This document shows positions 1-58,902 of a DNA stretch of 58,902 bases, piece after piece. Origin of the DNA: Candidatus Uhrbacteria bacterium (lineage in GTDB: Bacteria; Patescibacteriota; Patescibacteriia; UBA9934). The translations under genes and the position numbers were made by a program. The notes below the pieces were generated by a model, which saw only the letters and a program-made list of their open reading frames with translations, made no database searches and was not told where the DNA came from. The stretch is from contig CAINGB010000030.1 of assembly GCA_903848275.1 (NCBI GenBank), positions 1-58,902 on the forward strand. The letters are read 5' to 3'. How positions within the stretch are numbered: the first letter of the stretch is position 1; each line of letters opens with the position of its first letter.

Positions 1-522
1 GCGACGATTTGCTTGGGGAAAGCGTCCGCCACATTTGATACCGAGGGGCCGATTAGCGACGCCCCCTGCCCTGCTGTGACCATCGATGAACTGCTGACAG
101 CAATGAAAAAACAGGTTGGCGACATACTGCAACTGCCGCCCATGCACTCGGCCATAAAAATAGCTGGGAAAAAGTTATACGAGTTGGCTCGGCAAGGAAA
201 AGAGGTAGAGAGACCAGCAAGGGCCGTGACGGTCTATAATTTTGAGCTGGTCGATGACTTTGAGAACGGAATCGAGGCTCAGACGAGGCTCGAACTCCCG
301 ACGTCGATTAAGGTGAAGGTTCACTGTGGTTCGGGGACGTATATTCGGGCGATGGCTAGGGATTTGGGTGAGGCACTCGGGACGGCCGGCTACCTGACGG
401 CTTTGCGTAGGACGAGTATTGGCCCGTTTACGATTGAGAAAGGTGCTAAGCTTGACCAACTTTCCACGGAAAATTGGGTTGACGCTACTCTTCCTCCCGT
501 GCTACCTTTGAGCAGTAACTAA
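1..522 (+). CDS. truB: tRNA pseudouridine(55) synthase TruB, C-terminal part (5' end cut by window edge)
   Basis: Frame 1 open from nt 1 to TAA 520-522; KLYELARQG, HCGSGTYIRAMARDLG, LRRTSIGPF are TruB-like. Confidence 0.85.
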   Translation, partial: ATICLGKASATFDTEGPISDAPCPAVTIDELLTAMKKQVGDILQLPPMHSAIKIAGKKLYELARQGKEVERPARAVTVYNFELVDDFENGIEAQTRLELPTSIKVKVHCGSGTYIRAMARDLGEALGTAGYLTALRRTSIGPFTIEKGAKLDQLSTENWVDATLPPVLPLSSN

Positions 523-543
523 TGTTGTTGATCTTTAAATTTT

Positions 544-2073
544 ATGAACGTACTGAGTATTTTCGTCGCCCTGTTGGGCACGGGACTTGGTTTCGCGTTA
601 GGCTTTTACCTACGTCGTTTTTTAACAAAAAACACGGTTGGTAGTGCCGAACAGCGCGCCGAGGCCATTATCCAGGAAGCTAAGACCAAAGAAGCAGAAT
701 TGATCCTGCAGGCCAAAGAGAAAGCGATGAGTGTGGTTGAAGAGGGTCAACGAACAATCGACAGTCAACGCGGCGAACTTAAAACGGAACAAAATCGTTT
801 GGCCGAGCGCGAAGGCATGCTCGACAAAACGTTACTTGAGTTTGAGAACCGTCGGGCCAAGGTCGACCAAGAAAAAGAAGAGGTTGAGCTGCAGCGTTTG
901 ATGATTGCGGACAAAGTGGCCGAAGCTGAAACTAAGTTGCAACAGGTAGCTGGGTTATCTAAGCAACAGGCCGAAGAGATTCTGATGAAGCGCACCGAGG
1001 CTGAGTGTCAGGATGCGTTAATGAGCCGTATCCGCAAGCTCGACGAAGAGCAGGATGAAGCAGTTGAGGCCAAGGCACGCAAGATCCTTAGCTTGGCGAT
1101 TCAGCGCTTTGCTGGCAGCCATGTGGTCGACGCGACAACGACGCAGGTTCAACTGCCAAGTGACGAATATAAGGGCCGCATTATTGGTCGTGAAGGTCGC
1201 AACATCAAGACGCTCGAATTGCTGACTGGTTGTGAGTTCATTATTGACGACACCCCAGAGGCGATCACCATTAGCGGTTTCTCCCCTGTTCGCCGCCAGG
1301 TCGCTAAGAAGGCGCTCGAAATGCTCATGAAGGACGGCCGTATTCAGCCAGCTAAGATTGAGGACGCGATTAACGAGGCTAAGAAAGACTTAGCTAAGGA
1401 GATGAAGAAAGCTGGTGAAGATGCCTTGTACGAACTAGGCATTCCCGTGTCGTCGATTGACCCTAAGCTCGTGGCGATTTTGGGCCGCCTGAAGTTCCGC
1501 ACTAGCTACGGCCAGAACGTGCTGCAACATTCCATGGAAGTGGCCCGCATTTCCGGCATGATTGCGGAAGAGCTCGGCATGGATAGTTTTGCCTGTAAAA
1601 AGGGTGGTTTATTCCATGACATTGGTAAGGCCGTGGACCACGACATGCAAGGTGCTCATCCGCAGATTGGCTACAATGTGATGAAGAAGTTCGGCTTCCC
1701 GGAGGAGATGTGCTACCAGTCAATCGCTCACCACGAGGACCGACCACGGACGATTGAAGGCGTGATTGTGAAGGCGGCTGATGCGATTTCGGGAGCTCGT
1801 CCAGGTGCTCGCCGTAACTCGCTGGAAGATTACGTGCGTCGTTTGGAAGGATTGGAAACGGCAGCCATGAGTTTTGAAGGCGTCGAGAAAGTCTACGCTA
1901 TTCAAGCTGGTCGTGAAGTGCGTGTGTTCGTTGAGCCAACCAAGGTGGACGACATGGCCGCCTACAGCTTGGCCCGCGATATTGCCAAAAAGATTGAAGC
2001 TGAATTGCAGTATCCAGGCGAGGTAAGAGTCACCGTAATTCGTGAGACTCGCGTCATTGAGTACGCTCGATAG
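544..2073 (+). CDS. rny: ribonuclease Y
   Basis: 509 aa; N-terminal TM helix, coiled coil, KH motif GRIIGREGRNIKTLE, HD motif LFHDIGKA. Confidence 0.9.
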   Translation: MNVLSIFVALLGTGLGFALGFYLRRFLTKNTVGSAEQRAEAIIQEAKTKEAELILQAKEKAMSVVEEGQRTIDSQRGELKTEQNRLAEREGMLDKTLLEFENRRAKVDQEKEEVELQRLMIADKVAEAETKLQQVAGLSKQQAEEILMKRTEAECQDALMSRIRKLDEEQDEAVEAKARKILSLAIQRFAGSHVVDATTTQVQLPSDEYKGRIIGREGRNIKTLELLTGCEFIIDDTPEAITISGFSPVRRQVAKKALEMLMKDGRIQPAKIEDAINEAKKDLAKEMKKAGEDALYELGIPVSSIDPKLVAILGRLKFRTSYGQNVLQHSMEVARISGMIAEELGMDSFACKKGGLFHDIGKAVDHDMQGAHPQIGYNVMKKFGFPEEMCYQSIAHHEDRPRTIEGVIVKAADAISGARPGARRNSLEDYVRRLEGLETAAMSFEGVEKVYAIQAGREVRVFVEPTKVDDMAAYSLARDIAKKIEAELQYPGEVRVTVIRETRVIEYAR

Positions 2074-2152
2074 AGACCAAAGTAGAGCGAGGACTTGCAT
2101 TAATTACGATACTTGGCTAAGATAAGCCCATTCCAATTCATTTACTCGCTCT

Positions 2153-2443
2153 ATGAACAAAGCTCAACTCGCTCTCCGCATTGCAGAGAAGCTCGAACTC
2201 CCCAAGAAGACCGCTGAGGATTTTGTCGAATTGTTTGAGGACTTAGTAACTGAAGCGTTGTGTAAGAGTGAAGAAGTAACCATTGCTGGCTTTGGCACTT
2301 TCTCCTCTAAGATTCGCTCCGCTCGCATGGGTGTGAATCCACAGAAGCCAAGCGAGAAGATGCAGATCCCTGCCGTACGCGTACCAAAGTTTAAAGCTGG
2401 TAAGGCCCTGAAGGATGCCTTGAAACGCAAGACTGCGGAGTAA
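2153..2443 (+). CDS. hup: HU family DNA-binding protein
   Basis: 96 aa; GFGTF...RMGVNPQKPSEKMQIPA..VPKFKAGKALK arm signature. Confidence 0.9.
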   Translation: MNKAQLALRIAEKLELPKKTAEDFVELFEDLVTEALCKSEEVTIAGFGTFSSKIRSARMGVNPQKPSEKMQIPAVRVPKFKAGKALKDALKRKTAE

Positions 2444-2583
2444 GTGAGAATTAATTCAAGTCCCGGTCTCGATGAGGCCGGGACTTGTTGTTTGCGGAAA
2501 AGAAGATGCCGACTACCCGCGAGGAGTAGTCGGCACCGAGGGAGCACGACGACTCGTCAGAACTGGTGCGCGGCGCCAGTTCG

Positions 2584-2730
2584 TCAGATCGTGATGCTGA
2601 GGAGCGTGCCGCCGTCGGTGGAGACATGCCCACCGTCCATCTCGTCGCTGACGTGGCCGCCGTCCATGGCGTCCGTGATGCCGCCGCTGATGATGTCGGC
2701 GGTGATGAGTTCGAGGATGCGCTTCATCAT
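2584..2730 (-). CDS. hypothetical 48-aa acidic repeat peptide (MMKRILELITADIISGGITDAMDGGHVSDEMDGGHVSTDGGTLLSITI)
   Basis: Hand-translated ORF below the track cutoff; AGGGA 8 nt upstream of ATG; strong hairpin plus U-run terminator 2497-2534 downstream; GC-rich. Confidence 0.35.
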   Translation of the reverse strand: MMKRILELITADIISGGITDAMDGGHVSDEMDGGHVSTDGGTLLSITI

Positions 2731-2872
2731 GTTACGAGTCCCTGGCTGGAATTATCGCGTGGCCTGGGAGGATCTCAGGTCAGTCGATAGGAATAGCATA
2801 GCATTCGTAGGATGAATTTGCAAAAATAATACGCCCGGCCGGAATGGCTGGGCGTATTATTTTTTACAGAAA

Positions 2873-4129
2873 TTATTTGAAAGCAATGACTTTGGCGATT
2901 ACCTCACCGAGGGAGACACGAGTAGCATCGCCAGCGGTGCGTTCTTTCCACTCTACTTGGTTGTCCGCCAAGGTCTTGTCCGAGATGACCAGGCGAAGTG
3001 GTAGGCCGGTGAGATCTGCGTCGCCGAACTTGGCGCCGGGAGAAAGCTCGCGGTCGTCCCAAAGAACAGAGATGCCGGCGGTTTGGAGATCGGAGTAAAG
3101 CTTAGCGGCGGCGTCAAGAACTGGTGTAGCGTTGTCGCGGCCGGGAATAGAGACGAGGTACACGAGGGCTGGGGCGACTGCTTTGGGCCAGATGATGCCC
3201 TTCTCGTCGTTGTACTTCTCGACGATAACGCCCATAACGCGGGAGATGCCGATACCGTAGCAGCCCATGATTGGGTATTGCTTTTTGTCAGCCTCGTCGA
3301 CGTAGCTCAAGTCAAAATCCTTGCCGTACTTTTGACCGAGGTCAAAGACGTTGCCGACTTCGCAGGCACGACCAGCGACCAAGCCGCCATTACCACAAGG
3401 GCAAACGGCACCAGCGACAGTCTTGGTAATTTCCGTGTTCACACAGTAGTCGCAAGCTTCGCAGTAGAGAATGTCGTCTTCGCCGGCGTCGGTGAGGACC
3501 ATGAACTCGTAGGAGACTTTAGTGGTGAAGGCGCCGCCCGAGGCTTCCGTGACTTTAGCGACGAGGCCCAGACGCGAGAAGACGCGGAGATATGCCTGTT
3601 TGGCTTCGCGGTAGAATTTATCGAAATCTTCCTGGGTGGTGTGAAAGCTGTACATGTCCTTCATGAGGAATTCGCGACCACGCATAATGCCACTTTTGGC
3701 GCGCAGTTCATCGCGGTACTTCCAGCCGATTTGGTAGGTTTTGACGGGGAGCTGTTTGTAGGACAGGACACGGGACATAACGAGTGGCGTCACCACTTCC
3801 TCCTCACTTTGACCCATGGCGTAGTCGTTGCCGGTGCGCGAGTTGATTTTGAAGAGGACGTCAATATTGTCCCAACCGCCAGTTTTAACCCAATTGGCTT
3901 TAGGGTGAAGAGTCGGCATGAGGACCTCGGAAGCGCCAAGAGCGTCCATTTCTTCGCGGACGATTTGTTCGATATTACGCAAAGTGCGGAGGCCAAGCGG
4001 CAAATATGAATAGACGCCGGCCATTAATTGGTCGACGAAGCCAGCCTGCTGGAGCAACTTAGCATTGATTGTTTCCGCGTCAGCAGGCGCTGATTTGGAG
4101 GTCTTAACGAAAGATTGGGATAAACGCAT
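2873..4129 (-). CDS. proS: proline--tRNA ligase (short form, no INS editing domain)
   Basis: 418 aa; class II motifs FLMKDMYSFH and GCYGIGISRV; N-terminus typical of ProRS. Confidence 0.9.
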   Translation of the reverse strand: MRLSQSFVKTSKSAPADAETINAKLLQQAGFVDQLMAGVYSYLPLGLRTLRNIEQIVREEMDALGASEVLMPTLHPKANWVKTGGWDNIDVLFKINSRTGNDYAMGQSEEEVVTPLVMSRVLSYKQLPVKTYQIGWKYRDELRAKSGIMRGREFLMKDMYSFHTTQEDFDKFYREAKQAYLRVFSRLGLVAKVTEASGGAFTTKVSYEFMVLTDAGEDDILYCEACDYCVNTEITKTVAGAVCPCGNGGLVAGRACEVGNVFDLGQKYGKDFDLSYVDEADKKQYPIMGCYGIGISRVMGVIVEKYNDEKGIIWPKAVAPALVYLVSIPGRDNATPVLDAAAKLYSDLQTAGISVLWDDRELSPGAKFGDADLTGLPLRLVISDKTLADNQVEWKERTAGDATRVSLGEVIAKVIAFK

Positions 4130-4205
4130 AGTTATTTGATAGTAATGAAACTGAGGAAATTGCGCAAATGCAAAACCAGAGGACTGCTCTGGCTTCGATT
4201 AAGAG

Positions 4206-4409
4206 CTAGTTCACCACCACCCACTGCCCAATAAAGTGGGTCAAAATGAGGGCAATGCCGATGCCCATGAAGACGAGGGCGACGGTGAAGATGCCTTTGG
4301 CCTCGTGGTCGTCGTTCATGAAGGAGACGAAGATGAAGCCAGCAAAGCCGACAATAAGGAGGAATGGGACGCCGGCCAGAACGAGGCCGACGAGGAGGAG
4401 CATGGACAT
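4206..4409 (-). CDS. small membrane protein, 2 TM helices
   Basis: 67 aa, two hydrophobic helices; hairpin terminator 4172-4195 downstream. Confidence 0.5.
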   Translation of the reverse strand: MSMLLLVGLVLAGVPFLLIVGFAGFIFVSFMNDDHEAKGIFTVALVFMGIGIALILTHFIGQWVVVN

Positions 4410-4659
4410 AGAGAGACGCTTCGTTGATGATATTTGTTTTCTAGCTGCGCCTCGTCAACCGTACCGGCTGGCTCACCTCGTATGACTCGGGGGCCGGCAC
4501 AGGGCCAAGGCTGGCGTCGTCAACAAACATCATCAACAAATCGGTGTTAAGGTTAAGGTAAGTATAGCACAAGCGACGAGGGTAAAAAAGAAAGAACCCC
4601 GCCGCGCAGTTGCGGAGGGGTTCAGTCCAGGCCGTACGAGGACGGCGTGGGAGACGCGG

Positions 4660-5004
4660 CTAGCAGAGCCGCTTGGGGTGGGTGGCGCACCGCACGCCCT
4701 GGTTGACCTGCTGGTCGTGATGCTCGACGATGGCGCGGACCACGAGGTGGCGGTGCTCGACCAGCCGGATGGGCTTGATGACCAGGCCGTGGGCGTCACG
4801 CGGCAGCTCGGCGCGCGGCAGTTCGAGACCGCTGACCAGACGCTGGAGCCGGTTGGCCTCGACGGTGGTGAGCGAGGTGGCCCGGCGCTCGAAGATCGGG
4901 AGAGCGATGGCCAGGAACTTGGCGGCGTGGGACTGCTTATGGCAGCGCTTCTTGCGGGAGGGATCCCGGACGGGGCGGAGGGGTTCGACGGAGGCGATGA
5001 TCAA
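4660..5004 (-). CDS. hypothetical protein (GC-rich island, TTG start)
   Basis: C-terminal 114 codons of track ORF 4660..5436 read protein-like; GAAGGTG 4 nt before TTG at 5004; terminator 4584-4623. Confidence 0.3.
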   Translation of the reverse strand: MIIASVEPLRPVRDPSRKKRCHKQSHAAKFLAIALPIFERRATSLTTVEANRLQRLVSGLELPRAELPRDAHGLVIKPIRLVEHRHLVVRAIVEHHDQQVNQGVRCATHPKRLC

Positions 5005-5110
5005 GTTACACCTTCTGGGTACGGGGATTGGGGAAACCGAGCAGAGCTGCGCGGCGAGAGGATAGTGCCTGAGATTGGCCGAAAAGTCAAGTTGAGAGCC
5101 CGCCAACTGA

Positions 5111-5401
5111 CTAGACAATCTCGACGTAGCTGCCGCCCTTGGCCCGGGGGAACTCTTGAGAAACCACCGCCGTCTGGTCGGCGCAAGGTGCGATGTTCGT
5201 AGCCCGAGCGGCGGCCTGAGCTGAGGCGATGACCCTGGCGGCAGCACGCTCGAGCTTGCGCCGACGACGCTCGGTGATGCGACGATGCCGAGGTACTGCC
5301 TCAATCGAGTCATCGTATTGCGAGTCTGAGGTGGATGAACGCTGGCTGCTCTGACGCGAACGGCCGCGCTGGTGAGGACGGAAGGAGGAGGGGAAAGCCA
5401 A
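5111..5401 (-). CDS. hypothetical basic protein (GC-rich island, TTG start)
   Basis: 96 aa; GAGG 5 nt upstream of TTG; Arg-rich helix RRITERRRRKLERAAARVIA. Confidence 0.35.
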   Translation of the reverse strand: MAFPSSFRPHQRGRSRQSSQRSSTSDSQYDDSIEAVPRHRRITERRRRKLERAAARVIASAQAAARATNIAPCADQTAVVSQEFPRAKGGSYVEIV

Positions 5402-5542
5402 TTGCGCCTCGTTGACAGGTGAGAATGACGCTCCAACGGGATGCTGGAGTGAGAGTATGGTGCCGAGGAATTAGGGGGAAGTCAAGCAGTAGGGGGCCTC
5501 ACCTCACAAACAAAAATATGGCGACCAAAGTCGTCATATTCT

Positions 5543-5619
5543 TGGTGAGGCTTGAGGGACTCGAACCCCCGACCTTCTGGTTCGAAGCCAGACGCTCTAT
5601 CCAGCTGAGCTAAAACCTC
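5543..5619 (-). tRNA. tRNA-Arg (anticodon TCG), CCA encoded
   Basis: Hand-folded cloverleaf: acceptor GAGGTTT/AAGCCTC, anticodon loop CTTCGAA, T-loop TTCGAGT. Confidence 0.95.
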
Positions 5620-5835
5620 TCACTTACCGGACAGTCTTCCACTCGGTTTCGTGAAAAACTATCTCACCTTCGTTCTCGACTGTCCGCCACTCGCGTCGCC
5701 TCGCTGAAGCTCGGCGGTGGCTCGAGGCTCGTAACTGATAAGTAACTCCCCGATATTAGCTCAAATATTGACTTTGGTCAATGAGTGTGGCATTCTTTGC
5801 CTCGTCAGATAACACCATAAACGCCCAGGCATTGG

Positions 5836-5910
5836 GCATCGGTAGCTCAGCGGTAGAGCAGGTGACTCTTAATCACTTGGTCGTGGGTTCGAATCCCGCC
5901 CGGTGCACCA
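5836..5910 (+). tRNA. tRNA-Lys (anticodon CTT), CCA encoded
   Basis: Acceptor GCATCGG/CCGGTGC, anticodon loop CTCTTAA, T-loop TTCGAAT. Confidence 0.95.
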
Positions 5911-5975
5911 AAATTTCCAGACTCTGGTCTGGATTTTTTGTATCCACACGGAGCCAAGTCAAAGCGGCGGTAAAA

Positions 5976-5984
5976 TGTTATAAT
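5976..5984 (+). promoter_or_regulatory. extended -10 box TGtTATAAT, 8 nt before ATG 5993 (leaderless mRNA predicted)
   Basis: Sequence tgttataat at 5976-5984; no SD between box and ATG. Confidence 0.5.
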
Positions 5985-5992
5985 TTTGTTAT

Positions 5993-6562
5993 ATGACCGA
6001 CTTCCATACGGCACCGATACCGATGAGCAGTAATTTTGCGCCGAAAACTTTTAGTCCGAGCATGATGGCTCCCCCACTGGCTGCCCATGCGCCGAGTCGA
6101 CAAGAAGATACGGTAGGCGAAGAAAGTGAGAGCTTGAAGCACTTGGTGGCTCAGCCTTATAGTGAACGATCGCACAAGACTGAGAAAGCTGAAGCGCCAA
6201 AAGTTAAGAAGGCTGAAGTGAAAGCCCACGAGAAAGCAGAACCTGAACATGAATCGCATCATGGTGGTATTACCTTGAAAACTGGTGGAGCATTAATAGT
6301 TGAAGGAGCTCGGGGATTGAGGCGACAGGTAGCAAAGATGGTGCATCATGGTAAATCTACTTATGCCGGTTTGAGTCATGGTGACCAGCATTTGTTCGTA
6401 GATAAGATTGTGAAGCACGCTAGAGCCTTGACGACTGGCTCAAAGATTGGTTTTACAACTAGACGTAATATTAAGGAGTCACTGCGTGCCGATTATTTGA
6501 AAGGTAAAATCACTTCGACTGACGTCAAGAAAATGAACGAATTAACTGACACTTTGCATTAA
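5993..6562 (+). CDS. hypothetical protein
   Basis: 189 aa ORF; Lys/Glu-rich middle, no recognisable motif. Confidence 0.5.
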   Translation: MTDFHTAPIPMSSNFAPKTFSPSMMAPPLAAHAPSRQEDTVGEESESLKHLVAQPYSERSHKTEKAEAPKVKKAEVKAHEKAEPEHESHHGGITLKTGGALIVEGARGLRRQVAKMVHHGKSTYAGLSHGDQHLFVDKIVKHARALTTGSKIGFTTRRNIKESLRADYLKGKITSTDVKKMNELTDTLH

Positions 6563-6565
6563 TCT

Positions 6566-7615
6566 ATGCTCGAAAAAATCTTTTTGACCATGCTGCTGTT
6601 CGTGCCGGTGACGCTCGTCGCACATTTCCTCAACCTCTCTCCCCTCTTGGTCTTCTTCCTCTCGGCCGTGGCGATTGTGCCGCTGGCTAAGTTTATTGGT
6701 GAAGCGACGGAGGAACTCGCGGTGCATACAGGGCCGGCGCTTGGCGGATTATTAAGCGCGACGTTTGGTAATGCCACCGAGCTGATTATTGCGATTTTTG
6801 CGATTCGGGCGGGGCTCGTTGAGGTGGTTAAGGCGTCGATTACTGGTTCGATTATTGGTAACTTGCTGTTGGTACTTGGCATGTCGATTTTCTTCGGTGG
6901 GATGAAGTACAAGAAGCAGAAGTTCAACAAGACGTTGGCCATGGCGAGTGCGTCGACCTTGCTCTTGGCAGTGATTGCTTTGATTATTCCAGCCATCTTC
7001 GTCATTACGGCACCGGAAGCTGGAAGTAAGATTATTGAGGAGTTGAGTGTGGCGGTGTCGTTTTTGATGATTGGCGTTTATTTGGCCAGTTTGTTGTTCT
7101 CGCTGCGAACACATAAGCATTTGTATGCGGCTGAGGTTGGTAAGGAAGAAGCTGACTGGAGCTTGGCCAAGAGCCTAGTCATCCTAATTGTGGCCACTTT
7201 GGCCGTAGCCTGGATGAGTGAAATCTTAGTCGGTGCGATTGAACCGGCGGTAGCGGTGCTTGGTTGGACTGACTTGTTCATAGGTGTCATCTTCATTGCG
7301 ATTATTGGAAATGCGGCGGAACACACGAGTGCGATTACCATGGCGGTTAAAAATAAAATGGACCTGACACTGCAGATCTCCATTGGTTCCGCCACCCAAA
7401 TTGCCATGTTTGTGACGCCGGTACTCGTCCTGATTAGCGTCTTCTTCCCTACTCAAATGAGCCTGATTTTTAACACGTTCGAACTGGTGGTCATTCTTTT
7501 CTCCGTATTCATCGCGAACTTGATTATTCAGGACGGAGAGACGAATTGGTTCGAGGGGTTACAGCTGCTCGTGGCGTACGGAATAATTGCCGTAGCATTC
7601 TTCTTTCACCCGTAA
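6566..7615 (+). CDS. CaCA family calcium/cation:proton antiporter
   Basis: 349 aa polytopic; two alpha-repeat motifs GNATELIIAI and GNAAEHTSAI. Confidence 0.85.
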   Translation: MLEKIFLTMLLFVPVTLVAHFLNLSPLLVFFLSAVAIVPLAKFIGEATEELAVHTGPALGGLLSATFGNATELIIAIFAIRAGLVEVVKASITGSIIGNLLLVLGMSIFFGGMKYKKQKFNKTLAMASASTLLLAVIALIIPAIFVITAPEAGSKIIEELSVAVSFLMIGVYLASLLFSLRTHKHLYAAEVGKEEADWSLAKSLVILIVATLAVAWMSEILVGAIEPAVAVLGWTDLFIGVIFIAIIGNAAEHTSAITMAVKNKMDLTLQISIGSATQIAMFVTPVLVLISVFFPTQMSLIFNTFELVVILFSVFIANLIIQDGETNWFEGLQLLVAYGIIAVAFFFHP

Positions 7616-7617
7616 TT

Positions 7618-9465
7618 ATGGCAAAATCTCAATTAATGCGAAGGGTTTCAAGGGAACAAGCGCCGGAGGAGAGACAGAAGGCTGCTGAGATGATTAAGAC
7701 TAAAAGGACTGAGCATTTCGCTAGGCGGTCACAATTAGAAACCGAACTGCCGGAACGAGAAATAGAGTTGGCGGAAAAATTACGTGGCCTGCAGGAACTA
7801 GCCACCGAATTAGATCGGCTAAACGATGAGCTCCCGTCAGATTTAGATAATTATTTAAAGATCCAAAAAATGAAAGCGGATCTGGAGCTAGGTCAAAAAA
7901 GTTATGATGAGTTGCTGCACTGGCAGGCCATGGAACGGGCTGAACAAAAACATTTATTAGACAATAGCAATTTGGCGCCTAAAATGCAGGATGCAGCTAA
8001 TTTGCTAGATAAGTTCTACGCCGAGCAAGAGAAACAGTGGACTGAAAGTGAAGTCTCTAAGGAGATGATTATTGAGAATTTTTCTGATGAACATCTGGCC
8101 TCCCTCTCAATCGAGGATTATGTTTTGTTACTCAAAAGATTCCCTAGTAATTTAGTCACTCATGTCACGAGACAAGGGATTCGAGACCACGTGGGCATGG
8201 TTTATCACACGGCTGGTGAAGGTGCTTATACGCCAGGATTCATGAAAATGCTGGCTGATGGTCGACTGCGTTCGCCACTCGGCGTCAAGATGCTGGAAGG
8301 GGAAAAAGACCAGGCGATAGCTAAATACCTAGGACTAAGTAAGTGTAAAAATAGAAATGAGCCGCAAGTACGTTTGAATGTGCTGAGTATTGTTGAAGGT
8401 TACGCTGATACGAACGCTATACATTTCGCCACCGAAGATGTGGCTGATCATCTGTACGGTTCGGAAAAAGGTAACGAAATAGCAATTGTCTACCCATCAG
8501 CCTTCATAGCCTCGCAATATTATTTTAGTGGGCCATCCTTAGCATACGGTGATAAAGCATACTCAAATGACCAGTGGGTTTGGGCCAGTGAAGAGCATGG
8601 TATGGATCTAGCGGCGGGTTTAATCTTTATTCCTGGTGACGCCATGGTCGACGCTGAAACTGGTTCTCGCTATGCACTGAACGAGAAAAATGAACCGATA
8701 ATTAACACAGATTACCAGGAAAAACTGCGCCGCGTGTTGGCGACTCCAGATTTTGCTTCATTGGCTGAGAATATTAAGCAGGTGCAAAGGCAGTGGAACA
8801 CATATTCCCGTAAATTAGATGATCCAAGATTGCAGGACGGATATGGCCGCCTGTGGGATGACTTACAACCATTTATCGAACGACTAGTCGATGAATTTGG
8901 CATTACCGATAACCGTTTACAGCTAGCAATGATGGAGCCGGCAACACTGAGCGACATGCTAAGCTGCAACCAGGATCCAAACAAGATAAATCATGTCATA
9001 AATGAAACTTTAAAAACTAAGGGTATCCTCTTCAAAGAGACGAAAAATCCTGTCCCTTCGCAAAAATTCTGGGAGAATTACTTAACTCAGCAGCCAACTA
9101 AAACTCCACTAAAAATAGTTTATTACAAAGGTGGTGACCCGACAACGGCAGTTAATGCCTGGCGTGAGCAAAATGGTTTAATCAAGAGGTCGACCGATGA
9201 TAATCTAGGCTTTCCGGAACGAAGTGTCGAACGTGATTCGCCCGAAGCGACTGTCGGACATGATAGGTTTACAGCAATTGCGCAGAAAATCTTTGACTAT
9301 CATTACCCGGTGCTTTTCAGAACAATGATAAATGGTCGGGAAACGGAGATAATCCCGACTGAGGAATACTATAAAAATGATAACGATGAGGAAATTCCGC
9401 CCGATCCTGATGACGATAACCTGCCACCAGCCTGGCGAACTACACCGAAGAAAGACTGGCTATAG
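7618..9465 (+). CDS. hypothetical 615-aa protein, coiled-coil N-terminus
   Basis: Long ORF; ATG 7618 (MAKSQLMRR) directly after antiporter stop; low GC; no motif recognised. Confidence 0.6.
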   Translation: MAKSQLMRRVSREQAPEERQKAAEMIKTKRTEHFARRSQLETELPEREIELAEKLRGLQELATELDRLNDELPSDLDNYLKIQKMKADLELGQKSYDELLHWQAMERAEQKHLLDNSNLAPKMQDAANLLDKFYAEQEKQWTESEVSKEMIIENFSDEHLASLSIEDYVLLLKRFPSNLVTHVTRQGIRDHVGMVYHTAGEGAYTPGFMKMLADGRLRSPLGVKMLEGEKDQAIAKYLGLSKCKNRNEPQVRLNVLSIVEGYADTNAIHFATEDVADHLYGSEKGNEIAIVYPSAFIASQYYFSGPSLAYGDKAYSNDQWVWASEEHGMDLAAGLIFIPGDAMVDAETGSRYALNEKNEPIINTDYQEKLRRVLATPDFASLAENIKQVQRQWNTYSRKLDDPRLQDGYGRLWDDLQPFIERLVDEFGITDNRLQLAMMEPATLSDMLSCNQDPNKINHVINETLKTKGILFKETKNPVPSQKFWENYLTQQPTKTPLKIVYYKGGDPTTAVNAWREQNGLIKRSTDDNLGFPERSVERDSPEATVGHDRFTAIAQKIFDYHYPVLFRTMINGRETEIIPTEEYYKNDNDEEIPPDPDDDNLPPAWRTTPKKDWL

Positions 9466-9476
9466 TGGTACACTTG

Positions 9477-9485
9477 TGTTACACT
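9477..9485 (+). promoter_or_regulatory. extended -10 box TGtTACACT, 8 nt before ATG 9494 (leaderless)
   Basis: tgttacact at 9477-9485. Confidence 0.45.
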
Positions 9486-9493
9486 GTAAATAT

Positions 9494-9715
9494 ATGCCTA
9501 CCATTAAAAATCGAATCAACTTAACTGTCCCGAAGTCGACCAATAGCCTGCTGACGGCCTTGGCTAAGCGGGATAATATAAGCGTCGCCAGTAAGACTTT
9601 GGACTTGCTCCAGATTGCCCTCGAAATTGAGGAAGATGCTTATTTATTCGGAGTGGCTGAGGAAAGAGAGAAAAGCTCCGTCAAACTCGTGGCGCATGAG
9701 GCGGCCTGGGTATGA
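9494..9715 (+). CDS. type II antitoxin (ribbon-helix-helix-like)
   Basis: 73 aa; ATGA overlap with downstream RelE-like toxin gene; N-terminal beta-strand-like RINLTVPKS. Confidence 0.6.
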   Translation: MPTIKNRINLTVPKSTNSLLTALAKRDNISVASKTLDLLQIALEIEEDAYLFGVAEEREKSSVKLVAHEAAWV

Positions 9716-9990
9716 GTTACGAGGTGCTCTATCATCAGGAGGTCGTCAAACAGGATATCCCAGCCCTAGCGCAGACTATGAAGCAACGGGTCAAAGTGAC
9801 CATTGAGGCGAAACTGCTGACGCGACCTGAGCTGTTCGGAATTCCGCTGCGGCAATCATTAAAAGGTCATAGAAAATTAAGAGTCGGGAGCTACCGGGTG
9901 GTGTTTACAATCAAGAAGGCTACGGTAATCGTGTTAGCGATATTACCCAGAGATCATGTTTATGAGGTGGTAGAGAAAAGATTGGGCTAG
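9712..9990 (+). CDS. RelE/ParE family type II toxin
   Basis: 92 aa; LKGHRKLRVGSYRVVFTI...VIVLAILPRDHVY is RelE/StbE-like. Confidence 0.8.
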   Translation: MSYEVLYHQEVVKQDIPALAQTMKQRVKVTIEAKLLTRPELFGIPLRQSLKGHRKLRVGSYRVVFTIKKATVIVLAILPRDHVYEVVEKRLG

Positions 9991-9997
9991 AACAGAA

Positions 9998-10041
9998 ACA
10001 CCCGACCAGGAGCCGAGAGCTCTGGGTCGGGTGTAGTTTTT
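9998..10041 (+). terminator. rho-independent terminator after the toxin gene
   Basis: acacccgacc...ggtcgggtgt stem followed by agttttt. Confidence 0.7.
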
Positions 10042-10070
10042 GTGACATCTCCACCAGACCAGGCCGATGG

Positions 10071-10628
10071 CTAGGCGCCGGGATGATTGGCGCCGAAGAA
10101 GACGCATTCTTCGCGTGCCGTGATGTCACCCTCCCGGTCACCGATGTCGGGCCCGGGGTAGATGGTGATGACCGTGAAGGCCCAGCCGTTGCGGTTGCAG
10201 AAGCCGAGACTATAGACCACGGTGATCAGCCTGGTTCGTGGCGCTAATAAATTCAGCCGCTCTGGTTTGACCTGCAGGCCGCGACACCTGGAGTTGTAGA
10301 TGATGTCCTCGAGATCACTATCGCGGTAATCGCTGAGAGGTGCTGTGGTGGCCCAACCGACCACCTCCTCGTGTTCGAAGTCGAAGCTGCAACGCAGCGG
10401 CCTGGCTGACAGCTCCGCATCAGGCAGCGACTCAGCGACGTCGCCGAGTAGCTCCTCCATGAGACTCGGATCAAGCAATAATTGGGCAGGACTATCCCAA
10501 CGACTGAAGTTGCCGGCCAGTTGAAGAGTACGACCACGGCAATGGCCATGCCTGATCCGCTGAATGTTTTTGGTGGGCAATAGAAGGAGGGCAGACTGTC
10601 CCCCAGGAAGTGTGACGGGCAATTCCAT
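10071..10628 (-). CDS. hypothetical protein (GC-rich insert)
   Basis: 185 aa from MELPVTLPGG; GGAG 8 nt upstream; upstream part of the 221-aa track ORF has no SD. Confidence 0.5.
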   Translation of the reverse strand: MELPVTLPGGQSALLLLPTKNIQRIRHGHCRGRTLQLAGNFSRWDSPAQLLLDPSLMEELLGDVAESLPDAELSARPLRCSFDFEHEEVVGWATTAPLSDYRDSDLEDIIYNSRCRGLQVKPERLNLLAPRTRLITVVYSLGFCNRNGWAFTVITIYPGPDIGDREGDITAREECVFFGANHPGA

Positions 10629-10716
10629 GATGATGACTCCGGCCGGATGTTCCGGCGTTGCTGACGGGTGGTTTGTGATTGTTCGCGCCGATGGCAACGA
10701 ACGGGGTAAATTAAAC

Positions 10717-10754
10717 AAAAATAGGCTATATGTCAATGTGACTAGCCTATTTTT
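10717..10754. terminator. bidirectional hairpin terminator
   Basis: aaaaataggcta...tagcctattttt. Confidence 0.6.
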
Positions 10755-10770
10755 ATAATTTTATGAGGGT

Positions 10771-11349
10771 TTATTTGCTGAATTGGAAAGTGGCGAGAAT
10801 ATGTGCGGCGGCGACCGACTGAGTGTCTTTCGTGTCATTTGGCAAGCTTAGAGCATAGAAACTACCGTGCTCGGCCCAGATTTCGTAGGTAGAACCGATG
10901 CCACCGATAGTGATGTTAGAGGCAGGTTGACCGTCGAGAGTTGTGGCGCCGTCGAGCGTGGTCTCGCGACGTTTGCCGTCCTTGAGAAGATCCATGAGGC
11001 TAGTAAAATTCTTAGCTGTCGATAACTCATCGTCGACTGCGTTGTACTGCGCAAAAGTTGTATAAGTTGGCCAGCAGTGAGCCGAGAAGTCGTAGCTAGG
11101 ACCTGGTTCCCCACCGTTAACAGCCGAGTTGGCGGCAAAGTCGGCCTGGGCTTTGGTTGTTTCCGGGCTGACGAGAGTCACGCCGTCAATCTTGGTATCT
11201 TCTGTGGCTGTCCAATTGCTTGGATACTCGAAGGAAATGCCACAAGCGGAGTTGCGGTAAGTTTTATACGTAACGGCAGTGCTTGATGATGAACAGCCGG
11301 CGCCAATGAGGAGTAGGCCGAGAGAAGAGATGAGGAGAAGTTTTTTCAT
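10771..11349 (-). CDS. lipoprotein, function unknown
   Basis: 192 aa from MKKLLLISSLGLLLIGAGC (lipobox); the 233-aa track ORF extends into the rnc 3' end. Confidence 0.7.
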   Translation of the reverse strand: MKKLLLISSLGLLLIGAGCSSSSTAVTYKTYRNSACGISFEYPSNWTATEDTKIDGVTLVSPETTKAQADFAANSAVNGGEPGPSYDFSAHCWPTYTTFAQYNAVDDELSTAKNFTSLMDLLKDGKRRETTLDGATTLDGQPASNITIGGIGSTYEIWAEHGSFYALSLPNDTKDTQSVAAAHILATFQFSK

Positions 11350-11368
11350 AGATAAATAGCTAGATAAT

Positions 11369-12061
11369 TTACCACCCCTTGGCAGCCAGACCGGCGGCGG
11401 CGGCGCTGATTTGGGCTTCTTGTTTGCTGCTGCCGTGACCTTCGGCGACCAGGTCTTTGCCGAGATAGACACCGATGGTGAATTGCTTTTGGTGATCCGG
11501 GCCTTCTTCGCTCAGGACTTTATAGCTCGGTGTAATGGATGAACGTGACTGGGCGGCTTCTTGGAAGCGGCTCTTAGGATCCAGGTAGGAACGATCTTTG
11601 AGGATGAGGTCGAGCTTGGTGACGACCACGCGGAGAATGAATTCCTTGACCACCTCCCAGCCGAAGTCGTTATAGATGGCGCCGATGATGGCCTCCATGG
11701 CGTCGGCCAAGATGGTACGACGAGCTTTGGAGTTCACGTCGCGCTCCTCGCCTTTACTCAAGTACAAGAATGGTTCGACGCCGAGCGTGATGGCCACGTC
11801 GGCCAAGCTTTCGCCGTTAACCAAAGCGCTGCGCCAGGTGGTCAACTCCCCTTCTTCGTTGTCGAAGTTGTTGTAGAGATGTTCGGTGACGACCAGCTCC
11901 AGCACGGCGTCGCCCAAAAATTCGAGGCGCTCGTTGTGCATCAACGGAAATGACGGATGCTCGTTCAAGTAGCTACGGTGGACTACGGCTTGCTCTAAAT
12001 GACCGTCCGCTTTGAATGATACGCCGAGCGCTTTGGCTAGTAATGAGATGTCTTTTTGCAT
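11369..12061 (-). CDS. rnc: ribonuclease III
   Basis: 230 aa from MQKDISLL; NERLEFLGDAVLE catalytic signature and C-terminal dsRBD. Confidence 0.9.
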   Translation of the reverse strand: MQKDISLLAKALGVSFKADGHLEQAVVHRSYLNEHPSFPLMHNERLEFLGDAVLELVVTEHLYNNFDNEEGELTTWRSALVNGESLADVAITLGVEPFLYLSKGEERDVNSKARRTILADAMEAIIGAIYNDFGWEVVKEFILRVVVTKLDLILKDRSYLDPKSRFQEAAQSRSSITPSYKVLSEEGPDHQKQFTIGVYLGKDLVAEGHGSSKQEAQISAAAAGLAAKGW

Positions 12062-12077
12062 AAATGTGAATCGATCC

Positions 12078-12218
12078 GTCAACGCGAGACTCGGGGAGTC
12101 ACTTCTTTTCTCCGTCGGGCGTTTTGACGATCGACAATTATTATTGAATGTGAATTGTCGACATAAAAACGCGCGTCCCTCGGTCGACAGAAGTGACATC
12201 CCGCTCGTCTTCGTTGAC
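12078..12218 (-). repeat. long covarying hairpin element, copy 1 (fills nusB-rnc spacer)
   Basis: Arms gtcaacgcgagactcggggagtcact (12078-12103) and agtgacatcccgctcgtcttcgttgac (12192-12218); 20-nt core identical to copy at 57452-57471. Confidence 0.6.
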
Positions 12219-12703
12219 TACGGGCTCGGCTGCTTTACATGCTTTGATTCGTTCTTATCCGCCTCCTTGATTTCGCCCGCTTCGACCATACCCTTGTAGA
12301 CCGCACCGAGGACGCCGTTCACGAATTTACCCGAAGCGTCGCCGCCAAAGGTTTTACCAAGTTCGATGGCTTCGTTGATGGCAACTTTGGAAGGAATGGC
12401 ACTGTCGTATTTAAGTTCGTACATGCCGAGGCGCAAAATGTTGCGATCCATGACAGTCATACTGGCCACGGTCCAGTTAGGAGCAAAGCGTTCGAGGTCG
12501 GCGTCGAGTTCGGCGACCTTACTGACGATAGACTCAACTTGGCGCTCGACGTAGCCGCCGTCGTCGAAGTCTTTGGCGAATTCCTGCTTAACGTAGGCGA
12601 CTAGTTCGGGGATGCGACTCGTGTCCTGGCCGCGAAAGTCCCATTCGTAGAGGGCTTGCATGGCCATGGTGCGAGCGAGATGGCGATTAGACATAGGTAA
12701 CAC
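12218..12703 (-). CDS. nusB: transcription antitermination factor NusB
   Basis: 161 aa; [14 protein letters not shown] and [13 protein letters not shown] are NusB-like. Confidence 0.85.
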
Positions 12704-12767
12704 GATTATACCTGAATGACGGGGGAAATCAAAAGCGTCCTGGGCCTGGGCCTAGAACGCTTCTTGA

Positions 12768-13073
12768 TTACTCAGCCTTTTTTGCGGCTTTCTTGGCCTT
12801 TGGAGCTGCGGCAGCTTTTGGTGCCTTAGCAACCTTGGCTACTTTCTCCGCCTTAGGAGCAGCAACCTTGGTGACTTTGAGCTTGCGGGCGACAGCGTCG
12901 ACGCTACCTTTGGCGGTTCGGCCATTGTAGTTATGACACTTAGGGCAAGCGTGATGAGCCAACACGTCGGCGCTACAGACCTTACATTTATCAATGATAA
13001 CGGCCTTGAGCGCGTGGTGACTGCGGCGTCGGCGAACCTTGGAACGGGATGATCGGAATGACGGTAATGGCAT
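12768..13073 (-). CDS. rpmF: 50S ribosomal protein L32 with Lys/Ala-rich C-terminal tail
   Basis: MPLPSFRSSRSKVRRRRSHHALK and CxxC...CPKC zinc knuckle; tail AAPKAEKVAKVAKAPKAAAAPKAKKAAKKAE. Confidence 0.85.
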   Translation of the reverse strand: MPLPSFRSSRSKVRRRRSHHALKAVIIDKCKVCSADVLAHHACPKCHNYNGRTAKGSVDAVARKLKVTKVAAPKAEKVAKVAKAPKAAAAPKAKKAAKKAE

Positions 13074-13128
13074 AGGATATATGTTGAAAGTTGGCTAAAG
13101 AGTAGTTGATTAGCGGAAAAACGTCAAG

Positions 13129-14139
13129 CTAAAGACCGGAGGTGGTGGTGGATAGGAAGGTTTTGACAGCTGCGAAAAACTCAGTCTGTTTAGCATAAAC
13201 CACCCCGTGGCAGCCGGAAAGCTCAATAAATGAAGCACTGGGGAGATACTTCTTCATGGCCTCTACTGCAGCTGGTGGTACCTGAGTATCCAATTGACCG
13301 TAGACAACTAGAGTTGGGACTGTGGCCAAATCTACTAAACTAGCATAAAGGTCCTTAGTGAAAAGCTGCTCATTGGTATTGAAAGCAGTGCCGACGTCAA
13401 CGTCATTTTCGCCTGCTGTCCCCTTTTCCGCCAGGAGCTCTGCGGCCGTGGAGTGCTCAAGGGCTAGGTTCCGTACCGTTTCTTCTTCCTGCTGACAAAA
13501 CCGAGCAACATAATCAGAACCGTAGGCCGTGGTAACAAGCCTACGCTCGGCTTCGAGCGTGGCACTGTCACCTTCGAAGGTTCCTGGTGAGACCAGGATG
13601 TAACCGCTGACGTCAACAGGGTGAGTGTTAGCATACAATACAGCTAGCACACCACCCCAGGAGCGCCCGAAAAGTATAACTTTTTTGTTCGGAATAAGAG
13701 CTGAACGTAAATCATTAATATCTTGAGCGAAGCGAGCGATAGTGATAGTGGAGGCTAGATTAGCAGAACGGTCCGATTGCCCGCCGCCACGCTGGTCAAA
13801 AGTCAACAAAGAACCAAACTGATTGGCGTAGGCAAGAGCCTGACCACTACCACGAAAATCTGCCGTGCTACCGCCTGGTCCACCATGTAAAAAGATCGTC
13901 ACAGTACTAGAGCCACGATTGTAGTACCAGTAATGTAACCGCACTCCGTCACTAACTATAACGTCGCCTTCGATGTTATCACCAGACTGGCTCTGTTCGA
14001 CTGCTGCGTTTTTTGAGACTAGAGGTTCAGCAACGCTCCTCTCCACAATAATTTTAAATAATAATCCAGTGGCAATAACTGCAATAACCAGACCGACAAG
14101 CCAGTAAATTTTGTATGGTAAATATTTTTTTGAGGTCAT
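13129..14139 (-). CDS. alpha/beta hydrolase (prolyl aminopeptidase-like), membrane anchored
   Basis: N-terminal TM; HGGPGG oxyanion motif; nucleophile elbow GRSWGG. Confidence 0.7.
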   Translation of the reverse strand: MTSKKYLPYKIYWLVGLVIAVIATGLLFKIIVERSVAEPLVSKNAAVEQSQSGDNIEGDVIVSDGVRLHYWYYNRGSSTVTIFLHGGPGGSTADFRGSGQALAYANQFGSLLTFDQRGGGQSDRSANLASTITIARFAQDINDLRSALIPNKKVILFGRSWGGVLAVLYANTHPVDVSGYILVSPGTFEGDSATLEAERRLVTTAYGSDYVARFCQQEEETVRNLALEHSTAAELLAEKGTAGENDVDVGTAFNTNEQLFTKDLYASLVDLATVPTLVVYGQLDTQVPPAAVEAMKKYLPSASFIELSGCHGVVYAKQTEFFAAVKTFLSTTTSGL

Positions 14140-14193
14140 AGCTTGGTGGAAAAAACCCGGGCTAGGCCCGGGCGCAAGAAGTGAACGAGCGCT

Positions 14194-14697
14194 CTAGAAG
14201 AAGCAGTCGTAGTCGTCGGTGAACATGAAGTAGAGGTGGCTCACGGTCGTAGCGACCACCCGTACACGAACCTGGTTCGCAGTACCGCACCAGGCCTGGT
14301 AGTTGGCCGAAACGTTGTCCTTGTCGAAGGCCGTGCCACGGATGAACCAGGTGTCGAGCAACGAGTTGACGCTGGCACTCGTCAAGGCATCCCAGCTCGG
14401 AGCCGGTCCGAGCTCATCGATCCAGCAGCCGGAGGGCGTGATGGATGTGATGCCGGTGCCGGTCGCGGTGAGACGCAGAGCACTTGAACAGCCGCCAGCC
14501 GACGGGTTCGACACGTAGTAGGTGTACGTGTACGTCCGTTCGAGCATGGACTCGTCCATGGGGCTGTGTTCGACGAGAGTGCCGTCGTCGAAGGCTTCGT
14601 AGCCCAGACCAGGAACAATGTCGTCGTCCTGCCGGCAAGCCGAGAGAATGCTGATCGAACCGAGGAGCAGCCAGAGCTGCTTGTTGTGAGGGGTCAT
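14194..14697 (-). CDS. Cys-rich lipoprotein (GC-rich insert)
   Basis: 167 aa; signal plus lipobox ILSAC; GGAG 5 nt upstream of ATG. Confidence 0.6.
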   Translation of the reverse strand: MTPHNKQLWLLLGSISILSACRQDDDIVPGLGYEAFDDGTLVEHSPMDESMLERTYTYTYYVSNPSAGGCSSALRLTATGTGITSITPSGCWIDELGPAPSWDALTSASVNSLLDTWFIRGTAFDKDNVSANYQAWCGTANQVRVRVVATTVSHLYFMFTDDYDCFF

Positions 14698-14839
14698 TTC
14701 ATCTCCATGTCTTTAGCCTCATTCATCTCCTTAACTCCACAAAATTATGGCGTCACTGATTTGAGTTTTAGCTTCTGACACTACAAGTTTACTCCCGCTG
14801 CTGCAGAGTCGCTATCGCTATTGTGGATAACCGGGCCAA

Positions 14840-15988
14840 TTATATCCTCCCAGCTTGGCCAACCTGGCTCATTTTACGCACTATTTCTACTAGTTCATTG
14901 CCTTTGGCGAGGGGTTGGCCTGGAAGATTGGTGCCGTTTGGACTGCCCTTACGACTGTAACCGCTAGACATACCAGCAGCGTTTTGGATAGTCACGGTAC
15001 ACAGACCGAAGAGACGCTCGACTAGACTTTGCTTGATAAGGACGTCCTGGATGGATGAATATGGCAGGTGGGTTTCGCGTTTGCTGATTATGCCGGTACG
15101 GACTTCCAAGAAGTTGGGGGTGAAGACCCAGGAGAAATTGGCTTTCCAGAGCAAGGCACCGCCGACTTGGAGACCAAAAATGGTGACGAAGAGAATAATA
15201 ATTATAACCAGCATGATGAAACCGGCGGCTGAGGCTGATAAGTTAGGGAGAAATTGGAAACCGAAGAAAATGACAAGCACGACTGTTGAGAAGATGGAGC
15301 CGATGATGTTGCTGATAATCCATTTGGGACTGATGGGGAAAGTTTCGGAGGAGACGTTCGTCGAGCTCAGCTCGATCTTTTGGTTCGCGGCCAAAGCTGA
15401 GCTTTGGCTTGGCTCGCCTGAGAGCGGGCGGGGGGCGGTGACCCCGCCTATGGTGCCGGAGTTGATGCTTGAGAGGAGAAAGTTTTTTAGGGCGTCGGCG
15501 GTCGCGGCGTCGACACCGTCAATGTGGGCTTCGATGCCGCTTGTGGCCGTGGCGCTGGCAATGTGCACGTCAAAGAGGCCCATGATGCGGTCGAAGAGAT
15601 CTTGGTCGACGTAAACGTCCTGAATTTTTTGGTACATGACGTGGATTTCCGACGGGGTGAAAACGCCTTTACGGATAGTGAGGTAGCCCTGACCGGCGTC
15701 GTAGAAGTAGGTGCGGATGTAAGCTTTGAAGTACCAAGCGCTCCAGCCGAAAAGAATGGCAGCCATAATTAGACCTCCAAGCAAGAAGAAAATGACGAAG
15801 TTGATGGGGCTTGGCTCGGCATGGCGGTCGATGATGGTTGGCAACATGATGCCGATGATGCCGCAGAACATGGCGAACATGCCGGACACGGTGAAATTAC
15901 CGAAGACGCTGCTCAGCATTTTCTTCCAAAACTTTTTAGGGGCGAGTGGATATTTTTCTTTGAAAGCGGAGGTGACGGCTGGGAACAT
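14840..15988 (-). CDS. membrane protein with two bacterial PH (YdbT-like) domains
   Basis: 382 aa; TM hairpins each followed by a segment like GYLTIRKGVFTPSEIHVMYQKIQDV. Confidence 0.6.
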   Translation of the reverse strand: MFPAVTSAFKEKYPLAPKKFWKKMLSSVFGNFTVSGMFAMFCGIIGIMLPTIIDRHAEPSPINFVIFFLLGGLIMAAILFGWSAWYFKAYIRTYFYDAGQGYLTIRKGVFTPSEIHVMYQKIQDVYVDQDLFDRIMGLFDVHIASATATSGIEAHIDGVDAATADALKNFLLSSINSGTIGGVTAPRPLSGEPSQSSALAANQKIELSSTNVSSETFPISPKWIISNIIGSIFSTVVLVIFFGFQFLPNLSASAAGFIMLVIIIILFVTIFGLQVGGALLWKANFSWVFTPNFLEVRTGIISKRETHLPYSSIQDVLIKQSLVERLFGLCTVTIQNAAGMSSGYSRKGSPNGTNLPGQPLAKGNELVEIVRKMSQVGQAGRI

Positions 15989-15998
15989 AAGTTGGTGG

Positions 15999-16472
15999 TT
16001 AATAGCGAACGAGCTTTTGACGTTTTAGAATGAGCTGAACAAGGGCAGTGACGATGATGGCGATGACGATAGAGCCGATGATGTCGACGAGGTGGTGGAC
16101 GCCAGCGGCGACACGGGAGAGGCCGACCAGTAAGGCGATGAGGCCAATGATGTAACTGGCTTTACGGTTGTAAACGAACATGAGGGCAGCACAAGCGGCG
16201 ACGAGGAGGGTGTGATCGGAAGGAAAGCCGTTGTCCGCGGCGTGTGGGACGAGGGACGTGAAGTGGCCGACGACGAAAGGACGAGGGTCGAAGTACAAGT
16301 GGCTGACGAGGCGGGAGGCGATGAAGATTAGTGGCAAAGAGACGACCGATAAGATGAGGAAGCTCTGCTTTTGTGAACGGGAAAGTCTAAAAAAGAAATA
16401 AATGGTGAGGGCCGCGACCACGAGGTAGAGGTATTTGGCGCCGAAGATGATGAGGGTGTCTAGCATAGTCAA
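15999..16472 (-). CDS. PAP2 family phosphatase (undecaprenyl-diphosphatase-like)
   Basis: 157 aa polytopic; FPSDHT and RVAAGVHHLVD motifs. Confidence 0.7.
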   Translation of the reverse strand: MTMLDTLIIFGAKYLYLVVAALTIYFFFRLSRSQKQSFLILSVVSLPLIFIASRLVSHLYFDPRPFVVGHFTSLVPHAADNGFPSDHTLLVAACAALMFVYNRKASYIIGLIALLVGLSRVAAGVHHLVDIIGSIVIAIIVTALVQLILKRQKLVRY

Positions 16473-16775
16473 TTAAGAATTACTAAAAGCTCTAACCGCA
16501 TTGCTGCTTAGCAAGACCAGCCCAGCGAAGATTAGGAGGAAAGTGAAGAAAGTGGCAATGATTTCATGCAGGTTACCGGCAATAACAGTAGCAATGATGG
16601 TGCAGATAAACGTCAGCGCTAGACCGATGCTAGAGATAATGCCGCCTGACTTGTCGCTGGCAGTTTGATACTTGATCGCGGCCTGTCGAACAGCATCATT
16701 AGCTGACCAAGCGCGATGATTAGAGTCGAACCAAAAAACTGTGGAGTCGGCTTGTTTTGGAGCTTTGGTAGACAT
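16473..16775 (-). CDS. hypothetical membrane protein
   Basis: 100 aa, two C-terminal TM helices; abuts PAP2 gene. Confidence 0.5.
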   Translation of the reverse strand: MSTKAPKQADSTVFWFDSNHRAWSANDAVRQAAIKYQTASDKSGGIISSIGLALTFICTIIATVIAGNLHEIIATFFTFLLIFAGLVLLSSNAVRAFSNS

Positions 16776-16836
16776 GCAAATATTGTACCGTACTGGTGAA
16801 CTTTGTGCTATGCTTAAGCCGCTTTAGTAAATATAT

Positions 16837-17607
16837 ATGCGGATTAAAATTGAGGGCGATTGGTCTGGAACAGTGTCATTCTTCATGGGAAGTATGGCTG
16901 TGATCTTGATGACTGCTTTTGTATCTCGGGCCTCGTCTGCGGAAAAACTGTCGGCCAGTGGAGCTCAACATTTGTATATTATTGCGGGACTGTATCTGGT
17001 GGTGGCAGCGATACTCGGTATCATGGCGGCACGAGGACGGACGGTGCCAGATGGTTCAACTGTGGCGACGTGGGAGAATACAGGCTTTGATTTTTGGGGG
17101 AATATCATGTCGACTATTGTCCTGTGGGCCATGGCGATGGGTACAGAAATATTTTTGATTGAGGGCCAGAGCGGCGATATAAAAGCTTCAATAATGGTGC
17201 CGGCAATCGTCCTGCTGGTGGCGGTATGGGGTATAGCTTGGTTAAATTTTGGCGCGAGAATAATTGTTTTTACGCCTAAAAAAGAGGTTATTGTCATGAA
17301 AGGTAGGCCGCTTACTTTTATTCGGAAAACGTATAAACCACAAGATTGGTTGGGGCTGCACGTGTCATGGCAACAGGGCTACAATGGCGGTATGTATCGA
17401 AGTAGTCCAGATAACCTTTACTTTGTATGGGGTGTATATGATGGCGGCGTTATAAAATTGAATACGGTGGCTATCCCGCAAGAGACCAAACGAGCCACAG
17501 CGCTGCAGATGGTGCATGAACTGGTAGAAGAAACAGCAGAAAATGTAGGCTTGCCAGTGCCACCCTGGCCAAACGATAAAGATATTTACTTGAACTTGTG
17601 GAAATAA
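16837..17607 (+). CDS. hypothetical membrane protein
   Basis: 256 aa, about 4 TM helices then a soluble domain. Confidence 0.55.
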   Translation: MRIKIEGDWSGTVSFFMGSMAVILMTAFVSRASSAEKLSASGAQHLYIIAGLYLVVAAILGIMAARGRTVPDGSTVATWENTGFDFWGNIMSTIVLWAMAMGTEIFLIEGQSGDIKASIMVPAIVLLVAVWGIAWLNFGARIIVFTPKKEVIVMKGRPLTFIRKTYKPQDWLGLHVSWQQGYNGGMYRSSPDNLYFVWGVYDGGVIKLNTVAIPQETKRATALQMVHELVEETAENVGLPVPPWPNDKDIYLNLWK

Positions 17608-17638
17608 CAAGTCCCGGACTCCTGGAGTCCGGGACTTG
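17608..17638. repeat. 31-nt perfect palindrome caagtcccggactcc-t-ggagtccgggacttg (intergenic copy, terminator position)
   Basis: Perfect inverted symmetry around t17623; lies between convergent genes 16837..17607 and gyrA. Confidence 0.85.
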
Positions 17639-17653
17639 AATTTGACTGAACTT

Positions 17654-20194
17654 CTACTCGACTACTTTCTCATCCCCGCCGACCATGGTGACGGTGACCA
17701 CGGTGTCGCCAGCAGTTTTGAAGCGCATGACTCGGACGCCTTGGGTAGCGCGACCGATGAGTGAAACGGATTTGACCGAGAGACGAATGACCTGACCGCC
17801 GCGACTGACCATCAGGAGGTCGCGTGGGTCGTCGTTTTTGACGATGTAGGCGCCGGCGAGTTGGCCAGTTTTGGCCGTGACCATGGCAGTTTTGACACCT
17901 TGGCCGCCGCGGTTTTGCACGCCGTATTCTTCGATGTCCGTGCGTTTGCCCAAGCCGTTTTCCATGATGACCAAGAGTTGACGGCCTTCCTGCACCGCGT
18001 CTTGGTTCATGACTTCCATGCCGACCACGTAGTCGTCGCCCTTGAGCTTGATACCACGAACGCCGGAAGCTACACGCCCCATTGGCCGGACGTCGTTCTC
18101 GCTGAAGCGAATGGACATGGCCTTGTTGGTGACGAGCATGATGTCGTCCTTGCCGCCGGAAGTGCGGACCCATTCCAAGTTGTCGCCGTCGTTGAGTTTG
18201 ATAGCGATGAGGCCCGACTTGCGGACGTTCTCGAAGTCCTCGAGCTTAGTCTTTTTGATGGTCCCGCGGTTGGTGACCATGATGATGTACTTGGCTTTGG
18301 CGGCTTTGAGGTCGCCGTTTAAGACAGCCGAGACCTTTTCGCCCGGGGCGAGTTCTAGGAAGTTGACGATGGCCTGACCCTTGGCGGTGCGTGAGGCTTC
18401 CGGAATGTCGTAGGCCTTGAGGCGGAAGACGCGACCACGGGAGGTGAAGAACATCATGTCCTGGTGGGTGGTAGCGGTGTAGATGGCTTCGATTTGATCC
18501 TCTTCCTTGGTGGTCAAACCGATAACACCCTTGCCGCCTCTCCCCTGCTGACTAAACGTGTCTGGGGGAAGGCGTTTGATGTAGCCGTCCTTGGTCATCA
18601 TGATGACAGCTGGGACGTCAGGGATAATGTCTTCCATGCTGAACTCCTTGATGCCGTTACGCATGATTTGGGTGCGGCGTGGTGAAGGATACTTCGCCAT
18701 GAGTTCCAAGGTTTCGTCCTTGATGACGCCCAACATGCGCTTCTCGCTGGCCAAGATAGCCATGAGTTCCTTCATGATTTTAAGTTTTTCTTGATACTCC
18801 TCTTCAATACGCAAACGTTCCAAGTTGGCCAAGGCCTGCAAACGCATTTCCAAAATGGCGACGGCCTGACGTTCCGTCATTTTGAACTTGGACATTAAGT
18901 TCACGCGAGCCTCGTCCTTGTCCTTGCTCTTTTTGATGGTGGCAATCACCTCGTCGATACGTTCGAGGGCAATGCGCAAGCCTTCTAAAATGTGGAGGCG
19001 ATCCTTGATCTTGTCGAGTTCGAACTGTGTGCGGCGCTTTACTACTTCGCGGCGGTGCTTGAGCCACTCTTCCAAAATCATTTTGACGTTGAGAATACGC
19101 GGCTGGATGCCGTCGACCAAGGCCAACATGTTGTAATGGAAAGTGGTCTGGAGAGCGGTGGATTGGAACAAGCGGTTCAGCACCTTGCGTGGGTAAGCAT
19201 CTTTTTTGAGTTCAATAACCACGCGGACGCCTTCTTTGTTACTCTCGTCGCGCAAGTCGCGGATGCCTTCGAGCTTTTTGTCGCGAATCAAGTCGGCCAT
19301 TTTCTCAATCATGGCGGCCTTGTTGACCATGTAAGGCACTTCCGTGATAACGATCATGCTCATGCCCTTCTTGTCTTCCACAATTTCGGCCACGGCGCGA
19401 GTGACTACGCCACCACGGCCAGTGGAATAAGCGGCGCGAATGTCGGCGTGCGAGTAAGCAATGCCGCCGGTGGGAAAGTCTGGACCTTTTATGTGTTCAA
19501 GCAAATCCTCGACTGTGGCTTCGGGGTTCTCAATCAAGTGGATGACGGCGTTACAGACCTCGCCCAAGTTGTGCGGCGGAATGTTGGTGGCCATACCGAC
19601 GGCGATACCCAAAGTACCGTTGACCAACAAGTTCGGAAACTTGGCTGGCAAAACGGATGGTTCGTCGTGACTGGCGTCGTAGTTAGGGCGGAAGTCGACG
19701 GTGTTCTTTTCGATGTCGAGCAAAAGTTCTTCGGCGATGCTGGAAAGCTTGGCTTCAGTATAACGGTAGGCAGCAGCAGAGTCGCCATCCATGGAGCCGA
19801 AGTTACCTTGGCCCGTGACGAGTGGCATGCGGTAGGAAAAATCCTGGGCCATGCGGACCATGGATTCGTAAACGGAGGAGTCGCCGTGCGGGTGGTACTT
19901 ACCGAGCACTTCGCCGACGATGGTGGCGGACTTACGGAACTTGGCGTTGGCGCGGAGGCCGATACTCCACATAGCGTAGAGAATGCGGCGATGAACTGGC
20001 TTCATGCCGTCGCGGACATCTGGCAAAGCGCGGGAGACAATGACGCTCATGGCATAGTCCAGGTAAGCGCGGCGCATTTCTTCGGAAATGTTTTGCGGTT
20101 GGATTTGACCGATAGTGGTAGCAAACGGCGCTTCAACAATGACGCCTTCGGCAGTCTGACTTACTTTAGCTTTGTGCGGAAGTTTTTTGGCCAT
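17654..20194 (-). CDS. gyrA: DNA gyrase subunit A
   Basis: 846 aa; [24 protein letters not shown], catalytic AAYRYTE, C-terminal beta-pinwheel repeats. Confidence 0.95.
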
Positions 20195-20201
20195 ACATCA
20201 A

Positions 20202-20489
20202 TTACGGAGTTACTGGTTGAGTGGTAACAGGCTTTAGAGCTTCGTCAGCTGCCGAGAGGACTGGCTTTGGCGAAGGGGCGGCGGCTAGATTGTCCTTGAC
20301 GGTAGCGGTAAAGCCAGCCAGATCTTTGGCGACTTGAGAAAGTCCGGCACCATGGAAGGCACTTTTCAGCTGCAAAAACCAAACGGCTAGAATGAGGATG
20401 AGGCCGGCAATAATGAGTATGGCAAAGGCTCGACTACGCCTATAGCCGTGTTCGGCCTCGAGAATTATGTGGCGGCGCTCCTCAGTCAT
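20202..20489 (-). CDS. hypothetical single-pass membrane protein
   Basis: 95 aa, one TM helix; tight spacing in the gyrA operon. Confidence 0.5.
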   Translation of the reverse strand: MTEERRHIILEAEHGYRRSRAFAILIIAGLILILAVWFLQLKSAFHGAGLSQVAKDLAGFTATVKDNLAAAPSPKPVLSAADEALKPVTTQPVTP

Positions 20490-20498
20490 AAGGCTTGA

Positions 20499-21155
20499 TT
20501 AACCGCGAGCTAAAGTCACGATCTTCATGTCCTCCTCCGGTAAAGCGGCGCGAGTCAGTTTAAACTTCGTAACGATTTCCACTGGGCAAGAAATCTCGCG
20601 GCAGAGGGCGCTGACTTCGGCGTAAGGCGACACGGCACTTTCGGCGCTAACGTAGGACGGGATGATTAGACGTGGCTCGATTTGGGCAATGACTTCGGCC
20701 GCGGCAGAAGCGGCGAGGACGTCGACGCCACCCGAGGGCACGATGAGGACGTCGATATTACCGAGCAGCTCTACCTCTTGATCCGTTAGAGCACGATCGA
20801 GGGCGCCCAGAAAGCCAAGGCTCATACCTTCCACGTCAAAGCGGTAGATAGTGTGCGGCGTGCCGTCTTTTTTGGGCGTATGGACACCGGTGACAGCTAA
20901 GCCGCGGACTTCAAATTCACCAGCGTGACTCACGATAAAAGGTGAGCGCTTGTCTTCGGCGTACTCAGGCGTGATGGCGGCTAAGTTGTCCGTGTCATTG
21001 CTGAGATGACTCTGGACGACAATGGACGCGGCGAGGGCGCGGGGAAACTTCGGACCGTCTTCGCGGGAAAACGGGTTAGTAACGAGGGTGACGTCACCAA
21101 TCGTGGATTTCGCCGCGATGGTGAAGCTACCAAAACCATTCCATGAAATCTGCAT
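20499..21155 (-). CDS. MBL-fold metal-dependent hydrolase (UPF0173-like)
   Basis: 218 aa; MQISWNGFGSFTI start and overall pattern resemble UPF0173 family. Confidence 0.55.
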   Translation of the reverse strand: MQISWNGFGSFTIAAKSTIGDVTLVTNPFSREDGPKFPRALAASIVVQSHLSNDTDNLAAITPEYAEDKRSPFIVSHAGEFEVRGLAVTGVHTPKKDGTPHTIYRFDVEGMSLGFLGALDRALTDQEVELLGNIDVLIVPSGGVDVLAASAAAEVIAQIEPRLIIPSYVSAESAVSPYAEVSALCREISCPVEIVTKFKLTRAALPEEDMKIVTLARG

Positions 21156-21166
21156 ACGGCGGTATA

Positions 21167-21883
21167 TTACCCTACCAGGTCCTCGTCGACAACTGACCCG
21201 CCATCTTCCGCGTCTTCCGCGATGACGGTTTGGAAATAATCAATCTCTTGCTTGATCTCCTCTTCAGTTGGATCGCGTTCGGTGACGGACCAGCCTTCTT
21301 CCAGTTCGGCGACCTTGCCGAGAACTTCGTCACGCCACTTGGGGTCGCGTTCTGCCATCATCTTCAAGAGATCGATCTGCTTCTGCAAGCGGTCTTCTTC
21401 AGCCTGCCATTTGGCAACCAGCTCTTCGTAGGTCTCCTGTCGCTTCACGGCGCGTTCACTGCACTGCGAGTTGAGAGCGTCGTGGGCCAAGAGGACGGCC
21501 TGCTCGACCGAGTAGCGTTCGCTCGAGGTGAGTTGGTCTTCGAACAAGGGACTTTTGACGTAGTCCAGGATATGCACACCGTGCTGGGTGACGGCGTCGA
21601 TTTTGGCCTTGACCTCGGGTTCGAGGCGGTCAAAGACGAGCTTTTGGAGGCGCACTTCTTCGTCGTCGGCACAGAGTTCGTGGTAGGCCTGGCGATAAGG
21701 GTATTCCTTGCGGCCGACGTGGACTAAAGCGTCGTGAATCTGCTTTTCACTGCTGTTTTCGTTAGCGGCCAGCTCGTCGTGAAGCTGCTGGGCCTCGAGC
21801 TTTACGGCTGGGGGCGTCAACGGAACCAACTTGTCGATAGCGATTTGGAACTCTTTGAGGAGATATTCATGAGGATGAGACAT
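21167..21883 (-). CDS. hypothetical acidic protein
   Basis: 238 aa from MSHPHEYLL; extended -10 TGgTACCAT 9 nt upstream of this ATG. Confidence 0.55.
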   Translation of the reverse strand: MSHPHEYLLKEFQIAIDKLVPLTPPAVKLEAQQLHDELAANENSSEKQIHDALVHVGRKEYPYRQAYHELCADDEEVRLQKLVFDRLEPEVKAKIDAVTQHGVHILDYVKSPLFEDQLTSSERYSVEQAVLLAHDALNSQCSERAVKRQETYEELVAKWQAEEDRLQKQIDLLKMMAERDPKWRDEVLGKVAELEEGWSVTERDPTEEEIKQEIDYFQTVIAEDAEDGGSVVDEDLVG

Positions 21884-21981
21884 AGTGAGTATATGGTACC
21901 ACAGCTTGACCAATACGGCTGATTTGGCTATACTTCGACCACTTTTATAACTATTAACGCCAGGACTGGCCGAGGTGGGTA

Positions 21982-23136
21982 ATGCCTACTGAGCCCAGTC
22001 GGGATAAAAGTATGAGTGCTACTAAAATGGATAACCTGATGGTTGAGGGTAATTATACCGTCATTCCAAAGCTCGGCGACATGGTCAAGGGCCGCGTGCT
22101 CTCCACCAAAGGCCGCGAAATCCGCGTTGATATTAACGGCTTAGCTGTTGGTGTCGTCCGTGGCCGCGAGCTATTTACCGAAGCCGAACTCTACAAGAAC
22201 TTGAAGATTGGCGACATGGTGGAAGCCACGATCGTCGACGCTGAAAACGAGAACGGCGAAGTTGAACTCTCCTTCCGTTACGCCGGCCAGAAAAAGGCTT
22301 GGGGTGACTTGGATGGTCTCCGCGTCAGTGGCGAAGCAGTACCAGTCAAGGTGCTCGACGCTAACAAGGGCGGTTTGCTCGTCCGCGTTAACCACGTCCA
22401 AGGTTTCTTGCCAGTTAGCCAGTTGGCTCCTGAGCACTACCCACGCGTAGCCGGTGGCGACAAGCAGAAGATCCTCGAAAAGCTTAAGAGCTTCGTCGGC
22501 GAAACCATGCGTGTGAAGATTTTGGACTTGAACGAGAGCGACGAAAAGCTCATCGTGTCCGAAAAGGCTATTTGGGAAGATGAACAAAAGAACGTGATTG
22601 CGCAATGCCGCATTGGCGATGCAATTTCCGGTGAAGTCAGCGCCATTGCCGACTTCGGTGCTTTCGTGAAGTTCTACCCAAAAAATGCTACTTCCCCATT
22701 GGAAGGCTTGGTCCACATCTCCGAGATTGCTTGGCAGCGTATTGACCACCCGAAGGATGTCCTCAAAGTCGGTGACACCGTTAGGGCCGAAATCATCGGT
22801 ATTGAGGGCAGCAAGATTTTCCTCTCCATGAAGAAAATGATTGACGACCCATGGAAGGATGTCGCTCGCAAGTACAAGATTGGTGAATGGGTTGAGGGCA
22901 AAATCATCAAGGTAAACCCATTTGGTTTCTTCGTTGAGCTCGACCAGGACATTCAAGGTTTGGCTCACGTCAGCGAACTCTCCGACAAGCCAGTGGAAGA
23001 CGTAACCACCCTCGGCAAGACTGGCGAAGTGCGTAAGTTCCGCATCGTCTCCATCGAAGCTGATGAGCACCGCTTGGGTCTCTCGTTGCGTGAAGAGCGC
23101 AGTGAGGAAGAGAAGGCTAAGGAGGTTAAGGAGTAA
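21982..23136 (+). CDS. rpsA: 30S ribosomal protein S1 (four S1 domains); start 21982 or 22012
   Basis: Repeated S1 OB-fold segments (GDMVKGRV, GDAISGEVSAIADFGAFV, GEWVEGKIIKVNPFGFFVEL). Confidence 0.85.
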   Translation: MPTEPSRDKSMSATKMDNLMVEGNYTVIPKLGDMVKGRVLSTKGREIRVDINGLAVGVVRGRELFTEAELYKNLKIGDMVEATIVDAENENGEVELSFRYAGQKKAWGDLDGLRVSGEAVPVKVLDANKGGLLVRVNHVQGFLPVSQLAPEHYPRVAGGDKQKILEKLKSFVGETMRVKILDLNESDEKLIVSEKAIWEDEQKNVIAQCRIGDAISGEVSAIADFGAFVKFYPKNATSPLEGLVHISEIAWQRIDHPKDVLKVGDTVRAEIIGIEGSKIFLSMKKMIDDPWKDVARKYKIGEWVEGKIIKVNPFGFFVELDQDIQGLAHVSELSDKPVEDVTTLGKTGEVRKFRIVSIEADEHRLGLSLREERSEEEKAKEVKE

Positions 23137-23153
23137 TTAGAAAGAATTAAAAA

Positions 23154-23188
23154 GCACCGGGCCAGTGATGGCTCGGTGGTTTTTTTTC
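23154..23188 (+). terminator. rho-independent terminator of rpsA
   Basis: caccgggcc...ggctcggtg stem then tttttttt. Confidence 0.8.
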
Positions 23189-23200
23189 TTGTTTCAACTC

Positions 23201-23590
23201 TTAGCGCTGTGATCTTGGGTAAACTGGATTATTGATAGCGGTGGTTAACATGTTTCGCAGTTCTGATTCATTAGAATCATGATTGCAGTGATGCCCTTCA
23301 AAGTAGGCTGGTGAGAATATTTCAGCCTTAAAGTCACCTTGGCCGGTGGGATTGATTAAAACACGAGCTTTGGTGCCATCTTGGCGATCGGCGCTGTAAC
23401 CGTGAATATTATCAGCCGATAATTTTTGGATGAAATATAATTGCTCAATTTCCGCTGGAGTTAATGCGAGGTCGGCCAATGTAGAATCTGTGTAGCCTAA
23501 TTCCGCGGTAATTCTTTTCATTGTTTCCGTGCCCTTTTCAATATTGTCAGCTTGCCACTCTGGGTTAAATAAACGTTCTGAGTCGGACAT
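23201..23590 (-). CDS. hypothetical protein
   Basis: 129 aa ORF, no motif recognised. Confidence 0.5.
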   Translation of the reverse strand: MSDSERLFNPEWQADNIEKGTETMKRITAELGYTDSTLADLALTPAEIEQLYFIQKLSADNIHGYSADRQDGTKARVLINPTGQGDFKAEIFSPAYFEGHHCNHDSNESELRNMLTTAINNPVYPRSQR

Positions 23591-23643
23591 ATAGTTTTTG
23601 TTACAATCGCGTTAGTAAGAGTAGTCTATCATCAACTCCCAGC

Positions 23644-23674
23644 GTCGACCAACACCGGGTGTTGATTATGAAGA
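23644..23674 (+). repeat. 31-nt hairpin motif gtcgaccaacaccgggtgttgattatgaaga, copy a
   Basis: 54 nt upstream of minus-strand gene start 23590; stem caacac/gtgttg. Confidence 0.7.
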
Positions 23675-23680
23675 TGAGAG

Positions 23681-23689
23681 TGTTACAAT
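23681..23689 (+). promoter_or_regulatory. extended -10 box TGtTACAAT, 9 nt before ATG 23699 (leaderless); TTGATT 16 nt upstream
   Basis: tgttacaat at 23681-23689; ttgatt at 23662-23667. Confidence 0.5.
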
Positions 23690-23698
23690 GTCACCATT

Positions 23699-24355
23699 AT
23701 GAAAACTATTGTTATTACTGGGGCGAGTAGAGGGATTGGAAAGGCGTTAGCGGAGAGGTTTTTGGCGGAGGGAGAGAGGGTGATTGGGACGTCGCAGAGT
23801 GGGACGGCGGATTATGAGCACCCGAACCTGATTATTATTCAGTTGGAGTTGGCGAGTAAGGAGAGTCGCGAGAGTTGTGCAAAGAAGATTGCGGAACTCA
23901 CAGAGTCGATCGATATTCTCATCAATAATGCTGGGATTTGGCACCCGACGGATAATAAGACTATTATCGATGTAGCTGTTTTGCAGGAGACATTAGAGGT
24001 CAACATGATTGGCCCGATCGATTTTACGGAACGAGTGTTGCCGCTCGTTAAAAAAGGTGGTCAGATAATTAACCTGTCGTCGCGCCGCGGATCAATGAGT
24101 TATACGACTGCGGATATTTATCCATGTTATTGTATTTCTAAAGCTGGAATTAACATGTTCACTCGGCTGTTGGCGGCTAGGTTGAAGAATAAAGTAACTG
24201 TTTCGGCCGTACATCCAGGCGTCGTCAAAACGGAGATGAGTGACTGGAAGGGTGAGATTTTGCCAGAAGAAGCCGCTGACGATATTTATAAGCTGACGAT
24301 GAGTGATAAAGAGACTGGACAGTTTTGGTATAAGGGGGAGATTTTTCCGTGGTAA
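23699..24355 (+). CDS. SDR family oxidoreductase
   Basis: 218 aa; TGASRGIGKA cofactor motif, NNAG, catalytic YxxxK (YCISK). Confidence 0.85.
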   Translation: MKTIVITGASRGIGKALAERFLAEGERVIGTSQSGTADYEHPNLIIIQLELASKESRESCAKKIAELTESIDILINNAGIWHPTDNKTIIDVAVLQETLEVNMIGPIDFTERVLPLVKKGGQIINLSSRRGSMSYTTADIYPCYCISKAGINMFTRLLAARLKNKVTVSAVHPGVVKTEMSDWKGEILPEEAADDIYKLTMSDKETGQFWYKGEIFPW

Positions 24356-24365
24356 TTAATCAAAT

Positions 24366-24782
24366 ATGTATCTATTTCCAATCATCGTTAAGAAGTCGGC
24401 CATTGAAGGTAGTGGTGTGTTTGCTGACACGGATATTGGTGAGGGCGAAATTGTTTGGAGGTTTAGTCCTGAACATGATTTAATAAAGACGACCGAGGAT
24501 TACGAGATGCTCGATGAGGCTGGGAAAGCGGAGATTCGCAAGGTTGGCTATGTCTCCCCCACTTCTGGCAAGTGGGTTTATCCGCCAATTGGCGACGCGG
24601 CTCGGTATACGAATCATTCGGAGGTGGATAATAATCTGACAGCAGTTTTTGATGTGGCGGTTTCTGACGAACCATTTTTTGTGGCGAAGAAAAATATTGT
24701 TCGAGGCGAAGAGTTGATAGTTAACTATGTTGAGTTTGATGCTTCGATTAAGAAGGTGAGGCCGGAGTGGATGGTTAAGTAA
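24366..24782 (+). CDS. SET domain protein (putative protein-lysine methyltransferase)
   Basis: 138 aa; GSGVFA, RYTNHS, EELIVNYVEF match the SET core. Confidence 0.7.
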   Translation: MYLFPIIVKKSAIEGSGVFADTDIGEGEIVWRFSPEHDLIKTTEDYEMLDEAGKAEIRKVGYVSPTSGKWVYPPIGDAARYTNHSEVDNNLTAVFDVAVSDEPFFVAKKNIVRGEELIVNYVEFDASIKKVRPEWMVK

Positions 24783-24810
24783 GTAACTAAACTTTTAGTG
24801 TAGATTAATG

Positions 24811-26082
24811 CTACAACAGCAGGTCATCCAGCTCGCATGATTCTAGAGCCGACTTATTGAGCACAATTTGCTCCTGCTGGTTGAGGTTGTCGGCTGTCAG
24901 GCGAATAACTTTGGTGGCAATGCTATCGCCTAACATTACTCGGTTGGTTTTTTGGAAATACTGTTCTGTTTTTTGGTAAAAGAGCGTGGCATACTGGAGA
25001 AGTTTGTCTTTTGGGGGCTGTCTAGAGCTTGAACCATTACTAGAGAATTCAATTATTTTGTTCACCTTATCATCTGTCACGATTGAAAGATCGCCTTCAT
25101 TGAAGTCGATCCAGTAATCACTTATCGTGTAGGCGATGCGGACGGAACCGCCGCCTTCGATGTTATACCAGAAGAAAAATGACCAATTATTTGAGCGAAG
25201 ATCCTGAAAGATACTAGCACTCTTAAGCTGCCCGATATTATGGATACGGTAATCATCGAGCAATCGTAAATAGCGCCCAAACCAGTCACTAAGCCAAACG
25301 TCTATCTCCTGACGATTAACAAATAGCGGCACCAAATCGTGTTTGAGATTGACTGGATTGACCGTGTTCATTTTGAGAGTGAGTTTGTCAAAGAGGGTGC
25401 AGAGATCTTTAACGTCACTGACTTTAGCATTCAAGTAATCAAAATCTGGGACAATCTTTTTGCCCATGTACCACAATAGATCATATATATCTCGACCCTT
25501 TTCGTCATAAATATCGCCGCCAATGCTGCGTTTGCCGCGCAAGAAAATGGCGGCCAATTTACTGGCCATTAAGGCCCCTAAATTATAGGTGAGGATACTA
25601 AACGATAACTGGCTATGATTGATCGAGCGTCGTTCAGTGACAGTTTTTGGAGCAACAAAGTGATTGAGATCAATCTTGACATGAACCTGCTTGGAAGGAT
25701 GACCAGCACTCAGTTCATCGTCGAGCAAGAACTTAAGAGTTAGGCCGCGTTCGTTGGTTGTTTTGATGCCTAAGAAACCATCTTCAGAACCGTAGTTGCT
25801 AACAAAATAATCTTCGATATCTGTCTTAAGGCTCTCTAGATATTCGTTGGAGACAGGATGAGAAATTTCAAAATCTAAATCAACCGACATGCGGTTCAAG
25901 CCATGAATAATGCGCAAGGCAGAACCACCATACATGACCCACTGGCTGTATTTTGGATGGTGATAGATGAAGTTGAGCACATAATACTGGAGCTCTTCTT
26001 TGTAGGCGTTGTAGCGAGTTTCTGCTGTTACTCCCTGATTTGATGGTAGACTTTTTAAAATAGCGAGAATCTGCTTACTCAT
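24811..26082 (-). CDS. AbiEii/AbiGii family nucleotidyltransferase toxin with long C-terminal extension
   Basis: 423 aa; YGGSALRIIHGLNRMSVDLDFEI matches the GG(T/S)AL...R.S.DLDF core. Confidence 0.75.
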   Translation of the reverse strand: MSKQILAILKSLPSNQGVTAETRYNAYKEELQYYVLNFIYHHPKYSQWVMYGGSALRIIHGLNRMSVDLDFEISHPVSNEYLESLKTDIEDYFVSNYGSEDGFLGIKTTNERGLTLKFLLDDELSAGHPSKQVHVKIDLNHFVAPKTVTERRSINHSQLSFSILTYNLGALMASKLAAIFLRGKRSIGGDIYDEKGRDIYDLLWYMGKKIVPDFDYLNAKVSDVKDLCTLFDKLTLKMNTVNPVNLKHDLVPLFVNRQEIDVWLSDWFGRYLRLLDDYRIHNIGQLKSASIFQDLRSNNWSFFFWYNIEGGGSVRIAYTISDYWIDFNEGDLSIVTDDKVNKIIEFSSNGSSSRQPPKDKLLQYATLFYQKTEQYFQKTNRVMLGDSIATKVIRLTADNLNQQEQIVLNKSALESCELDDLLL

Positions 26083-26686
26083 ATTTTTTGATCATGGCAT
26101 TAAATCTGGTCTGCTCGACAGTGTCTAAGTCGTCCCAATCGATACGAAGCTGCTCGATTACGCTTTTAATATTGACGACCGAAGTACCGCTAAACTGATT
26201 AGTCCGGAAGTAGATGAGATCGAAGAGAGCTTTGGCCGGTGAGGCGATGAAGAAGTCGAACTGGCCTTTAACTAGAGAGAAGTCGCCAAATAGCTCGCTA
26301 TTAATTGACTGATAGGCGAAATCCCCCACTTTGGTCTGGTAATTTCTAGTCACCTTACGAGTCACTGAGGTGATGGAATGAATAGCTTCGGTGGTGAGCC
26401 CATAGTACTGGAGAGCAGCCCAGGAGCTAACGTAGGAGGGCTGACGAATGACGTTGGCAAGGTAAAAAGTGTAAGAAATGTCGCCTTTATTTTTGTTGTA
26501 AAAGTCGGTCGTGACATAAAGGCCGTTTTTGAGACGAATAATGTCATGATGACCAATAAAGCGGCTAATATAGGTGTCAATCGTCGCCTGTGTAAGGCCC
26601 AAGCTCTGGCCAAGCTGAAAAACCCCCTGTTTAGTGAAGTGGGGTAAAGACTTGAGCTGAGAAAGTAGATTCTGCTTGCTTTTCAT
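26075..26686 (-). CDS. AbiEi family antitoxin/transcriptional regulator
   Basis: 203 aa; N-terminal wHTH-like segment and RLKNGLY motif; 8-nt overlap with AbiEii gene. Confidence 0.7.
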   Translation of the reverse strand: MKSKQNLLSQLKSLPHFTKQGVFQLGQSLGLTQATIDTYISRFIGHHDIIRLKNGLYVTTDFYNKNKGDISYTFYLANVIRQPSYVSSWAALQYYGLTTEAIHSITSVTRKVTRNYQTKVGDFAYQSINSELFGDFSLVKGQFDFFIASPAKALFDLIYFRTNQFSGTSVVNIKSVIEQLRIDWDDLDTVEQTRFNAMIKKYE

Positions 26687-26704
26687 AATTATGACAAAAG
26701 TGTA

Positions 26705-26839
26705 TCATATTTGAAAAGGTTTGTCCATGACTGATATCCACAGTCGCTCTTTCACTTTCCATCTCTTAGCCCAACCATGCTTATGTGGTTTGCATAATGC
26801 ACAGCTAGAGCCTCTTTTGCGCTTATATTGCTTACGCAT
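26705..26839 (-). CDS. 44-aa basic mini-protein with CxxCKPHK motif
   Basis: MRKQYKRKRGSSCALCKPHKHGWAKRWK; starts 1 nt after the stop of the upstream zinc-ribbon gene. Confidence 0.4.
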   Translation of the reverse strand: MRKQYKRKRGSSCALCKPHKHGWAKRWKVKERLWISVMDKPFQI

Positions 26840-26840
26840 A

Positions 26841-27110
26841 TTATTTGCGCCAATAACATTTAGGGCATTCCCAGTATTCTTCGTAACCGTGAGCTTTTGG
26901 ATCTCTCTTGAGTACATTAATCTTGCGGCCGATGAAAAGTATGGTGTTCGCGCCTCCCCTACTAGCTCGAACTAGTTCAGCTTGAGAATACAAAGATATT
27001 TTTCCAAAGTAATGTCCGCCTCGCATTTTTTTGTCAGGATAGATAAATACCCTAATTGCTCTGGCGCAAATTGAACAGGACTTTAGCAGCCGCTTTGATG
27101 TTTTTATCAT
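26841..27110 (-). CDS. zinc-ribbon protein, function unknown (ATG 27110; TTG 27131 alternative)
   Basis: CSIC...CPKC cysteine pairs at both ends. Confidence 0.45.
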   Translation of the reverse strand: MIKTSKRLLKSCSICARAIRVFIYPDKKMRGGHYFGKISLYSQAELVRASRGGANTILFIGRKINVLKRDPKAHGYEEYWECPKCYWRK

Positions 27111-27170
27111 AGCTAATTCTATAGACGGCAAAATTAGCGAAATGTTACACCGATAAATTCAACTCTTAGC

Positions 27171-27201
27171 GTCGACCGACCCTTAGGGTTGATTATGAAG
27201 A
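27171..27201 (+). repeat. 31-nt hairpin motif, copy b (gtcgaccgacccttagggttgattatgaaga)
   Basis: Stem changed to cgaccc/gggttg (pairing kept); 61 nt upstream of minus-strand ATG 27110. Confidence 0.65.
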
Positions 27202-27253
27202 AATGAAACACCGCCCCGCGAAGGACTCCACGGGGAGGTGCTTCGAGAGGCGG

Positions 27254-27643
27254 CTAGGACGGAGGGAAGAAGGTGAGAGTCCTACCTCCATCCTGACGGT
27301 CGATGACGGTGATGATCCAGTTCTGCTCAGCTGGCAAATGGCGACGCAACGTCTGTTGGAAGGCCTTCATGAATGCGCCACGCTCGGCAACGTCGTCGCT
27401 CGACCAACCACAGGATGGGGTCGAAAGGTTCTCGAAGGTGATGACCGCGATGGTCGGGTTGCCTCCGTTCTGTTCGTACACTTCCCCGAGCACGAAGACA
27501 ACTGGCTCGAATTCGCGAAAGCGATACCGTTGATCAACGAGACATTGGTAAAGATCGAGCCGAAGATCTCGCCGCCAGTCAGCTGGTTTGCAGTCCGACG
27601 GAATGGGGTGGTTTTCAAGGCGGATGATGAGAGGAATACTCAT
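27254..27643 (-). CDS. hypothetical protein (GC-rich insert)
   Basis: 129 aa; GGAGAG before ATG; hairpin ccccg...cgggg downstream; antisense ORF 27203..27712 judged spurious. Confidence 0.55.
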   Translation of the reverse strand: MSIPLIIRLENHPIPSDCKPADWRRDLRLDLYQCLVDQRYRFREFEPVVFVLGEVYEQNGGNPTIAVITFENLSTPSCGWSSDDVAERGAFMKAFQQTLRRHLPAEQNWIITVIDRQDGGRTLTFFPPS

Positions 27644-27777
27644 GAGCTCTCCATGGTTGAGCCGTGTCAGCTTAGCGAGATAGAGGTTTTTTGTCTAGTG
27701 TTAGGTAGATAATGCGTTTTGACTTTTGCGGTGTTTTCAGGCAAAATTGACGGGTTGAAAGATGTTTATATTTGCAT

Positions 27778-29628
27778 ATGAAACCGTTATCAAAAAACAT
27801 AATTGTCGCCTTGTTGGTGGTTTTAGCGCTTGGCGTCATTTTCTCTACCTATGACATGGGTGGCAAGAAAGCCCCGGAAACTATTGGCATTAGCGCCTTG
27901 GTGACTAAGATTGAGGCCGGTGAGGTTAAGAGTATTGACGTGGAGGAGAATTCGTTGACGATTACGGGCAAGGATGACACCGAGTTTTTGGCGAACAAAG
28001 AAAGTGCCCAGTCGCTGAACGAGATTTTGACTGGTTACGGCGTCACAGCTGAACAGTTGAAGGCCGTGAGTATTGAGGTGAAGGAGCCAAGTGCTTTGAC
28101 GTCGCTCGTGCGTAATTTGTTGCCGACGTTGCTGTTCGTGCTGATTTTTGGCGCGGTGTTGTGGTTCTTTTTGCGCCAAATGCAGGGAGCTAATAGTAAG
28201 GCGATGACTTTTGGTCAGGCTAATGTGAAAGAGTCGACCAACAAGAAAAATCGCGTGACGTTTGCGGAAGTGGCAGGTGCCACGGAAGCGAAGGAGGAAT
28301 TGGGCGAGATCGTCGAGTTCTTGAAGACGCCAAAGAAGTTTGCTGATTTGGGCGCGAAGATCCCGAAAGGCGTGTTGCTGATGGGCCCGCCAGGCACTGG
28401 TAAGACTTTGATGGCGCGCGCGGTGAGTGGTGAGGCGAACGTGCCGTTCTTTCATATTAGTGGATCCGAATTCGTGGAGATGTTTGTGGGTGTGGGTGCC
28501 AGCCGCGTCCGCGATTTGTTTGCTCGGGCTAAGAAAGCAGCGCCATGCATTGTGTTTATTGACGAAATTGATGCAGTCGGGCGTCAACGTGGTAGCGGCA
28601 CTGGTGGTGGCCATGACGAACGGGAGCAGACGCTCAACCAGATTTTGGTCGAGATGGACGGCTTTGAACCAAACTTGGGTGTGATCGTGATGGCGGCGAC
28701 TAACCGCCCAGACGTGCTCGACTCAGCGCTGCTCCGCCCAGGACGCTTTGACCGTCGCGTAACGCTCGACCGCCCAGACTTGAAAGAACGCGAGGCGATT
28801 CTGAAGATTCATGCCGTGAGCAAACCGTTAGCAGCCGACGTCGACCTCCAACGCATTGCCGCTAGGACACCAGGCATGGCTGGGGCAGATCTGATGAACA
28901 TCATGAACGAGGCGGCGATTTTGGCAGCCCGGGCAGATAAGAAAGAAACCTCGCAGAAAGAATTACTCGACGCGATTGAGAAAGTGATGATGGGACCAGA
29001 ACGCAAGAGCCATATTTTGGGCGAGGAAGAACGTTTGGTGACGGCTTACCACGAGGCTGGCCACGCGGTGGTTGGCCACTTACTTCCCTACTGTGATGAT
29101 GTGCATAAGGTTTCCATCATTGCCCGCGGCAGAGCAGCAGGATATACCATGAGTATTCCGGACGAGGACCGCAAGATGCATTCGCGCAATGAGTTCTATG
29201 ACGACTTGGCCATGACGCTCGGTGGGTACGTGGCTGAACAAGAAATTTTTGGCGACTTTACAACTGGGGCTAGCAACGACCTGCAGAAGGCCACGGCGAT
29301 GGCCCGCGAACTCGTCACGCAGTTCGGCATGAGTGAGCTGCTCGGCCCACGAACGTACGGCAGTGATGATGATAGGCCAATGTTCGGCCGTGGTGAGGCG
29401 CGTGATTATTCCGAGAAGATTGCGGAGCAGATTGATAGCGAAATGAACCGCGTGTTGGCGGATGCGCTGCAGAAGGCTCGTACGATGGTGCGCGAGCATC
29501 GGACAGAATTGGATAAGATCGTTAACGAATTACTGGTGAAAGAAACAATTGAAAAAGAAGCGTTCGAAACTTTACTTGGCCCGTCGATTAAGCGACCGAA
29601 GGTGACGGTGCAACCTGTCCGCGCCTAA
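27778..29628 (+). CDS. ftsH: ATP-dependent zinc metalloprotease FtsH
   Basis: Walker [17 protein letters not shown] zinc site; ATG 27778 preferred over TTG 27772. Confidence 0.95.
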
Positions 29629-29674
29629 GAATAAAAGTCATCTCGAAAAAAAACTCGGGATGATTTTTATTTTG

Positions 29675-29683
29675 TGCTATACT
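29675..29683 (+). promoter_or_regulatory. extended -10 box TGcTATACT upstream of 29704 (this gene has a GGAGG SD)
   Basis: tgctatact 29675-29683; ggagg 29696-29700. Confidence 0.45.
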
Positions 29684-29703
29684 ACAAATAATCTTGGAGG
29701 ATT

Positions 29704-30705
29704 ATGAAACCATATTCAACTGTTTACCGGCCACTACTTTTAAGAGCGCTGAAAAGTGCTTGGCAACACAAAATGTTGTGGGTTTTTGCTTTCTTGGCTG
29801 GGATCATTCAGACTGGAGCAATCACTAATGATGTCTTGCGCTTAACGCCGAAGATCGGTGGACAAGCGTTGTCATGGGCCACACTGCGGGCGTCGTTTGA
29901 AACTTTTACTTTTCGCGAAAACTTCTTTCATGCTTTTTTTGGGAATAGCGAACAACAAACTATTACCGCTATCGTCGCAGCTACGGTCTGCGCAGTCCTG
30001 TTGGCAATTATCATTTTAACAGCCCAGCATTTGGTACTCTTGCATATCCACCGCACGGCAAAAAAGAAGAAGCAGCCGGGCTTTTGGGTTACTTTACGAT
30101 CGATCAGAGGGGCGCATTTGAGTCGCTTATTTGCCGTTAATGCGCTCAGCCGCTTGAGTTTGGCAATTTTGCTGTTGCTTGGGGTGCTGGCGATTAGAAA
30201 CTTAATGCTATGTACACCAGCTTTTGTGCATCTGTACGCTAGTCTCGGAATATACTTAATTATTATTCCGACGGCCTTTGCTATTAATGCGCTCTCAATG
30301 CTGACGTTGCTACACGTAGTTCGTGAAAATGATGATCTCCATCATGCTTTACAGAAAGCGACGACATTTTTACATAAGCATTGGTTGGCGGTGCTGGAGT
30401 TCTCTATTACCTTGTTCTTTATAAACTTTATTTTCAGTTTGTTCTTGCTGGCCGCGGCTTACTTGCTGGCACTCGTGTTCCTGACCTTATCGGCGCTGGC
30501 GGCTAGCACTATTGTCACCGTCTTACTGACCCTACTCGCTTCAAGCTTTATCATCCTGCTGTTCTTCGTCTTGTTTGATGGCTTCATGGTAAGCTTTAAC
30601 TACGCCGCTTGGAGTGAGTTCTTAGAACGATTCGACAAGTTGCCCGTTCACCCACGGAGCGAACATGTAGCCAAGCACCTCATCCGCCGCTTGAGTTCAC
30701 GCTAA
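29704..30705 (+). CDS. hypothetical polytopic membrane protein
   Basis: 333 aa, about 6 TM helices. Confidence 0.6.
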   Translation: MKPYSTVYRPLLLRALKSAWQHKMLWVFAFLAGIIQTGAITNDVLRLTPKIGGQALSWATLRASFETFTFRENFFHAFFGNSEQQTITAIVAATVCAVLLAIIILTAQHLVLLHIHRTAKKKKQPGFWVTLRSIRGAHLSRLFAVNALSRLSLAILLLLGVLAIRNLMLCTPAFVHLYASLGIYLIIIPTAFAINALSMLTLLHVVRENDDLHHALQKATTFLHKHWLAVLEFSITLFFINFIFSLFLLAAAYLLALVFLTLSALAASTIVTVLLTLLASSFIILLFFVLFDGFMVSFNYAAWSEFLERFDKLPVHPRSEHVAKHLIRRLSSR

Positions 30706-30714
30706 TCTTCCAAC

Positions 30715-32532
30715 ATGCCTGGCAATCTGCCATCAATCGCTGATCTTCTCAAACGGAGAAAAGAGGCGCAAACAGCTCCAGTAACAGCGATCGATGAGAC
30801 GGCTGTAATTGAGGTTAAAAAAGATGATGAGTCGATTGTCGACGTGCCAGAAGAGCAGAAGATATCTAGCGACACTGAAACGCAAGGAGCCCTGTCGGAA
30901 AAAATGGGCTTGATTAAGTTGCGTGAGAAAGAAGAAGAGACGGCACGATTAGCCGCGAGCATTGGCGTGCCATATATCAGCTTGAAGGGCTTCCCTATTT
31001 CGCCAGAAGCGATCGTCTTATTAAGCGAAGAGCAGGCGGCTAAGATGAAAGCCATTTGTTTCTTGTCGACGGGGGCTGAATTGCGACTAGGAGCGGTTGA
31101 CCCGAAGTCACAAGCGATCGTCGACCTAGCCTACGATTTAGGCGAAAGACACAAGACGAATGCCGTTGTTTACGCTATTTCCGACGAAAGTTTTAAACAG
31201 GGCTTGCGGCTTTACTCAATGCTGCCGAAGATTACTAAGGCAGTAAAGGGCGTGCAGATCACGGAAGCTGATTTGGCTAAGTACCAGGACCAGATGAAGG
31301 ACGTGGGTGCGATTGCGGAAATCTTGAATAAGGCGAATGTGACCGACGTGTTGGCGGTGATTATTGCGGCGAGTGTGCAGTTGGGGTCTTCTGACGTCCA
31401 CATTGAAGCTGAAGAGACTGGTATTGTGGTACGTTTCCGCGTCGACGGTATGCTGCAGGAAATTGCCAAGCTGGAACCGAGTAAATGGCAAAAGATTATC
31501 AATCGTATTAAGTTGATTGCTAGCTTGAAGTTGAATATTTCCGACCAGGCGCAGGATGGGCGCTTTACGATTTTCCAAAAAAATAAGGAAATTGACGTGC
31601 GTACCAGCACCATTCCGACGGCTTATGGTGAGTCAGTGGTGATGCGCCTGCTCAACCCTGATTCTATTTCACTGGCGTTCGAGGAACTGGGTTTCCGCGC
31701 GCCGATGCTCAAGAAACTCAATCATGAGATTGAGAAGCCAAACGGCATGATTATTACGACCGGTCCGACTGGTAGTGGTAAGACGACGACGCTGTACGCT
31801 ATCCTGAAGCGGTTGAACACGAAGGACGTCAAGATTATTACACTTGAGGATCCAGTGGAATACAAAGTGGAAGGGTTGAACCAGAGTCAAATTGATACCA
31901 GCAAGGATTACACTTTCGCCAAGGGCTTGCGGTCTATTCTCCGCCAAGACCCGGACATTGTGATGGTTGGCGAAATCCGTGACATTGAGACGGCGGAGAT
32001 CGCGATTCAGGCGTCGCTGACTGGCCACTTGATGCTCTCCACGATCCACACCAACGATGCGGCTGGAGCTATCCCCCGTTTTCTCTCGATGGGGGTCAAG
32101 CCATACTTACTGGCACCAGCGATGAATGCGATTATGGGTCAACGGTTGCTGCGTAAGCTGTGCCAGGCTTGTAAAAAAGAAATGGCCGTCGACGCCGACA
32201 CCATGACCGACGTCAAGAAACTAATCGAGGCCTTGCCGGCCAACTCGGGTGAGGTGAAGCCGGATTTGGCGACAGCGAAGTTTTATGGACCAGTTGGTTG
32301 CGAAAAGTGCAATAATTCTGGCTATAAGGGCCGGATTGGTGCTTACGAGCTGCTTGTAAGAGATGCAGATTTAGAGAAGATGATTACGGAAAGTAGCTCG
32401 ATTACGGAGTATCAAATGCGCGAGGTGGCGACCAGACAAGGAATGGTGAGTATGGCGCAAGATGGCATCTTGAAGGCGATCGACGGGGTGACGGCACTCG
32501 AAGAGGTGAAAAGGATTGTGGGATTGGGTTAA
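30715..32532 (+). CDS. pilB: GspE/PilB family type IV pilus or secretion ATPase
   Basis: 605 aa; Walker A GPTGSGKTTT, Asp/His boxes, tetracysteine CQACKK...CEKC. Confidence 0.85.
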   Translation: MPGNLPSIADLLKRRKEAQTAPVTAIDETAVIEVKKDDESIVDVPEEQKISSDTETQGALSEKMGLIKLREKEEETARLAASIGVPYISLKGFPISPEAIVLLSEEQAAKMKAICFLSTGAELRLGAVDPKSQAIVDLAYDLGERHKTNAVVYAISDESFKQGLRLYSMLPKITKAVKGVQITEADLAKYQDQMKDVGAIAEILNKANVTDVLAVIIAASVQLGSSDVHIEAEETGIVVRFRVDGMLQEIAKLEPSKWQKIINRIKLIASLKLNISDQAQDGRFTIFQKNKEIDVRTSTIPTAYGESVVMRLLNPDSISLAFEELGFRAPMLKKLNHEIEKPNGMIITTGPTGSGKTTTLYAILKRLNTKDVKIITLEDPVEYKVEGLNQSQIDTSKDYTFAKGLRSILRQDPDIVMVGEIRDIETAEIAIQASLTGHLMLSTIHTNDAAGAIPRFLSMGVKPYLLAPAMNAIMGQRLLRKLCQACKKEMAVDADTMTDVKKLIEALPANSGEVKPDLATAKFYGPVGCEKCNNSGYKGRIGAYELLVRDADLEKMITESSSITEYQMREVATRQGMVSMAQDGILKAIDGVTALEEVKRIVGLG

Positions 32533-32570
32533 AAACTGGCTAATATTAGCTTAATTCTGGTAAAAATGGC

Positions 32571-32599
32571 TTGACAAAACGGCCATTTTTTGCTATTAT
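32571..32599 (+). promoter_or_regulatory. near-consensus sigma70-type promoter TTGACA-N17-TATTAT
   Basis: ttgaca 32571-32576, tattat 32594-32599; overlaps the pilB terminator hairpin; faces the GC-rich gene 32688..33272. Confidence 0.55.
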
Positions 32600-32687
32600 A
32601 GAGAGTCGGTTAGCTGCTAGCTGATCGGCTCGATTCCACACATAACCCCACCTCAACCGGCCACAAATGGCCAAAACTGGAGATTCA

Positions 32688-33272
32688 ATGTCCAATCCTG
32701 CAACTGCCGCTGCCCCCTGCCGCCGCGTCCCCATGACCCTTGGTCAGCGCCGGGTGGCCTACTGCAAGCATTTCGTCGCGGCGTACTGGCACTTGTTCCT
32801 GTGCTGGCTGCCGACCCTGCTGGTGCTGGTCTGCGCCATGTTCCACAAGGCGGACTACCAGGCCCTGCCGGGTGTCGCCGGACCGGCAGTGTGGAGTCAG
32901 TGCATGGCGACCTGCGCTGTCTGGCTGGTGACGGTCGCCTGGCGCACGGTGAGCAGCACGCCCCTGGTACTGGCGGTGTTCATCGTCAATCTGGTGGTGC
33001 TGCTGATCCGGGCCAAGGTGCTGCACGACGAGCACCATGGTCACGGGCACGGACACGCCCCCACCGGCATGTTCGCCAAGGCCTGGGCCAAGGTCAAGCC
33101 CGTCCTCCCCTGGACGCCGACCTTCGTGGCGGTAGTGGTTGGGCTCTTGGGCCACAGCTACTACCCGGCGATCTTCGCCAGCCAGGACATGTTCTGCCTG
33201 CCGCTCGCGGTGGCCGTCATGAACGGTAGCTTGATCTGGTGGGTCGGGATCAAGTTCGGTGGTCACCACTAA
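32688..33272 (+). CDS. His-rich 5-TM membrane protein (GC-rich insert)
   Basis: 194 aa from MSNPATAAAP (GGAGA 4 nt upstream); loop HDEHHGHGHGHAP, C-terminal GGHH. Confidence 0.55.
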   Translation: MSNPATAAAPCRRVPMTLGQRRVAYCKHFVAAYWHLFLCWLPTLLVLVCAMFHKADYQALPGVAGPAVWSQCMATCAVWLVTVAWRTVSSTPLVLAVFIVNLVVLLIRAKVLHDEHHGHGHGHAPTGMFAKAWAKVKPVLPWTPTFVAVVVGLLGHSYYPAIFASQDMFCLPLAVAVMNGSLIWWVGIKFGGHH

Positions 33273-33289
33273 GTCGTCGGGGTCCTCGG

Positions 33290-33302
33290 CCAGCTCAGCT
33301 GG
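33290..33302. repeat. CCAGCTCAGCTGG palindrome, copy 1
   Basis: Context cctcggccagctcagctggc. Confidence 0.7.
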
Positions 33303-33365
33303 CTGAAGGCCCCACGCGGGAGAAGCTCTCGTCTTCGAGCTTCTCCCCAATCCATAACGCCTCGG

Positions 33366-33378
33366 CCAGCTCAGCTGG
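33366..33378. repeat. CCAGCTCAGCTGG palindrome, copy 2
   Basis: Context cctcggccagctcagctggc, 76 nt after copy 1. Confidence 0.7.
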
Positions 33379-33429
33379 CCGGGGCTTTGTGTTTGTCGGC
33401 GAGATGAAAGTCCTATACAGTACCGCTAT

Positions 33430-34134
33430 ATGATGACCGAAAGATTCTTTGTCTCGCCCGAGTTTTTAGCGGAGAAAAATCAGGCTTTTACTATTCCCGC
33501 CGGGCCGTTGTACCGCCAAATTGTGGCCGTGCTGCGCATGAAGGCAGGAGATAATTTGGCCTTGTTGCCGAATGATGGCCGCGAGCTAGTTTGTAAGATA
33601 ACTGAGATTAATCGCTCGGGGATTATCGGCGATATTATTGAAACAGTCAGCAAACCAGAAATCACGCCGAAGGTGATGGTTTGTGCAGCGCTACTTAAGC
33701 GCGAAAATTTTGAGTTGATTTTGCAAAAGTGTACGGAGCTGGGAGCCACGTCGTTTCAGCCACTGGTGACTGAACGGACAATTAAAAAGCTCAGTGAAGT
33801 GCCAGAGCGTTGGCTGGCAATCGTACGGGAAGCTAGCGAGCAGTCGGGACGCGGCGTGATGCCCGTAATTCACGAGCCGCTCAGCTTTGAAAAGGCGTTG
33901 GCGAAGACCGATGGCTTGCGACGAGTAGTGTTGCACGAAGGGCATGGTGGAAAGTTGCCAGCTAAGAAGAAAGATGAGGCAATAGCCTTGTTTATTGGGC
34001 CAGAAGGCGGGTTTACAGAGCGCGAGATTACGCTGGCTAAAGATGCGGGGAGTCTCGTTACGCACTTGGGTGATAAGCTCGTCATGCGGGCAGAAACAGC
34101 GGCGATGGCTGGCCTTACTTTGTTGCGATTGTAA
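33430..34134 (+). CDS. rsmE: 16S rRNA (uracil1498-N3)-methyltransferase RsmE
   Basis: 234 aa; C-terminal GPEGGF...E and MRAETA trefoil-knot motifs. Confidence 0.8.
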   Translation: MMTERFFVSPEFLAEKNQAFTIPAGPLYRQIVAVLRMKAGDNLALLPNDGRELVCKITEINRSGIIGDIIETVSKPEITPKVMVCAALLKRENFELILQKCTELGATSFQPLVTERTIKKLSEVPERWLAIVREASEQSGRGVMPVIHEPLSFEKALAKTDGLRRVVLHEGHGGKLPAKKKDEAIALFIGPEGGFTEREITLAKDAGSLVTHLGDKLVMRAETAAMAGLTLLRL

Positions 34135-34555
34135 TTTCACGGGCGTCTTCACCAAGATGATTGATGGTGACGGTGATGTCTGGCGCTAGGTCGACGCTGA
34201 CGGCGTTGGGCCATTCGATGAGGAGAATAGTGTCGGCGCGACGCTCGTCAGCTAAGGATAAAGCTGTCAGCTCGGCGTCAGTTTGCAGGCGGTAGAGATC
34301 GACGTGAATGATTCGACTGATTTTGTGATTGACCAGTCCCGGACTCCTGGAGTCCGGGACTTGATATTCGTTCATGACGGAAAAGGTGGGGCTTTTGACG
34401 CGATCGGTCACGCCGAGGGCGAGTGCTAGGCCTTGGACGAAGGTGGTTTTGCCGGCACCCAAGTCGCCAATGAGGGCAATAACTTCCCCGCCGTGGAGGG
34501 TGCGGGCGAGGTCGGCGGCAATGGCTTGAGTTTCCGCAGCGTTATTGGTGATCAT
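34115..34555 (-). CDS. tsaE: tRNA t6A biosynthesis ATPase TsaE, with an in-frame palindrome insertion
   Basis: 146 aa; [27 protein letters not shown]; 20-nt convergent overlap with rsmE. Confidence 0.85.
34335..34361. repeat. 27-nt perfect palindrome agtcccggactcc-t-ggagtccgggact inside the tsaE coding sequence
   Basis: Identical to the core of 17608..17638; encodes VPDSRSPGL in the tsaE frame. Confidence 0.85.
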
Positions 34556-35574
34556 ACGAGGTCGAGATTAGGGTTCGCTGATAAGACCAGAGGGTCAATG
34601 AAGTTTTGGGCCAGAGCTCGATAGTAGCCGGCGACGGCAATCATGGCGGCGTTGTCGAGGGCGTAGGCGAAGGGCGGAACGTGGACGTCGACCTGATGCT
34701 CGGCGCCGAGAGTTTGGAGACGAGTGCGTAAGGAAGTGTTAGCGGCCACACCACCTGCTAAGATAATTGATTTGGGGGAATGCTCGACGATGGCTCGTTT
34801 AGTCTTTTTAATAAGCACATCAATAACGGCCTCCTGAAATGAGGCGGCAATATCTGCTCTGAATTTTGCATCAGCGAGACTCGCTTCATTCTCTCGTAGC
34901 TTGTAGAGGACGCTGGTTTTGAGGCCGGCAAAACTGAAGTCGAGATTAGACTTATCGAGGAGAGCTCGAGGAAATGAGAAAGCTGTTGGATTACCGAGTT
35001 TAGCCAGTTGCTCGACTTGCGGACCACCAGGATATGGCAGGCCGAGCATCTTGGCGACTTTGTCGAAAGCTTCACCGGCCGCGTCGTCGATAGTTTCGCC
35101 CAAGCGTTCGAAGCTGCCGTGGCCGCGCATTAACACGAGTTCAGTGTGGCCGCCGGAAACGATGAGGGCGAGGGCTGGGAATTGCGGAGGAGTGAGGGTG
35201 TCGAGCCATGTCGCGTAAATGTGACCTTCGAGGTGGCAGACTGGGATGAGGGGCTTGTGCCAGGCCCAAGCTAGGGCTTTAGCGGCTTCCACACCGACAC
35301 GGAGGGCTGGGGCAAGGCCCGGACCAGCGGTGACGGCAAGCGCGTCGAGGTCAGCGGCAGAAACTTGAGCGTCAGCTAGGGCCTGAGTAATCATGGGGAA
35401 AAGATAGGCCAAATGCTCACGAGCGGCGACTTCGGGGACAACGCCACCGTAGGCCTGGTGGATGTCTATCTGGCTGCGGACGAGGCTGCTCTCCAACGTC
35501 AAAACGTCGCCTTGGCCCGAGAGGACGGCGACGGCTGTTTCGTCACAGCTGGATTCGATAGCTAAAATTCTCAT
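34552..35574 (-). CDS. tsaD: tRNA N6-adenosine threonylcarbamoyltransferase TsaD
   Basis: 340 aa; MRILAIESSCDETA, HLEGH, GGVAAN. Confidence 0.9.
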   Translation of the reverse strand: MRILAIESSCDETAVAVLSGQGDVLTLESSLVRSQIDIHQAYGGVVPEVAAREHLAYLFPMITQALADAQVSAADLDALAVTAGPGLAPALRVGVEAAKALAWAWHKPLIPVCHLEGHIYATWLDTLTPPQFPALALIVSGGHTELVLMRGHGSFERLGETIDDAAGEAFDKVAKMLGLPYPGGPQVEQLAKLGNPTAFSFPRALLDKSNLDFSFAGLKTSVLYKLRENEASLADAKFRADIAASFQEAVIDVLIKKTKRAIVEHSPKSIILAGGVAANTSLRTRLQTLGAEHQVDVHVPPFAYALDNAAMIAVAGYYRALAQNFIDPLVLSANPNLDLV

Positions 35575-35617
35575 AAAAGGCGTGGTATACTGAAATCCAG
35601 TAATAATCTTCCCTACT

Positions 35618-36196
35618 ATGCCCTACACCGAGCAACAATTCAACTTACCGGAACTGGCAGGATTGTCGGCCAAACAGATTGAGGTTCATTTGAAATTATA
35701 TGCTGGCTACGTCAAAAATGTGAATGCGGTGCAGGCGAAGATCGCCGAATACATGATGGACAGTACGGCTAATGCGCTGGCTATCGCAGAATTGACGAGA
35801 AGGTTTGGGTTTGAGTTTAACGGCATGAGGTTGCATGAGCTGTACTTTGAGGCGTTGGGCGGGAACGACGAGATGGCCGAGGGTGCGCTGACAAAGGCTC
35901 TAGCTGCGCAGTATGGCAGCATGGAGAACTGGCTAGCAGAGTTTAAGGCCATGGGCGTCATGCGTGGGATTGGTTGGGTGCTGCTGACCTACGATGAGAA
36001 GAGCAGGACTTTCCACAACGTATGGGTAAGCGACCACGAGCTTGGCCACTTGGCGGACACGAAAATCGTCATCGCGATGGATGTGTGGGAACATGCCTTT
36101 ATGGTGGACTACATGCCAGCCCAGAGAGCGGATTATGTGACGGCGTTCTTGGCGAACTTGAAGTGGGACGTAATAACTGCCCGTTTTATTGATTAA
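35618..36196 (+). CDS. Fe/Mn superoxide dismutase
   Basis: 192 aa; C-terminal DVWEHAF..DY metal-binding motif, N-terminal H..LY pattern. Confidence 0.85.
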   Translation: MPYTEQQFNLPELAGLSAKQIEVHLKLYAGYVKNVNAVQAKIAEYMMDSTANALAIAELTRRFGFEFNGMRLHELYFEALGGNDEMAEGALTKALAAQYGSMENWLAEFKAMGVMRGIGWVLLTYDEKSRTFHNVWVSDHELGHLADTKIVIAMDVWEHAFMVDYMPAQRADYVTAFLANLKWDVITARFID

Positions 36197-36241
36197 ACGC
36201 TGACAGTACCTAGCACACACCTGGCACGAGCCTGGCACCGA

Positions 36242-37195
36242 TCAATTACCGATGGCTAGCAATATGTCGCCGCGCTTGAAGCGCATGGTTTCCTTCCACC
36301 AGAGTGGGGTGCCGCTCGAGGTGGTGCGGATGATTTTCTCGCCAGTGCCATCGAGCTTGGCGACTAGGCCGAGCACTTCACCTTGCACAACCTTCCCCCA
36401 GCTATGGGGGAGTGAGGAGGGGGCCGTGAAGGAAGGCCGCCAGAGACCGTCGAAAGTAGCAGTGATGAAAGAGACGTGAGTGAGAACCTGCGTCTCTTTT
36501 CGTTCTGGAGTGCCGTCGATGAGGCCGAGAAGCTGCATGGTCTGTTCGAGCCAGGTGAGGTGACGGGCGACGTCGTCAGCGAGTAAGGTGCGACGAGAAC
36601 CGGATTCGGCGACGATGTAAGTACAGCCCTGTTTGGCGAGGGCGGCGGGCTTGAGGCCGAAGCGAGCTGATTCGTACATGATAATGGGAGCCACACCGTA
36701 ATGGATGATATCGCGAGCCAGGGCGTCGACCTTGGCCACGCCTGTATTGTGGAGCCAGAGATACGGGTTGACGCCTTCTGTGATAGCGGCACCGTGGAGG
36801 TCGTACCAGCAGTCGGCCTCAACAGCCAAGCTAGCAACGAAATTCATGAGGCGCTCGGTTGATGAGCCATTGACGCGACCCGGGAAGACGTATTTGGGGA
36901 ATTTGCCGTCAGCTGGGTTGTGGCTGCATTCGGCTTGGAAGCCAGGGATGTTGACGATGGGTAGAACGATGAGGCGACCAGCAAAGTCGAGGGTTTTGTA
37001 GCGCTCGATGAGCTGGTAAGCAGCAGCGATGCCAGCGTATTCGTCGCCGTCCATACCGGCCGTAACTAGGAGTGTCGGCCCGGGGCGCTGGCCCATGAGG
37101 TCGGCGATAGGTAGTTCGATGCTGACGTCGCCTAAGTCGACCCGCTGTAGACGGATGGGGTTACCTTGGAACATGGCGAGGATTTCCTTTAACAT
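36242..37195 (-). CDS. succinylglutamate desuccinylase/aspartoacylase (AstE/AspA, M14-like) family protein
   Basis: 317 aa; GMDGDEYAG in place of the usual HG.E motif, PIVNIPGF, DLHG. Confidence 0.55.
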   Translation of the reverse strand: MLKEILAMFQGNPIRLQRVDLGDVSIELPIADLMGQRPGPTLLVTAGMDGDEYAGIAAAYQLIERYKTLDFAGRLIVLPIVNIPGFQAECSHNPADGKFPKYVFPGRVNGSSTERLMNFVASLAVEADCWYDLHGAAITEGVNPYLWLHNTGVAKVDALARDIIHYGVAPIIMYESARFGLKPAALAKQGCTYIVAESGSRRTLLADDVARHLTWLEQTMQLLGLIDGTPERKETQVLTHVSFITATFDGLWRPSFTAPSSLPHSWGKVVQGEVLGLVAKLDGTGEKIIRTTSSGTPLWWKETMRFKRGDILLAIGN

Positions 37196-37234
37196 GGCCG
37201 TAGTATACCTGATTGTGTTACCATTGGGCTACTT

Positions 37235-38743
37235 ATGGACGCTCAATCGCACCAGGATTTAATGGATGATTTCGCCGAGTTGCGGGCAATTGTTGGTGAT
37301 AATATTAAACGATTAGGGAGATTTGAAAGACCACTGGGGCGGCACGCTCGGCCAGGGACGGCCAGAGTACTAGGTGATATGACCGATAGGACCAATGAGA
37401 CCTATAGGAAATTGGAAAATGACTTGAAGGCGTTGCAAGCCGCCAGAATAGAAGAAAATGCGGAGGAGTTGATTGCCGAAAAGAAACGAATAGCCTACGT
37501 GGTGCGGAGTTTGCAGGGCGTGACTGGCTCGCTCCTCGCGGCGACCGATTGGCAGGCGCCAACGTTCGCGAGTTCGGAGCAGTCACAGGCTGGGACGCAG
37601 ACGGGCCAGATTACGGGGACGGTTAATGATTACAAACGTGACCACCATGCTGACGCCACAAATTATGAACGACGTTGGCGGCAAGCGTACATTGATGCGC
37701 CGCTGCGGTTCCCTCCGCAAGTTTATGTGACGGCGAGCGGCATGGCGGCGTTTAGCACGGTACTGACGACATTGGCGACGGAGGACAAGATAAACGGGCC
37801 GATTATTGCGGGCAGCGCTTGTTATTTTGAAAATAAGTTATTGCTCGAGAAGTTTTTCCCGGGGCAGATCAGTTACGTCGATGAGATGAACACGGAAAGT
37901 GTGCTGGCGGCGATCAACGAGTTGCAACCAGCGGCGATATTCTTCGATACGCTCGGCAATACGGAGGACGTGGCGGCACCAGATATGGCGAGCTTAGTGC
38001 CGAGAATTATCGAGGAGATTAAGCGACCGACGATTTTAGTGCTAGATACCACGGGGACGGCGACCAGCTACCAGCCACTGCGTGACTTTCCACGGGGACC
38101 GTGTAAGCTCAGTTTGATTGTGGTGGAGAGTTTGCTTAAGTACCATCAGTTTGGCTTTGACCGCGTGAGTGCTGGGCTGATGTGGCGGACTGGACTGACG
38201 CCACTGGGGATTTTTGGCAACCGTATGCACTTGGGGACAGGACTGGTGGATGCTTCCGTGCTCACTTTGCCACAGCCGAATAGAAAGTTGTTCGATAAGA
38301 GGCTGAAACGGATGGGTAGGAATGCGAATTTAGTGGCCAAGGCCCTGGATGATCACGCGCGAACAACAAGGATGACGGCGCTGGCTGAGGTTGTGTACCC
38401 GGGGCTGCCGAGTCACCCGGCTTACGAGTGGATGAGTAAGCGGTATTTTCAGGGTAGTTTCTTGGTGTTTAAGTTAAAGCCGCAATATTGCTTTACGGCG
38501 TACTACAAAAAATTCTTAGCACTGGCCGTAGACGAAGCGCGCCAGGCTGGCGTCGACCTAAACGGTGGTAGTAGCTTTGGTTTTGACACGACACGAGTGT
38601 ATTTGACGGCTTTGTATGCAGCCAAGCACGCCACACCGTTTATTCGGATTAGTGTGGGGACGGAAACGCTGTACGAGGTGGAGAAGTTGATCGCGGTGTT
38701 GACCCGGGCCGTCGATAAACTGGCGTTTAGGTTGCCGCTTTAG
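37235..38743 (+). CDS. divergent Cys/Met-metabolism-type PLP-dependent enzyme with about 130-aa N-terminal extension
   Basis: ASGMAAFSTV, DTLGNT, ESLLKYHQFG (putative PLP lysine). Confidence 0.55.
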   Translation: MDAQSHQDLMDDFAELRAIVGDNIKRLGRFERPLGRHARPGTARVLGDMTDRTNETYRKLENDLKALQAARIEENAEELIAEKKRIAYVVRSLQGVTGSLLAATDWQAPTFASSEQSQAGTQTGQITGTVNDYKRDHHADATNYERRWRQAYIDAPLRFPPQVYVTASGMAAFSTVLTTLATEDKINGPIIAGSACYFENKLLLEKFFPGQISYVDEMNTESVLAAINELQPAAIFFDTLGNTEDVAAPDMASLVPRIIEEIKRPTILVLDTTGTATSYQPLRDFPRGPCKLSLIVVESLLKYHQFGFDRVSAGLMWRTGLTPLGIFGNRMHLGTGLVDASVLTLPQPNRKLFDKRLKRMGRNANLVAKALDDHARTTRMTALAEVVYPGLPSHPAYEWMSKRYFQGSFLVFKLKPQYCFTAYYKKFLALAVDEARQAGVDLNGGSSFGFDTTRVYLTALYAAKHATPFIRISVGTETLYEVEKLIAVLTRAVDKLAFRLPL

Positions 38744-39027
38744 CGCATTCCTACCTTTTCTTTGATCTGCACGACTTCGAGTTGAAGTTCGGTGATTTGC
38801 GGGAGAACTGAGACCTCGAGAATTTCAGCAATGTCAGTCACGATTTCCTTGCACATCTTTTTCATGTCGACGTCTAGCCTGTCTATCCGTGTGTTTAGAC
38901 GGTTTTCAAGTACCTTATTCATGGCGTACATTTCGTCGCGAAGTTCGAGCTTAAAAATGTGATTGTTGGCCTCGAGTAACTCAATCATGAGAGCCCGGAT
39001 GGCCGCCATGTCGTTTTCGTGCAACAT
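38740..39027 (-). CDS. small coiled-coil-like protein, paralog P1
   Basis: 95 aa; C-terminal EIVTDIAEILEVSVLPQITELQLEVVQIKEKVG shared with P2 and P3. Confidence 0.65.
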   Translation of the reverse strand: MLHENDMAAIRALMIELLEANNHIFKLELRDEMYAMNKVLENRLNTRIDRLDVDMKKMCKEIVTDIAEILEVSVLPQITELQLEVVQIKEKVGMR

Positions 39028-39075
39028 AAAAGCAAAGTGAAGAATAAGGCGGGGAGCATCTGGGGAGATGAGGTT

Positions 39076-39084
39076 ATTCTACCA
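39076..39084 (-). promoter_or_regulatory. extended -10 TGgTAGAAT of P1
   Basis: attctacca on the plus strand; conserved position in all three paralogs. Confidence 0.5.
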
Positions 39085-39103
39085 TAAGTTTTAACGACAA
39101 AAA

Positions 39104-39127
39104 AATACCGGCAGAAGCTGGTATTTT
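39104..39127. terminator. hairpin terminator after tRNA-Glu (A-run and T-run on both sides)
   Basis: aaaaaataccggc agaa gctggtatttttt. Confidence 0.7.
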
Positions 39128-39128
39128 T

Positions 39129-39203
39129 TGGTGACTCCAGGGGGAGTCGAACCCCCGTTACAGGCTTGAAAAGCCCGTGTCCTAACCATTAGACGATGGA
39201 GCC
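39129..39203 (-). tRNA. tRNA-Glu (anticodon TTC), CCA encoded
   Basis: Acceptor GGCTCCA/TGGAGTC, anticodon loop TTTTCAA, T-loop TTCGACT. Confidence 0.95.
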
Positions 39204-39223
39204 ATATGGTCAAATGTGCGGGT

Positions 39224-39252
39224 AATATAGTTGATACTAGCCTTTTAGTCAA
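39224..39252 (-). promoter_or_regulatory. tRNA-Glu promoter TTGACT-N17-TATATT
   Basis: Minus-strand ttgact (39247-39252) and tatatt (39224-39229), about 20 nt upstream of the tRNA 5' end. Confidence 0.55.
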
Positions 39253-39270
39253 CCATGAGCTAGTTAGCGT

Positions 39271-39303
39271 AAGAATCCCAGGCTGCATGAGCCTGGGATT
39301 CTT
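39271..39303 (-). terminator. 13-bp hairpin immediately after the P2 stop (no clear U-run)
   Basis: aagaatcccaggc tgcatga gcctgggattctt. Confidence 0.4.
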
Positions 39304-39304
39304 A

Positions 39305-39568
39305 TTACACACCAACCTGCTCCTTCAACCGAGCCACGTCGTATTGTAGTTCGGTAATTTGCGGCAGGACTGAACCGTCGAGAAGTTCGGCGATCTCAGT
39401 AACGATTTCTCGTTTCATAGCCTTAGTAGTGGCGTGGATTTCGTCTCGAATGTCGCGCTTGAGCAGGTGATTATTCTGCTCAACGATATCTTTAACAATA
39501 CCGGGTACAGTGTCCTTGATGATGGTCGTAACAATGGTGGCGATTACCACCTGGTCGTTTTTGGTCAT
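39305..39568 (-). CDS. small coiled-coil-like protein, paralog P2
   Basis: 87 aa; the first 14 codons are nucleotide-identical to P3. Confidence 0.65.
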   Translation of the reverse strand: MTKNDQVVIATIVTTIIKDTVPGIVKDIVEQNNHLLKRDIRDEIHATTKAMKREIVTEIAELLDGSVLPQITELQYDVARLKEQVGV

Positions 39569-39609
39569 AGAGTGAACAAAAAAGAATAAGGTGGGGAGAT
39601 TCTGGGGAT
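39526..39609. repeat. 84-nt direct repeat, left copy (P2 5' CDS plus leader)
   Basis: 83 of 84 nt identical to 40916..40999 by hand alignment (mismatch at 39588/40978). Confidence 0.85.
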
Positions 39610-39616
39610 TGAGGCT

Positions 39617-39625
39617 ATTCTACCA
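39617..39625 (-). promoter_or_regulatory. extended -10 TGgTAGAAT of P2
   Basis: attctacca on the plus strand. Confidence 0.5.
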
Positions 39626-39777
39626 CAAGTTTTAGTTGGTCAAAAATGAGCTGTGCGTATAACAACAAACCCCGTGCTGAGAACAACAGCGTTCCCAGAA
39701 CGGGGCTGTTGCTCGCACAGGGCGAGAGCGATGGTGGTCATCGGTTAATACCACCGGTTGATGCCACGACTGACCGA

Positions 39778-40440
39778 TCAGTGTCGACGCGGGACGGGGT
39801 CGGGGGTGAGGGTGAACGTAGAGGTAGGGGCGGCGGTGGGACGGAATGCCTCCGCCTCATCTTCCTCACGGAACTGTGTCCTCTCGTCCTCCTTGAGGTG
39901 GCTTTCGAGAGTGTTCCGTGTCGACGGGTTGGCCGGCAGGCCGAACACTACCGTCACTGTCGCGAGTGCCTCCTCACGAGTGTAGGAAACGCTGTTGCCG
40001 CAGGTATTGCCTACGTACACTTCGACGAACTCGTCACCCCTGGGCTCGAAGCACAGGACGTCGCCGCTCTCCGCTTTGGAGGTGCACAGCCGATTGCCAT
40101 ACGCGCTGGTCTTCCACCCGCTATAGCTGAAGCGGGGGTGATTTGCGTCCCAGAGCAATTGAGGCCACCAGTGCTGAAGCTGCTCCATGAGCAGAGCCTC
40201 GCTCACGGGGTTTGTGTACCCGCCAGCAGGACTCGCGACCAACTGGGGCACGATCTGGTAGCTTTCCGTCGGGTCGATGACATACGTCTGACACCCTATC
40301 TTCAGCACCAAGGGCGTCGTGTCCAACGGCCGGGGCGATGGGACGTAGACGAACCCAGGCCTCGCGTCGTACTCCTCGATCGACGGCTTTGCTGTCTCCG
40401 GATCACCGGCGAATGCTGCACTCAGAAAAAGAACCATCAT
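39778..40440 (-). CDS. secreted Cys-containing protein (GC-rich insert)
   Basis: 220 aa from MMVLFLSAAFAG; GGAGG 5 nt upstream; antisense ORF 39646..40485 judged spurious. Confidence 0.55.
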   Translation of the reverse strand: MMVLFLSAAFAGDPETAKPSIEEYDARPGFVYVPSPRPLDTTPLVLKIGCQTYVIDPTESYQIVPQLVASPAGGYTNPVSEALLMEQLQHWWPQLLWDANHPRFSYSGWKTSAYGNRLCTSKAESGDVLCFEPRGDEFVEVYVGNTCGNSVSYTREEALATVTVVFGLPANPSTRNTLESHLKEDERTQFREEDEAEAFRPTAAPTSTFTLTPDPVPRRH

Positions 40441-40588
40441 GGGAACCTCCATGCTCGGGAAGAAAAGTCCGAGCTTGTTTTATAACAATAGCAAAAAATA
40501 TGTATTTTGGCAATGGGAAATGGAAGAAAAGTGGCTGTTATGAGCCAAAATTCCAATTTTACTACTACTCAAATAACTCCGCAAACCA

Positions 40589-40612
40589 AATACCAGGCAA
40601 CGGCCTGGTATT
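40589..40612. terminator. hairpin terminator after P3
   Basis: aataccaggc aacg gcctggtatt flanked by A-run and T-run. Confidence 0.65.
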
Positions 40613-40628
40613 CTTTTTGCGAATGAGA

Positions 40629-40958
40629 CTAAACGCCAACCCTTGCTTTTAACAGCGCGACATCGTACCTCAGTTCCGCGATCGGGGTGAGGACGGCGAC
40701 GTCCAAGATTTCGGCGATATCGGAGACGATTTCTGTGCGCATGGTGTGCATGTCGGCACGGAGTTGCTGCATATCCGCTTTTAGTTCACTGCGTAGAGCT
40801 TGTTTGGCGGCATGAATTTCGTCACGCAAATCGAGTTTTAACATGTGATTGTTTTGCTCGATGATATCGGTGACAATGTCCTTGATCATGCCTGGTACAG
40901 TTGTCTGAATGGCGCTCGTAACAATGGTGGCGATTACCACCTGGTCGTTTTTGGTCAT
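40629..40958 (-). CDS. small coiled-coil-like protein, paralog P3
   Basis: 109 aa; same N-terminus MTKNDQVVIATIVT and C-terminal motif as P2. Confidence 0.65.
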   Translation of the reverse strand: MTKNDQVVIATIVTSAIQTTVPGMIKDIVTDIIEQNNHMLKLDLRDEIHAAKQALRSELKADMQQLRADMHTMRTEIVSDIAEILDVAVLTPIAELRYDVALLKARVGV

Positions 40959-40999
40959 AGAGTGAACAAAAAAGAATTAGGTGGGGAGATTCTGGGGAT
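40916..40999. repeat. 84-nt direct repeat, right copy (P3 5' CDS plus leader)
   Basis: See 39526..39609. Confidence 0.85.
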
Positions 41000-41005
41000 G
41001 AAGTG

Positions 41006-41014
41006 ATTGTACCA
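41006..41014 (-). promoter_or_regulatory. extended -10 TGgTACAAT of P3
   Basis: attgtacca on the plus strand. Confidence 0.5.
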
Positions 41015-41066
41015 CAACCCGAGGAATGATAAACTTGGATTAGTATTAGCTGATAATTTGTTGTTT

Positions 41067-42119
41067 ATGGAAAAGTCGGGAGAGTTTTTACATAATATTG
41101 CCAAAGTTAATATATTAGGTGCCGAGGTTGGGGTTAAAACAAAAACCAGAAGAAACATTCGGAATCGCTACGAAGGTGCCAAGAGTGAAACAGCGAAAGT
41201 ATTAGATATACCAGGCCAGTTGGGCAAGTTCGTGACGAAAGATCATGTCACAGCTTTGTTACGAGTACTTGGTCAAGCAGAAGGTTTGAAATTTGCCGGT
41301 TTTACCAATGACAGTATTCAGATGCAAGACCTGAACGAGACTTTGCGCAACTTTGACGAAAGATTCGAGGCAAATAGAGATAAGTCAGCAGCTTTTAGTC
41401 CTGAGGACTTGAAAATGTTTTCGTGGCTCAATAAACTTATTGAAGAACGCGTTCTCGATGGCTCGCTGGTAAAATTAACAGAATCTATTCCTGGCTCTGA
41501 AGATTTTTTGTCTGAGCAGTCGTCAGCCCAAGAAATGCGTCAGGAAACAGTTGAGCAGCTAGCTGTTTTGATTAATCGCGTAGCTAAGATTAAGCAGCAA
41601 GCACGAGGCAGCGTTGAGTCGTTCGAAGTTGGGCGATTGACGCAATTACTCGATGAAGTGGAGACTTTTAGCGAACGCTACATTGGGGCATTAGCTTTTG
41701 ATAATCCTGAGTTAGCCGAAAATATTCACCAGGAATATCTCAATAGTGTGAGGGTGGTGCGAGCTGAACTGAAAAAATACAAAGAGAACGCTGGTGATTT
41801 GTATCTGGCCAAACACTTACTGGTGGCGGCGCATTATATTGATAGATCGGGCGTACTGACAGCGTCCTATCAAACGGAAGCAGTTAGAAATTTTGCGCAG
41901 AAGCCTGGTATTGAACGTTTATATTCAGCGTTGGTTGACCTCCACGCCAAAGCTGACGACAAACCAATGCTCTATCACTTCAAGCAGCATACTTTTGATT
42001 TTGAGCGGAAAGTGAAATATATTGGGACGTACGGTTCACTCATGCATATCCGGCCGGAAGTGACGCTGTACGCTGGATGCATGGCTGAATATTTCAAGCA
42101 CCGGGAAGACGAAAAATAA
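41067..42119 (+). CDS. hypothetical 350-aa protein (the track ORF starts at TTG 41007)
   Basis: ATG 41067 lies 9 nt after GATAAT (leaderless pattern); no motif recognised. Confidence 0.55.
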   Translation: MEKSGEFLHNIAKVNILGAEVGVKTKTRRNIRNRYEGAKSETAKVLDIPGQLGKFVTKDHVTALLRVLGQAEGLKFAGFTNDSIQMQDLNETLRNFDERFEANRDKSAAFSPEDLKMFSWLNKLIEERVLDGSLVKLTESIPGSEDFLSEQSSAQEMRQETVEQLAVLINRVAKIKQQARGSVESFEVGRLTQLLDEVETFSERYIGALAFDNPELAENIHQEYLNSVRVVRAELKKYKENAGDLYLAKHLLVAAHYIDRSGVLTASYQTEAVRNFAQKPGIERLYSALVDLHAKADDKPMLYHFKQHTFDFERKVKYIGTYGSLMHIRPEVTLYAGCMAEYFKHREDEK

Positions 42120-42158
42120 AACGCACCCGCCTGAGCCAGAGCCCAAGCGGGGCGTTTT
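42117..42158 (+). terminator. rho-independent terminator
   Basis: acgcacccgc...gcggggcgt then tttt. Confidence 0.6.
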
Positions 42159-42173
42159 GGCAGTTCAGACGGG

Positions 42174-42977
42174 CTAGAGACGGGGGTGAGTGAGGTTGGT
42201 GATGGTGAAGAGGCCGACGTCGTGTGGCAAGCGGAAATCTGGAGAGGTGATCCTTTCCAGATAGAGGTGCACAGCGTACAACAACGAGTCATCCAGCTTG
42301 GCAGGATCGCACTGGAGCAAAAAGGCCACCAGATTATGATTGCGGAAGGAGTTGACGTCGATGCTAGCCACGAAGCCGTGCCGCTCGAAGTGACGCTCCC
42401 CGATCTCCGCCTCCAGCCCGGCGAGAATGGCCTCGACTTCACTGTCGGTGGAGATGATGTGAGGGCCGCCCGTGACGTGTTGACGGAACTGCTCCTGCAC
42501 CTGGTGGATGCCGCGTGGACCGTGATGGCCAATGAGCACTTCCCGACCGAGGCTGAGGATCTTGCGCAAGGCCGCGGTGAGGTCCGGCACGTGGTAGAGC
42601 AGCTGGTAGGCGATGACGAGGTCGAACTGCTCACTGGTGTCGAAGCCGGCCAGGTCGCACTGCAGCAGGCTCAGCTGCGAACCGCTGACGGCCGACACGG
42701 TGCTGGCGAACTGGTCGAGCTGCCCCTGGTGCGGATCGACGCCGAAGTAGTGGAACTTCTGGCCTCGCTCGGTCAACATGTCCATGACGAGCTGGCTCGT
42801 GACACCGTTGCCGCAGCCGAGGTCGAGTACTTTGACCTGACCACCGTATAGGCGCGAGGCACGGTAGCGCAGGTATAGGCGCCTGAAGTGCTCGATGAAG
42901 AGCTGCTTCTCGTTGCTGGCCTTGAGATAGGTGGCGAAAGGGCCGCTGGTGTAGAGAGAGGCGGTGGAAGAGTCCAT
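42174..42977 (-). CDS. class I SAM-dependent methyltransferase (GC-rich insert)
   Basis: 267 aa from MDSSTASLY (GGAG 6 nt upstream); motif I VLDLGCGNG. Confidence 0.7.
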   Translation of the reverse strand: MDSSTASLYTSGPFATYLKASNEKQLFIEHFRRLYLRYRASRLYGGQVKVLDLGCGNGVTSQLVMDMLTERGQKFHYFGVDPHQGQLDQFASTVSAVSGSQLSLLQCDLAGFDTSEQFDLVIAYQLLYHVPDLTAALRKILSLGREVLIGHHGPRGIHQVQEQFRQHVTGGPHIISTDSEVEAILAGLEAEIGERHFERHGFVASIDVNSFRNHNLVAFLLQCDPAKLDDSLLYAVHLYLERITSPDFRLPHDVGLFTITNLTHPRL

Positions 42978-43049
42978 GGTTTGCTCCGAGAGAAAGGATT
43001 GTGACGCCAAAAAGCTACCAAAAATGGCAGCTTTTGTCCAGTGAATAGG

Positions 43050-43325
43050 TTAGGCTAATTGCTCCAAGAGCTCTGGAATATCCGCCTCGGTGACTTCGCC
43101 TAACCAGAGGTTGTCTGGCATGATGACGAGAGTGACGCCAGTTCCGCAGTTGTTGAGGCAGCCAGTTTTGACCACACGGACGTCGGTGAAACGGGCTTTG
43201 ACGGCGGCTTTGAGAGGTTCGAAAAGTTCCAAGGCACCACGTTGTAGACAGCAGTTTACGCCGGGAGCGCGGTCGTTGGTACAAACGAGGACGAGTTTGC
43301 GGTAGGGATGTTCAGCTAAACGCAT
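43050..43325 (-). CDS. thioredoxin-like [2Fe-2S] ferredoxin domain protein
   Basis: 91 aa; LVCTN...CC...GCLNNC cysteine pattern. Confidence 0.6.
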   Translation of the reverse strand: MRLAEHPYRKLVLVCTNDRAPGVNCCLQRGALELFEPLKAAVKARFTDVRVVKTGCLNNCGTGVTLVIMPDNLWLGEVTEADIPELLEQLA

Positions 43326-43328
43326 AAA

Positions 43329-44756
43329 CTAGCGACGGATGACACCGGAGGCTGGGGCCATTGGGGTTGGTGGCAAGAGGCCAGCGCCGAGTGGGTTGTA
43401 ACCCTTAGCGACCTCGGCACCGTCTAGGAAGCCATCGCCGTCAGTATCTGGATTATTAGGATCCGTGCCGTACTTGGCCTCTTGTTTGGCAGTCAGGCCG
43501 TCGTTGTCGACGTCGAGATTGTCGGCGGCAGCTTGAGCTGCTTGGTCGGCCATGATTTTAGCAAAGACGTCCTGAATACTAGAGGCGTTTTCTGGAGCGA
43601 CAACGTCGGGCGTGGTGTTAATATCGGTCAGAGTTAAGGAGAACACAATATTTAATGGGCCTTCAAAGTTGTCTTTGAGTTTAGCATTAGCGGCGGTGTC
43701 GACGGTTTCGGTAAGGGTTATTTTGTGGATGAAGTTGTCGGAAGTACCAACCCAGACTTCGCCACTCATGGGGCCAAGGGTGCTAATTAGATCTGTCAGT
43801 TGGGTTAGATCGCGTTCATTCAGAGCTGTTGGCTGCTTGAGGTGAACATCTTTGAGGGTGGCAATGAGGGCTGCATTGTCGACATTGAACTTGTAGTCGT
43901 GAACCGGGAGGCCAGCCACGGTGGTATTGGCACCGGCGGTGAAGCCAGTGAGAATGGTCGGCAAGGCGGCGACAAAGATATCGTTCACGGCTTTCTTGTC
44001 TTCAGCTGTAAGATTGAGGGAGGAATTGACGTCGGCTAAGGCCTTAGTGCTGTCGAGCTGCTTTTTAGCTTCGGCAATGTCGACGAAAATCCATTGGTCG
44101 GCGAGACTCGAAAGAATGCTTTGGAAAGCGACGGGAATAGCGGCGAGGCCAGTAGTTTCGCCGTTAGGAGGCATGGCAACGCCACCAACCTTAAAGTAAA
44201 GCTTATCGTCGAGGCTACGGAAGCCGAGTGAGTATGGACCTTGATCAGTACCGTCGTTAGTAGCAGTCAGACTGGCGTTGGCACTGACTGTAGATTGCGT
44301 AGCGGCACCGTCGATGAGAAGGTTGACGGATATGTCAGTTGCGCCTTTGCCCGTGTCTTTGTCCTTAGCGGGCAGAACTTTACCGCTGGCTGTGATGTCG
44401 GCCTGGTAAATAGCGTTCTTGACCGTGGCCATGGCGGCTTGCACGTTACTCATGATGCGGGCTGGGCTGTGGGCTTGTTGCCAGTAGAAGTAGCCAGCAA
44501 AAGCGCCGCCGGCTAAAAGTAAGACGAAAACTATTAAAAAAATGATGAGCTTGAGATGACTGCGACGACGAGGCTCGGTTGTTATCGAGGGCACGACTGG
44601 TACTGAGTTCTGGCGGGGGGCGGTGACCCCGCCTATTTCTGGTGAGCTGTAAGCTGGCATGGCTGGAGTGGGAGCCGAGAGAACTTCGGGCATGGAGGGT
44701 TCGGGAATGCTGGCAAAAGGGTCGACGGCTTCAACTTTTGGCGTTTCGTCAAACAT
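43329..44756 (-). CDS. membrane-anchored extracellular protein with C-terminal calcium-binding Asp-rich repeats
   Basis: 475 aa; one TM helix after a Pro-rich N-terminus; DVDNDGLT...DPNNPDTDGDGFLDGAEV. Confidence 0.6.
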   Translation of the reverse strand: MFDETPKVEAVDPFASIPEPSMPEVLSAPTPAMPAYSSPEIGGVTAPRQNSVPVVPSITTEPRRRSHLKLIIFLIVFVLLLAGGAFAGYFYWQQAHSPARIMSNVQAAMATVKNAIYQADITASGKVLPAKDKDTGKGATDISVNLLIDGAATQSTVSANASLTATNDGTDQGPYSLGFRSLDDKLYFKVGGVAMPPNGETTGLAAIPVAFQSILSSLADQWIFVDIAEAKKQLDSTKALADVNSSLNLTAEDKKAVNDIFVAALPTILTGFTAGANTTVAGLPVHDYKFNVDNAALIATLKDVHLKQPTALNERDLTQLTDLISTLGPMSGEVWVGTSDNFIHKITLTETVDTAANAKLKDNFEGPLNIVFSLTLTDINTTPDVVAPENASSIQDVFAKIMADQAAQAAADNLDVDNDGLTAKQEAKYGTDPNNPDTDGDGFLDGAEVAKGYNPLGAGLLPPTPMAPASGVIRR

Positions 44757-44761
44757 AGAAA

Positions 44762-45823
44762 TTATAATGAATGGCGCTCGAGCACGCCGGCTTTATAGAG
44801 TTGAACGAGGGATAAGAAGGCGGCCAGGATAGTTGGGCCGACGATGATGCCGATGGGACCGAAGACTTGAAGGCCGCCGAGAATGGTGAGAAGGACGAGT
44901 AACGGGTGCATACTGGTGCGGCCTTGAACGATGATGGGACGGAGGAAGTTGTCGACCAAACCGACCAGGACGATGGACCAAATAGCCAAGCCGATGCCAG
45001 CGGCTTCGTGGCCAGAGAGGAAGAGGTAGACGCAGGCTGGAGCCATGACGCTCGCCGTGCCGATGAACGGAATGTTGGAGGCGACAATGACTAGGGCGGC
45101 CCAAATGAGGGCGCCAGGTACGCCGAAGATAGTCATACCAATACCAGCGATGATACTTTGGGCTAAGGCGACAACAACAGAACCGGCAACGACAGCACGG
45201 ATGGTACCAGTCATGTTAGAAAGAATATTGCTGTCGGTTTTGTCGCGCAGTGGGCTGAGGACGAGGGCTTCGTGGACCAAGCGCTCGCGATCGACCAAGA
45301 AGTAGTAGAGACAGATGAAGAAGACGAAAGTTTTAAAGAGGAAGTCACCAGCGCTCGAGAAGATTTGGCCGAGGTGTTGCGACGCCCACTGTGCAATACC
45401 GAGTAAACCGGCCCGGAGATCGATTGCGACGATATATTGCTGGACGGCTATTGGGAGATGCTGAAAGAAAGGATTTGCTCCAAAATTAATGGCGAAGATT
45501 GAGCCGTTTTCGGCGATGAGAGTTTGGGCTAGGTTAACGGCCTGGTTAACCATGACGATGCCGGTGATAACTAGTGGCACAACGATGAGGACCAAGACCA
45601 GCAGGACAATAAGGAAAGACGACACGCTGCGGTGACCGCCAAGTTTACGCCGTAGGGCGCGTTCGAGCGGCGTCGTGATAACAGCCATGACGCCCGAAGT
45701 CATGAGGACGATGGCATAGGGCTGAAGGGTTTGCCAGAAGAGAAAGCCGACGATAAGTGAAACGCCCAGGAAAAACCAGCGGGCGATATGTTCGTGTTCA
45801 GAAAGCGTTGCGAGTTTGGCCAT
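44762..45823 (-). CDS. AI-2E family transporter (PerM/UPF0118)
   Basis: 353 aa from MAKLATLSE; polytopic; C-terminal NFLRPIIVQGRTSMHPL motif. Confidence 0.8.
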   Translation of the reverse strand: MAKLATLSEHEHIARWFFLGVSLIVGFLFWQTLQPYAIVLMTSGVMAVITTPLERALRRKLGGHRSVSSFLIVLLVLVLIVVPLVITGIVMVNQAVNLAQTLIAENGSIFAINFGANPFFQHLPIAVQQYIVAIDLRAGLLGIAQWASQHLGQIFSSAGDFLFKTFVFFICLYYFLVDRERLVHEALVLSPLRDKTDSNILSNMTGTIRAVVAGSVVVALAQSIIAGIGMTIFGVPGALIWAALVIVASNIPFIGTASVMAPACVYLFLSGHEAAGIGLAIWSIVLVGLVDNFLRPIIVQGRTSMHPLLVLLTILGGLQVFGPIGIIVGPTILAAFLSLVQLYKAGVLERHSL

Positions 45824-45875
45824 ATTGCGTACATCATACCAAATTCTAATAACTCGTAACATGGCAACACTTAGA

Positions 45876-45905
45876 GTCGACCAACACTTAGTGTTGATTT
45901 GCAGA
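45876..45905 (+). repeat. hairpin motif, copy c (gtcgaccaacacttagtgttgatttgcaga)
   Basis: 53 nt upstream of minus-strand ATG 45823; extra caacacttag half-copy at 45865-45874. Confidence 0.6.
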
Positions 45906-45943
45906 AATAACAAAAATCCCCCGCCGAAGCTGGGGAGTTTTTA

Positions 45944-46240
45944 TTATGGGATGAGCACTTCGTTGTCCGCGGCGATGATTTGTTGAAAGTTGGGGCTGGT
46001 GTCGGCCCAGTCGGTGATGTCGACGCGAACTGGGAGATAGGACTCTGACATGGCGTCTTTGAGTTGACTGAGAACGATAGACGCTGTCGGAGTATCGCTC
46101 ATAATGCAGAGATCGATGTCAGAGTAGGGCTTTTTAGTGCCACGAGCTCGTGAGCCGTAGAGAACGACTTTGGTGTTAGGCAGTAATCTGGCGAAGATAT
46201 CGTTTATAATGATTACCCACTCCGGTTTTAAATCGATCAT
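45944..46240 (-). CDS. MNT-type nucleotidyltransferase (antitoxin of a HEPN/MNT pair)
   Basis: 98 aa; LYGSRARG...SDIDL minimal nucleotidyltransferase motif. Confidence 0.75.
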   Translation of the reverse strand: MIDLKPEWVIIINDIFARLLPNTKVVLYGSRARGTKKPYSDIDLCIMSDTPTASIVLSQLKDAMSESYLPVRVDITDWADTSPNFQQIIAADNEVLIP

Positions 46241-46689
46241 ACAGTTTTGGTTAATCGGCTTTGTATACCCGCCAACAGTTTAGCCGAAGCCGCTGCAAAA
46301 ATTGGGATAGTTGCGTAGATTGCCGCTGCCTTAACCTCGTCATAAGCATGACTAGTAATATTTCTTTTTTCACGGAAGTCAAACCAAGCACTCACATCAT
46401 CGATTAAGCCAACTTCGCCGCCAATGCGCAAAATATCACGAAAACCAAGTTCGTCGATAGTCTCTGGGCTAAAGCTGGTCACTTCTAGAAATCGCTTAAG
46501 AGTTTTGTGAGCTATCTCGTAAGTTAAAGTGAAACGTCGAATCGCAGCATCACGATTCAGCGATGCCTCAATCCGATTGTCGGTTTTTGCATCTAGAACT
46601 TCCTCTAAACTAGCCTGGTCCTTAGCGAAAATTGATAAATCGAGCTCATCTTTAAGCATACCCTTAAATAGTAACATAGGATAAAACAA
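46237..46689 (-). CDS. HEPN-type nucleotidyltransferase substrate-binding protein (HI0074 family); start uncertain
   Basis: 150 aa; RRFTLTYEIAHKTLKRFL and REKRNITSHAY (R.4-6H HEPN motif); 4-nt overlap with the MNT gene. Confidence 0.7.
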   Translation of the reverse strand: MFYPMLLFKGMLKDELDLSIFAKDQASLEEVLDAKTDNRIEASLNRDAAIRRFTLTYEIAHKTLKRFLEVTSFSPETIDELGFRDILRIGGEVGLIDDVSAWFDFREKRNITSHAYDEVKAAAIYATIPIFAAASAKLLAGIQSRLTKTV

Positions 46690-46705
46690 AAATCCCCCAT
46701 CCTAG

Positions 46706-46718
46706 CCAGCTGAGCTGG
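46706..46718. repeat. CCAGCTGAGCTGG palindrome, copy 3 (reverse-complement orientation)
   Basis: Context ctagccagctgagctggtccgg. Confidence 0.65.
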
Positions 46719-46748
46719 TCCGGAGCGAGGGATGATTGAGCGCAACTA

Positions 46749-47021
46749 TTATTCGCGTGGGCGAGCTGAGTTGACGCTGATGGTGCGACCACCGAACTCG
46801 GTCTGGTTGAACATGTCAACGGCCTTGTTCATGTCGGCTTCGTTCTCGAACTCGACGAAGGCGAAGCCGCGCTTCTTACCGGTTTCGCGGTCGATTGGCA
46901 TGAAGACCGAAACGACGTTACCAGCGGCCATAAAGTGAGCCTTGAGTTCTTCTTCCGTGGCTGCGTAAGGAACGCCACCGACGAAAACGCGTGTTGTGTC
47001 TGCCATACTGTGTGAGCCCAT
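46749..47021 (-). CDS. RRM-type RNA-binding protein (start 47021 or 47006)
   Basis: RNP-2 VFVGGV and RNP-1 KRGFAFVEF. Confidence 0.85.
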   Translation of the reverse strand: MGSHSMADTTRVFVGGVPYAATEEELKAHFMAAGNVVSVFMPIDRETGKKRGFAFVEFENEADMNKAVDMFNQTEFGGRTISVNSARPRE

Positions 47022-47174
47022 AAGGCTCGATTACTACTCCGTCGTTGACACTTCTGCTCGTTAGCACGGAGAAGTCACGGTACGGATGTTAAGCCTAAAC
47101 ACTATAACAAACCTAGAAAAGGTTGGCAAATTGCCTGTGTATAAAGATTTTTGGCGTCGATTAGCTAAATAAAG

Positions 47175-47180
47175 TACAAT
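47175..47180 (+). promoter_or_regulatory. -10 box TACAAT 9 nt before ATG 47190 (leaderless)
   Basis: aaagtacaatggtgtcaatATG. Confidence 0.45.
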
Positions 47181-47189
47181 GGTGTCAAT

Positions 47190-47876
47190 ATGATAGGAGC
47201 CTTTGCGATCTTCGTGTATATACTCAGCGTCTTGTGGCTGGGGGTGTTTGTTCTGAATAAGGAGCTGCGGAAAGAGATGATAATTCTCAGCGTCAGCGCA
47301 TTCTTCTTAGCGCCGGTGATTATTACCGTAAAGGGCGGTAATGCGGCCATGGTGGCGGAGCGCTTTGCGGGCGTGCACATGCTCGACTTGTGGTTCGCGT
47401 TTGTGGTGGCTGGTTTGGCGGGTAGCCTGTACCACGTCATTTTTGGTAAGCATTATCACCGTTTGCCCAAGATTAAGCAGGCTAAGAACGACGACGCCTT
47501 GGTGCAGATTTGGTTGATACGTTTATTCATCGGCGCTTTGGCCTTCATGTGGGGCATTGTCTTCTGTGCGGTGGCTTTTGATTTGACGCCAGCCCCGGCG
47601 GCTTTGGCGACAGCCGTGGTGCTAGCTTTGTATATATTGGCGCACCGGCATGATTTACTCGTCGACGTATTACTGTCGGGGTTGATAACTGGATTAGTAG
47701 CCTTCATGGCTGGTGCGATCGCGATTTTGGGCAGTACTCAAGGCTTTAGCAGTACGTTGATTGCGGAGCATGGTTATTTGTGGAATGTGCCCCTGGATTT
47801 GGTGACTTGGAGTGTGGCTTTTGGCTTGGCTTTAGGACCTATGTACGAATACATCCGTCGTCTAACCGTGAAATAG
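47190..47876 (+). CDS. hypothetical polytopic membrane protein
   Basis: 228 aa, about 6 TM helices; 1-nt gap to hsp20. Confidence 0.6.
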   Translation: MIGAFAIFVYILSVLWLGVFVLNKELRKEMIILSVSAFFLAPVIITVKGGNAAMVAERFAGVHMLDLWFAFVVAGLAGSLYHVIFGKHYHRLPKIKQAKNDDALVQIWLIRLFIGALAFMWGIVFCAVAFDLTPAPAALATAVVLALYILAHRHDLLVDVLLSGLITGLVAFMAGAIAILGSTQGFSSTLIAEHGYLWNVPLDLVTWSVAFGLALGPMYEYIRRLTVK

Positions 47877-47877
47877 T

Positions 47878-48255
47878 ATGAAGTCAACGTCGCCCGTAAA
47901 CGAGTTTTCTTTTGCTCAAAATGAGGGCCAATTAGCCGTGGATTGTATTGAGACACCGCGGGAGATAATCATTCGGAGTGCCATTGCTGGGGTGAAGCTT
48001 GAGGACCTGCATATTCACGTGACTGAGGACTTGGTGACCATCCGGGGTGAACGGAACTTGGCAAGCTTGCCGGCGCATAGTACGGTGCATTACAGTGAAT
48101 GTTTTTGGGGTGCTTTTAGCCGTTCGATCGTCCTCCCCTGCCGGGTCAAGACGGACGAAGCTGACGCGGTCCTCAAAAACGGAATTTTAACTATTACGAT
48201 TCCTAAAGCTTACGGCGACATTAAGCTCGCCGTACGAGAGGATTTAAATCCATAG
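47878..48255 (+). CDS. Hsp20/alpha-crystallin family protein
   Basis: 125 aa; alpha-crystallin domain ending AVLKNGILTITIPK. Confidence 0.8.
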   Translation: MKSTSPVNEFSFAQNEGQLAVDCIETPREIIIRSAIAGVKLEDLHIHVTEDLVTIRGERNLASLPAHSTVHYSECFWGAFSRSIVLPCRVKTDEADAVLKNGILTITIPKAYGDIKLAVREDLNP

Positions 48256-48256
48256 T

Positions 48257-50209
48257 ATGAACCTGATAAAGACGGAGAACGAGGAGAAGACCAGGAAGAG
48301 TCTTTATCAACGAGTTTGTATCATGTTGCCGACTAGGCGGACTTTCGCCGTGATGGGCGTCGGGCTGACGGTGTTTGTCGTCGTTTTCGGTTCGGCTGGC
48401 TTAGTCCAAGCTAATTACGCTGGACGAGTGTTGCCAGGCGTCAGCTTTGCAAATATTGATTTAAGCGGACTAGATCGCTTGGCAACGACGGAAGTGATTC
48501 AGAAGGCAGTCGACAAGATGCTCGACGTTGGGTTGACGGTGAGCGTAAACGGTAAGAGTCAGAATGTTCCACTGCGTTCGACTAGTATTGAAGCGGCTAG
48601 CGATATAATGACTGTCGACGTCAACAAAGCGGTTGACGCCGTGATGGCGGTTGGTCATGAGGCTGGGCCGTTCGGTTGGCTAAAGGCGCTCGTGGTAGCG
48701 ATTGCGCACAATACACCGGTTAATCCGAATGTAGTGACGGTGAATAGTGCTTTGGCTGAGGCGGAGATTATCAGTGCCTTCCCAGACGCGATAACAGCGG
48801 GCGTACCAACTGACTATAAGATAACGATGAAGAATAATGTGGTTAGCGTGACTGTGACACCGGGAGAAGCAGGGACAGGGCTCGATGTGACGTCAGCGCT
48901 CAATACTTTGTTGACTGACAGTTGGGATTTGTCGCTCAAGCCGCTGACCGTGGCTATAAAGAGTACTAATCCTACGGTTAATAAAAGCCAAGCCGAGAGC
49001 CTTGTCGATCAGGTAAAAGAAGCGATTAAGCAGGCACCATACACTTTGGAGTATGTTGCCGACATGGGGCAGATCGACAAGACCTGGCCAATTACTCAAT
49101 CTGAGTTGATGGACTGGTTGGTGCCAAGTATTGACGAGACTGGGGCACCTAAATTGAACCTCGATGCGGTACAAATGACCGACTTCTTGGCCGATGTACA
49201 TAGTCAGGTAGATGTGTCAGCTCAGGATGCCCGATTCCAGATTGATGGCGAAAAGGTCACGGAGTTTGCCGGCAGCCACAACGGCATTGCGGTGAATGAT
49301 GAGAAGACTATCGCGGCTATTGTTGATTATTTTACGAATAAAGTGCAGAGCACGATCTTGGTGGTGACAGATGTGACGGAGCCGAAGATTACGACTGGAA
49401 CGGTGAATAACCTGGGGATTACCGAGGTGCTGGGTGTCGGTACGTCGAGTTTTGTGAACTCGCCCGGTAACCGTTTGCTCAACATTCAGCACGGCGTCGA
49501 CAAGCTGAACGGTTTACTGATTGCCCCGGGCGAGACCATGTCACTGGTTGAGAAATTAAAGCCATTTACAATTGAGGACGGCTATTTGCCAGAACTCGTC
49601 ATTAAGGGCGATGAGATTAAGCCGGAAGTGGCGGGCGGCTTGTGTCAGATTGGCACGACGACGTTCCGTGCGGTGATGAATAGCGGCTTGAAGGTGGTGG
49701 AACGGCATAATCACTCGTTGGTGGTTAGCTACTACAATGACCCGAGCAACAACAACCCGGGTACTGATGCGACAATTTACGACCCGAACCCGGACTTTAA
49801 GTTCATGAACGATACACCGAACTACATTTTACTGGCGGCTGACATGAACCGCGGTGAGGGCATGCTGCGTTTTACCTTCTGGGGCACGTCTGACGGCCGC
49901 AAGGGGTCCTACACGCCGCCTGAGGTGCTGAGCTGGACTGGTTCTGGGCCGGCTGTGACGAAGGAAACCGACACGCTCGGTCCTGGGGTCAAGAAGTGCC
50001 AGGCGGCTCACCCAGGAGCCACGACAAACTTCACCTATAACGTGACTTACGGCGATGGGACAACACATACGGAAGACTTTTACTCGAGCTACCGGTCGTT
50101 GCCGCAAATCTGTTTGGTGGGAAAAGCCGCCGCGGTGTCAGACCCAGTGGTCACCGACGCACCGCCCACTGATGTCCCGGTGACCAGTGATGTGCCAGTG
50201 ACGCCATAG
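48257..50209 (+). CDS. VanW family protein with N-terminal TM anchor
   Basis: 650 aa; C-terminal GGLCQIGTTTFRAVMNSGL..ERHNHS VanW core. Confidence 0.75.
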   Translation: MNLIKTENEEKTRKSLYQRVCIMLPTRRTFAVMGVGLTVFVVVFGSAGLVQANYAGRVLPGVSFANIDLSGLDRLATTEVIQKAVDKMLDVGLTVSVNGKSQNVPLRSTSIEAASDIMTVDVNKAVDAVMAVGHEAGPFGWLKALVVAIAHNTPVNPNVVTVNSALAEAEIISAFPDAITAGVPTDYKITMKNNVVSVTVTPGEAGTGLDVTSALNTLLTDSWDLSLKPLTVAIKSTNPTVNKSQAESLVDQVKEAIKQAPYTLEYVADMGQIDKTWPITQSELMDWLVPSIDETGAPKLNLDAVQMTDFLADVHSQVDVSAQDARFQIDGEKVTEFAGSHNGIAVNDEKTIAAIVDYFTNKVQSTILVVTDVTEPKITTGTVNNLGITEVLGVGTSSFVNSPGNRLLNIQHGVDKLNGLLIAPGETMSLVEKLKPFTIEDGYLPELVIKGDEIKPEVAGGLCQIGTTTFRAVMNSGLKVVERHNHSLVVSYYNDPSNNNPGTDATIYDPNPDFKFMNDTPNYILLAADMNRGEGMLRFTFWGTSDGRKGSYTPPEVLSWTGSGPAVTKETDTLGPGVKKCQAAHPGATTNFTYNVTYGDGTTHTEDFYSSYRSLPQICLVGKAAAVSDPVVTDAPPTDVPVTSDVPVTP

Positions 50210-50224
50210 TTCAGGCGCGATATG

Positions 50225-50260
50225 ACTGTATACGTTGAGCGTATACGCTCAACGTATACA
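50225..50260. repeat. 36-nt perfect palindrome with three evenly spaced GTATAC hexamers
   Basis: ctgtatacgttgagcgta|tacgctcaacgtatacag, checked base by base. Confidence 0.9.
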
Positions 50261-50286
50261 GAAAACCAGCCGTAATTGGCTGGTTT
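50261..50286. terminator. bidirectional hairpin terminator
   Basis: aaaaccagcc gtaatt ggctggtttt. Confidence 0.75.
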
Positions 50287-50296
50287 TTCCTATTTG

Positions 50297-50322
50297 ACCA
50301 CGTCGGTCGCGACCGACGTGGT
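50297..50322. repeat. 26-nt perfect palindrome accacgtcggtcg|cgaccgacgtggt
   Basis: Checked base by base. Confidence 0.9.
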
Positions 50323-50340
50323 TGACCGCTGGTTCGCGCT

Positions 50341-50437
50341 AAACTGCAGTCAAGAAGATATACCCATTGCACTGGGATCAGCCGGAGCCGAAATCAGGTA
50401 ACAAAATATGTCCCCATGCTTGTCGTGACTGCAGTTT
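50341..50437. ncRNA. candidate structured RNA closed by a 12-bp long-range helix (identity unknown)
   Basis: aaactgcagtca (50341-50352) pairs with tgactgcagttt (50426-50437); no coding potential; strand unknown. Confidence 0.2.
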
Positions 50438-50486
50438 GCCGTTAATCAGCGTTCCTGACACTCGTGACTGCGGAAGGTAACATAGC

Positions 50487-50514
50487 AAAAAGAGCCTGTC
50501 AATAGGCTCTTTTC
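50487..50514. terminator. hairpin terminator downstream of clpP
   Basis: aaaagagcct gtcaat aggctctttt. Confidence 0.75.
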
Positions 50515-50528
50515 GTCGACTTTGGATT

Positions 50529-51119
50529 TTAGGCGGACTTGATGACCTTGTCGACTAGGCCGTACTTTTGGGCGTCCTTGGCACCCATGAACTTGTCGCG
50601 TTCCGTGTCGTCCGTGACTTTGGCCATGGGCTGACCAGTGTGCTTGGCGAGAATGGCGTTTAAGCTCTCTTTCATGAGCATAATGCGCTCAGCGTGGATT
50701 TTGATGTCAGTCGCCTGACCTTCGACGCCGCCCAGAACCTGGTGGATCATGACCTCCGAGTTCGGCAAGGCAAAGCGTTTACCCTTGGCACCAGCGGCGA
50801 GCAAGACGGCGGCCATACTGGCAGCCATACCGATACAGATAGTGCTAACGTCGGGGGCGATGAACTGCATGGTGTCGTAAATGGCGAGGCCAGCGGTAAC
50901 GGAGCCACCTGGAGAGTTGATGTAGATGGTGATGTCTTTGGTTTTGTCCTGGCTGGCCAAGAACAAGAGCTGGGCAATGACAGCGTTAGCGACACCGTCG
51001 TCGATAGCGGTACCCAAGAAGATGATGCGATCTTTGAGCAAACGGGAGTAAATATCGTAAGAACGCTCGCCCTGGGCGGACTTTTCGATGACGATTGGGA
51101 GCATGTAATCATTGCGCAT
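50529..51119 (-). CDS. clpP: ATP-dependent Clp protease proteolytic subunit
   Basis: 196 aa; GMAASMAA (Ser nucleophile), IHQVLGG; full-length ClpP pattern. Confidence 0.95.
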
Positions 51120-51141
51120 AGTGGTAGTAAAGTAGCTGATA

Positions 51142-51822
51142 TTAGGTGTTTTGTAAAGTAATATTCCCCAGGTCGAGCTTGTGAATAGCGGTTGGGTTTA
51201 ATGATTTGATGACGTGCTCGTAGTGCGTAACAAGGAAAATGCCAGTACCTTGAGCGCGGAGTTTAGTGATGACTTCGATTAAGTAGCCGACGGCGTCGGG
51301 GTCGAGACCAGAGTCGGGTTCGTCGAGCAGGGCGTATTTGGGTTTGAGCATGAGGAGTTGGAGTAACTCGCTGCGCTTCTTTTCGCCGCCGGAGAAGCCT
51401 TCGTTCAAACTTCGTTTGGCGAATTTGGGGTCGAGGCGTAAGAGACCGAGGGCTTCTTGTAAGTCGCGTTCGAAGGGCAAAGTGTGAGGGCGAGTGCCGG
51501 TAATGGCTTCGAGGGAGGTACGGAGGAAGTCGTCCATCGGGACGCCGGGGACTTCTGGTGGGGCTTGGAGGGATAAGAAGAGGCCGGCTCGAGCACGTTC
51601 GAAGGTCGGTAATTTAGTGAGATCAATATCATCTAAAACGATTTCACCAGAAGTGACCTCATAGAGAGGGTTAGCCATGAGGGCATTCAAAAGCGTCGAC
51701 TTCCCTGCCCCGTTGACGCCAGAGAGAATGTGCAGCTCGCCGGGAGAGATCGATAAACTGACGCGGTTAATGATGGGTGTTTGGGCGCGGCTGACGGAGA
51801 GATTGTTAATGACGAGCGACAT
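51142..51822 (-). CDS. sufC: Fe-S cluster assembly ATPase SufC
   Basis: 226 aa; Walker [10 protein letters not shown], signature [18 protein letters not shown]. Confidence 0.85.
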
Positions 51823-51824
51823 AT

Positions 51825-52187
51825 TTATTTTAGAGCGGCGTTGAGAGCGCGGAGAGGCAGTAAGGCGCAGTCGAGGCGGCCAGAGGTAGGCTCGATGCCG
51901 AGGAGAGTTAGGAATTCTGATTCACTCGTCCCAGAAGCCCGGCTTAAGCCAGGCTTCTGGGTAAGATGCTCGGTTAGGAGTGAGGCCGATGCAGTTGAGA
52001 GGGCGCAGCCGTGGCCGTCCCATTTTGCTTCGATGATGAGATTGTCGACGATTTTTAAGAAGATATTGCAGACGTCGCCGCAAGTGGGGTTGGCGAGGCG
52101 GGCGGTGTGGGTGGCGTCGGCCAGAATGCCAAAGTTACGGGGATAGCGGGCGTGTTCGAGAATGTTGTCGCGGTAGATGGAGTCCAT
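51825..52187 (-). CDS. sufU: SUF system Fe-S scaffold SufU/NifU-like
   Basis: 120 aa; NPTCGD, GCALSTASAS, C-terminal R.DCA. Confidence 0.8.
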   Translation of the reverse strand: MDSIYRDNILEHARYPRNFGILADATHTARLANPTCGDVCNIFLKIVDNLIIEAKWDGHGCALSTASASLLTEHLTQKPGLSRASGTSESEFLTLLGIEPTSGRLDCALLPLRALNAALK

Positions 52188-52195
52188 AGCGGCGA

Positions 52196-53419
52196 TTAAG
52201 CAAGTTTCTGGCGGGCGGCTTTGAGGCCTTGAATGAAGCGAGCGATGTCTTCGGCCGTAGTATAGAGGCCGAGGCTGGCTCTGGCTACACCGGTCGGTGA
52301 GATGCTCGAGGTGAGTGGCATAGCGCAGTGATGGCCGGCACGGATGGCCACACCTTGTTCGCCCAGGATGGTAGCGAGGTCATGGGGATGGAGGCCGGGG
52401 ACGGTGAATGAAACGACACCGAGACGGTCGTTCATAGTTAACGAGCCGATGATGCGGACGTCGCCGAGAGACAAGAGGCCGACGATAAGTAAGCGGGTCA
52501 TTTCCTCTTCGCGGACGATGATGTTCGACCAGCCGAGGCTCGATAGATAACGACAAGCGGCGGCGAGGCCGATGACGCCAGGGATGTTCGGCGTGCCAGA
52601 TTCGAACTTCCAGGGCGCGTCTTCGTAACTCATAGCCGATGAGGTGACTTCGCGCATCATGCCACCGCCGAGATTCGAGGGGGTGAGCTGTTCGCCGAGG
52701 CTCTGCTCGATAAATAGAACGCCGACGCCCAACGGGCCATACATTTTGTGCGCAGAAAAGACGACGGCGTCAGCGCCCCAGGCTTTGACCGATAATGGGA
52801 GGTGCGGCACGTACTGAGCGGCGTCGACGATGACGAGAGCGCCGTGTTGATGAGCTAATTCGACGATGTCGGCGATGGGATTAACGGTGCCGAGGACGTT
52901 GCTGGCGGCGGTGATGACGACAATTTTTACGCGTTGGCTCAGCATCAACTTGAAGGTGGCAAGATCGAGGCGATAGTCGGCGTCGTGAGGGATCGTTGTG
53001 ATCATCGAAGCTCGTTCAGCGGCGATTTTTTTGAACGGCAAGAGGGCGCTGTGATGCTCCATGCTGCTGACGAGGATGTTGTCGCCGGGTTGTAGGCGAG
53101 GGCTGAGCATGGCGGCGAGCATTTGCAGCGAGGCGGTTGATCCGCTCGTAAACGATATTTCCTGAGGCTCGGCATTAATGAAAGTAGCGACTTCGGCGCG
53201 GGCAGCTTCGTAAGCGTTCGTTGCGAGTTCCGCTTCGGGGTAAAGGCCGCGGTGGACGTTGGCGCGGTAATTTACTTCGAAGTCGACCATGGCTTCGAGC
53301 ACCATCGACGGAAGCTGCGAGGTGGCGGCGTTATCGAGGTACGCTAAATTAGGCCGATTGCGAAAGATCGGAAAGTCGCGCTTGATGTCTTCGATGGTAC
53401 GACTGCCAGGTGTTTCCAT
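52196..53419 (-). CDS. sufS: cysteine desulfurase SufS
   Basis: 407 aa; SAHKMYGP (PLP lysine), RAGHHCA active-site loop. Confidence 0.9.
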   Translation of the reverse strand: METPGSRTIEDIKRDFPIFRNRPNLAYLDNAATSQLPSMVLEAMVDFEVNYRANVHRGLYPEAELATNAYEAARAEVATFINAEPQEISFTSGSTASLQMLAAMLSPRLQPGDNILVSSMEHHSALLPFKKIAAERASMITTIPHDADYRLDLATFKLMLSQRVKIVVITAASNVLGTVNPIADIVELAHQHGALVIVDAAQYVPHLPLSVKAWGADAVVFSAHKMYGPLGVGVLFIEQSLGEQLTPSNLGGGMMREVTSSAMSYEDAPWKFESGTPNIPGVIGLAAACRYLSSLGWSNIIVREEEMTRLLIVGLLSLGDVRIIGSLTMNDRLGVVSFTVPGLHPHDLATILGEQGVAIRAGHHCAMPLTSSISPTGVARASLGLYTTAEDIARFIQGLKAARQKLA

Positions 53420-53421
53420 AA

Positions 53422-54132
53422 TTACGAGTTCAGGAAGGCGTCGGCTAGAACTTGTTTACTGCTGACGTCGTCCAAGCCGCGGGATTGCAGATAAAACAAG
53501 ATGTTTTGGTCCGCGTGGCCGACGGTAGCTCCATGTTTGCACGAGACGTCGTCTGTGGCAACCTGGAGGACGGGGAGCAGATCGGCTTCGGCGGTGGTGC
53601 CGAGGAGGAGAGCGTCGAGGCGTTCACTGGCGACGGATCCGGCAGCGTTGGCGTCGATAATGATGGTGCCGCGGGCGATGGCTTTGGCGCCGTCGTTTAA
53701 GACGAGTTTGGTGGTCAGCTTAGAGGTGGCTTTGGCGAGATGGGTGACTTGGGTAAAGAGGTCAAGGTGACCAGCGACTTTTAAGGCGAAGCGTTCGGTG
53801 TAAGAAGTGTTAGCGGCGAGAGTGATGTGGTGAATACACCTGGAGTATTCACTGACAGTGCCAGTTAGAACAAGTTCGAGGCTCTGCTCGGCGGAAAGCG
53901 ATGAGGTGATTGTGAAAGACGTGTTCGGCGCTAAGGAAAGCGCGAGGTGGCCGAAACCGGTTATTGATAACTCGCCGGCGCCGGATAAAGTGACAGTTCC
54001 CTCCCCTGCTAGCGTCAAAGAGTTATTGACGAGGCTGCCGGCGCCTGAGAATTCGAGGCTTGGCGATGCAAAAACTACGCCGGTGTAATTGGCGTTGATG
54101 TTAAGGCCGTAGTTTTTGACTAAATTGGGCAT
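53422..54132 (-). CDS. sufD: Fe-S cluster assembly protein SufD (short form)
   Basis: 236 aa from MPNLVKNYG; C-terminal CKHGATVGHADQNILFYLQSRGL; the upstream part of the track ORF lies in a GC-rich spacer. Confidence 0.65.
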   Translation of the reverse strand: MPNLVKNYGLNINANYTGVVFASPSLEFSGAGSLVNNSLTLAGEGTVTLSGAGELSITGFGHLALSLAPNTSFTITSSLSAEQSLELVLTGTVSEYSRCIHHITLAANTSYTERFALKVAGHLDLFTQVTHLAKATSKLTTKLVLNDGAKAIARGTIIIDANAAGSVASERLDALLLGTTAEADLLPVLQVATDDVSCKHGATVGHADQNILFYLQSRGLDDVSSKQVLADAFLNS

Positions 54133-54311
54133 AGACTCATTTAAGGCCAAGGCTCGGGGTGCGAAAGTTCGTCGGGTCCTGCCGCTGCGGACCCCGCTGG
54201 GTGCTCGCAAGCTGCGCGCCCAAGCAGGGACCTCCCTTCGCGTCACCCGACTAGAGGCTTTTGGCCTGCCCCTCGCTACTTGGCCTTACAGGCTCGTAAC
54301 AGTTTACTCTA
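54133..54311 (-). other. 179-nt GC-rich structured spacer inside the suf operon
   Basis: aaggccaag (54142-54150) pairs with cttggcctt (54281-54289); several internal GC hairpins; no credible ORF. Confidence 0.5.
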
Positions 54312-55697
54312 CTACCCCACACTCCCCGTCATTTCTAAATCGATGAGACGGTTCAGTTCGATGGCGTATTCGAGGGGGAGTTCGCGGACGATGGGTTCGA
54401 GGAAGCCGTTGACGATGAGACGGCGGGCGGCGTCGGCGTCGAGGCCACGGGAGGCGAGGTAAAACATTTCGGCGTCACCGATGCGGCCAGTCGAGGCTTC
54501 GTGGGCGACGGTTGAGGTTGGTGATTCAACTTTCATGGTGGGGAGAGTGTCAGTCGAGGAGGCGGCGTCGAGGAGTAAGGCGTCACAGACGACGCTGGAG
54601 GTGCTATTTTTGGCGCCGGGGGTGAGGCGAACGTAGCCGCGGTAGATGCTTTTGCCGCCGTCTTTGCTGACGGATTTCGACCTGATGGTCGATGAAGTGT
54701 TGGGCGCGACGTGGATCATTTTGGCGCCAGTGTCTTGAACCTGACCGGCTCCGGCGAAGGCCACGCCCAGGAAGTCGCTGCGAGCTCCCTCCCCACGGAG
54801 GATGCTGGCTGGGTAGAGCATGGTGAGGCCAGAACCGAAGTTACCGTTGACCCATTCCATCACGGCGCCAGCGTCGACCAAAGCACGTTTGGTGTTGAGG
54901 TTGAAAGTGTTCTTGCTCCAGTTTTCGATGGACGAGTAGCGCATGCGGGCCTTGGCGGCCACAAAGATTTCGACGCAACCGGCGTGCAAGGATTGGACGG
55001 TGAAACGTGGCGCGGAGCAGCCTTCGATGTAGTGCAGTTCCGCGCCCTCGTCGACCACGATGAGGGTGTGTTCAAACTGGCCGCCGTGTTTGGCGTTCAT
55101 GCGGAAGTAGGCTTGGAGTGGAATGGTGACCTTAACGCCGGGCGGGACGTAGATGAAGGTGCCACCGCTCCAGACGGCGGCGTGCAGCATGGCGAATTTG
55201 TGGTCATGAATGGGTACGCAGCTGGTCATGAAGTATTTGGCGACGAGGTCTGGGTAGAGTTTGACGGCGGCGTCCATGTTTTCGAAAATAACACCCTTGG
55301 CTGACCATTCGGCTTTGAGGTTGTGATAAATAACGTCACTGTCGTATTGCGCGCCAACTCCAGCTAACAAATCCTGCTCGGTCTTGGGGATGCCTAGTTT
55401 GTCGAAGGTACTGCGAATTTCTGGCGGGACGTCGTCCCAACTTTTTTGCTCGTCGGTATCGGGGCGGACGTAGTAGACGAGGCTGTCGAAGTCGATAACG
55501 GATAAGTCGGGACCCCAGTTGGGCAACGGGGTTTTGAGGAAGAGGTCCAAGGCGGCTAGGCGCTTCTCCAACAACCAGCTTGGTTCCTCTTTTTGACGGG
55601 AAATCTCAACTACAACGTCGCGGCTCAGCCCGGGTTTGGCCTGGTATTTGGGCGCCCCCTGCTGTGATTCGTCGAGAATGGCGCGAAGGCCTTGCAT
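54312..55697 (-). CDS. sufB: Fe-S cluster assembly protein SufB
   Basis: 461 aa; FYLASRGLDADAARRLIVNGF and overall SufB pattern. Confidence 0.9.
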   Translation of the reverse strand: MQGLRAILDESQQGAPKYQAKPGLSRDVVVEISRQKEEPSWLLEKRLAALDLFLKTPLPNWGPDLSVIDFDSLVYYVRPDTDEQKSWDDVPPEIRSTFDKLGIPKTEQDLLAGVGAQYDSDVIYHNLKAEWSAKGVIFENMDAAVKLYPDLVAKYFMTSCVPIHDHKFAMLHAAVWSGGTFIYVPPGVKVTIPLQAYFRMNAKHGGQFEHTLIVVDEGAELHYIEGCSAPRFTVQSLHAGCVEIFVAAKARMRYSSIENWSKNTFNLNTKRALVDAGAVMEWVNGNFGSGLTMLYPASILRGEGARSDFLGVAFAGAGQVQDTGAKMIHVAPNTSSTIRSKSVSKDGGKSIYRGYVRLTPGAKNSTSSVVCDALLLDAASSTDTLPTMKVESPTSTVAHEASTGRIGDAEMFYLASRGLDADAARRLIVNGFLEPIVRELPLEYAIELNRLIDLEMTGSVG

Positions 55698-55726
55698 AAT
55701 GGGTCTATCCTAACACAACAGTGAGG

Positions 55727-55757
55727 GTTGACCAACACCGGGTGTTGATTATGAAGA
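55727..55757 (+). repeat. 31-nt hairpin motif, copy d (gttgaccaacaccgggtgttgattatgaaga)
   Basis: 30 nt upstream of the sufB ATG 55697; its right end supplies the last codons and stop of rnhB. Confidence 0.7.
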
Positions 55758-56369
55758 ACAGAAAGTAACCCGATGGTGCGGGGTGAGGCCGTGAGTCGAG
55801 ATGGCGGCGAAGTGGGCGGCGGTGCCGTAGCCTTTGTGGGAAGAGAAGCCGTAAGCGGGATATTCGAGAGAGAGTTGTTCGAGGAGATTATCGCGGTAGA
55901 CTTTAGCGAGAATGCTGGCGGCGGCTATTGATAAGATTTTGGCGTCGCCGTGAATGACGGATTTTTGAGGGATGATGAGATTAGGGACGCAGAATTTGCC
56001 GTCGACGAGGAGATAAGAGTTGGTGAGATCATCGATGGGCAAGGATTCGATGGCGCGGCGCATGGCCAGGAGCGAAGCGTGGTGGATGTTGAGATTATCG
56101 ACTTCCGCGGCACTAGCTGAGGCGATGGCGAAAGAGATGGCGCGGCGGCGGAGATAGGCGTCGGCCTCCGCGCGTTGCTTGGCGCTCAAGGTTTTGCTGT
56201 CGCGGATGATGGCCCTGGCGTCGTCCTTGGGCATTATCGACGGGAGAATGGCGGCGGCAGCGACTACGGGGCCAGCTAGGCAACCGCGACCAACTTCATC
56301 CACGCCGATGATGGTGGCATGACCGGCGCGGCGGAGGGAGTTTTCGGTGCGGAGGGTTAAGAGGGGCAT
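55749..56369 (-). CDS. rnhB: ribonuclease HII
   Basis: 206 aa; GVDEVGRGCLAGPVV and DSK motifs. Confidence 0.9.
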   Translation of the reverse strand: MPLLTLRTENSLRRAGHATIIGVDEVGRGCLAGPVVAAAAILPSIMPKDDARAIIRDSKTLSAKQRAEADAYLRRRAISFAIASASAAEVDNLNIHHASLLAMRRAIESLPIDDLTNSYLLVDGKFCVPNLIIPQKSVIHGDAKILSIAAASILAKVYRDNLLEQLSLEYPAYGFSSHKGYGTAAHFAAISTHGLTPHHRVTFCSS

Positions 56370-56379
56370 AAGTGGTGAG

Positions 56380-56388
56380 ATTGTAGCA
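56380..56388 (-). promoter_or_regulatory. extended -10 TGcTACAAT, 10 nt before the rnhB ATG (leaderless)
   Basis: attgtagca on the plus strand. Confidence 0.45.
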
Positions 56389-56403
56389 CTCTAGAAGATA
56401 AGC

Positions 56404-56409
56404 TACACT
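56404..56409 (+). promoter_or_regulatory. -10 box TACACT, 8 nt before ATG 56418 (leaderless)
   Basis: gctacactccttgcatATG. Confidence 0.4.
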
Positions 56410-56417
56410 CCTTGCAT

Positions 56418-57050
56418 ATGAAAAACTTGGCGAAGTTACTGGCGGTGCTGCAGATTACCAGGGAACAGCCGCAATATGGGTACTTTTTGAGTGGCGTGAG
56501 GGCGCATGAGACGTCCAACCTGGCCGAGCATCACTACCTCGTCAGCATGATTGCTTGGTTGTTGTGCGAGAATATTAATGAGGATGAGCAGTTGGTGGAT
56601 ACAGATGCGGTGATGAAGATGTGCATGCTGCATGACTTGGGTGAGTTGTTTGGCGGTGATTTGTCCGCTCCCCTGTCGAGAAAGAAGCCAGAGATGAAGG
56701 TGCATGCTAGGGCGCTTGAAGCCTTGAACTTTGGGTTTTTGACGGCTTTTTTGACGCCGAATGTCAACGCTAAATTAACGGCGATTTATGACAGGACAGA
56801 GAACAAGGACACGGACGAGGGGGTGATTGTGAAGTTTGCCGACATGATTGAGTGCCAGTTCTTTTTGGATCATATTGGTAGTAAAAGTGGGCATCGGCCG
56901 GACTTTTATGCCAATCATGTGAAGGCGCTGATTGAAAAGATTGAGAATCCAAGGGTGAAGGCTAAGATGCTGGATTTTGCGGAGGGATTTGAGAGGGATG
57001 TGTGGGGACAAGGGGCGAGGGCGGGCGATTTTATTATTAATCAGGAGTAA
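56418..57050 (+). CDS. HD domain phosphohydrolase (YfbR-like)
   Basis: 210 aa; EHHYLV and MLHDLGELFGGD motifs. Confidence 0.7.
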   Translation: MKNLAKLLAVLQITREQPQYGYFLSGVRAHETSNLAEHHYLVSMIAWLLCENINEDEQLVDTDAVMKMCMLHDLGELFGGDLSAPLSRKKPEMKVHARALEALNFGFLTAFLTPNVNAKLTAIYDRTENKDTDEGVIVKFADMIECQFFLDHIGSKSGHRPDFYANHVKALIEKIENPRVKAKMLDFAEGFERDVWGQGARAGDFIINQE

Positions 57051-57112
57051 TCGCCGATTATTGACTAAAAACGCCTGACGGTCTATTATTACCCCGCTTA
57101 GAGACACAAAAT

Positions 57113-57189
57113 GGGTGTGTAGCTCAGTTGGTTAGAGCGTTTCTCTGATAAGGAAGAGGTCGATGGTTCGAATCCATCCACACCCACCA
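57113..57189 (+). tRNA. tRNA-Ile (anticodon GAT), CCA encoded
   Basis: Acceptor GGGTGTG/CACACCC, anticodon loop CTGATAA. Confidence 0.95.
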
Positions 57190-57196
57190 GAAAAGA

Positions 57197-57271
57197 GCCT
57201 GGGTAGCTCAGTGGTAGAGCAAGGGTCTGAAGAACCCTGTGTCGTCAGTTCGATCCTGACCCCAGGCACCA
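57197..57271 (+). tRNA. tRNA-Phe (anticodon GAA), CCA encoded
   Basis: Acceptor GCCTGGG/CCCAGGC, anticodon loop CTGAAGA. Confidence 0.95.
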
Positions 57272-57295
57272 GAGGGTTAACAAAGTAGAAAATTT

Positions 57296-57371
57296 CGGGC
57301 TATAGCGCAGTTGGTAGCGCGCCTGGTTTGGGACCAGGAGGCCGAGGGTTCAAATCCCTCTGGCCCGACCA
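57296..57371 (+). tRNA. tRNA-Pro (anticodon TGG), CCA encoded
   Basis: Acceptor CGGGCTA/TGGCCCG, anticodon loop TTTGGGA. Confidence 0.95.
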
Positions 57372-57377
57372 AAAAAA

Positions 57378-57402
57378 CTTCAGCTTCGGCTGAGGTTTTT
57401 TT
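57378..57402 (+). terminator. rho-independent terminator of the tRNA cluster
   Basis: cttcagc ttcg gctgagg then ttttttt. Confidence 0.8.
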
Positions 57403-57445
57403 GTTGTCGACGAGGTGAGAGGCGCGGCCAAATCCCTCTTATGCT

Positions 57446-57514
57446 AAACAGAACGCGAGACTCGGGGAGTCCCTCGGTCGACGAAAGGGACACCCCACTC
57501 GTCTTCGTTCTGTT
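57446..57514 (-). repeat. long covarying hairpin element, copy 2 (compact form)
   Basis: aacagaacgcgagactcggggagtccct ... agggacaccccactcgtcttcgttctgtt; outer stem differs from copy 1 but still pairs. Confidence 0.6.
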
Positions 57515-57618
57515 ACAGTGCGTCATGACGGAAACGATCCGTTGCATGGGCATAAAAGGCGAAACGACCTGCAGCCCACGGGAGGGCGGCAAGTCGTTCG
57601 AGACGAGGGCTGGCTCGA

Positions 57619-58059
57619 CTAGTCCTGGGAGCTAGCGAGGATGCGGTCGATGGTGGCGATGAGGATGTTTCCAGGATCGCCGCTCAGCAGGTTGCACTGC
57701 TGCACCAGAGGCGGGGTACGAACACTGGGCGCCAGAAATTTGCGGCCGTGCGTAGCGAGGATGACGGACAGGCGCTCACGACCGGTGTGCCGCAGTGCGC
57801 AGATGGCGGGGAGGACCGCTTCCGCCAGAGCGATCTCGTCTGGTTCGTTCGCCGCCAAGTGGAAGACGAACACGACGTCGACATCGAAGGTGAGGTAGGT
57901 CGCGACGATCTCGGCGATGCCTGGCCTCAGCTCACCAGCTGAGAGATACGGAATGAAGCGCCCGGTAGCACCAAGACAGTCCATGAGGGTGTTGCTGAAC
58001 TGGTCGAAGCGGGTGCTGGCGACAAAGACGATGGGCTTACGAGTAGAAAGGACGGGCAT
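57619..58059 (-). CDS. hypothetical alpha/beta protein (GC-rich insert)
   Basis: 146 aa; GAGG 5 nt upstream; alternating beta-strand-like (IVFVAS, VVFVFHL, SVILATHG) and helical segments. Confidence 0.5.
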   Translation of the reverse strand: MPVLSTRKPIVFVASTRFDQFSNTLMDCLGATGRFIPYLSAGELRPGIAEIVATYLTFDVDVVFVFHLAANEPDEIALAEAVLPAICALRHTGRERLSVILATHGRKFLAPSVRTPPLVQQCNLLSGDPGNILIATIDRILASSQD

Positions 58060-58073
58060 GAGAACCTCGGGGA

Positions 58074-58086
58074 CCAGCTCAGCTGG
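58074..58086. repeat. CCAGCTCAGCTGG palindrome, copy 4
   Basis: Context cctcggggaccagctcagctggccg, in the 5' leader of 57619..58059. Confidence 0.65.
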
Positions 58087-58146
58087 CCGTTGGGTGATTT
58101 GTGCGTCGACATACTAGCCTGATGTTAGCTAAAATGTCAAACAAAA

Positions 58147-58180
58147 AGCCCTCGTTGACCAGGAGGCCGCGAGGGTTTTT
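58147..58180 (-). terminator. rho-independent terminator about 100 nt downstream of the 16S 3' end
   Basis: Minus strand: aaaaaccctcg cggcctcctggtcaa cgagggcttttt. Confidence 0.65.
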
Positions 58181-58282
58181 GTACTGAAATAAACCAGTGA
58201 AGAATTGACAACTTGGTGATTACAACGTCCGTTACCAACAATCTTGCGAAAGTTGGCCTCGACCTTAAAGGGTCTATCCCTA

Positions 58283-58902
<620 letters not shown>

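What the first reader, a model, noticed from the sequence alone, without database searches (positions are those of the whole stretch)
38740..41035. Triplicated small coiled-coil-like gene family with a conserved SD-less C-rich leader around tRNA-Glu
Three minus-strand paralogs (95, 87 and 109 aa) share a C-terminal motif E-I-V-(T/S)-(D/E)-I-A-E-(I/L)-L-(D/E)-x-(S/A)-V-L-x-x-I-x-E-L-(Q/R)-x-(D/E)-V-x-x-(I/L)-K-x-x-V-G. Each has an extended -10 box (TGgTAGAAT or TGgTACAAT). Each also has an aligned leader of about 55 nt, CAUCCCCAGAAUCUCCCCACCUUAUUCUU..., with no SD before the AUG. The leader is better conserved than most of the coding sequence. Its complement is a strong SD look-alike (AAGGUGGGGAG). 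The genes interleave with tRNA-Glu and a GC-rich secreted-protein gene. I do not recognise the family. A conserved leader points to post-transcriptional control, or to a functional antisense or cis RNA.
Basis: partly seen in the sequence, partly recalled or inferred. Interest (0 to 1): 0.7.

Follow-up and report, generated by a model that had tools for sequence, protein, structure and literature searches.

The report
Start-codon hairpin leader, CPR coiled-coil genes
Three copies of an uncharacterised small single-helix protein gene in a Candidatus Uhrbacteria-like (CPR) genome each carry a conserved leader whose C-rich 5' end pairs with G-rich codons 6-12, folding the start codon into a hairpin; this looks like a previously undescribed cis-acting RNA control element.

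Summary
There are three minus-strand paralogs of 95, 87 and 109 aa. Each has a TGgTA(G/C)AAT extended -10 box and a leader of about 42 nt with no SD. The leader is more conserved (79% identity) than the CDS (51-59%). The proteins are predicted to be one continuous helix (pLDDT 92). They match no Pfam, NCBIfam, PHROG, PDB or viral family. The family has 216 clusters and was found only in Patescibacteria/Uhrbacteria MAGs, at 3-5 copies per genome.

The leader is not a product of recent duplication. A C-rich box (CUCCCCA) lies 7-9 nt after the -10 box in about 30 of 41 family genes from many genomes. It is complementary to G-rich codons 6-12 of its own gene, and the pairing co-varies:
- CCACC:GGUGG
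- CCGCC:GGCGG
- CCCAGA:UCUGGG
- CCCCGC:GCGGGG
- CCCCGU:ACGGGG
- CCAUGAAG:CUUCGUGG

Cognate leader/CDS pairs beat 100,000 of 100,000 permutations. Start regions are unusually structured (mean z -1.47, against +0.19 for neighbouring genes). Synonymous sites in codons 1-15 are constrained.

Lacking an SD is ordinary in this lineage; only about one third of genes have one. I found no support for an antisense role.

Best reading: a cis-acting 5'UTR-CDS clamp that gates translation and/or 5'-end decay. It is bistable in genes B and C. The structure is supported; its regulatory effect is inferred.

The parts
38740..39027 (-). Gene A, 95 aa, family member of the two-box 'A type'
   Evidence: ORF. Family HMM E = 5e-33. 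Orthologous A-type genes occur in L004, L006 and L045.
39076..39084 (-). Extended -10 promoter of gene A (TGGTAGAAT). Predicted TSS is the A at 39069.
   Evidence: Sequence. The same box precedes family genes in other genomes. The rule of TSS about 7 nt after the -10 box is from PMC12641261. The TSS has not been mapped.
39028..39069 (-). Leader A, about 42 nt, no SD. Box 1 CTCCCCAGATG at 39067-39057; box 2 CTCCCCGCC at 39056-39048; then TTATTC and a U-rich tract.
   Evidence: The minimum-free-energy fold pairs both boxes with the CDS.
38994..39007 (-). CDS partner of leader A, codons 7-12 (GGCGG CCAUC C GGG). GGCGG pairs with box 2; CAUC and GGG pair with box 1.
   Evidence: 12 bp in three stacked helices. 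The G-C pair replaces the A-U pair of B/C.
39305..39568 (-). Gene B, 87 aa, family member of the 'BC type'
39617..39625 (-). Extended -10 promoter of gene B (TGGTAGAAT). Predicted TSS is the A at 39610.
39569..39610 (-). Leader B. Box 1 ATCCCCAG at 39609-39602; box 2 CTCCCCACC at 39598-39590; TTATTC; U-tract.
   Evidence: Box 2 is invariant in 10 BC-type genes from 7 genomes.
39547..39551 (-). GGUGG at codons 6-8 of gene B. It pairs either with leader box 2 (CCACC) or with the CDS CCACC at 39540-39536.
   Evidence: 70 of 70 cells paired. The two states are near-isoenergetic. The local hairpin is also picked up at 39536-39551.
39555..39585 (-). Inner AU-rich hairpin of gene B. The leader U-tract pairs with A-rich codons 2-5, and the AUG sits at the apex.
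   Evidence: Accessibility profile.
40629..40958 (-). Gene C, 109 aa, family member of the 'BC type'
   Evidence: AlphaFold2 predicts a single helix over residues 3-107, pLDDT 92. An ortholog is in L045 at 1163-1594.
41006..41014 (-). Extended -10 promoter of gene C (TGGTACAAT). Predicted TSS is the A at 40999.
40959..40999 (-). Leader C. Box 1 ATCCCCAG at 40999-40992; box 2 CTCCCCACC at 40988-40980.
40926..40941 (-). GGUGG (40941-40937) and the CDS CCACC (40930-40926) of gene C: clamp partner and alternative local hairpin.
39129..39203 (-). tRNA-Glu(UUC). An interleaved neighbour, not part of the element. It has its own promoter (39252-39224) and terminator.
   Evidence: In the syntenic locus L004 it lies on the opposite strand.
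39778..40452 (-). GC-rich 224-aa ORF with a hydrophobic N-terminus and a GGAGG SD. An interleaved neighbour, not part of the element.
   Evidence: Orthologs are in L004 at 6529-7191 and L045 at 1781-2446. The only family hint is weak, NlpC/P60 RipD at E = 0.001.

Best explanation
Each of the three genes is a separate transcription unit driven by an extended -10 promoter. The mRNA starts 2-4 nt before a C-rich box (CUCCCCA).

The leader of about 42 nt and the first 12 or so codons fold into one long irregular hairpin:
- At the base, the 5'-terminal C-box or boxes clamp onto G-rich codons 6-12.
- In the middle, a U-tract just upstream of the AUG pairs with the A-rich codons 2-5.
- At the apex sits the AUG.

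I read this as a cis-acting post-transcriptional element. It holds the message in a closed form in which the 5' end is base-paired and the 30 nt around an SD-less start codon are largely double-stranded. Ribosome loading, and probably 5'-end-dependent decay, would therefore be gated by opening of the clamp.

In genes B and C the clamp partner GGUGG can pair equally well with a CCACC six nucleotides downstream in the CDS. This gives a two-state switch (clamp closed or clamp released).

The product is a single-helix protein of about 100 aa, presumably oligomeric and cytoplasmic, of unknown function. It is specific to Patescibacteria and present in several copies per genome.

Shown here: conservation, complementarity, co-variation, excess structure and synonymous-site constraint.

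Inferred: the TSS, the effect on translation or stability and its direction, and what opens the clamp.
For: 1. The leader is conserved outside the window.
- The same -10 box plus C-box architecture precedes family genes in L001, L004, L006, L007, L010, L011, L013-L016, L020-L024, L034, L036, L038, L039, L041 and L045-L048.
- A regex for the -10 box plus C-box over 287 kb gave its clear hits only at family genes.

2. The helix is supported.
- RNAalifold and pair counting on 14 A- and BC-type leaders find CC(A/G)C(C/U):GG(U/C)GG. It is paired in 70 of 70 cells, with A-U in 10 sequences, G-C in 4, and three C-G to U-G changes. One of 500 shuffles reaches this, and slid controls pair in 20-56% of cells.
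- The seven RG(U)-type genes share a 7-bp helix whose only internal changes are wobble-compatible; three non-pairs sit at the helix ends.

3. The pairing differs between lineages but is kept in each.

| Leader | CDS | Where |
|---|---|---|
| CCGCC + GAUG + CCC | GGCGG + CAUC + GGG | gene A |
| CCAUC + CCCAGA | GGUGG + UCUGGG | L045 (the residues here are L-S-G instead of I-R-A) |
| CCCCGC | GCGGGG | L020, L046 |
| CCCCGU | ACGGGG | L047 (a synonymous Leu UUA/UUG site co-varies with the leader) |
| CCCCGUA | UACGcGGG | L048 |
| UCCCCaGAGAA | UUCUCcGGGGA | L022 |
| CCAUGAAG | CUUCGUGG | L013 |
| CCCACGA | UCGUGGG | L014 |

4. Permutation test on 15 representative genes: summed cognate duplex energy is -209.3, against -171.0 +/- 8.7 for permuted leader/CDS pairings. 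None of 100,000 permutations is as low. For each of the four CDS subtypes, the cognate leader subtype gives the lowest duplex energy.

5. The minimum-free-energy fold of TSS to +48 pairs the C-box with the CDS in 25 of 27 genes. Mean z is -1.47, with 26 of 27 negative. For 58 other start regions from the same contigs the mean z is +0.19 (Mann-Whitney p = 1e-10).

6. At identical amino acids, the codon is identical in 83% (BC type) and 90% (A type) of cases within codons 1-15, against 50% and 48% in the rest of the CDS.

7. In all 10 BC-type genes the two alternative pairings of GGUGG differ by only -2.2 to +1.2 kcal/mol.

8. Positions -15 to -4 and +3 to +16 are more paired than in control genes (0.37-0.43 unpaired, against 0.51-0.56).
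Against: - The outer helix is short: 5-6 bp in B and C, 7-8 bp in the RG(U) type. It closes a loop of 38-60 nt. Consensus energies are small (-6.0, -4.5 and -1.5 kcal/mol).
- Individual z-scores and synonymous-recoding p-values are modest (p = 0.002-0.26 for most C-box genes).
- With 150 nt of downstream sequence the clamp loses probability in several genes.
- Within subtypes there is almost no double-sided co-variation. Most of the signal lies between subtypes and partly reflects register shifts of a C-run on a G-run.
- Box 1 of the B/C type has no conserved partner anywhere in the mRNA. In L040/L042 the C-box sits in the loop of a local 5' hairpin. The box therefore seems to have a role beyond this helix.
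- The sequences are related, so the statistics overstate independence.
- No TSS, expression or probing data exist.
- The direction of the effect (repression or presentation of the AUG) is not determined.
Confidence: 0.5

Rival explanations
1. The same hairpin is real but acts positively. It would be an SD-independent start-site presentation element: it displays the AUG in an apical loop next to an unpaired pyrimidine-rich tract (UUAUUC). A ribosome would then select this internal AUG on a leadered mRNA without an SD. This is analogous to the structured, SD-less rpsA initiation region of E. coli (from my own knowledge).
For: Positions -3 to +1 are more accessible than in control genes (0.69-0.79 unpaired, against 0.56-0.64). 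The UUAUUC(U) motif between box 2 and the U-tract is highly conserved yet unpaired in the folds. The lineage largely does without SDs, so leadered genes need another start-site determinant.
Against: The 12 nt on each side of the AUG are more paired than in other genes. Other start regions in these genomes avoid structure, and such structure normally lowers initiation. Nothing shows that this organism uses S1-type recruitment.
Confidence: 0.2
2. The C-box is mainly a site recognised in trans. The reader could be an RNA-binding protein or a G-rich small RNA, or the mRNA could use the box as an anti-SD-like seed. Complementarity to its own codons would be secondary, for example an auto-inhibited state that the factor relieves.
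For: Box 1 of the B/C type is conserved without any cis partner. In L040/L042 the box is displayed in a hairpin loop. Two boxes occur with variable spacing of 8-16 nt. A similar AAUCU(C/U)CCCUAC lies directly before the SOD start codon in the window and in L004. From my own knowledge, C-rich UCCC loops are the seeds of staphylococcal regulatory RNAs that bind SD sequences.
Against: No candidate factor was identified. Leader/CDS co-evolution and the synonymous constraint need the cis pairing in any case. The -10 box plus C-box combination is otherwise confined to family genes in 287 kb.
Confidence: 0.15
3. The C-box is a DNA element: an operator, or an initially transcribed promoter element just downstream of the -10 box. 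Its complementarity to G-rich Arg/Gly/Val codons would then be incidental.
For: The box sits at a nearly fixed 7-9 nt after the -10 hexamer in most genes, while its distance to the ATG varies. Box 1 of B/C has no RNA partner.
Against: The element is asymmetric and non-palindromic. Box-to-box spacing varies from 8 to 16 nt, which fits poorly with a rigid DNA-binding dimer. In six genes the box lies 10-15 nt after the -10 box. Leaders match their own CDS better than in 100,000 permutations. One-sided changes are wobble-compatible (C to U opposite G). Synonymous sites in the partner codons are constrained.
Confidence: 0.1
4. The leader similarity is only a residue of recent duplication or gene conversion among the three window copies, or it reflects an antisense gene on the plus strand.
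For: Genes B and C are identical through the first 42 nt of the CDS and differ at only a few leader positions, which is compatible with gene conversion. The complement of box 2 reads AAGGUGGGGAG.
Against: The leader is conserved in orthologs and paralogs from at least 15 other MAGs, with protein identities down to about 30%. Flanking DNA is at background identity. On the plus strand nothing conserved follows the SD look-alike: a 2-codon ORF in C and no ATG in B. Upstream neighbours differ between genomes.
Confidence: 0.03

Closest known systems
RNA thermometers and other 5'-UTR hairpins that occlude the initiation region (ROSE, fourU; the cspA mRNA, whose 5' UTR and first codons refold). From my own knowledge.
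   Same: A cis-acting fold of the leader that includes the start codon. A weak AU/U-tract helix next to the AUG. No ligand-binding pocket is evident.
   Different: There is no SD to mask. The main helix joins the extreme 5' end to codons 6-12. No link to heat- or cold-shock genes is shown. Temperature response is untested. There is no Rfam match.
5'-terminal stem-loop mRNA stabilisers (E. coli ompA leader, B. subtilis aprE and ermC leaders). From my own knowledge.
   Same: The first nucleotides of the transcript are predicted to be base-paired. The genes have strong promoters and appear to be monocistronic. L040/L042 carry a genuine local 5'-terminal hairpin.
   Different: In most members the partner lies inside the coding region and the helix encloses the start codon, so translation would open it. 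The 5' end is predicted, not mapped.
hok/sok-type type I toxin mRNAs, with fold-back inhibition by long-range pairing of the 5' end. From my own knowledge.
   Same: Long-range pairing from the very 5' end that would keep an mRNA closed and stable. Multi-copy small genes.
   Different: The partner is at codons 6-12, not the 3' end. The protein is a hydrophilic helix of 87-109 aa, not a membrane peptide under 60 aa. No antisense RNA is evident.
E. coli rpsA SD-less structured initiation region. From my own knowledge.
   Same: A leadered mRNA without an SD whose start site lies in a defined conserved fold.
   Different: Different sequence and fold. There are no GGA loop motifs. Autoregulation by S1 is not applicable here.
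Uncharacterised coiled-coil mini-proteins (weak profile hits to Apolipoprotein, DUF1664, VASP_tetra)
   Same: A single long amphipathic helix. The N-terminus carries a variable number of repeats of about 12 residues (AIQxTVPGMIKS).
   Different: All hits are far below the curated cut-offs and scattered over 45 unrelated families. There is no PDB match by sequence or fold.

Membership tests
Any Rfam 15 family | Covariance-model score at or above the gathering threshold on the leader | tested here: not met
   only the tRNA passes. No hit up to E = 10 covers a full leader plus start region.
RNA thermometer (ROSE / fourU) | SD sequence base-paired by a U-rich or UYGCU strand of a 5'-UTR hairpin | tested here: not met
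   There is no SD in any of the three leaders. The U-tract pairs with A-rich codons instead.
RNA thermometer (ROSE / fourU) | Temperature-dependent melting that frees the initiation region | not testable with these tools
   Needs probing or toeprinting at several temperatures.
5'-terminal stem-loop mRNA stabiliser | Helix beginning within a few nt of the transcript 5' end | tested here: inconclusive
   With the TSS 7 nt after the -10 box, the C-box starts at +2 to +5 in most genes and at +5 to +9 in six genes. The TSS is not mapped.
Type I toxin-antitoxin (hok-like) | Small hydrophobic membrane toxin plus an antisense RNA | tested here: not met
   The product is a hydrophilic single helix of 87-109 aa. 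No conserved antisense feature was seen.
Pfam / NCBIfam / PHROG protein families | Profile score above the curated cut-off | tested here: not met
   Among 73 distant members only scattered sub-threshold coiled-coil hits appear.
Phage or mobile-element protein | Relatives encoded on viral contigs or in phage families | tested here: not met
   No relative in IMG/VR. The best PHROG hit has E = 2e-4 ('hol-like chemotaxis') for one paralog only.
New 'C-box clamp' leader motif (proposed here) | C-rich box within 15 nt downstream of an extended -10 box and upstream of a family gene | tested here: met
   Met by genes A, B and C and by about 30 of 41 family genes. Absent or different in L012, L017, L018/L019 and L025/L037.
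New 'C-box clamp' leader motif (proposed here) | The box is complementary to codons 6-12 of the same gene, with co-variation | tested here: met

The most novel reading that the evidence does not exclude
The C-box clamp is a lineage-specific riboregulator of Patescibacteria. It would be a bistable 5'UTR-CDS switch whose two C-boxes are read by a trans factor or a physical signal. It would couple translation initiation on SD-less, leadered mRNAs to mRNA protection for an abundant, multi-copy coiled-coil protein family. That would make it a new class of cis-regulatory RNA and a natural model for how leadered mRNAs are initiated in bacteria that mostly use leaderless or SD-less messages.
Probability: 0.3. 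Interest if true: 0.7.

Novelty: new variant of a known kind. Interest (0 to 1): 0.55.

Why it matters
Almost nothing is known about gene regulation or translation initiation in CPR/Patescibacteria, because most cannot be grown alone.

These contigs suggest that only about one third of genes have an SD and that many mRNAs are leaderless. The family studied here is a clear exception. It has a leader of about 42 nt, no SD, and a fold that is conserved and co-evolving around the start codon.

If the fold controls expression, it would be one of the first candidate cis-regulatory RNAs specific to this radiation. It would also mark an abundant, multi-copy protein family of unknown function (216 clusters, no Pfam entry) as worth characterising.

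There is a practical point as well. The leader has no in-frame stop, so gene callers wrongly extend these ORFs through it.

Tried and rejected
- Known RNA families: Rfam at gathering and at E <= 10 gave nothing on the leaders.
- Known protein families: Pfam, NCBIfam and PHROGs on the three proteins. Pfam on 73 distant members. PDB by profile. Foldseek against PDB gave 0 hits for a single helix. The JGI name 'Holliday junction resolvase-like endonuclease' for P0016 finds no support in any library searched here.
- Phage origin: no relatives in IMG/VR.
- Antisense ORF or RNA: nothing conserved follows the SD look-alike on the plus strand.
- One consensus structure for all single-box leaders: RNAalifold on a sequence alignment found none, because the C-run/G-run register differs by 2 nt between the CGU-GG and CGG-GG subtypes. 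Subtype alignments gave short helices.
- First cognate versus non-cognate duplex test, with long segments that included the promoter: too noisy. It was replaced by segments restricted to the leader.
- A cis partner for box 1 of the B/C type anywhere in the mRNA, including the 3' end: none conserved.
- The -10 box plus C-box hit at window 46677 (+): this is the terminator hairpin of the RRM-protein gene on the minus strand.
- Pairing of the leader with the 16S 3' tail: the anti-SD is the canonical CCUCC, and the C-rich leader cannot pair with it.
- Metagenome scan for more loci: mostly duplicates.
- Literature: no described Patescibacteria motif of this kind was found.

Full report
**1. What is in the window**

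Reading 38400-41400 on the minus strand and listing ORFs confirms three paralogous ORFs:
- A: 38740-39027, 95 aa
- B: 39305-39568, 87 aa
- C: 40629-40958, 109 aa

Each ORF is preceded by an extended -10 box:
- TGGTAGAAT at 39084-39076
- TGGTAGAAT at 39625-39617
- TGGTACAAT at 41014-41006

None has a matching -35 hexamer, which is why the two-hexamer scan does not list them.

The 27-mer TCCCCAGAATCTCCCCACCTTATTCTT occurs exactly three times at up to 3 mismatches. Zero matches were expected by chance. Each copy lies between a -10 box and an ATG. There is no SD-like tetramer in front of any of the three ATGs.

Between the genes lie tRNA-Glu(UUC) at 39129-39203 and a GC-rich 224-aa ORF with a hydrophobic N-terminus and a GGAGG SD at 39778-40452.

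Among the three copies, identity by region is:

| Region | Identity |
|---|---|
| Promoter + leader | 79% |
| Codons 1-15 | 59% |
| Rest of CDS | 51% |
| Flanks (background) | 35-39% |

**2. The organism and the protein family**

The window ends in the 3' part of a 16S rRNA gene whose tail is the canonical GGAUCACCUCCUUUCU.

A profile search of 5.8 billion proteins found only 27 relatives. Several are labelled Candidatus Uhrbacteria, lineage Patescibacteria/Parcubacteria group. An exhaustive profile search of 1.84 billion cluster representatives found 216 clusters at E <= 1e-3. Almost all are 70-150 aa.

Loci fetched from GTDB genomes are Uhrbacteria or Patescibacteria MAGs. A few records are labelled 'uncultured Gammaproteobacteria', and at least one of these (L008) encodes the same family proteins as the Uhrbacteria-like contig L001.

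Genomes carry several copies:
- at least 3 on the 1.09-Mb contig behind L001/L045;
- 3 in UBA11707;
- 3 in DeMMO3_42;
- 5 in SO_2016_GW1_148.

The gene order is shared by the window, L004 and L045:

methyltransferase - gene C - GC-rich ORF - (gene B - tRNA-Glu) - gene A - PLP enzyme - AstE/AspA - SOD - TsaD

No library recognises the protein:
- Pfam, NCBIfam and PHROGs;
- Pfam on 73 distant members, which gave only scattered sub-threshold coiled-coil hits;
- PDB sequences;
- IMG/VR.

AlphaFold2 with the family alignment predicts one uninterrupted helix over residues 3-107, with mean pLDDT 92. Foldseek finds nothing in the PDB. N-terminal repeats of about 12 residues (AIQxTVPGMIKS) vary from 0 to 5 copies between members.

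**3. The leader is conserved far beyond this genome**

I collected 41 distinct family genes from 48 loci. About 30 of them have the same layout:
- an extended -10 box;
- 7-9 nt further on (10-15 nt in six genes), a C-rich box, consensus CUCCCCA;
- a (U)UAUUCUU motif;
- a U-rich tract;
- the ATG.

The A and B/C types carry two boxes, 8-16 nt apart. The one look-alike in the window, at 46677, is the terminator of the RRM-protein gene on the other strand.

Across seven genomes the B/C-type leader is 65% identical and codons 1-15 are 81% identical. The rest of the CDS is 48% identical and the flanks are about 40%.

**4.

Single-sequence folds of seven leaders already showed a recurring hairpin that encloses the AUG.

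On an alignment of 14 A- and B/C-type leaders, RNAalifold predicts CC(A/G)C(C/U):GG(U/C)GG:
- It is paired in 70 of 70 cells.
- One pair is A-U in the 10 B/C-type genes and G-C in the 4 A-type genes.
- Three changes are C-G to U-G wobbles.
- Only 1 of 500 column shuffles reaches this.
- Sliding the partner drops pairing to 20-56%.

In gene A the first box also pairs (CCC/GAUG with CAUC/GGG), giving 12 bp.

Other lineages keep the complementarity with different sequences:
- L045: box 1 CCCAGA pairs with UCUGGG, although the encoded residues changed from I-R-A to L-S-G. Box 2 CCAUC pairs with GGUGG.
- L020 and L046: CCCCGC:GCGGGG.
- L047: CCCCGU:ACGGGG. Here a synonymous Leu UUG/UUA site changes together with the leader.
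- L048: CCCCGUA:UACGcGGG.
- L022: UCCCCaGAGAA:UUCUCcGGGGA.
- L013: CCAUGAAG:CUUCGUGG.
- L014: CCCACGA:UCGUGGG.

A single consensus for all single-box leaders fails, because the C-run slides by 2 nt on the G-run between the CGU-GG and CGG-GG subtypes. Within subtypes, helices of 7 bp and 5 bp are recovered. In the 7-bp helix the internal changes are wobble-compatible and the few non-pairs sit at the helix ends. The 5-bp helix shows one end mismatch, and one row lost its box through my trimming.

**5. Statistics**

- *Permutation test.* I took 15 representative genes and computed duplex energies between the leader (box to -14) and the CDS (+13 to +48). The cognate sum is -209.3 kcal/mol, against -171.0 +/- 8.7 when CDS segments are permuted among genes. 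None of 100,000 permutations is as low. For each of the four CDS subtypes, the cognate leader subtype gives the lowest duplex energy.
- *Folding.* The minimum-free-energy fold from the box to +48 pairs the box with the CDS in 25 of 27 genes. Mean z against dinucleotide shuffles is -1.47, with 26 of 27 negative. For 58 other start regions from the same contigs the mean z is +0.19 (Mann-Whitney p = 1e-10).
- *Synonymous sites.* Where two family members have the same amino acid, the codon is identical in 83% (B/C type) and 90% (A type) of cases within codons 1-15. In the remainder it is 50% and 48%.
- *Synonymous recoding.* Recoding the partner codons weakens the duplex in most C-box genes, with p = 0.002-0.26 each.

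These sequences are related, so none of these numbers is a clean probability. They do all point the same way.

**6. Anatomy of the fold**

I place the TSS 7 nt after the -10 box, which is the general rule (PMC12641261, read). The transcripts then start at 39069, 39610 and 40999, which is 2-4 nt before box 1.

The fold has three parts:
- The clamp: box 2, plus box 1 in gene A, pairs with codons 6-12.
- The inner helix: the leader U-tract pairs with the A-rich codons 2-5. These encode the conserved K-N-D.
- The apex: it holds positions -4 to +1.

Compared with control genes, positions -15 to -4 and +3 to +16 are more paired (0.37-0.43 unpaired against 0.51-0.56). Positions -3 to +1 are more open (0.69-0.79 against 0.56-0.64).

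In B/C-type genes, GGUGG is followed after 6 variable nt by an invariant CCACC. This forms a local hairpin that competes with the leader. In all 10 such genes the two states differ by only -2.2 to +1.2 kcal/mol.

**7. Context that changes the interpretation**

Lacking an SD is not unusual in this lineage. I examined 58 non-family genes called on related contigs, including a contig identical to part of the window:
- about one third have an SD, and these are mostly the GC-rich genes;
- about one third have a TAnnnT hexamer 4-12 nt before the ATG, so they look leaderless;
- about one third have neither.

What is unusual about the family is a long leader without an SD, combined with a conserved structured start region. 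Other genes in these genomes avoid such structure.

**8. Mechanism**

The best-supported reading is a cis-acting 5'UTR-CDS clamp. It keeps the 5' end base-paired and the initiation region largely double-stranded. It would gate ribosome loading and probably 5'-end-dependent decay. In B and C it would act as a two-state switch.

The existence of the helix is supported. The regulatory consequence is inference.

Rivals:
- The same fold may present the AUG for SD-independent initiation instead of hiding it. The accessibility of the apex fits this.
- The C-box may be read in trans. Three observations favour this. Box 1 of B/C has no cis partner. In L040/L042 the box lies in the loop of a local 5' hairpin. 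A related AAUCU(C/U)CCCUAC sits immediately before the SOD start codon.
- A DNA operator is disfavoured by the asymmetry of the box, the variable box spacing, the wobble-type substitutions and the co-evolution with codons.
- Pure gene conversion and an antisense role are contradicted by the cross-genome conservation and by the absence of anything conserved on the plus strand.

**9. Comparison with known systems and verdict**

The element works most like two known kinds:
- initiation-region hairpins (RNA thermometers; the cspA leader);
- 5'-terminal stem-loop stabilisers (ompA type), with a resemblance to the 5' fold-back of hok mRNA.

It fails the defining features of each that could be tested:
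- there is no SD to mask;
- the partner lies in the CDS;
- the product is not a membrane toxin;
- there is no Rfam match.

I therefore file it as a new variant of a known kind: a cis-regulatory mRNA leader structure attached to an uncharacterised, Patescibacteria-specific, multi-copy coiled-coil protein family.

Interest is moderate, at 0.55. The structure signal is consistent, and it lies in a lineage where regulation is essentially unexplored. Against that, the helices are short, the function is inferred, and the organisms are hard to work with experimentally.

Noticed in passing
window ~35570-35625 (+); L004 ~11100-11150 (-): The superoxide dismutase gene has a TGGTATACT extended -10 box and a short SD-less leader, AUCCAGUAAUAAUCU(U/C)CCCUACU, directly before the AUG. 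This resembles the family leader (AUCCCCAGAAUCUCCCCAC) but has no spacer to the start codon. It may be a shared C-box element or regulon.
   Followed up: partly
L001, L004, L038-L040, L043 (= window reverse strand from 19272), 58 called genes: Only about one third of genes have an SD. About one third have a -10-like hexamer 4-12 nt before the ATG and so look leaderless. SD-bearing genes are mostly the GC-rich ones (0.55-0.66 GC), which hints at a foreign or distinct gene class.
   Followed up: partly
window 39778-40452 (-); L004 6529-7191; L045 1781-2446: A conserved GC-rich (~0.60) 220-224-aa ORF with a hydrophobic N-terminus and a strong GGAGG SD sits among lower-GC genes. The only family hint is weak: NlpC/P60 RipD-like, E = 0.001, residues 116-150.
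   Followed up: no
window 39129-39203 (-) versus L004 7478-7552: tRNA-Glu is on the same strand as the family genes in the window but on the opposite strand in the syntenic L004 locus, which also lacks gene B. The locus has been rearranged around the tRNA.
   Followed up: no
window 39097-39128, 40589-40612; L004 6310-6345, 7455-7480: Hairpins downstream of unrelated genes share the same stem sequence, (A)AAUACCAG-loop-CUGGUAUUU(U), as if one terminator module were reused.
   Followed up: no
P0007; L045 1163-1594: Gene callers extend family ORFs upstream through the leader, giving for example 'NPSPQLLPTLFFFVHS-M...' or a 143-aa call for the gene C ortholog. The leader has no in-frame stop, so database entries for this family often have false N-termini.
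   Followed up: yes
P0072: A 1246-aa protein matches the family profile (positions 20-73) nine times, so the core motif also occurs as a tandem repeat in a giant protein.
   Followed up: no
L008, L016, L020, L021, L023: MAG records titled 'uncultured Gammaproteobacteria' carry family genes. L008 encodes the same family proteins as the Uhrbacteria-like contig L001. The taxonomic labels are probably wrong.
   Followed up: partly
L018, L019, L025, L037 leaders: A divergent subfamily has a longer leader. It begins AAUCCCAUG/AAUCCCUGG at the predicted TSS and has a hairpin whose loop is GAGGGAGGGA, about 35 nt before the AUG. This is a different partner arrangement for the 5' C-rich end and was not analysed further.
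   Followed up: no
window 46680-46745: The inverted repeat AUCCCCCAUCC...GGGAUGAU followed by a T-run on the minus strand is the terminator of the RRM-domain protein gene (46749-47021, minus strand). It mimics the -10 box plus C-box pattern on the plus strand.
   Followed up: yes
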